Positions 1 to 32,000 of a stretch of DNA of 32,000 nucleotides are shown piece by piece. The position numbers and the translations under genes are program-made. Position 1 is the first letter of the stretch. Each line of letters starts with the position of its first letter. Source of the DNA: an uncultured archaeon (GTDB lineage: Archaea; Asgardarchaeota; Lokiarchaeia; Sigyniarchaeales; Promethearchaeaceae); assembly GCA_964426185.1 (NCBI GenBank), contig CAYRPF010000002.1, forward strand, positions 67,283-99,282, given 5' to 3'. The notes beneath the pieces are model-generated. The model was not told where the DNA came from, did not search any database, and saw only the letters and a list, made by a program, of their open reading frames with translations.

Positions 1-586
1 TATGGCGGAATTCTTCTTCATCAATATCCAAAACTTCGGCTTCTCGCAGGGGTATTTCATTATTCAAGTATTTTAACACTAATTCTGCAGCTTTTTCAGG
101 ATTGACCGCAAACACAGAAGAATGAATTTTAACCCCCCCGGGTATTCCCAAACAAGGAATTTCTAAGTCCACACTCTTACATATATCCCGTGCGGTTCCA
201 TCTCCTCCGATGAAAACCAGCAGATCTACCGGAATCACTTTCATCAATTGAGCCGCCCAAACGGTATGCTGTGCGGTAGTCTGAAAAAGTTTAGTATTTT
301 GTATTCGAGAATCTTGCAAATATTCATAAGAGAAGGGAAAATTTTTCAGAATCTGTTCGCCCATGATGCCTTGAACGGTAATAAAATGGATTTTTTCTTG
401 AATTGGTTCTAGATGTTCCAAAAATTCTTTTGCTCGTTGCGGGGATTGAATCTGCGCATGATGAAGTAGAGCCTGCTTAATTACTTCTTCACCATCAGAA
501 CCTTTCATTCCAATTTTGCCACCCAATCCTGCGATGGGGTTCAGAATAAAACCTATTTTTTTCTTGCTAAACACTGTTTGTTTCAT
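1..586 (-). CDS. ATP-NAD kinase family protein (COG3199-like), 3' end runs off the window
   Basis: Not in ORF track. Manual reverse-strand translation from ATG at 586: MKQTVFSKKKIGFILNPIAGLGGKIGMKGSDG...LLVFIGGDGTARDICK...LGIPGGVKIHSSVFAVNPE...EAEVLDIDEEEFR. The NPIAG, GGDGT and GVKxHS motifs are typical of this family. Confidence 0.85.
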   Translation of the reverse strand, partial: MKQTVFSKKKIGFILNPIAGLGGKIGMKGSDGEEVIKQALLHHAQIQSPQRAKEFLEHLEPIQEKIHFITVQGIMGEQILKNFPFSYEYLQDSRIQNTKLFQTTAQHTVWAAQLMKVIPVDLLVFIGGDGTARDICKSVDLEIPCLGIPGGVKIHSSVFAVNPEKAAELVLKYLNNEIPLREAEVLDIDEEEFRH

Positions 587-640
587 TTCCTTTTTTCCGA
601 AAATTCAAATCAATGCAATGCATACTTTTATTTGAAAATT

Positions 641-1444
641 ATGGCCATTGTTCCATTTTGGGTAGATTTTCCCCCATTCCGTCCCTTGTTTAAAGAAATT
701 TGTCAGAAGTTTGGATTCGAAATGGAACTTGAAATAGAAGCACGCAATTTTTTATATCATTATCTTCACCATTCTGATCCACAGGGGTTAGTTGAAGAAA
801 TTACCCATTCTGCGAATAGAAAAATAATTTGTTTTATTGGAGCAGGACCGAATTTGGTTTCACATATTCAGAAAATACGGCAAATGTGGAACGCTCAGCG
901 GGATCGATTCTATCTTGTGGCAGCTGATGGGAGTGCGAATGCCCTTATAAGAATTGATCTTTATCCAGATCTCGTCATTTCTGATTTTGATGGTTTATCT
1001 GTGCAGCAAATGCAATTTTTGCTACAAAAAGGGGCAATTCTATGTTTACTGGCCCATGGAGATAATTATACCCATATTGAAGGTTATCAATCTTTATTAT
1101 CATCCGATTTACGTGTGATTGGAACAACACAAGCTCCCGCGATGTATCCAATCATCAATCCTGGTGGTTTTACAGATGGAGATCGAGGGTTATTTCTAAT
1201 GCATCACCTTCTTCAATTGGATCAGCCTTTTTTTCTCTTTGGCTATGCATTCGAAGGGCCGATCGGGGCCTATTCTAAACCTAATTTCGATCAAGATATG
1301 CCGCTAACTCCTTTTAAAAATAAAAAATTGCAAGTTTGTGAACATCTCCTTCACCTTCTTTCCAGCCGTTGGCACCGACAAATTCTTTTTTTCGATGAAG
1401 ATGAAGTAGAACAAAAGATACGCTGGCTCATATTTTCTTCATGA
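641..1444 (+). CDS. mptE: 6-hydroxymethyl-7,8-dihydropterin pyrophosphokinase MptE (DUF115)
   Basis: Motifs GAGP, AADG, SDFDG, AHGDN, GTTQ and NPGGFTDGDR. Start moved to ATG 641 because the track's TTG 578 overlaps the divergent gene. Confidence 0.85.
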   Translation: MAIVPFWVDFPPFRPLFKEICQKFGFEMELEIEARNFLYHYLHHSDPQGLVEEITHSANRKIICFIGAGPNLVSHIQKIRQMWNAQRDRFYLVAADGSANALIRIDLYPDLVISDFDGLSVQQMQFLLQKGAILCLLAHGDNYTHIEGYQSLLSSDLRVIGTTQAPAMYPIINPGGFTDGDRGLFLMHHLLQLDQPFFLFGYAFEGPIGAYSKPNFDQDMPLTPFKNKKLQVCEHLLHLLSSRWHRQILFFDEDEVEQKIRWLIFSS

Positions 1445-1495
1445 ACCCACAGCTTTTTTTGATTTCGCCTCCTATTTTTATATAACGGTGGAACT

Positions 1496-1798
1496 ATGGT
1501 TGAACCAGAAGAAGATACCTCCAGTTGGAAATCATTGAAAAAAATGATTAAAAAAAGCGTTACAGAGGTAAAGAAAAAAATTAAAGAGTATTCACAAGAA
1601 GGAGAACCTGGTTTTAAAAAAATATCACCTCTTTATGGGCAAAAACGGAAAATTATTTCCGAACCTGCACCTCCAAAAGAATATAATTGTCCCTTTTGTC
1701 ATTCTCCCCTATCCGATGAATTGATAAATATTTTAAAGGAGCACAAATCTATCATTTGTGAACGCTGTGGAAGTAACCTTCAATTATCCGATTTTTAA
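1496..1798 (+). CDS. small zinc-ribbon protein, hypothetical
   Basis: CPFC...CERC pair near the C-terminus; Lys-rich N-terminal half. Confidence 0.65.
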   Translation: MVEPEEDTSSWKSLKKMIKKSVTEVKKKIKEYSQEGEPGFKKISPLYGQKRKIISEPAPPKEYNCPFCHSPLSDELINILKEHKSIICERCGSNLQLSDF

Positions 1799-1907
1799 TC
1801 GGAAAAAAAGCAATTGGTTTTTATGGAAGATTACTTTGTTTCTTGCATAAGGAGATTGCCTCCTTTTAGATGATCTCTCCTTTAAAAATAATTAAAAGTT
1901 GATTACT

Positions 1908-2258
1908 ATGAGCAAAGATAAAACTTTTGGACTGATAATTTTGCTATTAGGCTTCTTGATGATTATATTCTATATCATCTGGGCGCCAATGTCTCTTATT
2001 TACGATATGTCAAATGGCCAAAGCCTCTCAGGATTAAGTGGTCTTTATGACATCGGCTTTTTCAGCTGGAAATGGGCTTTAGTTATTCCGATGACTATTA
2101 TGGTATTACTCATTGGAGCCTTAGCCGCTTGGATTGGATATAGCATGATTTCTACTCCACCCCCAGTTCCTTTAGAAGAACTTGAAGAGGAATTAGAAGC
2201 TGAAGAAGCTGCTAACGCTGAATCTGCAGAAAATGAAGAAGAATCCTCAAACGAATAA
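1908..2258 (+). CDS. two-TM membrane protein, DPM2/PIG-P-like, acidic C-tail
   Basis: Two hydrophobic helices with D-x3-G-x13-Y-x2-W and WA-x3-P-x15-GY-x-M-x-STPP; ATG at 1908. Confidence 0.65.
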   Translation: MSKDKTFGLIILLLGFLMIIFYIIWAPMSLIYDMSNGQSLSGLSGLYDIGFFSWKWALVIPMTIMVLLIGALAAWIGYSMISTPPPVPLEELEEELEAEEAANAESAENEEESSNE

Positions 2259-2343
2259 ACTAAAATTCTAATATTGTAATTGAAGTTTTTTTTTAATAAA
2301 TTCCCAATATCTATTTTTTTTCAATTTTTCAAAATGAAGGAAA

Positions 2344-2796
2344 ATGCAGAAACATATTTACGGGCAAATTTGGGGCATTCTTCAGCTCGGTTTTTGGTTG
2401 ATTATGATTCCATGGATCTTGATTGCGATTCCAGGAGATCTTTGGGTAGATATGGTCATCAAGATGAATCCAGAGCGGGTTCCAGAAGGTGTTCAAGAAT
2501 TTTTTCAATCCCAATGGGTTGATTGGCGAACCGGTTTAGTAATACTTGGGATTTTTTATATGCTCTTAGTAAGTATTGCTTTGATTTGGGTAGGTTGGCA
2601 TAAACTTCATCCAATTTCAATGTCTTCAGATATTCCGCCTGAAAAAATTGCGATGGATCGATTTCATGCCGTTCAAAGTTTTTCAAAAGAGGCATACTTA
2701 AAACAGCTTAGGGAAAAAGCCCATATCTATCGCATGGAAGGCAAACACGGGTTATTTAAAGAGCGAAAGCGCAATAAAAAGTCAAAAAAATATTAA
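2344..2796 (+). CDS. two-TM membrane protein, paralog of upstream gene (PIG-P-like), basic C-tail
   Basis: IYG-x16-W...IPGDLW. Second helix WRTGLVILGIFYMLLVSIALIWVGW aligns without gaps to WKWALVIPMTIMVLLIGALAAWIGY of the upstream ORF. Confidence 0.6.
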   Translation: MQKHIYGQIWGILQLGFWLIMIPWILIAIPGDLWVDMVIKMNPERVPEGVQEFFQSQWVDWRTGLVILGIFYMLLVSIALIWVGWHKLHPISMSSDIPPEKIAMDRFHAVQSFSKEAYLKQLREKAHIYRMEGKHGLFKERKRNKKSKKY

Positions 2797-2833
2797 TAGC
2801 TAGTAAAATTTACTTTTTTGGTTAAATTTCCAG

Positions 2834-3619
2834 TTACTTCTCTGCGTTATTTGAATTAGAGGTATTAGGGGAATTATATCTGTTTGGATTAAATAAACGC
2901 GTAATATCTTCCTCGTCAAAGGTACCAGTATATGTTTCTTCTAAGATCACCCATTCACTGGCTGAAGGATTGATGATAGTGTGCTTTGATCCCAATGGAA
3001 TGTGAAATTCTTGCTTGGGAGATGTTTGAAGATATACCTTCGAGCCTACAATGATTATCGGGTGCCCTTGTTGAATTTTCCAGTGTTCTTCTCGAAGTTG
3101 ATGTGTCTGTAGACTAATTCCCAGACCGGGTTGCAAGAAAATGAGATTGAAACTGGGATATGTGAACTTAATGGAATACCATTTTGCTAAGATATCAGTG
3201 TATCCTGTTGGAACGGAAAATTGGGAAAGAATTTTGGAAGGATCAATTGTTTCATGGGGTTTGTTTTCCAATAAATAGGGATTATAAAGAATTTTAAAAA
3301 TTTTTCCCAATTCTTCTTTTCTTTCTTTTTTTCCTTCTCCTTTTTCATATCCACTAATTTTTACTTCCACTTCGATTGTCACTGAGGTGAGATTCATGAT
3401 CATAAAAGCCGCTTTGGGTGGAACTAGGAGCATATACCCATCTGAAACTCGAAGACCCATATGATTAATGGGGGCGATTACATCTTCGATAATGGCTAAA
3501 ATTCCACCTAAATTTTCCCAAGCGGGAGAATCTACCAAATGAATGTAAAGTTTAGTGTTTTGATCCCCATTTTGCCAAAGATTTGTTCCACGTCCAGAAG
3601 AAAGAGTCCAATATACCAT
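2834..3619 (-). CDS. mannose-6-phosphate isomerase type II-like cupin with unknown N-terminal domain
   Basis: LQPG..ISLQTHQLREEHW...IPLGSKHTIINP...ILEE...DEEDITRL matches the C-terminal PMI cupin of ManC/AlgA-type proteins. Confidence 0.75.
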   Translation of the reverse strand: MVYWTLSSGRGTNLWQNGDQNTKLYIHLVDSPAWENLGGILAIIEDVIAPINHMGLRVSDGYMLLVPPKAAFMIMNLTSVTIEVEVKISGYEKGEGKKERKEELGKIFKILYNPYLLENKPHETIDPSKILSQFSVPTGYTDILAKWYSIKFTYPSFNLIFLQPGLGISLQTHQLREEHWKIQQGHPIIIVGSKVYLQTSPKQEFHIPLGSKHTIINPSASEWVILEETYTGTFDEEDITRLFNPNRYNSPNTSNSNNAEK

Positions 3620-3678
3620 ATTATATTCCTTTATTTACTAAAATTTATATTTTTGTTAACTTTTTTGAACACGATAGC

Positions 3679-4284
3679 ATGTTAACACCCACAACCACCT
3701 CAATAATCGGTTTATTATATCTAATTTTCCGTCTCTGGCTTGATGAGATCAAGTTAGCAAAAGAACTCGATTTTCGCAGGCGATACTTGAGCCGATTTGC
3801 CAATTATTTCTTCGCAATCGCTTTGATCTATAATTTGCAGAATATGGTGTTCAATATGATCGTAATTACTTCAATGCCGGCTATTTGGGTTGCTTTTCTT
3901 CGGTGGGATATTCGCTTCTATAAACGCTTCAAAAAAGGGATTCCCGTTTCATCGATTCCTCTTGAAACAAAAGCTCAGCGTGTATGGATGATTATTGAGC
4001 GTCTAACCCTACATCCTCCCATGTTAGCCTTTGGAACCATCCCATTTTTCACGGGTTTACGGAAATTTGCATTAGGAAGTGCAAGTTCAAGTGATTTAGG
4101 CGGGCAGATATTAACCATCTTCTATGCAATGATTCTATTTTTCAGTGCCTTCTTCTTCATGGATGTACGTTGGTACAAACGTCACCGGTGGCCGACGGGT
4201 AAAATAATCTTATATGCTTTGATAGGGTCTTGTATTTTGATCTTTCCTTTCATTCTGATTCCCACATTTATTGAAATATTATAA
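3679..4284 (+). CDS. multi-pass membrane protein, hypothetical
   Basis: About 6 hydrophobic segments; ATG 3679 avoids overlap with the divergent cupin gene. Confidence 0.65.
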   Translation: MLTPTTTSIIGLLYLIFRLWLDEIKLAKELDFRRRYLSRFANYFFAIALIYNLQNMVFNMIVITSMPAIWVAFLRWDIRFYKRFKKGIPVSSIPLETKAQRVWMIIERLTLHPPMLAFGTIPFFTGLRKFALGSASSSDLGGQILTIFYAMILFFSAFFFMDVRWYKRHRWPTGKIILYALIGSCILIFPFILIPTFIEIL

Positions 4285-4358
4285 ATTGAATAAAATGAAA
4301 TAAAAATACCAAAAATTAATAATTTGAACAAAATTCAATAGAAAAGTAAAAAAAAAGA

Positions 4359-4772
4359 TTATTTTAAGGGAACAAATTGGCTTGAACGGGTAGCTCCGAC
4401 ACCCGGATTACCATGACTTACTTTTTTATTTGTAGGGGAGTACTCGCCTAAATAATGTCCAATGTGTTCTGGAGTAATTTTTACCGGAATGAACTCTAAT
4501 CCGTTATGTACCGCAATGGTTAATCCAATAAATTCTGGGAAAATAATCATGTCACGATTATGGGTGCGAACCACCATATCTCGACCATTCTTAGCAGCTT
4601 TTTTCGCCTTTTTTAATTTTCTCAAGAATTTCTTCTGTCTTCGAGGCATACCCCGCTTCAAACTGCGTCGCTGTCGGGAAGGAAGTAATTCCATAAACTG
4701 TTTCATGGACATACGCCGTAATTCATCCAGGTTTTTTCCCCGATATAAGAATTTATGTTTAGTTTCAGACAT
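4359..4772 (-). CDS. rps19p: 30S ribosomal protein uS19
   Basis: [59 protein letters not shown]. Confidence 0.97.
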
Positions 4773-4868
4773 CAAGAATCACATAATAATATCATACTTG
4801 CTATAACCATCTCAATGGGGCATAAATTAATAATTTTTTGATTTTGGAAGTGAATCTTAATTTTAGTG

Positions 4869-5489
4869 CTATTTTTGCATTCTTTTTCTCTTTATCTTTC
4901 GAATTGTCAACACAGATACTATGCCAGATGTGGCCAATAATCCCGCAATCGGGAAAACATCAATTTTTTTATTATGCTCCTCCATGTAATCTTGTAAATT
5001 AATATCAGTTAGTGAAATTAAAGTCTTGAAATTCCCAAAATTACTCTCAGACTTAACCAAAATTCCAGATTCAAGATCATAGTAATCCAAAGTCGTTTCT
5101 TCATCATAAACCCATTCTCGAATAATACATTGAAATTCTGTTCCAAGAAAAGTGATATTCTGCTTTTCATAGTTTTTATTTTCCCACTCTTGAAAAATCT
5201 CTGGGTCAACCCACATAAAGCCGGCACTTTTATTAGTGATTATTGCCGTAAGTTCTCCTACTAAATCATATTCTTCATAATCTATCCAAACGGTATTATT
5301 CTTGATTTCTTTATATGTAATTTTAATATAACTTGTGGTGGATTTAGAATTTCCCAACTCCCACCAAAAAATATCTCCTTGAGAAACTTCCAATCCGTAT
5401 CCGTATGAAAATAAGGTGCAAGCCAGCATAATAATGATCAAAAAACCACCACAAATAGTTGGTTTTTTAATGTGAAATCTCATACTCAA
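4869..5489 (-). CDS. secreted/surface protein with C-terminal membrane anchor
   Basis: N-terminal signal-like hydrophobic stretch; YYDLESGILVK motif; C-terminal IDVFPI + TM helix + basic tail. Confidence 0.65.
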   Translation of the reverse strand: MSMRFHIKKPTICGGFLIIIMLACTLFSYGYGLEVSQGDIFWWELGNSKSTTSYIKITYKEIKNNTVWIDYEEYDLVGELTAIITNKSAGFMWVDPEIFQEWENKNYEKQNITFLGTEFQCIIREWVYDEETTLDYYDLESGILVKSESNFGNFKTLISLTDINLQDYMEEHNKKIDVFPIAGLLATSGIVSVLTIRKIKRKRMQK

Positions 5490-5629
5490 TAATTTGTTTT
5501 TTTAATTTATTTATTTATCTGATGATGAAATGTTGGGTCGGTAGGTCGGTGTGTGGGGAAATATAAGAAATAAAAGAATATGAAATGAAAAAAGGAAAAA
5601 CACCATCGATCGAGGGAATATGATTGAAT

Positions 5630-6751
5630 TTATTGGATTACTACTTTACTACACGTTTTTAGGAAGGTTTCGTCAAACTCTGCACCCAATCCAGGACCGT
5701 CGGGAAGAATTACTGTCCCATTTTGATCAATTTTGTATTGTATGCCTCCAATAATGGGATCGTCTTTTAATATTAAAGCTGAATCTAAATCCACAAATTC
5801 TATATTTGGAAATGCAGAAGTGAAATGAGCAGCAGCAGTCAAACCTAAGCGAGTTTCATCAAAACACCCTATCATACAGCGAATACCTGCAGATTGTGCA
5901 ATAGTATTAATTTTCATCGCCGTAGAAATACCCCCGGATTTCATTAACTTGATATTTAGGTAATCACATGCTTCCATGTCAATCAGACGTAAAGCATCAT
6001 GATGATCAAATACTGATTCATCAGCACAAATTGGGATGGAAGATCCTTGTCTTAATTGCCGCATCCCTTTAAAATCCCACGTTGCAAGAGGTTGTTCAGA
6101 AAATAATATATTTAAAGGTTCAATTCGTTTCAATATTACTTTAGCTTGAGCCAAATCCCATCCTTGATTGCTATCTATCTTAATTTCAATATTTTCTCCA
6201 ATTGCTTTGCGAACAGCGGCAATATGTTTAACATCTTCAAATTTTGGACGACCTACCTTTAATTTTAACGATTCAAAACCGTCATCTACGATTTGCTGAG
6301 CAAGTTCAACAGTTTGTTGAACCGTTTCTTGAATTCCCACGGTTAAATCTGTGTGTAAAACCCGTTTTTCACCACCTAAAAGACTATAAACTGGAATATT
6401 TTGTACTTTTCCTAAAATATCATAAAGTGCCATATCAAATGCTGCCCGAATAGAAGAATTATAAATAAGGGAATGGTTGATTTCATTCATTCGAACTTCT
6501 ACTTCCAGAGGATTTTTACCTATTAATTGTCGCGCATAATACTTTGCAGCTTCAAAATCGGTTTCTTGGAAAGTCCCCAATATATAGGGATCAGAACTCG
6601 CTTCTCCAGTTCCAAAAATATCGGAATTAGTCAGAATTTTGATCACAACAGAACTTGCATCTTTATAATTCCCTAATGAAATGTTGAATGGGATTGAATA
6701 GTTTATATTAACTTTATATAGTTCAACAGCCCTAATTTTTAAATTTTCCAT
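5630..6751 (-). CDS. dipeptide epimerase (L-Ala-D/L-Glu epimerase-like, enolase superfamily)
   Basis: KLKVG, DSNQG, EQP, DES, NIKLMKSGG and DLD motifs; ATG 6751 (alternative TTG 6763). Confidence 0.88.
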   Translation of the reverse strand: MENLKIRAVELYKVNINYSIPFNISLGNYKDASSVVIKILTNSDIFGTGEASSDPYILGTFQETDFEAAKYYARQLIGKNPLEVEVRMNEINHSLIYNSSIRAAFDMALYDILGKVQNIPVYSLLGGEKRVLHTDLTVGIQETVQQTVELAQQIVDDGFESLKLKVGRPKFEDVKHIAAVRKAIGENIEIKIDSNQGWDLAQAKVILKRIEPLNILFSEQPLATWDFKGMRQLRQGSSIPICADESVFDHHDALRLIDMEACDYLNIKLMKSGGISTAMKINTIAQSAGIRCMIGCFDETRLGLTAAAHFTSAFPNIEFVDLDSALILKDDPIIGGIQYKIDQNGTVILPDGPGLGAEFDETFLKTCSKVVIQ

Positions 6752-6924
6752 AGATATTAGCAATATTCGATGTAAATAAAAATTTGCTATATTGAGAGTA
6801 TTTAATAATTTCTAAAATCTAAGTTTATTGTTTTTTCTTCAAAATTTATGCCGATGTTCTTGTGATCATCCTAAATTTAAACGATTTTCCTTTTTCTATA
6901 TGAGAATCTTTTCTTTTTAGAAAT

Positions 6925-6940
6925 GAAACTTTCTTAAAGC
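6925..6940 (+). promoter_or_regulatory. candidate BRE/TATA promoter for the ribosomal protein operon leader
   Basis: GAAACT-TTCTTAAAG resembles an archaeal BRE+TATA and lies ~55 nt upstream of the first hairpin. Weak evidence in AT-rich DNA. Confidence 0.3.
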
Positions 6941-6991
6941 AAAAGCATCTTAAATGGGAAAATTGGAGAAAATTCGCTTAATCATTCTATA

Positions 6992-7285
6992 AAAAGATGT
7001 CGATTTTCCAATCTGTTGGGCTGCATGCCGACAGAATCGAAAATTTATTTAATGATCGACATTTTTTAATCCTAATAAGTTGTGTTAAGGATTGATCGGG
7101 ATTGACTTTTGTTAATCATCAAGATCTTCTTTTGCACAACTCGCATTTCAAGCGCCGAGGAATGCAAAAACTCGGGCGTGAGTATGCCCCAAATCTGATA
7201 TAATCAGAATTTGGGCACCATATTCACTTTGATCACAATCGTAAATGATATTTCACGATTTTGGTTAATGGAATTAGTCAAAATC
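6992..7285 (+). ncRNA. putative structured 5' leader RNA (or independent ncRNA) upstream of rpl22
   Basis: Six consecutive stem-loops read by eye; the non-Watson-Crick stem pairs are G-U on the + strand; no ORF of 60 aa or more in the track. Confidence 0.55.
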
Positions 7286-7314
7286 TTTAAATCACAATAA
7301 AGGAACGAATCTAT

Positions 7315-7782
7315 ATGCCTAACTGGAAAATAAGTGTTCAAGGCTTGGACCCGGATCGGACAGCAATAGCGGTGGGTCGAGAACTGGATGTTTCTCCTAA
7401 AAATACCCGCGAAGTATGTAATACAATTAAAGGGATGAAACTTGAAACCGCAAAAAGTTATTTAGAAGATGTTATTTTGATGAAAAAACCGGTTCCCTTC
7501 AAACGTTATAACAAAAAAGTAGGCCATCGACATGGTCTGAAAAGATTTAAATTTGCATCCGGTCGTTTCCCTGAAAAATCCGCTCGAATGGTTTACGAAG
7601 TACTCATGAATGCCGAATCTAATGCAGAATATAAAGGATTAGATCCTGAACGATTAAAAATTACTCATTCTGCAGTCATGCGAGGACGAAAAATCAAAAA
7701 ATATATTGAACGCGCCCACGGAAGAAGTACTCCGTATTTTAGAGTGTTAACTCATATTGAAATCGTTTTAACTGAAATATAG
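7315..7782 (+). CDS. rpl22p: 50S ribosomal protein uL22
   Basis: VSPKNTREVC, PVPFKRYNKKVGHR, GRFPEK, ERAHGRST, THIEIVL. Confidence 0.97.
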   Translation: MPNWKISVQGLDPDRTAIAVGRELDVSPKNTREVCNTIKGMKLETAKSYLEDVILMKKPVPFKRYNKKVGHRHGLKRFKFASGRFPEKSARMVYEVLMNAESNAEYKGLDPERLKITHSAVMRGRKIKKYIERAHGRSTPYFRVLTHIEIVLTEI

Positions 7783-7792
7783 AGTGAAAATT

Positions 7793-8629
7793 ATGCCAGT
7801 CAAAAAACATTTTGTTAATCGAGGACTTCAAAATACTTTAATTGAAGAATATTTAGCGTCTGAACTTGATAATTCAGGATATGCCGGATGTTCGCTTCAA
7901 AAAACACCCATGGGGACTCGAATTACGATAAGAACCTCTAGACCAGGAATTGTAATCGGACGACGAGGTGCTAAAGTCAAAGAATTGACCGATTCAGTCA
8001 AAGAAAAATTCGATATCAATGTTCCAACTATTGATGTCGAAACTGTGGAAAACCCTGAATTGAATGCTCAAATTCAAGCAGAACGTATTGCATATGCAAT
8101 TCAAAAAGGTCAAAATTATCGACGTGCCACCTACAGCATAATTCGACGCATCATGCGTTCTGGTGCACGGGGGATAGAAGTTCATATCAGTGGAAAAGTG
8201 ACTTCTCAACGTGCACGCCAACAAGTATTTCGTGCTGGAGTAATTTCTAAATGTGGATTTCCTGCTGAAGTAGGTGTTTCACGTGGTGTTTGTCATTTAA
8301 CCTTAAAATCAGGTGTCTTAGGAATTCGAGTGAAAATTATGCCGGAATCTTATCAACTTCCTGACGAAGTAAAAATTTTAGAAGGAATTTTTGATCGTGA
8401 AACTGAAGAAAAGAAACCCGATGAAGGTGTGGATCCTTTCTATCAAGATGAACTTCCTGAAGAGCCAGAAGAACCCGAAGATATTTTTGAGGATACCAGC
8501 GATGCGGAGGAAAAATCTGTAACTGTCAGCGAAGATATAGAAGTAGTTGATGAAGAAGAGGATTTAATTGACGATATTGTTGAAGAAGAGGACGAGATCC
8601 CAGATATCGATGTAGATCTTGATTTGTAA
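7793..8629 (+). CDS. rps3p: 30S ribosomal protein uS3, long acidic C-tail
   Basis: KTPMGTRITI, RPGIVIGRRG, GARGIEV, GVLGIRVKIMP; ATG 7793. Confidence 0.97.
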   Translation: MPVKKHFVNRGLQNTLIEEYLASELDNSGYAGCSLQKTPMGTRITIRTSRPGIVIGRRGAKVKELTDSVKEKFDINVPTIDVETVENPELNAQIQAERIAYAIQKGQNYRRATYSIIRRIMRSGARGIEVHISGKVTSQRARQQVFRAGVISKCGFPAEVGVSRGVCHLTLKSGVLGIRVKIMPESYQLPDEVKILEGIFDRETEEKKPDEGVDPFYQDELPEEPEEPEDIFEDTSDAEEKSVTVSEDIEVVDEEEDLIDDIVEEEDEIPDIDVDLDL

Positions 8630-8643
8630 AATAGGTGATTTTA

Positions 8644-8844
8644 ATGAAAGTAAAGATCAAAGATATTCGGAACATGAGTTCAATTGAACGTGAAAAGAAG
8701 CTTGAAAACCTTCGTAAAGAATTGTTTAAGGTTCGTAGTTCGAATGCAATGGGTGGAACGATGCAAGATCCATCGAAAATTCGAGAATTAAAACGCTCAA
8801 TTGCTAGAATACTGACTGTTATTAATGAAAAACATGAGAAATAA
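8644..8844 (+). CDS. rpl29p: 50S ribosomal protein uL29
   Basis: DIRNMS, KIRELKRSIARILTV; AGGTGA upstream of ATG 8644. Confidence 0.95.
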   Translation: MKVKIKDIRNMSSIEREKKLENLRKELFKVRSSNAMGGTMQDPSKIRELKRSIARILTVINEKHEK

Positions 8845-9148
8845 TCCTGAATGGTTTATCTATTTAGACATGATTGGTGTTGATTTGGATGCAAAACATA
8901 AAACAAACCCTACGTGGACAACCTTTAAACCCATTGGAAAGTGCGTGGATGAGACAAAATATACTCTCATTATGGAACAGCACCAGCACACCAAAATTTT
9001 TATCAAAAAAGAATATATCTTTCGGGTCTGGCTTCCCCAAGATGATAGTTCATCTATTCAACTGGAATTTGATGGCAGCAAGATTGTTGGACGACCAGAA
9101 CAACGAATTAAACTAATACGAAAAAAATTACATAAAAAATATCATTAA
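8825..9148 (+). CDS. rnp1: ribonuclease P protein subunit Rpp29 (component 1)
   Basis: DMIG, GKCVDETKYTL, DGSKIVGRPEQRIK; canonical position between L29 and S17; start may be 8834. Confidence 0.85.
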   Translation: MKNMRNNPEWFIYLDMIGVDLDAKHKTNPTWTTFKPIGKCVDETKYTLIMEQHQHTKIFIKKEYIFRVWLPQDDSSSIQLEFDGSKIVGRPEQRIKLIRKKLHKKYH

Positions 9149-9167
9149 AAAGTGGAGAGAATTAGAA

Positions 9168-9509
9168 TTGACAGAAACACACAATATCGGGATCCCAGAT
9201 ATCAAGGAACCCTCTCGTGTATGTGAAGATCCCCATTGCCCATTTCATGGTAATTTAAGTTTACGTGGAAGAATATTAATCGGGAATGTGGTATCAACGA
9301 AAATGCATGGCACAATTGTAATTCAGCGTGATTATAATTATTATGTGCCTAAATATCAGCGGTATGAACGACGACGTTCAAAAATTGCAGCCCATCTTCC
9401 CCCATGCATTGATGTTGAAGAAGGGGATTTGGTTCGCATTGCTCAATGCCGAAAAATTGCAAAAACCGTAGATTTCGTAGTTATTGAAAAAATAACCAAG
9501 GAGGAATAG
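9168..9509 (+). CDS. rps17p: 30S ribosomal protein uS17
   Basis: CEDPHCPFHGNLSLRGR, PKYQRYERR, AHLPPC; TTG start. Confidence 0.97.
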   Translation: MTETHNIGIPDIKEPSRVCEDPHCPFHGNLSLRGRILIGNVVSTKMHGTIVIQRDYNYYVPKYQRYERRRSKIAAHLPPCIDVEEGDLVRIAQCRKIAKTVDFVVIEKITKEE

Positions 9510-9513
9510 ACAA

Positions 9514-9942
9514 ATGGGTGGACGACGATCAGGACCAAAGACATCTTCTGTATTTAGAACAAAAATTACTCGTGGTATTTCCACTGAAACTGTCTTAAAG
9601 ATTACAGACAATAGCGGGGCAAAACTCGCAAAAGTTATTGCTGTAATTGGAAGAAAAACTCGCTTAAACCGATATCCAAATGCTTGTGTGGGGGATATGG
9701 TAATTGTGAGTATTAAAAAAGGTAATCCCGATCTTAGAAAAAAAGTTTTGAAAGCAGTAATTGTTCGTCAAAGACAAACAATTCACCGAGTTGATGGGAC
9801 CCGTATTCAATTTGAAGATAATGCTGCTGTTTTAGTAACAGATGATGGAGATCCAAAAGGAAGCTCAATTAGTGGACCAATTGCACGGGAATCCGCAGAC
9901 TTATGGCCACGTATCAGCAATGTTGCAAGTCTTATTATCTAA
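9514..9942 (+). CDS. rpl14p: 50S ribosomal protein uL14
   Basis: DNSGAK, AVIVRQR, FEDNAAV, GPIARE. Confidence 0.97.
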   Translation: MGGRRSGPKTSSVFRTKITRGISTETVLKITDNSGAKLAKVIAVIGRKTRLNRYPNACVGDMVIVSIKKGNPDLRKKVLKAVIVRQRQTIHRVDGTRIQFEDNAAVLVTDDGDPKGSSISGPIARESADLWPRISNVASLII

Positions 9943-9958
9943 AAGTAGGTAGAAAAAA

Positions 9959-10390
9959 ATGGTAAGAGTAAGAAGTAAAAAACCTTCAAAACAACGAAAC
10001 GCACTCCGAAATATAAAAAATCACCAAGTAAGCAAACTTTTTACCGTTGGCTTAGATGAAAATCTTCAAGCCGAATATGGTATAAAACGCTTGCCTGTAC
10101 GAAAGAATGATTCGGTCCGCATAATTTCAGGACAATTTGAAGGAATTGAAGGAAAAGTATTAGATATCTTTAAAAAATCACGTAAAGTTACGATTGAAGA
10201 AGCCACCCTCCAAAAAAGAGATAGCTCGAATTATTTTGTTCCTATTCCAATTTCAAAAATTGTGTTAACAAAGTTTGGAGAGAAAAAAATGGATCCATGG
10301 CGTGAAAAAATGATCGATCGTAAAGAAAAACTTGAAATCGCTGAGTCAATATCTCCGAAAAAAGCGAAATCCAAAAAAGGAGGTAAATAA
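9959..10390 (+). CDS. rpl24p: 50S ribosomal protein uL24
   Basis: SKKPSKQR, YGIKRLPVRKNDSVRIISGQFEG (KOW motif); operon position. Confidence 0.95.
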   Translation: MVRVRSKKPSKQRNALRNIKNHQVSKLFTVGLDENLQAEYGIKRLPVRKNDSVRIISGQFEGIEGKVLDIFKKSRKVTIEEATLQKRDSSNYFVPIPISKIVLTKFGEKKMDPWREKMIDRKEKLEIAESISPKKAKSKKGGK

Positions 10391-10392
10391 AT

Positions 10393-11154
10393 ATGGGTAG
10401 TAAAGGAAACAAACGATATTTGAAAAGATTGGCTTCACCAGGTTATTTACAAATCCAACGTAAAAATCGTAAAGCGGGAAAATTCTTCTTGAAGGCACGA
10501 CCTGGACCACATCCTTTAAGATTTAGTTTGCCATTAGGGCATATATTTCGTGATCTATTGAAACTTACTAATAATGTTAAAGAAACGAAATTTATCTTAA
10601 ACAAACGGCAAGTCTTTATTGATGGAGTTCCCCGTAATGATATTCGATATCCCGTAGGATTGATGGATGTAGTGGAGTTAAAGGAAATCAATAAAGCTTA
10701 TCGAGTTTTGCCTTCTCGACATCATGGCTTAATTTTAAGCGAAATTACGAAAGAAGAAGCGAAATTCAAATTATGCAAAATTATGAATATCACAACCATT
10801 CGAGGTGGACATTTACAATTTAATTTGCATGATGGTAGAAATATTCGTGTTGAAATCGATAATCCCAAAGAAAAGCCAGCTATCCCCTATAAAACTGGTG
10901 GTACTCTCAAAATTTCTCTTCCAGATCAACAAATATTAGATTATTTTCCCTTACAAGAAGGAAATCAATCTCTTATTTATCAAGGAAAAAACATCGGTAT
11001 TGCTGGGGAGATTAAAGAATTGACTAAACGATTCGGTGTTAATGCATCTTTGGCAATTATTTCCGGTGAAAATGGAGAAATTAGTACTTCATATGATTAT
11101 GTTTTTATCATCGGTGATAACAAACCTGCAATCGATTTACCTTTGGAGGAATGA
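10393..11154 (+). CDS. rps4e: 30S ribosomal protein eS4 (S4e)
   Basis: LKRLASP, RPGPH, YPVGLMDVV, KLCKI, QFNLHDGRNI. Confidence 0.97.
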   Translation: MGSKGNKRYLKRLASPGYLQIQRKNRKAGKFFLKARPGPHPLRFSLPLGHIFRDLLKLTNNVKETKFILNKRQVFIDGVPRNDIRYPVGLMDVVELKEINKAYRVLPSRHHGLILSEITKEEAKFKLCKIMNITTIRGGHLQFNLHDGRNIRVEIDNPKEKPAIPYKTGGTLKISLPDQQILDYFPLQEGNQSLIYQGKNIGIAGEIKELTKRFGVNASLAIISGENGEISTSYDYVFIIGDNKPAIDLPLEE

Positions 11155-11160
11155 TTCTAA

Positions 11161-11730
11161 ATGGCAAATACTGAAAAAGAATTTGAAGCAAAATGGAAAA
11201 ATCCGATGCAAAAACCTTTCATCAGTAAGGTAGTAGTAAACATTGGAATCGGAAGTGCTGGTGCTGATGAATTAAAGAAAGCACGTCGAGTTCTTATCGA
11301 TTTAACAGGTAGGAAACCATCAACCACCAAAGCAAAGAAAAACATCAAAGAATGGTCAATTCGAAAGAATCAAGCCATCGGTGCCCGAGTTACTTTGAGA
11401 AAGAAAGATGCTGAAGAATTTTTAAAGAAGGCATTAGTTATCTTTGATAATCGGATTTTGCGAAGTGCCTTTGATCAAAAAGGAAATTTCAGCTTTGGGG
11501 TAGATGAACATATAAAATTCCCCGGAATAAAATACGACCCTGATTTAGGTATTTTTGGGTTTAATGTCTCGTGCAAGGTTGAAAGACCAGGTCATCGGAT
11601 AAAATACCGAAAGAAAAATCGACGAAAAGTTGGTGAACATCATTATGTTTCAAAACTTGAAGCCATGTATTTCATGGAGAAATTCCTCAATGTTGAAATC
11701 GTAGATGTTATGGAGCAACGATTCTATTAA
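11161..11730 (+). CDS. rpl5p: 50S ribosomal protein uL5
   Basis: NPMQKP, KVVVNIGIG, IGARVTLR, GNFSFGVDEHI, YDPDLGIFG. Confidence 0.97.
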   Translation: MANTEKEFEAKWKNPMQKPFISKVVVNIGIGSAGADELKKARRVLIDLTGRKPSTTKAKKNIKEWSIRKNQAIGARVTLRKKDAEEFLKKALVIFDNRILRSAFDQKGNFSFGVDEHIKFPGIKYDPDLGIFGFNVSCKVERPGHRIKYRKKNRRKVGEHHYVSKLEAMYFMEKFLNVEIVDVMEQRFY

Positions 11731-11746
11731 AAAGAAGGTGTAAAAT

Positions 11747-11911
11747 ATGGCAGAAAAAAGAACATTCTCATTAACCAAAAAAGGAAAAGGAGCCAGGGAA
11801 TGCCGACGATGCGGAACACATCGAGGTTTAATTCGCAGATATGGATTGGATATATGTCGAAGATGTTTCCGTGAAGTTGCTCCAAAGATGGGATTTAAAA
11901 AATATTTTTAG
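11747..11911 (+). CDS. rps14p: 30S ribosomal protein uS14 (zinc-binding type), 54 aa
   Basis: Not in ORF track. Manual translation [54 protein letters not shown]; AGGTG upstream; lies between L5 and S8. Confidence 0.97.
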
Positions 11912-11934
11912 AGGGATAAGGTGAAAAAGAAAAA

Positions 11935-12324
11935 ATGTTATTAGATCCTTTAGCAGATGCTTGCAGCATCATAAAAAATGCAGAAACTGTATGTAAAAGT
12001 ACTGTAGTAATTCGACCTCGATCTAAGATGATTGGCACAGTTCTGCGAATTTTACAGGCAAATGGATATATCGCAGAATATGAATCCATTAATGATGGTC
12101 GTGAAGGTAAATTCAAAGTTGAGTTATTGGGACGAATCAATAAAATTGGGGTTATCAAACCAAGAAAACCCATCAAAGCTCGAAATATTGAACAAGCTGA
12201 GAAGCAATATCTACCAGCAGTAAATTTTGGGATGTTATTAATTAGCACTAATCAAGGTGTTATATCCCATCAAGAAGCCAAAGAAAAGCATATTGGCGGT
12301 AGATTAATTGCTTATGTATATTAA
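11935..12324 (+). CDS. rps8p: 30S ribosomal protein uS8
   Basis: [36 protein letters not shown]. Confidence 0.97.
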
Positions 12325-12344
12325 GCTTAATGGAATGATGTCAA

Positions 12345-12920
12345 ATGAAATATGTCGCAGTTGATGAAGAAGTAAAAATTCCTGAAGACGTTTCGGTTAA
12401 GGTTGAAGATAAAGTTATCACTTTAGAAGGTAAAAAAGGAAAAGTGATTAAAGACTTATCTCATATGAAGAAAATCGATATTAAATTACTCAATAAAACC
12501 ATTTATCTTCATATAGATTTTCCTCGTCAAAGTGAAATCGCTAAAATCTACACCGTAAAGAATATAATTGGTAATATGATAAAAGGTGTTCAGGAAGGGT
12601 ATGAATACCGAATGAAAATTGTATATAGTCATTTTCCCATTACAGTTGATCCTCCAAAAGGAAAATCGGATGAAATTTTAATTAAAAATTTCATTGGTGA
12701 ACGAGCACCTCGTGTGACAAAAAAGATTGGTGATGTTACAATTAAATCTAATAAAGAAGAAGTAATTGTTTCAGGACCAAATAAAGAGCACGTGGGTCAG
12801 ACTTGCGCCAATATTCAAAAACTGTGTAAAATCCGCGAAAAAGATAAGCGTATTTTCCAAGATGGGGTGTATGTCTATAAAAAACTCCTGGGTGATGAGG
12901 TACTCTGGGAGATTCGATAA
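12345..12920 (+). CDS. rpl6p: 50S ribosomal protein uL6
   Basis: NMIKGV, YSHFPITV, NFIGER, DKRIFQDGVYV. Confidence 0.97.
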   Translation: MKYVAVDEEVKIPEDVSVKVEDKVITLEGKKGKVIKDLSHMKKIDIKLLNKTIYLHIDFPRQSEIAKIYTVKNIIGNMIKGVQEGYEYRMKIVYSHFPITVDPPKGKSDEILIKNFIGERAPRVTKKIGDVTIKSNKEEVIVSGPNKEHVGQTCANIQKLCKIREKDKRIFQDGVYVYKKLLGDEVLWEIR

Positions 12921-12934
12921 AGGAGAGACTTATC

Positions 12935-13435
12935 ATGGCAGAAGATAAATCACGATTAATGCGAATACGAAAAGCGCAAAACAAAAAGCGACCCAGTTTT
13001 CGTCGGTTTGCCTCTTGGCGCTATAAAAAACTTGCAAAATCTGGATGGAGAAAGCAGCGAGGAATTGATAATAAAACCCGTCGTAAAACGAAAACGGGAG
13101 TGAAATCACCAGAACCTGGCTATAGAGGTCCTAAAGCTGTTCGAGGACTACATCCTTCTGGATATGAAGACGTTCGTGTGACCCAAATTAAAGAACTCGA
13201 TGAATTAGACCCAAAAATTCATGCAATTAGGATTAATTCTCGATTAGGGGCTAAAAAGCGAATAGATCTTATAGAATATGCTCAAGAAAAAGGATTTCGT
13301 ATCTTAAATCTCGGTATTTCAAAAGAAGAACTCATGGAATTCGAAGAATTAGACGAAACTGAGGAAGAAGAAACCGAAGAAGAAGAAACCGAAGTGTCTG
13401 AAGATGATACTGAAGAGGAAGAAGAATCCAAATAA
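12935..13435 (+). CDS. rpl32e: 50S ribosomal protein eL32, acidic C-terminal extension
   Basis: KRPSFRR, WRKQRGIDNKTRR, GYRGPKAVRGLHPSG. Confidence 0.96.
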   Translation: MAEDKSRLMRIRKAQNKKRPSFRRFASWRYKKLAKSGWRKQRGIDNKTRRKTKTGVKSPEPGYRGPKAVRGLHPSGYEDVRVTQIKELDELDPKIHAIRINSRLGAKKRIDLIEYAQEKGFRILNLGISKEELMEFEELDETEEEETEEEETEVSEDDTEEEEESK

Positions 13436-13446
13436 AGGTGTCTATC

Positions 13447-13896
13447 ATGAATGTTAATGCTCAAAAACGATTAGCTGCTGAAATACTTAAATGTGGTATT
13501 CATCGAGTCTATATTCATCCTGAATATATTGAAGATGTATTAATGGCTATTACTCGAGAAGATGTAAAAAATTTGATTAAAAACAAAATTATTACCAAGC
13601 GATCCAAAATAGGAATTTCTCGCTATCGGGCTAAGTTAAATAAAGAAAAGAAGCAAAAAGGCCGTTCTCGAGGACTTGGAAGCCGTAAAGGAAATAAGAC
13701 AGCGCGTTCTCCCAAAAAGCGAAATTGGATTAATCGAATTCGACCATTAAGACGGGAGCTTAAAAAATTACGCGATACAGAGCAGATTGAAGTTTCCACT
13801 TATCGCACCCTCTATCTTAAAGCTAAAGGAGGGGCTTTTAATTCTGTGGCGACTTTACATCGCTATATTGACGAACATAAAATGTGGAGAAGTTAA
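13447..13896 (+). CDS. rpl19e: 50S ribosomal protein eL19
   Basis: QKRLAAEILKCG, AITREDV, GRSRGLGSRKG, LYLKAKGGAF; ATG 13447. Confidence 0.97.
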   Translation: MNVNAQKRLAAEILKCGIHRVYIHPEYIEDVLMAITREDVKNLIKNKIITKRSKIGISRYRAKLNKEKKQKGRSRGLGSRKGNKTARSPKKRNWINRIRPLRRELKKLRDTEQIEVSTYRTLYLKAKGGAFNSVATLHRYIDEHKMWRS

Positions 13897-13911
13897 AGAT
13901 AGGTGAAAAAA

Positions 13912-14502
13912 ATGGCGAAAGGACCAAAATATAGAGTTCCCTTCCGTCGAAGACGAGAAGGAAAAACTAATTATCATCGTAGATTAAAACTGATTCAATC
14001 ACGTAGAAACCGGTTAGTTGTTCGATGTTCGAATAAACATACTATTGTTCAAGTAGTTGAATCAAAAATAGAAGGAGACCGCATTTTAACTCATGCTCAT
14101 ACTCAACATCTAGTCAAGTTATTTAATTGGAAACATAATACTGGAAATTTACCTTCTGCTTATTTAACTGGTTATCTTTGTGGTTTACAAGCTAAAAAAG
14201 CTGGTATATCCGATGCAATTGTTGATGTTGGAATCTTAGTGCATGATAATCGTGTAAAAGCTGCAGTAAAGGGCATTCTAGATGCGGGAATAGAGGTTCC
14301 TGTAGGAGAAGATTGGTTTTTCACTGGAATTGAAGATAGAATTAAAGGATTGCACATTGCAGAATATGCTAAGTTGTTGAAGAAGGAAAATTCATCTGAA
14401 TACAAGAAGAAGTTTTCAGCTGTTTTGAAGAATAAGGGCGATCCTACCAAAATCGATTCTGATTTTGAAAAAACTATGAAAGAAATGGAAAGTAAGGTGT
14501 AA
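13912..14502 (+). CDS. rpl18p: 50S ribosomal protein uL18
   Basis: GPKYRVPFRRRREGKTNY, NLPSAYLTG; ATG 13912. Confidence 0.97.
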   Translation: MAKGPKYRVPFRRRREGKTNYHRRLKLIQSRRNRLVVRCSNKHTIVQVVESKIEGDRILTHAHTQHLVKLFNWKHNTGNLPSAYLTGYLCGLQAKKAGISDAIVDVGILVHDNRVKAAVKGILDAGIEVPVGEDWFFTGIEDRIKGLHIAEYAKLLKKENSSEYKKKFSAVLKNKGDPTKIDSDFEKTMKEMESKV

Positions 14503-14506
14503 AAAA

Positions 14507-15205
14507 ATGTCAGAAAATGAATCTCGTAAAAGAAATCAATCACAACGACGAGGCTCTCGACGTTCAAGACGTCCAGTTCAACGTCGAAATCCTTTAGATG
14601 ATTGGGAACCTTTAACCCGATTAGGTATGATGGTTAAAGCAGGTCAAATTACTTCCATTGAAGAAATTCTTCGTAATAATTATGTCATTAAAGAAAAGGA
14701 AATAATTGAAACATTAATTCCAAACTTAAAAGAAGAAGTTATTGACATAAAAATGGTGCAAAAACAAACCGATGCAGGAGAACAATCTCGTTTTAAATGT
14801 TCTGTAGTTGTTGGAAATGAAGATGGTTTTGTGGGTTTGTTTTCTGCTAAAAATAAGGAAGTTGGGCCTGGAATCCGAAAAGCAATTACTAAAGCAAAAT
14901 TGGGAATTATTCCCGTAAAACGTGGCTGTGGTAGTTGGGAATGCAATTGTGGTGGTAATCACTCTATTCCATTTGAAACCTCTGGAAAAATGGGAAGTGT
15001 GAGAGTCACACTGAAACCAGCTCCAAAAGGAACGGGATTAGCTTGTTCAGATACTGCTAAATTAGTATTACGCTTGGCAGGTATCACCGATATCTGGACA
15101 GTAACTAAAGGAAATACTAAATCCCGCACAAATATGGCAAAAGCCGTCTTTAATGCATTGGAAAATATGTATAAAGTTATGACGGTTAAAGAGTGGGGGG
15201 CTTAA
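14507..15205 (+). CDS. rps5p: 30S ribosomal protein uS5
   Basis: WEPLTRLG, VQKQTDAG, RGCGSWECNCG..HS, PAPKGTGL. Confidence 0.97.
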   Translation: MSENESRKRNQSQRRGSRRSRRPVQRRNPLDDWEPLTRLGMMVKAGQITSIEEILRNNYVIKEKEIIETLIPNLKEEVIDIKMVQKQTDAGEQSRFKCSVVVGNEDGFVGLFSAKNKEVGPGIRKAITKAKLGIIPVKRGCGSWECNCGGNHSIPFETSGKMGSVRVTLKPAPKGTGLACSDTAKLVLRLAGITDIWTVTKGNTKSRTNMAKAVFNALENMYKVMTVKEWGA

Positions 15206-15234
15206 CCTAATCTCCTCGAAAATAGGTGAATAAG

Positions 15235-15777
15235 ATGTCAAGTAACGCAAATACTCCTACAAAAACAACAAAGTCAATTTCCTCGAAAAAATCAAAGATT
15301 CTTGAAGAAGAAACCTACTGTATCATTCGAATCAGAGGCGCCCATGGAATGAATCGAAAGATTTTACATACCTTACATCTTTTGAATTTACATCGGGTAA
15401 ACAGCGCTACATTAGTTAAAACAACGCCCTCTGTTCGTGGTATGATTCAAAAAATCAAAGATTATGTAGCTTACGGGCCTATTTCTTCAGATATGATTAA
15501 AAAGTTACTCGAGAAACGTGCTTTGCTCGAAGGAAACAAACCTTTAACTGATCATTACGTGCGAACAAATACCGTATATAAATCCATTTCAGATCTCGCA
15601 AATGCGATTCACAAAGGAAAAATTACTTTGAAAGAAATTAATGGATTAAAACCAATCTTCCGATTACATCCTCCTATTGGCGGATATCCTGGTTCAATTA
15701 AAAAACCAGTTGGCGCTGGTGGAAGTTTAGGAAAAGTTGGAGATAAAATTAATCTCTATCTGCGGAAAATGATCTAA
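15235..15777 (+). CDS. rpl30p: 50S ribosomal protein uL30
   Basis: IIRIRG, GMIQKIKDYVAYG, FRLHPPIGG; ATG 15235. Confidence 0.96.
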   Translation: MSSNANTPTKTTKSISSKKSKILEEETYCIIRIRGAHGMNRKILHTLHLLNLHRVNSATLVKTTPSVRGMIQKIKDYVAYGPISSDMIKKLLEKRALLEGNKPLTDHYVRTNTVYKSISDLANAIHKGKITLKEINGLKPIFRLHPPIGGYPGSIKKPVGAGGSLGKVGDKINLYLRKMI

Positions 15778-15799
15778 TCACAAAAAGGTGAAAACAAGA

Positions 15800-16297
15800 A
15801 TGCCAACAAAATTTCAAAGAAAAAGTCGGAAACAACATGGTAATCGAACTCGAGGTTATGGAACCATTGGTGCTCATCGAGCTAAAGGTCAACGTGGTGG
15901 AACTGGATTAACTACTGGTAAATTCAAGCATAAATGGTCTTATTATTTAAAGATGAAGAAACTAGGTTTTCCTGGCCCTGATGGTGAAAAGTGGAAAATT
16001 GGAAAACGTGGTTTTAAACAACCTCCTCAAGTTCAACGTTTACATCAAGTGAAAGCAATTAACTTGAAAGATGTGGAGGAAAAATTACCACAATGGGTAG
16101 AAGCGGGTAAAGTTGAGAAGAAAGGAGATAAATATATCATAGATTTACACGCTTTAAATTACAATAAATTACTCGGAAAGGGAAAGGTTACTAAAAATCT
16201 TGAAATTTCTGTTGCACGTGCATCGGAATCTGCCATTGCAAAGATGAAAGAAGCCAATGCTGTGTTAAAATTAACTGCGGAAGCGGATAAAAACTAA
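15800..16297 (+). CDS. rpl15p: 50S ribosomal protein uL15
   Basis: RKSRKQHGNRTRGYG, GQRGGTG, YNKLLGKG, ASESAIAK; ATG 15800. Confidence 0.96.
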   Translation: MPTKFQRKSRKQHGNRTRGYGTIGAHRAKGQRGGTGLTTGKFKHKWSYYLKMKKLGFPGPDGEKWKIGKRGFKQPPQVQRLHQVKAINLKDVEEKLPQWVEAGKVEKKGDKYIIDLHALNYNKLLGKGKVTKNLEISVARASESAIAKMKEANAVLKLTAEADKN

Positions 16298-16340
16298 TAT
16301 TTCCGTTTACGCTTTTTTTATCTAATCTTTTTGCTTGTTT
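16298..16340 (+). terminator. T-rich putative archaeal terminator at end of operon
   Basis: T7 and T5 tracts just after the L15 stop, facing the convergent TPR gene. Confidence 0.45.
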
Positions 16341-16364
16341 AAAAATGAAATTTGAAAAAAGAGG

Positions 16365-17045
16365 TTATTTTTGATTAGCGATTTCCTCTTCAAGATGTTT
16401 TAGCATTTCTTTTGCTTCTTCATCTTTAGGTGCCATTTCTAAATATTTTTCTACATGGGCTTTGGCTTCTTTAAAATTCTCTTTCATTGTTTCGGCTCCA
16501 GCCATTACAAGATAAATACTACCATAAGAAGGATCTAATTTAAGAATATTTTTGGCAATTTCTAAACTTTTATCGGGATTGTTCATTCCGAGATGAACTT
16601 GGGCAATCCGATGAAGTGTTTCTACTTCAGTTTCAGAACCTGAAAATTGAATGGCTTTATAATATGATTTTAAAGCTTCCTCAAATCGTTCTAATTCGAG
16701 TAGTGTTTCTCCTATTTCGAAATGGATTAGTGCATTATCGGGAGAAACTTCTAATCCTTTGCGGAAATATTCTATGGCTTTCTCTGGTTGATCTTGCAAA
16801 TTATAAACAAATCCTAATCCCGCATATCCACTTGCAGAATCGGGAACTAATTCGATAGTTTTTTCATAATACTTAATGGATTCAGAAAATTTACCTAAGT
16901 TTGCTGTAATATAACCTGCATCCAATAATAGACCCGGATTTTCAGGCTCTTTTTCTAGTAATGGTATTGTTTTTTTTAGAGCTTGTTCAAATTTCCCGAA
17001 GGAAATTAACTCTAAAACTTTTTGATATTCATTTTCATCTGGCAT
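16365..17045 (-). CDS. tetratricopeptide repeat protein
   Basis: About 6 repeats of ~34 aa with (L)G..Y...G...EA...Y..A.E..P consensus. Confidence 0.9.
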   Translation of the reverse strand: MPDENEYQKVLELISFGKFEQALKKTIPLLEKEPENPGLLLDAGYITANLGKFSESIKYYEKTIELVPDSASGYAGLGFVYNLQDQPEKAIEYFRKGLEVSPDNALIHFEIGETLLELERFEEALKSYYKAIQFSGSETEVETLHRIAQVHLGMNNPDKSLEIAKNILKLDPSYGSIYLVMAGAETMKENFKEAKAHVEKYLEMAPKDEEAKEMLKHLEEEIANQK

Positions 17046-17048
17046 AGT

Positions 17049-17083
17049 TATTGAAAAAGTTATGCTATTGAAAAAAGTTATGC
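17049..17083. repeat. short tandem duplication TATTGA(5-6)GTTATGC x2
   Basis: 17049-17065 and 17066-17083, differing by one A. Confidence 0.8.
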
Positions 17084-17213
17084 TTTTTAAAACACAATGT
17101 AATATCTAAAATTTCATGAATTTTAAGGAAAAATCGAACAATTTCTTTAAGATAATAACGAATCAAAATCATCTTCGGAAAAATAAAATGGGATATTTAT
17201 TATATTATCAATT

Positions 17214-18164
17214 GTGATAAAAAAAACCGATATTGTTTTTCGTACCCTTCAGAGAACTGATTTCGCCCAAGTGAGGGAAATTTCCAAAGATATTTGGGAG
17301 GGCGATGACTATGTGCCACATGTCTTTCAGAAATGGATAAAAGACACTGATGCCGCTAATTTTGGGATATTTTTACCTAAAAAATCCGATTCTGAAGAAG
17401 AACCTGAGCTTATTGCATTCGGACGTGTGAAATTTTACAGTGATACAATCGCATGGATGGAGGGTGGAAGAGTTAAAAGCGCTTACCAGAAAAAAGGAGT
17501 GGGGATTATTCTAACAGAATATGCTATCCAAATTGCTTTAGAACATGGGTGTAATTTAATTCAATATGCAACCTATTCTGATAATGATGGTTCAATTGCT
17601 CTAGCTCAAAGATTTGGGTTCATCCAAAAGGATTACTTAGTGTTCTTAGAAGCTGCAATCTCCGAAATAAATTTTGTAAAGATTCCAGAAAATTTTACTT
17701 ATTCAAAAATTCCTGTCCAAAATATTTATGATTTCATGGTAAATCACTTGGAAGATTCACCAGAAAATATCAATGTGGGATTTTCCTTTTTTCCTAATCG
17801 CCCAGAATTCTTCCAGAAATTGGGCTCTCATTACTTGTGGTTAGGATCAAAACATACTATAGTTCGCATAGAGCTTCCCATAACTACTGAAAATCATGAA
17901 GGTCCAGAAGAAGAAGGTATTTGGTGCACAATTTATGGAAAATCTGTTGAAGGATTTAATATTCTAGGTGATTTTATCCAGAAGTATTCTCAATTAGAGA
18001 AAAAAGCAATTATGAAAGTAGTTCTATTTGTCCCTAAAAAAATTGCAAAATTTTTTCTTTTAAATGGTTTTCATTATGATCTTCATCAAGAAAACAAAGA
18101 AACTGGAGAAAAAGAAGGATTAAGGGAAACTGGAGTTCTTCTGTTTGAAAAAAAAGTTGAATAA
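17214..18164 (+). CDS. GNAT family N-acetyltransferase
   Basis: IWEGDDYVP, AWMEGGRV..YQKKGVG (acetyl-CoA motif A), DNDGSIALAQRFGF. Confidence 0.85.
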   Translation: MIKKTDIVFRTLQRTDFAQVREISKDIWEGDDYVPHVFQKWIKDTDAANFGIFLPKKSDSEEEPELIAFGRVKFYSDTIAWMEGGRVKSAYQKKGVGIILTEYAIQIALEHGCNLIQYATYSDNDGSIALAQRFGFIQKDYLVFLEAAISEINFVKIPENFTYSKIPVQNIYDFMVNHLEDSPENINVGFSFFPNRPEFFQKLGSHYLWLGSKHTIVRIELPITTENHEGPEEEGIWCTIYGKSVEGFNILGDFIQKYSQLEKKAIMKVVLFVPKKIAKFFLLNGFHYDLHQENKETGEKEGLRETGVLLFEKKVE

Positions 18165-18165
18165 T

Positions 18166-19218
18166 TTATTTTTTAGGTAAAATGGGGATAAAATCTTCAA
18201 AATTAATTTTTGAAATAGTTCGCTTTCCCGCCTCAATTTCTTTTATAATATTTACCACCATGGTATTAATTGGAGTCGGTATTTGCTTTTCACGCCCACG
18301 TGCCACAATATAACCATTTAAATAATCAATTTCTGTTTTCTTTCCTCGTTCCAGACTTTGTAAGCTGGATGATTTCAACCTACGATACTTAAATCCAATA
18401 ATCCTTATCAATAAATGTCGTTTTAAATCTGCAAACCAAGATTTACCTTTCAATAATGAATAAAAATCTAATTTTCCTCCAAAAACTTCCACTCGAATAT
18501 TTATCGCATCTGCCACAGCTATACTTTCGCGTATAATTTCAATAAAAATTCGTCGGGCAAGCTTTGATGCCAACATTTCACCGAGGTATTGCCCGCATAT
18601 TGCCCCTAATGAAGTAATGCATGAATTTATTATCAATTTTGAATAGAGAGTTCCATAAATATTTTGAGAAATGTAGCAAGGATTGATTGTCGAAAGAATA
18701 TCTCTAGCTTGCTCAATTCTAGGATCAATTGTATTATCTAAATTGCCAATTACGAATTCTCCGGGTGAAGTCATTTCTACCACTCCAGGAGAATGCATGG
18801 TGGCACCCCATCCTACAATGCAACCAATTACGTGATCTTGTCCCACCATTTTTGCTACAAGATCTTCACAGATGCCATTTTCTAATGTAATAATTGCAGA
18901 ATTTTCATGCATGAAAGGCTGAACCACTTTTACAGCTTTTTCTAAATCAGTCGCTTTGACGACCATTAAAATTAAATCATATGTTCCAGTTAAAGAAGAT
19001 AAATCAGGATAGGCAGGGATTTTTACTTGAAAATTCCCATGAGGACTCAAAATTTGAATTCCTTGATTTGTAATTTTTTGGGCCAAATCTTCATGCTTTG
19101 TTATTAAATCAATTCTAAGGCTGTGATGTGCCATAAACCCTGCACAAACTCCCCCAATGGCTCCAGCACCTACAACTAAAATTGGGAGGGCTTTATTTTT
19201 AGTTAATTCTTCATTCAT
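18166..19218 (-). CDS. panE: ketopantoate reductase (PanE/ApbA family)
   Basis: VVGAGAIGG, VKA, LENG, KLIIN, SSLQSLERGKKTEIDYLNG. Confidence 0.88.
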   Translation of the reverse strand: MNEELTKNKALPILVVGAGAIGGVCAGFMAHHSLRIDLITKHEDLAQKITNQGIQILSPHGNFQVKIPAYPDLSSLTGTYDLILMVVKATDLEKAVKVVQPFMHENSAIITLENGICEDLVAKMVGQDHVIGCIVGWGATMHSPGVVEMTSPGEFVIGNLDNTIDPRIEQARDILSTINPCYISQNIYGTLYSKLIINSCITSLGAICGQYLGEMLASKLARRIFIEIIRESIAVADAINIRVEVFGGKLDFYSLLKGKSWFADLKRHLLIRIIGFKYRRLKSSSLQSLERGKKTEIDYLNGYIVARGREKQIPTPINTMVVNIIKEIEAGKRTISKINFEDFIPILPKK

Positions 19219-19250
19219 ATTACTATCTCCCTATAAAATTTTGAATAAAA

Positions 19251-20579
19251 TTAATTTTGAGAAATAATTTGCCAATCATCCCATTTTTCGACTCCAAAAG
19301 TGCCACGATCCAGCATATATCGACTGGGATCTAAACGATTGGTGAATAATTTTTGAATATCATCAAAATCCTTTCTAATTTGATGATTTGTCAAATCTAT
19401 AGCGGGATTTACACTATAAAATGCCAATGCAGGAAGAAAAGTGATGGAATTGGCAAAAAGGTTAAAATATTTCTGTTTTTCTAGCAATGTTAAAGAAATT
19501 ATTGGAATATCATTAATAACCAACAATCCTATTCGAGATGCCAGTTCAATAATTGTTCTATCAAAAACACCTTGATTCGGTCTTATTATGTTATATCCTT
19601 TAGTTTTAACTTTGCAGAGCATGTCATGTATTATAAATGGGGGAATAGAATAACCATATTCAGGAAGGTCTAAGGGAAATATTATTCCTTTCAAATTTAT
19701 TTTCTTGTTATTCAATAAGAAACTTTCAGATGTAACCTCAATTTCGCGGATTCCAATAATATCTTCAATTCGGAAAATTTCACCGAATTCTTCATTTGAA
19801 CAGATGATTTTAAAGTTATACAAGAAGGGATTGTCAGGAGTCCACAGATCTAAATCTTCACCTTCAATATGGATGAGCGTTTTTGAAAGTCTGCTGTTAT
19901 TTTTTAGAATTTCAAGCTCTTTTCTAATTTTAATAATGGGAACATAATCTCTACTTATTACTATTCTCAGATCCCCCTTAATATCAAAATCTCTTCGATT
20001 TTTAAGGTATAAACTTAGCGTCAGCTCTGCGTTTCGGATTTTTCCATTAACCTCATTAAAATTAAGAAGAGTTTCGATACTTCTTTCTTCCACGATTATG
20101 TCTTCTTCAGAAACCATTTTTACCGGTTTGAAAATTCCACCGTAGTTGTTAACATTTGGGAGTGGAGGTGAACGCCTACTCTCGAGAGAATTATCCACAC
20201 GAACTGCTAAAAAATGTTCATGATTATCAATAAATTCTGAAATATCAACTTCAAAAGGGAGGAATCCCCCAGAAAATGCACCAATTTCCTTTCCATCTAC
20301 GAAAATTTGGGCAAAATGAGCAATTCCTTCGAATAATATTTTTGTAGGGTGATCTTGACAATGGGAAGGAACACGAAATACCCGCCAGTACCAAGCCACA
20401 CCGGTATAATCAGTGAAATTTAACGAATTTATGCGATTCCAACAGCTCGGAACAAAAATTCGGGTTTTTTCTTCTAAGTACGGCTGGTTTTCTTTCAACA
20501 TCCATTGTTGAGATAATCCTAAATTATCTGGATCAGGGCAAAATCTCCATATTCCATGAAAAAAACGTTCCTCAATCAA
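19251..20579 (-). CDS. GH2-like protein (sugar-binding + Ig-like + truncated, degenerate TIM barrel)
   Basis: WRFCPD, VPSCWN, GVAWYWR, LFEGI, GGFLPFEVDI, LAVRVDN, NYGGI, LWTPDNPFLY, GIREI. Start is probably TTG 20579 behind AGGAGAG (track gives 20615). Confidence 0.8.
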   Translation of the reverse strand: MIEERFFHGIWRFCPDPDNLGLSQQWMLKENQPYLEEKTRIFVPSCWNRINSLNFTDYTGVAWYWRVFRVPSHCQDHPTKILFEGIAHFAQIFVDGKEIGAFSGGFLPFEVDISEFIDNHEHFLAVRVDNSLESRRSPPLPNVNNYGGIFKPVKMVSEEDIIVEERSIETLLNFNEVNGKIRNAELTLSLYLKNRRDFDIKGDLRIVISRDYVPIIKIRKELEILKNNSRLSKTLIHIEGEDLDLWTPDNPFLYNFKIICSNEEFGEIFRIEDIIGIREIEVTSESFLLNNKKINLKGIIFPLDLPEYGYSIPPFIIHDMLCKVKTKGYNIIRPNQGVFDRTIIELASRIGLLVINDIPIISLTLLEKQKYFNLFANSITFLPALAFYSVNPAIDLTNHQIRKDFDDIQKLFTNRLDPSRYMLDRGTFGVEKWDDWQIISQN

Positions 20580-20586
20580 ATGATGA

Positions 20587-21006
20587 TTATCTCTCCTGTT
20601 TTGTCGGTAATTCAATTATAACATTACGTGCGCCGCCTTTCTCCATAATCAATTTCTTAAAATCTTCCAAAGGAATATTTGGAAATGGAGAAATAACGTT
20701 CCATTCGGCTTCTTGTCCCTTTTTAATTACAACTTCTTGACCATATAATAAGGATAATTTTAGGTCTCCAAAAACCTTAGCAACTTGGCCAAGTGCACCT
20801 GGTTCATCGGCAATAATTATACGAATTTTGATAAATGTTTGATTTTCTTCGCTGAAAGGTAATGGAATGATGCGCAATTCATTTTCTTCGGGATTGGAAA
20901 TGAGCATTATATGAGAATTCTCTTTCAATCCAAGCCCTTTTCTCATGGAACGTGGTATAACAATACGACCGCGAGAATCTATTTTAAGTATTTCTGTTTC
21001 TTTCAA
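20587..21006 (-). CDS. AbrB/MazE/SpoVT DNA-binding domain fused to ACT-like domain
   Basis: KIDSRGRIVIPRSMRKGLGL (AbrB); IADEPGALGQVAKVFGDLKLSL (ACT). Confidence 0.85.
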   Translation of the reverse strand: MKETEILKIDSRGRIVIPRSMRKGLGLKENSHIMLISNPEENELRIIPLPFSEENQTFIKIRIIIADEPGALGQVAKVFGDLKLSLLYGQEVVIKKGQEAEWNVISPFPNIPLEDFKKLIMEKGGARNVIIELPTKQER

Positions 21007-21103
21007 GAATATCCCTCTTTATCTCACAAGTTGGTAAAGGTGAGTAAAAATGGGTCAAATTGCCTTAAAAAGCTTGTGTTTTTCATATTATTGCTATTTT
21101 CTA

Positions 21104-21168
21104 AGAGTGAATTTCCCACACTTTTTTGATATGAAAAGAAATTTAGAGTGAATTTTCCACACTTTTTT
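21104..21168. repeat. 24-bp direct repeat x2 (AGAGTGAATTTYCCACACTTTTTT)
   Basis: 21104-21127 and 21145-21168; 1 mismatch, 41-bp period. Confidence 0.9.
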
Positions 21169-21172
21169 TAAT

Positions 21173-21230
21173 AATATCTGCCAATATAATAATGAAGAAA
21201 AATGGAATATCTGCCAATACAATAATGAAG
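21173..21230. repeat. 25-bp direct repeat x2 (AATATCTGCCAATAYAATAATGAAG)
   Basis: 21173-21197 and 21206-21230; 1 mismatch, 33-bp period. Confidence 0.9.
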
Positions 21231-21247
21231 GAAAAAAGTGAGCATTT

Positions 21248-21826
21248 ATGAGTGAAGATATAAAAAAAGAAATTCGGCAGTTAATTATGATGGTCTCTTC
21301 TATACGTAGCCAAGATCAAGATCATTGGGAATCACATACTGAATTTACCAACGAAGTAATTGATTATATTCGAAAAATTGAAAAGAATATGAACGAAGAT
21401 TGGGGGAAAATTAACAATAGCTTAAATTCGCTCCGAAAGACTGTAGAAGAATCTTTAGATGCTCTTCTTACAGGTATAAAACCTGATAGTATCATTGAAA
21501 CTTCTAATGCTCTGCAAGATATTCAAAATACCATGGGAAAGAGTATTCAAGCTATTAATTTAGAAAATATCATGCGGGAACTGAAAATGCTTTCTGGTGG
21601 TCAAATTTCCCTAAGTGGAGGCAAAAGGAAAAAAGGAATTTCGTCTTCTTATTCTATTGAAGAAGAAGAGGAGGAAGAAGAAGCTGATGACGGTTTAACC
21701 AAAGAGGAACGCGACCAAATCATTAGTGTTTATGGCTATGTTCCAGAACATTTAAAGAAAAAACAGAAGAAAAAGGAGAAAAAAGAGCCTCATTTATTGA
21801 AGCCCAGCGATTTCTTCGGTTCTTAA
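21248..21826 (+). CDS. hypothetical helical/coiled-coil protein with acidic and basic C-terminal tracts
   Basis: Heptad-like N-terminal ~115 aa, poly-E run, Lys-rich run, ends HLLKPSDFFGS. Confidence 0.75.
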   Translation: MSEDIKKEIRQLIMMVSSIRSQDQDHWESHTEFTNEVIDYIRKIEKNMNEDWGKINNSLNSLRKTVEESLDALLTGIKPDSIIETSNALQDIQNTMGKSIQAINLENIMRELKMLSGGQISLSGGKRKKGISSSYSIEEEEEEEEADDGLTKEERDQIISVYGYVPEHLKKKQKKKEKKEPHLLKPSDFFGS

Positions 21827-21852
21827 CTTTTAAAATTCAATCAAAACAAAAC

Positions 21853-22740
21853 TTATCTAAATTTTTTGTTTTTTAACCATTTAAGAACAATTTCCTTCAT
21901 TCTCTTTTTGTCTGCCTTCTGATTGGTCCACCATTCAAAAGCAATCGCACCTTGATTTACAAGCATTTCTAACCCATTTAATACACGACAACCTTTATTT
22001 TGTGCATCTCTTAATAATTTTGTTTCACATGGAGTATAAATCACATCAAATACTGCAGTTTTGGGTTGTATCCATTTACTTAATATTGGGCAACTATCAA
22101 TATGCGGTGTCATCCCAAGTGGAGTCGTATTTATGATTAAATCTGTATGAGCAAGGCGATTTTTAATTTCCTTTTTTGATTCAAATAATATTCCTGAAAT
22201 ATTATATTGGTCAGTTTTTGAAGCTGCAATATTTTTTCTTATATCGGATAAAAATTGAGATAAATGGGATTTTGATCGATTTACTACGCATATATCATTT
22301 GAATAATCTAAAATATGGTAGGCTAAAGCTCGTGCTGCACCTCCCGCTCCAAAAATAGTAATTACTGAATTATTTAATGGGAAATCATGCTCAATAAGAC
22401 TTTGAATTGCGCCTTCTCCATCGGTATTTCTCCCAATTAATTTCCCATAATCATTTTTAACGGTATTAACTGCTCCAATTTGATTAGCGTAGGCAACTAA
22501 TTCATCTAAAAGGGGAATAATTGATACTTTATGGGGAATTGTAACATTGAATCCTCGAATGTTGGAAAATCTGAATCCATCGATAACTTGCTGTAAGTGG
22601 GCAGGTTGAACATTAAACGGAACATATACCCAATCTAATCCTTGTAATTGAAATAATTCATTATGCATGACAGGAGATAAAACATGTTCAATTGGATGTC
22701 CAATGATACCTAAAACTTGTGTAGTTCCGCTGATATTCAT
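21853..22740 (-). CDS. aroE: shikimate dehydrogenase
   Basis: GHPIEHVLSPVMHN, GFNVTIPHK, IGAVNT, NTDG, GAGGAARA, NTTPLGM, GLEMLVNQG. Confidence 0.95.
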   Translation of the reverse strand: MNISGTTQVLGIIGHPIEHVLSPVMHNELFQLQGLDWVYVPFNVQPAHLQQVIDGFRFSNIRGFNVTIPHKVSIIPLLDELVAYANQIGAVNTVKNDYGKLIGRNTDGEGAIQSLIEHDFPLNNSVITIFGAGGAARALAYHILDYSNDICVVNRSKSHLSQFLSDIRKNIAASKTDQYNISGILFESKKEIKNRLAHTDLIINTTPLGMTPHIDSCPILSKWIQPKTAVFDVIYTPCETKLLRDAQNKGCRVLNGLEMLVNQGAIAFEWWTNQKADKKRMKEIVLKWLKNKKFR

Positions 22741-22834
22741 TATGAATAATGGAGTGTAATAAAAGCAATAAAGTTTTTATGTTCTTACAGCTTTTATAGC
22801 TTGTTCTTCTTTTTATAGAAGTTATAGGAATTAA

Positions 22835-22850
22835 TCATTTGCGCAAATGA
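22835..22850. promoter_or_regulatory. perfect 16-bp palindrome TCATTTGCGCAAATGA, candidate operator
   Basis: Self-complementary; lies in the divergent aroE/aCPSF1 intergenic region. Confidence 0.45.
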
Positions 22851-22947
22851 GAAAGTTTGCCGAATTATGTTATTATTTTATTGAGTGATTTCAATAGCTA
22901 ATAGATTGCAACATTCATATGCTAATTGTCCCAATGAGTGAAATTTT

Positions 22948-24855
22948 ATGAGTACCGAAGAAGCATTGGAAAAAATCAAAAAAGATATCTTTGATTCTCT
23001 TCCTAAATCAGCGAAAATTACAGACGTTCAATTTGAAGGCCCTGAAATCAGCATATATAGCAGAAGTGAAGATTTTATTGGGGATGATCGCGAGGAAATC
23101 CGAAACTTAGTCAAACAACTTCGAAAACGAATTGTAGTGCGGAGCGATCCAGAAATCCGAATGATGAATGATGAAACTGTTAAATTCATCCAAAAAACCA
23201 TTCCAGAAGAAGCAGAAGTATCTAAAATTATGTTTAATGAAAATCTAGGTGAAGTTATCATTGAAGCGAAAAAACCTGGTGTTGCTATTGGAAAGTCAGG
23301 AACAAATTTAAAAGTGATCAAAAAAGAAACTATGTGGCTGCCCCAGGTTATCCGAACCCCTCCAATCGAATCACGTACTGTTGCTTTAGTACGTTCAATG
23401 CTCCAGAAAGAACGTCAAGAACAGAAAGAGATTTTCCGAAAAATTGGAATGCGGATTCATCGTCCTTCCTTAAAAAGCGATTTTCATATAAAAATGACAT
23501 GTTTGGGCAGTTTTCGGGAAGTTGGGAGATCTTCAATCTTAATTGAAACAAATGAAAGCAATATATTATTAGATTGCGGAATCAATGTTGGAAATCCTGA
23601 TGATCTCTTTCCTTATTTAGATGTAGGTTCATTTCGGATTGAAGATTTAGATGCAGTTATTCTCAGTCATGCTCATTTAGATCATAGCGGATTAATACCA
23701 TTTCTTTACAAATATGGATATGAAGGGCCAGTTTATACCACCGAACCTACTATGCATCTTTCAACCATGTTACAGCTTGATTATGTAAATATTTGTTCCC
23801 GTGAGGGACGACCTGCTCCTTATTCTAAAAATGATATTAAAAAAGCAATATTGCATACTTATACACTGGAATGGGGCAAAGTTACCGATATTACTCCTGA
23901 TATCAAATTAACCCTCCATAATGCTGGGCATATATTAGGTTCTTCTCTAATTCATTTGCATTTTGGAAATGGAGAACATAATTTAGTTTTTACTGGTGAT
24001 TACAAATTCCAACGAACTCGATTGTTGGAAGCGGCTTCATGTAAATTCCCTCGATTAGAAACTTTGATTACAGAATCTACATATGGGGGCGTTCAAGATG
24101 TCATGCCCAGTCGCCATGAATCCGAAAAGATTCTTATTCAAGTATTGAATAATACTATACGAAATGGTGGAAAAGTGCTAATTCCAGTATTAGCGGTTGG
24201 GAGAGCTCAAGAAATTTTAGTGGTTTTAGAAGATTTTATGTCCCGTAAAATGATTGATCAAGTTCCCGTTTACGTAGATGGAATGATCTCAGAAGCTACA
24301 GCCATTCATACCACCCATCCTGATTATTTGAATGCAGAATTGCGAGAGAAAATCTTTCATCAAGGCAATAATCCTTTCACTTCGGAAATCTTTACTCAAG
24401 TGGATGGATATCAAGCTAGAGATGACATTATTGCTGGTGGGCCGTGTATTATTTTAGCCACAAGTGGGATGCTTCAAGGTGGACCTTCTGTTCAATATTT
24501 GAAAGGAATAGCGGAAGATCCAAATAGTTCAATTATTTTTGCCAGTTATCAAGTTGAAGGCACTTTGGGACGGCGTATTCAGAAAGGTTACAAAGAATTT
24601 CAAGCTGTTTCTTCCACAGGAAAAACTACACCGGTAAAAATCAAATTGAATGTTCATACTATTGAAGGTTTTTCGGGTCATAGTAATCGATCACAGATTA
24701 TTTCCTTCATTCGCAAAGTTAAACCCCGCCCAGAACGTGTGATTACTCTTCATGGTGAAAGTTCTAAATGTATGGGGCTTGCGTCGGTAATTCATAAACG
24801 TTTGAAAAGCGAAACCAGGGCTCCTTCCAATATGGAAACTATTATTCTTAAATAG
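22948..24855 (+). CDS. fttA: beta-CASP ribonuclease aCPSF1 / transcription termination factor FttA
   Basis: N-terminal KH domains (FEGPEI, KPGVAIGKSG), EVGRS, SHAHLDH, NAGHILGS, ESTYG, GFSGHS, HGE; 635 aa. Confidence 0.96.
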   Translation: MSTEEALEKIKKDIFDSLPKSAKITDVQFEGPEISIYSRSEDFIGDDREEIRNLVKQLRKRIVVRSDPEIRMMNDETVKFIQKTIPEEAEVSKIMFNENLGEVIIEAKKPGVAIGKSGTNLKVIKKETMWLPQVIRTPPIESRTVALVRSMLQKERQEQKEIFRKIGMRIHRPSLKSDFHIKMTCLGSFREVGRSSILIETNESNILLDCGINVGNPDDLFPYLDVGSFRIEDLDAVILSHAHLDHSGLIPFLYKYGYEGPVYTTEPTMHLSTMLQLDYVNICSREGRPAPYSKNDIKKAILHTYTLEWGKVTDITPDIKLTLHNAGHILGSSLIHLHFGNGEHNLVFTGDYKFQRTRLLEAASCKFPRLETLITESTYGGVQDVMPSRHESEKILIQVLNNTIRNGGKVLIPVLAVGRAQEILVVLEDFMSRKMIDQVPVYVDGMISEATAIHTTHPDYLNAELREKIFHQGNNPFTSEIFTQVDGYQARDDIIAGGPCIILATSGMLQGGPSVQYLKGIAEDPNSSIIFASYQVEGTLGRRIQKGYKEFQAVSSTGKTTPVKIKLNVHTIEGFSGHSNRSQIISFIRKVKPRPERVITLHGESSKCMGLASVIHKRLKSETRAPSNMETIILK

Positions 24856-24928
24856 TTGCGGGTTATTTCATCACTTTTCGTACAAAAAACCTTTTTTTAT
24901 TGCCTTCTTTTTCACAACTGAATATTCG

Positions 24929-25888
24929 ATGAACGCCTCATTATCTACAGAAAAATCGAAAGGCTTACCCGTCATCAAAATCAGTCGGACAGTCATTCAA
25001 TTTTTATCATTTTTCTTAGTCAACTATGCCATTTTAGAATTTATCTTTTCTACAGATTTTTCGGCAATAAAAAACTTCTTTCAGGTTTTACCCTTCCTTC
25101 AATCGGCCGATAGTGCATGGACGGCAGGAGCTGGATTATTAGAATATACTTTTCATACTATCATTAACGGTAAAGTTCCCTATTTATTTTTAGGATTAAT
25201 TGGTGTGTTTGGGTTATTTACAGGACGTATTTTCTGCGGTTGGGTATGTCCAACAGGCTTTATCCAAGATTTATTATCTGGAATTGCAAATGAAAATAAT
25301 CGTTTCTCAATGGAAACCGATCGAGCCTTAAAGAAAGTGAAAGGTTTTATTCTAATCGTACTTTTTGCTTTGTTGATCCCCTTAGGCTTTTACTATTTAA
25401 ATAATCCAAGTAATTATGCAGATTATTCGAAAGCTTTAGGTATTTTTGCCACCAATCCCGTTGGACCATTTTCATTTTCTGAATTCTTCTTCGTGACTTT
25501 TCCTGATATTATTCAAAGCATTGTTGAGAACGCTTCAGTCGAGCAACTCTTTACACCGGAAAATAGGGTGCGCACAATCATATTCTTTGTATATTTGATA
25601 GTTTTGGGTTTTTCCATCTATTATCCGCGATTCTATTGTAAATATCTCTGCCCATATGGTGGCGCTATCAAGCAAGTCTCTAAATATAGCTTTTTAAAAC
25701 TCAAACGTTTACCAACGCGATGTCCGGGCAGAAAGGAATGTGGAATTTGCGAGCAAGTCTGTCCAATGCAAGTCAGAATTTTGGATGAAAGTTTTGATGG
25801 TTTTACTGGGGGAGGAGAGTGTATCCTTTGTCTCGAATGTTATGAGAAGTGTCCTCACAATGCTATAAAGTTTGCCAAGCCTTTCTAA
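24929..25888 (+). CDS. membrane 4Fe-4S binding polyferredoxin (NapH/MauN-like)
   Basis: GRIFCGWVCPTG, RFYCKYLCPYG, C..ECGICEQVCPM, CILCLECYEKCP; several TM helices. Confidence 0.9.
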   Translation: MNASLSTEKSKGLPVIKISRTVIQFLSFFLVNYAILEFIFSTDFSAIKNFFQVLPFLQSADSAWTAGAGLLEYTFHTIINGKVPYLFLGLIGVFGLFTGRIFCGWVCPTGFIQDLLSGIANENNRFSMETDRALKKVKGFILIVLFALLIPLGFYYLNNPSNYADYSKALGIFATNPVGPFSFSEFFFVTFPDIIQSIVENASVEQLFTPENRVRTIIFFVYLIVLGFSIYYPRFYCKYLCPYGGAIKQVSKYSFLKLKRLPTRCPGRKECGICEQVCPMQVRILDESFDGFTGGGECILCLECYEKCPHNAIKFAKPF

Positions 25889-25990
25889 ATTATATTTTCT
25901 TTTAATTTTTTATACTTTGGTGAAATATTTAATTCTTTGAATAAAAAGGAAAGGAAAAAAAGAATCACTTACCCTTTTTTTATGAAATTC

Positions 25991-26743
25991 TTATTCTTTA
26001 TACATAAAAATTGCAAGTGGAACTGAAGCGCTTCTCCACTCTCCTGCCTTACCTTGGTAATTCAAATCTATTTTATAACGACCGTGATTGCTTAAGACAA
26101 CCATGAGGCTCTTGGACCGCAGCTGTAAGAATGTGCTTTTCAACCATTTATCTGTACGTTTAATCAATTTTTGGGAGAGTTCTTCTAAATTTTTTGCCGA
26201 AGTCTTTTGTCCTTTGGCGGAGATATCTTCAAAATCCAAATAATGCAGAATGGATAGATCATTGCGATTCACTACCTTTGCACCTTCTATCCAAGTTGCC
26301 ATATCGGTGCTTTTTGCAATAGAAGGTGTTCCACCATTATAACGCTGAATATCTCTTTCCCGTCCAACGAAAACGGTAGATTTACCATGCTCTTGCAAAT
26401 GTCTTAAAAGATGAAATCCATTTGGTTCGAAATCAAATCCCCCAAAAAATGTATTGAAGAGAACACCATGCAAATAGGGATTAGAAGTGCTCAAAAGAAC
26501 TAAGGCATCGGCTTGGGAGATTAGAAATGGTGGTTTATGAACAGTGATTTCAAATAATCCAAATTGATCGATTAGATTAATAATAATACGGTTGATTCCC
26601 CGCGGTTTAAACAAATCAATTAGAGTTTGAATAGGGGGAGTGAGAAATGGAGGAATATCTACATCCAATAAATTCAAAATGGTCGCGGGGAGAGCTGTCA
26701 TCATCCCTTCTAAGGTTGGCATCTCGTCTTGTTGTTGGCTCAT
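25991..26743 (-). CDS. hypothetical protein, probable degenerate alkaline-phosphatase-superfamily fold
   Basis: ALPATILNLL, IIINLIDQFG, LMVVLSNHG, VPLAIF resemble AlkP/NPP core motifs (LxDGLG, T/SADHG, VP). Confidence 0.55.
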   Translation of the reverse strand: MSQQQDEMPTLEGMMTALPATILNLLDVDIPPFLTPPIQTLIDLFKPRGINRIIINLIDQFGLFEITVHKPPFLISQADALVLLSTSNPYLHGVLFNTFFGGFDFEPNGFHLLRHLQEHGKSTVFVGRERDIQRYNGGTPSIAKSTDMATWIEGAKVVNRNDLSILHYLDFEDISAKGQKTSAKNLEELSQKLIKRTDKWLKSTFLQLRSKSLMVVLSNHGRYKIDLNYQGKAGEWRSASVPLAIFMYKE

Positions 26744-26807
26744 AAACTCACAGCTTTAGATTTACTCGCAATCTATTAATATTAATATAATAGGTAATTC
26801 CATTTTT

Positions 26808-29531
26808 ATGCTTTTACATCCAAATAATAGGTATATAAAAGTGGATCGAAAAATGAAATCAATTCAAGTAAACATTCCAATCAAGCCTGTTCATCCAAAA
26901 ATTGAGGAGATATCCGAGTATAAAAACAATAAGTCAAATACAAGAATTCCTCTTCTCCCCTATCCCCAAATCTACCATTTTACTAACGCTTTTTCTCAAA
27001 TGTCTTACAATTTCACCATTTATGTACAGAATATTAATCCAGATCATAGTGTTTTTGAACTAATTAAACAAGATTTTGATGTAGAAAATGAAGAAGAATT
27101 ACATTGTGCTATAAAACTCGAAGAATCGCCAAAAGAAATAACATTAAATGATGATTTTCATCGATTCAAAGTTGACTTCTCCAAAAAAGGCCCAGAAGCA
27201 TATTATTTGGCTATTAAATCGAATGAAATTCAAATCATTACATTTTCAGCTCATGGGTTATTTAATGCATTTCAAACCTTGCGCCAACTGCTATTATGGA
27301 CTAAAAATCATTCATTAATTTCAAGTGAATTTCCTTCAAGTTTTATTTTACCCCACGGAGAAATTTTGGATTGGCCGGATTTTTCCATGCGGGGAATTTC
27401 TGATGATATTTCCCGTGGACAGATTCCGACTGTAGAGGAATTGATGCGTGAACTGCGGATTATGAGTCATTTTAAGATTAACACTTATGCTATGTATATT
27501 GAAGATGTGGTTCAAATTCCTTCGCATCCAGATATAGGAGCAAATCGAGGGGCATATACTTCCGAAGAAATTCAACAAATTGTTACTTATGCTCGTTCTC
27601 GTTTTATTACTGTATTTCCAATTATCGAAACCTTGGGTCACATGGATAATATTCTTACTTTGCCTGCTTATGCCAATTTAGGTGAATTCCCCGGTGCACA
27701 CTGTCTATCCATTGCAAATGGAAATATTTATCCTTTTCTAAAGGAATTTATTACAGAAATTGCTTCTTATTTTCCAAAATTATATATACATATTGGATGC
27801 GATGAAGTCTATGACTTGGGACATGGAAATTCAAAGGAATTAATTAATGCTGTCGGAATGGAGCAAGCTGTCTTTGATCACATTCTCAAAGTTTATCGAA
27901 TTGCCAAAGACAATGACATTGAGAATGTGATTATATATCATGATTTGATCGAAAAATATCCATCGATTTTGGAGCATCTTCCTTCAGATATCATCGTGAT
28001 GTATTGGAATTATTCTCCCAAAAAGAAATATTCAAAGATTATCAATAAATTGACTGCATCAGATCATCCTATAGTGCTTAGCCCATCAATTTTGAATTGG
28101 TATAGGCCATTTCCTCATTATGAAGATGCTTTTCAGAACATGCTCCATTTTTCAGACGCGCTTGTAACAATTAAGAAACCGATTTTAGGTCAATTAGTGA
28201 GTAACTGGGGTGATTTTGGACATCATTCTCTTCGGCCGAATCAAATTTATGGCTCAATATTGGGAAACTTGTTGAGTTGGAACTCTAAAAGCCGCAATTT
28301 TGCATTGATTATGGCAGATTTACTAAATTGCATTTTTCAACCAAGCAAAGGGATTAACCCATCTGAATTAGCAGATTTATTTATTAACACGGTCGATTTG
28401 TCAAAAATTTGCACAGCTAAAACATATTTCTTACAGTCTCATTTCTTTGACGATTTCTATTCGCCATTAACAGTTCCATTCAGTCGCCATCTGAAGCTTA
28501 AGCGATTAGAGCAAATTTTTCACACTATTAATAAAATTCTAACTAGATTTGAAGAAATTATTCCACATATTAGATCAAACTCTTTTTTCTTGGAATATTG
28601 GTTGCACAGCCTGCAAACAATGTATATTTTTTTGCTACATCTTCAACTGAAAAATAAATTGTTAAAGAAACCACAAAATTCTAGTGAGGACAATTTATAC
28701 TATACTCAAATCAGAATTCTACAAGAATTTATATCACAACTTTCAGTTTATTTTCAAAAATATGAGAAATTATGGTTAAAATGTGCCAAATTTCCTAATT
28801 TTGAACGACACCGTGAACGATTTAATCTTTTAATGTGGTTTTATGAACGATTGATTCAACATTTGCAGAAATTTCCGACTCTGCCCTCTCCCAATCGATT
28901 TCTACAATCAAAATTTATCTGGTCACACCATTTTGCTTCAGATTCGCGACCCAGATTATTCCGTAAGGCATTTAGCATAGATGAAGAAAATAGTCTGGCA
29001 TTTTTACAGGTAATTGCTGGAAATTATTGCGAAATTTATTGCAATGATATCTATGTTGGTTCTACCAATTCTCGTTTCTCGTTATCTATTTTACCGATTA
29101 AAAATGCTGTTCAAGTTTTCAATATTTCAGAATTTCTCCATCGAGGAGAGAATACACTAGTAATTGAATGTTGGCATTTTTTACGATTTCGTGGTTTTGT
29201 GAATATTCTCTTGCAAATTCAGAACTCCAGAGGAGAAATTACAGAGATAACCTCAGATAAATCTTGGTCTGTTGCCATGAGTAATTATGAAACATTAGTA
29301 AAGGCTAGGGTGCATGGCAATCTACATTCTTTTCAATGGAAAAGGGCTAAAATTGTCGGAGACTCGGTTCGCTTTGGAGGTGGTTTATTTCATCCACAAC
29401 TTTGGAAGGGGGAACGTTCTATTCAAAAAGATTATTTTCGATTTCAAGATAATTCTTATTATTTTTCCTTAATGTACTTTCGGCCATTTTTGGCAAAAAT
29501 TATTCGATTTTTTACAATTTTGAAGTCATAG
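26808..29531 (+). CDS. GH20 beta-N-acetylhexosaminidase with C-terminal beta-sandwich domain
   Basis: EAYYL, GLFNAFQTLRQL, DWPDFSMRG, DISRG, IETLGHM, catalytic HIGCDE, WNY, NWGD; start may be ATG 26853. Confidence 0.88.
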   Translation: MLLHPNNRYIKVDRKMKSIQVNIPIKPVHPKIEEISEYKNNKSNTRIPLLPYPQIYHFTNAFSQMSYNFTIYVQNINPDHSVFELIKQDFDVENEEELHCAIKLEESPKEITLNDDFHRFKVDFSKKGPEAYYLAIKSNEIQIITFSAHGLFNAFQTLRQLLLWTKNHSLISSEFPSSFILPHGEILDWPDFSMRGISDDISRGQIPTVEELMRELRIMSHFKINTYAMYIEDVVQIPSHPDIGANRGAYTSEEIQQIVTYARSRFITVFPIIETLGHMDNILTLPAYANLGEFPGAHCLSIANGNIYPFLKEFITEIASYFPKLYIHIGCDEVYDLGHGNSKELINAVGMEQAVFDHILKVYRIAKDNDIENVIIYHDLIEKYPSILEHLPSDIIVMYWNYSPKKKYSKIINKLTASDHPIVLSPSILNWYRPFPHYEDAFQNMLHFSDALVTIKKPILGQLVSNWGDFGHHSLRPNQIYGSILGNLLSWNSKSRNFALIMADLLNCIFQPSKGINPSELADLFINTVDLSKICTAKTYFLQSHFFDDFYSPLTVPFSRHLKLKRLEQIFHTINKILTRFEEIIPHIRSNSFFLEYWLHSLQTMYIFLLHLQLKNKLLKKPQNSSEDNLYYTQIRILQEFISQLSVYFQKYEKLWLKCAKFPNFERHRERFNLLMWFYERLIQHLQKFPTLPSPNRFLQSKFIWSHHFASDSRPRLFRKAFSIDEENSLAFLQVIAGNYCEIYCNDIYVGSTNSRFSLSILPIKNAVQVFNISEFLHRGENTLVIECWHFLRFRGFVNILLQIQNSRGEITEITSDKSWSVAMSNYETLVKARVHGNLHSFQWKRAKIVGDSVRFGGGLFHPQLWKGERSIQKDYFRFQDNSYYFSLMYFRPFLAKIIRFFTILKS

Positions 29532-29546
29532 CAAGCATATTTAATT

Positions 29547-29637
29547 AATGGAAAATGAAGAAAGTATAGTTAAAAAGGGTTGCCAACGTATAGAATATGA
29601 AGAACAAATGGAAAATGAAGAAAGTATAGTTAAAAAG
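29547..29637. repeat. exact 31-bp direct repeat duplicating the larC start (MENEESIVKK x2)
   Basis: AATGGAAAATGAAGAAAGTATAGTTAAAAAG at 29547-29577 and 29607-29637; 60-bp period. Confidence 0.92.
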
Positions 29638-31107
29638 AAGCGAGTATTAATCATAAAATGCAATCATTCAGGAATTAGTGGCGATTTATTGGTAGGCGCA
29701 TTGGCAGAACTTATTTCTATTCAAAAAATGCAAGAATTTTTAGATAAAATTCCTCATTACATTACAGAGATTTCTGAATTATCAATAATGTTACACTCAA
29801 AAAAGGATCACGGCATTTCTGGCACACAATTGCTAATCAATCAGTTTGAAGGAAAAAAGGAATATCACTTTCATTTAGATTCATCAGTGATAAAAACCGC
29901 CCCTTCTTCAGAAACTAAATCAAAACTTTCACTATCTCATGAACCTCAACATGTTCATTCTGTCATCACACCCCAATGGATCATAGATAAATTAAAAGCG
30001 ATTGCTGAAGGGGAAAAATTTTCACCTGGTGCAAAAAATTACCTTGAAAAATGCTTCCAAATAATCATAAATGCAGAAGCATCTGTTCACGATATTTCTT
30101 TGGATAAGATACATCTGCATGAGATTGGCGCAGTTGATACCGTTATTGATCTTGCAGGTGTGGCTTACGGTTTTCAAGAATTAGGGGTCTTTTCAAATCC
30201 GAATACATATCAAGTTTTTGCAGAACCAATTGCAGTTGGAAGTGGGGAAGTTAAAATTGCTCATGGAATTGTCCCAGTGCCAGCTCCAGCTACTTTGCAC
30301 ATTCTTTCCCAATTTGGCTTAAGATTTATCTATGGTCCAGAATCATACGAATTGGCCACCCCTACTGGAGTTGCTCTACTCGCAGGATTAAAAGAACTTA
30401 ATCTTTTCACTCAAGATTTGTCTCATCTTTCCAAATGTCATGTAGTTCAGCAAATAGGAACCGGCGCAGGTACATTAAAACTTAAAGACCGTGCAAATAT
30501 TCTGCAAATTTTATTCACTTCTTCTTCTTACCATTTTGATTCCTTGAATTCTCAAATTTTTCCGTTTTCTCCAAAATTACAATGGCAGTATAAAGACAAG
30601 GATTTTACATTTAATGCACCTTTGCGCTTGATATCTGTAATAGAAACAAATGTCGATGATATGCGTGGTGAATTGTTAGGATCGATCTATAGGCCTTTTT
30701 TTCAAGCTGGTGCATTAGATGTAAACATAACACCTTCAATGACTAAAAAGAATAGACCTTCTTCTCTTATTCAAGTATTATGCCCCATTTCCAAAAGGGA
30801 TGAATTGATTGCACTTCTTATTAAATATACAACCACATTAGGGGTTCGATTTTATAATACATACCGAATTTGTCTTTCTCGGAAAATTATTTCAGTGCCA
30901 GTGAAAATTAGAGAAAATTCTCATCAAATTTCAGTAAAAGTTGCTTTAGATGCAAATCAACACATAGTTCATTATAAAATCGAATATACCGATTTAGAAA
31001 CGCTTTCAGAAAAATACGGTATTCCAATTATCCAAATAGAGGATTTATTAAAAAATCAAGTCTCTTTGGGCCTTCTAACCTCACTACTCCAAGCACAACC
31101 CAATTAA
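29548..31107 (+). CDS. larC: nickel-pincer cofactor biosynthesis nickel-insertion protein LarC
   Basis: SGISGD, AEASVH, HLHEIGAVD, AHGIVPVPAPAT, ELATPTG, ETNVDD, KKNRP, TTTLGVR; start 29548 or 29608. Confidence 0.93.
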   Translation: MENEESIVKKGCQRIEYEEQMENEESIVKKKRVLIIKCNHSGISGDLLVGALAELISIQKMQEFLDKIPHYITEISELSIMLHSKKDHGISGTQLLINQFEGKKEYHFHLDSSVIKTAPSSETKSKLSLSHEPQHVHSVITPQWIIDKLKAIAEGEKFSPGAKNYLEKCFQIIINAEASVHDISLDKIHLHEIGAVDTVIDLAGVAYGFQELGVFSNPNTYQVFAEPIAVGSGEVKIAHGIVPVPAPATLHILSQFGLRFIYGPESYELATPTGVALLAGLKELNLFTQDLSHLSKCHVVQQIGTGAGTLKLKDRANILQILFTSSSYHFDSLNSQIFPFSPKLQWQYKDKDFTFNAPLRLISVIETNVDDMRGELLGSIYRPFFQAGALDVNITPSMTKKNRPSSLIQVLCPISKRDELIALLIKYTTTLGVRFYNTYRICLSRKIISVPVKIRENSHQISVKVALDANQHIVHYKIEYTDLETLSEKYGIPIIQIEDLLKNQVSLGLLTSLLQAQPN

Positions 31108-31213
31108 ATGCCCAATTTTTTCTCTTAAATGCTCATTTGATTAATTAATAATTATTGTATAAAAAATTATTAATAAGCATATTAGGTTAATATATATATA
31201 AGTTGGAGAGTGG

Positions 31214-31657
31214 GTGTTCCTTATTCCTATTATATCATTTAATATATCCGATTCTTTGAAGCATTTTCTAAAACGCATGGTAAATCAGCGTGAATATAAG
31301 AATAATTCTTATGTTATGCGGGATGCCTTATTGCGTTTAATGGCTGAAAAAGATATGGATGATGGAACCTTATTATCCACGACCCAAGATTTTGAATCCA
31401 TGTTACCCGAGTTAACTGCAAGCATTATGATTACGTATAGTAAATCTAATATCAAATTGGAGAAAAAAATCACGCGGTTAGAAATTGAATATCACAAAAG
31501 TATTCTCAATAAATCTTTTTTTATTCATCATGATACTATTTTTGGGAATTATGTTTTGGAAGATAATATGACGCAAATCCAAAATTTTATTACGGAATTG
31601 AATGCCTTTGAAGAACTCCAGTCATTCCGTTATGTAATTAATGAACCGGAAGATTAA
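31214..31657 (+). CDS. CopG/NikR-like ribbon-helix-helix regulator with C-terminal ACT-like domain
   Basis: IISFNISDSL...YKNNSYVMRDAL (RHH); ASIMITY...beta-alpha-beta C-terminal domain as in NikR. Confidence 0.75.
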   Translation: MFLIPIISFNISDSLKHFLKRMVNQREYKNNSYVMRDALLRLMAEKDMDDGTLLSTTQDFESMLPELTASIMITYSKSNIKLEKKITRLEIEYHKSILNKSFFIHHDTIFGNYVLEDNMTQIQNFITELNAFEELQSFRYVINEPED

Positions 31658-31674
31658 CGAAAAAATCGATTATT

Positions 31675-31974
31675 ATGCAATTTCAAGATCGAATTTTAAG
31701 CGGAATACCCCGAAAGGAGATTTTGGCTTATTTTCGGCAATTACAAGCAGATAACTCAAAAAAAAAAGAGTCAAATGCATTAAATACAAAAAATTCCGAA
31801 GATCCTATTATATTTAAGTTTGAATCTTGTAAAATTCGCATATTTGACACTAATTCTCGTTGTTTACCAAGTTTTTTAATTCCTTGCACTGAAATTCTAT
31901 TTTCTGGTCCGAAATCCATGGTTGAAAAGATTATTTCACAATTTCGCTTGAAATTCCTTCGGGGAGGGGGATAA
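31675..31974 (+). CDS. small protein ending -FLRGGG (DUF1952 / MoaD-associated C-terminal-domain-like)
   Basis: SGIP...AYF N-terminus and FSG...FRLKFLRGGG C-terminus; family recalled from memory. Confidence 0.6.
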   Translation: MQFQDRILSGIPRKEILAYFRQLQADNSKKKESNALNTKNSEDPIIFKFESCKIRIFDTNSRCLPSFLIPCTEILFSGPKSMVEKIISQFRLKFLRGGG

Positions 31975-32000
31975 AAATAGAACGAAACGATAAATTTAAA

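Follow-up and report, generated by a model that had tools for sequence, protein, structure and literature searches.

The window, that is, the whole 32,000-nt stretch of DNA analysed here, carries a ribosomal protein operon headed by rpl22 and, on its 5' side, a divergent gene of the mandelate-racemase/enolase superfamily (Table 1). The operon consists of 18 tightly packed genes for 17 ribosomal proteins and the RNase P subunit Rpp29, in the order uL22, uS3, uL29, Rpp29, uS17, uL14, uL24, eS4, uL5, uS14, uS8, uL6, eL32, eL19, uL18, uS5, uL30 and uL15, and ends at 16297, where a convergent TPR gene follows. Products from uL22 to uL15 were all assigned, which bears out the 18-gene ribosomal protein operon described in an earlier sequence-only reading of this DNA. 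The Shine–Dalgarno-like (SD-like) motif in front of rpl22 has counterparts of the AAGG(A/U) type in most of the related genera discussed below, 9-14 nt 5' of the ATG.

Table 1. Features of the rpl22 upstream region and its flanking genes; positions are those of the window.
Feature	Position	Strand	Description
Mandelate-racemase/enolase-superfamily gene	5630-6763	-	Divergent from rpl22
Spacer, 550 nt	between the enolase-superfamily gene (5630-6763, -) and rpl22 (7315-7782, +)		Lies between the two genes of the divergent pair
Inverted repeat TCTGTTGG/CCGACAGA	7012-7035		8 bp; just 5' of the BRE; inner hairpin of H1
BRE/TATA-like block CGAAAA-TTTATTTAA	7038-7052	+	From the alignment; reads as an archaeal BRE and TATA box
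Predicted transcription start	~7074 (7072-7078)	+	Start of the TATA box (TTTATTTAA, 7044) plus 30 nt
H2	7078-7141	+	5'-proximal hairpin, 64 nt here (expanded); conserved core GAUC-loop-GAUC; z = -5.2
H3	7152-7177	+	7-bp stem, bulged G, 11-nt loop GAAUGCAAAAA; AUGnAAAA invariant; from covariance model matches
H4	7178-7227	+	No linker to H3; 9-bp lower stem GUGAGUAUG/CAUAUUCAC
3' tail, semi-conserved	7228-7235	+	UUUGAUCA here, CUUAUCCG in Promethearchaeum; retained by the diverged copy of g3
H5/H6	7229-7285	+	Lineage-specific hairpins, in part of the genus only; outside the conserved core
Shine–Dalgarno-like AAGGAA	7300-7305	+	9 nt 5' of the rpl22 ATG
rpl22 (uL22)	7315-7782	+	First gene of the operon; Pfam PF00237, E 1.5e-28

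The spacer between the two divergent genes folds far better than expected from its composition. On the plus strand, the minimum free energy (MFE) fold of 6985-7314 reaches -101.8 kcal/mol, compared with -65.8 +/- 5.2 kcal/mol for dinucleotide shuffles (z = -6.9), and 0/100 shuffles fold as well; for the minus strand the z-score is only -3.4. The helices H1 to H6 named in the sequence-only reading lie exactly where it had placed them and all of them occur in this MFE fold, so that at the level of a single locus its picture of a densely structured region is upheld, shuffle comparison included.

Searches of the locus against known elements gave no assignment. With Rfam 15 at gathering thresholds the whole 32-kb window produced no match, so that no known family, including the archaeal S15, eL15 and L4 leaders, is recognised there, and with permissive filters the interval 6600-7450 yielded noise only (E of at least 1.3). 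Within the 3.26-Mb assembly the region has one full-length match, other matching stretches being at most 28 nt long at E of at least 0.07. This single copy, together with the single covariance model match per genome in relatives, rules out a MITE or another dispersed repeat; the many genomic copies that had been named as a finding fatal to the proposal are not there. A small ORF or leader peptide was rejected as well: the only ORFs are of at most 45 aa, and the frames opened by the AUG in the H3 loop differ in length and sequence between genomes, with UAA directly following in Lokiarchaeum, no conserved frame and indels that are not multiples of three. Identity with SRP RNA or RNase P RNA was likewise discarded, there being no family match at the locus and both genes being located elsewhere, on contig C10.

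The comparative evidence comes from relatives of the source genome. BLAST recovered the region upstream of rpl22 in Ca. Harpocratesius repetitus FW102 (G001) over the full length at 74% identity; among more distant genomes, only a core of ~85 nt was matched in the third congener of the window's genus (G002), and ~39 nt in another genus. The four-way alignment contains two invariant blocks, CGAAAATTTATTTAATGATC (7037-7056) and the stretch from GCGCCG at 7152 to CAC at 7227. A covariance model of the H3 and H4 core (R1; 90 positions, 23 pairs) found exactly one match per genome in 10 genomes belonging to four genera of one family, f1, with E values from 1e-9 to 1e-22: three genomes of Harpocratesius, two of Lokiarchaeum, four of Promethearchaeum and one of genus g7. 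A pattern scan of metagenomes added five further matches, four of them new sequences, which brings the set to 14 distinct sequences in all.

The position of the element relative to rpl22 is constant. In 10/10 genomes it lies on the same strand as rpl22, 31-161 nt 5' of the ATG, the distance from the end of the model to the ATG being only 31 nt in G002. On its other side stands an unrelated divergent gene in Harpocratesius and in Ca. Lokiarchaeum ossiferum B35, and a same-strand rps19 in Promethearchaeum syntrophicum MK-D1 and in g7, separated from rpl22 by 424 nt in the former and by 585 nt in the latter. Since the upstream neighbours differ between genera and rpl22 remains, the element is linked to rpl22 and not to what precedes it. 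The flanks of the core are unalignable among the four genera.

Outside these genera the element fades quickly. Genus g3 has a diverged copy ~140 nt before rpl22 (L072 1280-1360 and L073 1286-1361; E 0.003-0.05), in which an H4-like hairpin keeps the CAC bulge and an AUAUCCG tail and H3 is shrunken or lost; the retention of H4 alongside the reduction of H3 suggests that H4 is the essential part. Nothing recognisable was found upstream of rpl22 in g4, which also belongs to family f1, and no copy was found in the genomes of family f3 that were searched (0/127). A second model, R2, was run on 149 genomes that represent 26 other Asgard families and detected no copy; with filters switched off, it also found none in 19 rpl22 upstream regions taken from other families, nor in that of g4.

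From these comparisons the conserved RNA is predicted to comprise H2, a linker, H3, H4 and a short tail, with a total length of ~155 nt here and ~125-135 nt in most relatives. A hairpin stands 4-6 nt after the predicted 5' end in every genus, and in Promethearchaeum its loops are GAAA or GGAA. In H3, four of the seven pairs have changed on both sides and 98% of the cells are paired. H4 is divided by an asymmetric internal loop with C7187 on the 5' side and CAC (7216-7218) on the 3' side, and the C / YAC pattern is kept in 14/14 distinct sequences. Below this loop, 96% of the cells of the lower stem are paired, A-U being replaced by U-A, U-G or G-C; above it follow CCC/GGG (a CC/GG step) and a variable apical part, which in some lineages carries insertions of 10 to 35 nt. 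Because H4 starts at the nucleotide after H3, the two helices can stack.

This architecture revises the earlier one in several places. The hairpin proposed at 7185-7217 exists, and its extent was drawn too short, since H4 with its 9-bp lower stem really occupies 7178-7227. In place of the extension of H3 by GCATTTCA/TGAGTATGC, covariation backs the lower stem of H4 (GUGAGUAUG/CAUAUUCAC). The alternative fold in which GCAUUUCA pairs with UGAGUAUGC fares no better: it competes with the same lower stem and finds no comparative support.

Covariation was assessed on an alignment of the 14 distinct sequences (A6) that was fitted to R1 and represents few independent lineages (four genera). In it 96.3% of the cells form standard pairs, and double changes occur in 8 of the 23 pairs. 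Of 500 column shuffles, not one equalled the real alignment in any of the five covariation measures, and when pairing partners were slid by 1-3 columns as a control, only 26-56% of the cells remained paired; the comparison with relatives thus speaks for the structure, the controls collapsing. RNAalifold, applied to an independent MAFFT alignment of ten full leaders, returned the same H3 and H4 together with a small H2. The paired columns contain 30 G-U cells and 0 A-C cells, and this occurrence of G-U and never A-C indicates that the fold exists only in the RNA of the rpl22 sense strand. The sense-strand RNA originally deduced from G-U pairs at one locus is thereby confirmed, in agreement with the difference between the two strands in folding z-score. 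H2-H3-H4 is a real, conserved and strand-specific structured RNA of ~130-155 nt, present in one Lokiarchaeial family.

The first of the two invariant blocks places a putative promoter in front of this RNA. Its 20 nt do not vary among the three genomes of Harpocratesius, can still be recognised in Lokiarchaeum, Promethearchaeum and g7, and have the same form as the promoters of the 5S and 16S rRNA genes of relatives. In the 5S gene of H. repetitus, TTTAAATA begins 30 nt before the mature 5' end, and by analogy with this gene transcription is predicted to start 4 nt 5' of H2. Seven genomes have 66-71 nt between the TATA box and H3; the spacing is longer only in the window (108 nt) and in H. repetitus (89 nt), where H2 is expanded. 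In MK-D1, runs of T5-T7 lie after rps19 and before the promoter block, an arrangement that fits termination of the rps19 transcript followed by a fresh start.

Two observations adjoin this promoter block. On the 5' side of it, the T-rich runs TTTCCTTTTTC and CTTTTCTTTTTAGAA (6886-6925) are similar to the oligo-T region found after rps19 in MK-D1 and may be the relic of a former rps19 terminator. H. repetitus has three tandem 5S rRNA genes, ~375 nt apart (G001:C1:1399892-1400758), each apparently with its own TTTAAATA promoter.

The remaining hairpins belong to narrower lineages. The inverted repeat at 7012-7035 is kept, with changed bases, only in H. repetitus and is absent from the third congener and from the other genera; it is possibly a transcription-factor operator or a leftover, and in either case stands outside the conserved element. 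H1, of which it forms the inner part, is not conserved beyond one relative, straddles the promoter and has its 3' arm (7055-7067) 5' of the predicted start, so that it is probably absent from the RNA. H5 and H6 have the same sequence in H. repetitus, are absent in G002 and are replaced by unrelated hairpins in other genera; the repeated ATCACAAT is not conserved in H. repetitus. The structured leader of ~300 nt and six helices that the sequence-only reading had drawn is therefore too long at both ends, as H1 overlaps the promoter and H5/H6 are confined to the window and its closest relative; among its six hairpins, H3, H4 and the core of H2 are shared with relatives, and H1, H5 and H6 are not.

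Taken together, the RNA is probably an undescribed control element of the rpl22 operon. RNA-leader feedback of ribosomal protein operons is textbook knowledge in bacteria, and a handful of archaeal cases or candidates exist. With a probability of roughly 0.5, the element is a cis-acting 5' leader of the rpl22 operon that is bound by a ribosomal protein encoded in that operon. The promoter block and the absence of terminators suggest co-transcription with rpl22: a scan of the locus for terminators found no terminator-like site, and in no genus does the interval from core to ATG contain a run of U5 or longer. The same two results remove the attenuator proposed alongside the leader, so that what survives of the original ribosomal protein leader is a single-copy, sense-strand structured RNA at the head of the operon, shorn of attenuation and of its full extent.

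Under the leader reading, transcription would start at ~7074, H2 would form first and, ~10-20 nt later, H3 and H4 would follow, coaxially abutting. H3 would then present its invariant AUGnAAAA loop and H4 its invariant C / YAC internal loop, and it is to the H3-H4 module that one of the operon's own ribosomal proteins would bind. Candidate ligands are uL22, as the product of the nearest gene, and uS3, encoded by the second gene and pointed to by a weak resemblance of the leader to 16S helix 34 (see below); uS8, uL24 and uL5/uL18, known as primary rRNA binders, are possible as well. The ligand, once in excess over free rRNA, would bind the leader and lower the expression of rpl22, and repression would reach the whole operon through the tightly packed downstream genes. 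Initiation might be blocked or trapped, or the mRNA made less stable, and H2 at the 5' end may in addition protect the transcript.

Several simple routes to repression were looked for. In the predicted folds of eight full leaders, the SD motif and the AUG are not consistently paired. Sequestration of the SD motif was rejected as a general device, since the complementarity ACCUUAU/AUAAGGU (7 nt, between the H4 tail and the SD) is confined to Promethearchaeum and the other genera offer at most 4 bp. No pseudoknot between the H3 loop and flanking sequence is conserved, as judged by eye, and a helix P1 that would close the element by pairing the 5' flank with the 3' tail amounts to 2-4 A-U pairs only, inconsistent between genera. 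With SD and AUG not consistently paired, no conserved pseudoknot and no conserved AUG frame, the mechanism is not readable from sequence.

Resemblance to the rRNA site of the ligand, which is common though not obligatory in ribosomal protein leaders, is slight here. When R1 was run on the rRNA genes (23S, 16S and 5S) of two relatives, its best match had an E of 0.9 and fell in domain I of 23S rRNA; the loop there stays GGAAUG in MK-D1, and the H3 loop of the leader is GUUAUG in the same genome. A descriptor scan of rRNA for the C / YAC loop found nothing convincing. In Harpocratesius, the 5' strand of H4, GUGAGUAUGCCCCAAAUC, agrees with 16S positions 1164-1182 at 16/18 positions, a match equalled by 8 of 1000 dinucleotide shuffles, and a similar 16S match in one Lokiarchaeum is equalled by 15 of 1000. 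This 16S segment we take to be the 3' strand of helix 34, in the region of the head that binds uS3, uS14, uS10 and uS5. An antisense control scored as high as the 16S match, reflecting a hairpin in 23S domain II (~1277-1325) that has a 7-bp helix, GAGUAUG/CAUACUC, and an asymmetric loop (1x4) in common with H4. The equally high score of the control means that such alignment scores arise by chance, and a single set of 12 nucleotides cannot truly imitate two separate places in rRNA. Neither the 16S nor the 23S resemblance follows the changes of the leader in Promethearchaeum, and the best resemblances are marginal (p about 0.01-0.03) and point to two different rRNA sites.

Other explanations have to be weighed against a leader that senses a ribosomal protein. 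H2-H3-H4 might be an independent sRNA gene of ~130-170 nt with its own promoter, fixed beside rpl22 by chance and acting in trans or on another target; rpl22 itself would then be expressed from a proximal promoter, its mRNA having a short leader or none. The conserved block does possess its own BRE/TATA, the sequence between core and ATG, 31 to 161 nt long, is poorly conserved, and the variable hairpin that comes right after the tail in most genera could mark a 3' end. Candidates for the proximal promoter exist in the AT-rich, TATA-like strings found 27-38 nt before the ATG in the window, H. repetitus, G002, g6 and g7; these strings, however, are conserved neither in sequence nor in position, and a 5' UTR, if only a short one, follows from the SD-like AAGG located 9-14 nt 5' of the ATG. 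In no genus is the core followed by an oligo-U terminator, and while the upstream neighbours change, the element always lies next to rpl22 and in the same orientation. In G002 the end of the model and the ATG are only 31 nt apart. The missing terminator, the SD-like motif, the constant position next to rpl22 and the conservation of only one promoter block favour a leader over a separate RNA, and an independent sRNA is unlikely. That the spacer holds no functional RNA at all, the conservation being due to a DNA-level element (a transcription-factor site or the remnant of a mobile element) or to a neutral sequence that happens to fold, is hardly credible: AT-rich archaeal spacers do often fold, and H1, H5 and H6 are indeed lineage-specific, but the element is single-copy, compensatory changes keep its pairing, the strand-specific use of G-U and never A-C argues for RNA, and the core is conserved across four genera whose flanks cannot be aligned.

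A further alternative is an element of the rpl22 5' UTR that senses no ribosomal protein and serves stability or processing, as a 5' structure against 5'-3' exonucleases or as an endonuclease site, or else responds to a small molecule, an ion or temperature. All of the evidence for a cis-acting element applies equally to it, and the lack of convincing rRNA mimicry is in its favour. The position of H2, 4-6 nt from the predicted 5' end, is like that of protective hairpins, although a stability element would not need loop sequences that are invariant across genera. The invariant AUGnAAAA and C / YAC might make up a pocket for a ligand or take part in a tertiary contact, although the multi-helix junction or pseudoknot typical of aptamers was not found, which counts against a sensor of the riboswitch type; moreover, feedback by ribosomal proteins is the established logic for leaders of ribosomal protein operons (PMC7247131). 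On balance a UTR element of this other kind is likewise considered unlikely. Its boldest version, in which H2-H3-H4 gates the operon by sensing, in the manner of a riboswitch, a metabolite, an ion or a growth signal, or by docking a non-ribosomal factor, must be called improbable. Riboswitches are very few in archaea, and to our knowledge none controls ribosome synthesis; if true, this version would place 17 ribosomal proteins and Rpp29 under such a switch in the closest cultured relatives of eukaryotes.

In comparison with known systems, a leader bound by a ribosomal protein would be in familiar company. Like the bacterial S10 leader (bound by L4), the bacterial spc leader (bound by S8) and the archaeal candidates, the element is a covarying structure at the head of a multi-gene ribosomal protein operon, and like most such leaders it is restricted to one lineage. 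It differs from them in matching no Rfam family, although Rfam includes those leaders. In the Methanococcus vannielii L1 operon, L1 binds an mRNA site that mimics its binding site on 23S rRNA; this provides an archaeal precedent for ribosomal protein feedback through a helix with an asymmetric internal loop. The difference is that the M. vannielii site is a clear copy of the L1 site of 23S rRNA, whereas the rRNA resemblance of the rpl22 element is marginal and does not co-vary. Archaeal leader candidates described so far include S15-Halobacteria, S15-Methanomicrobia, eL15-Euryarchaeota and L4-Archaeoglobi (Eckert & Weinberg 2020, PMC7247131). The literature searched contained no ribosomal protein leader upstream of rpl22 or in Asgard archaea, and the element itself is undescribed there.

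Known RNA motifs were considered and set aside. A K-turn bound by L7Ae, with its 3-nt bulge and tandem sheared G-A pairs, does not agree with CAC/UAC being flanked by Watson-Crick C-G and A-U in all sequences. Against a box C/D or H/ACA guide, there is no loop of pocket size, and neither the CUGA at 7194 nor the ACA at 7235 is kept even within the genus (by eye). The defining features of a bulge-helix-bulge are absent or not conserved in the alignments.

The place of the element in the genome gives it a wider interest. In the window rps19, which normally precedes rpl22, is inverted and lies 2.5 kb away from it, at 4359-4775 (-); the same-strand copies of MK-D1 and g7 are located at L058 1841-2257 and L062 772-1203, respectively. 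Family f3 has the canonical tight rps19-rpl22 junction of 29-68 nt, and it is in this family that the search of 127 genomes gave no copy of the element. Among 29 sampled Asgard rpl22 loci outside f1 (including L183-L210), rps19 is missing from the 1.5 kb upstream of rpl22 in 16, and in three others it is separated from rpl22 by 546-1231 nt. The break between rps19 and rpl22 is common in the phylum, and separate leaders may have arisen in several of its lineages. The element lies at the exact break of the ancestral S10-type cluster and may show a new control point arising when an operon splits. It heads the largest ribosomal protein operon, and its presence in both cultured Asgard species, MK-D1 and L. 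ossiferum, makes the transcript, its ligand and its effect directly testable.

Some minor observations concern the operon and the RNA genes of the source genome. The uS3 protein (7784-8629, 281 aa) has a strongly acidic C-terminal tail of ~80 aa, and the tail of the f3 homologue (250 aa) is shorter and of mixed charge. On contig C10 of the source genome, the SRP RNA (54346-54663) and the RNase P RNA (45377-45665) give full-length matches to the archaeal Rfam models, at 81.6 bits against a gathering threshold of 96.5 and at 63.4 bits against 84, respectively; with such scores, routine Rfam annotation would miss both of these Lokiarchaeial RNAs. The 23S rRNA match of the same genome, on contig C35, consists of four collinear pieces with gaps at model positions 2143-2180 and 2351-2383, which may reflect insertions or expansion segments, or else the end of the contig.
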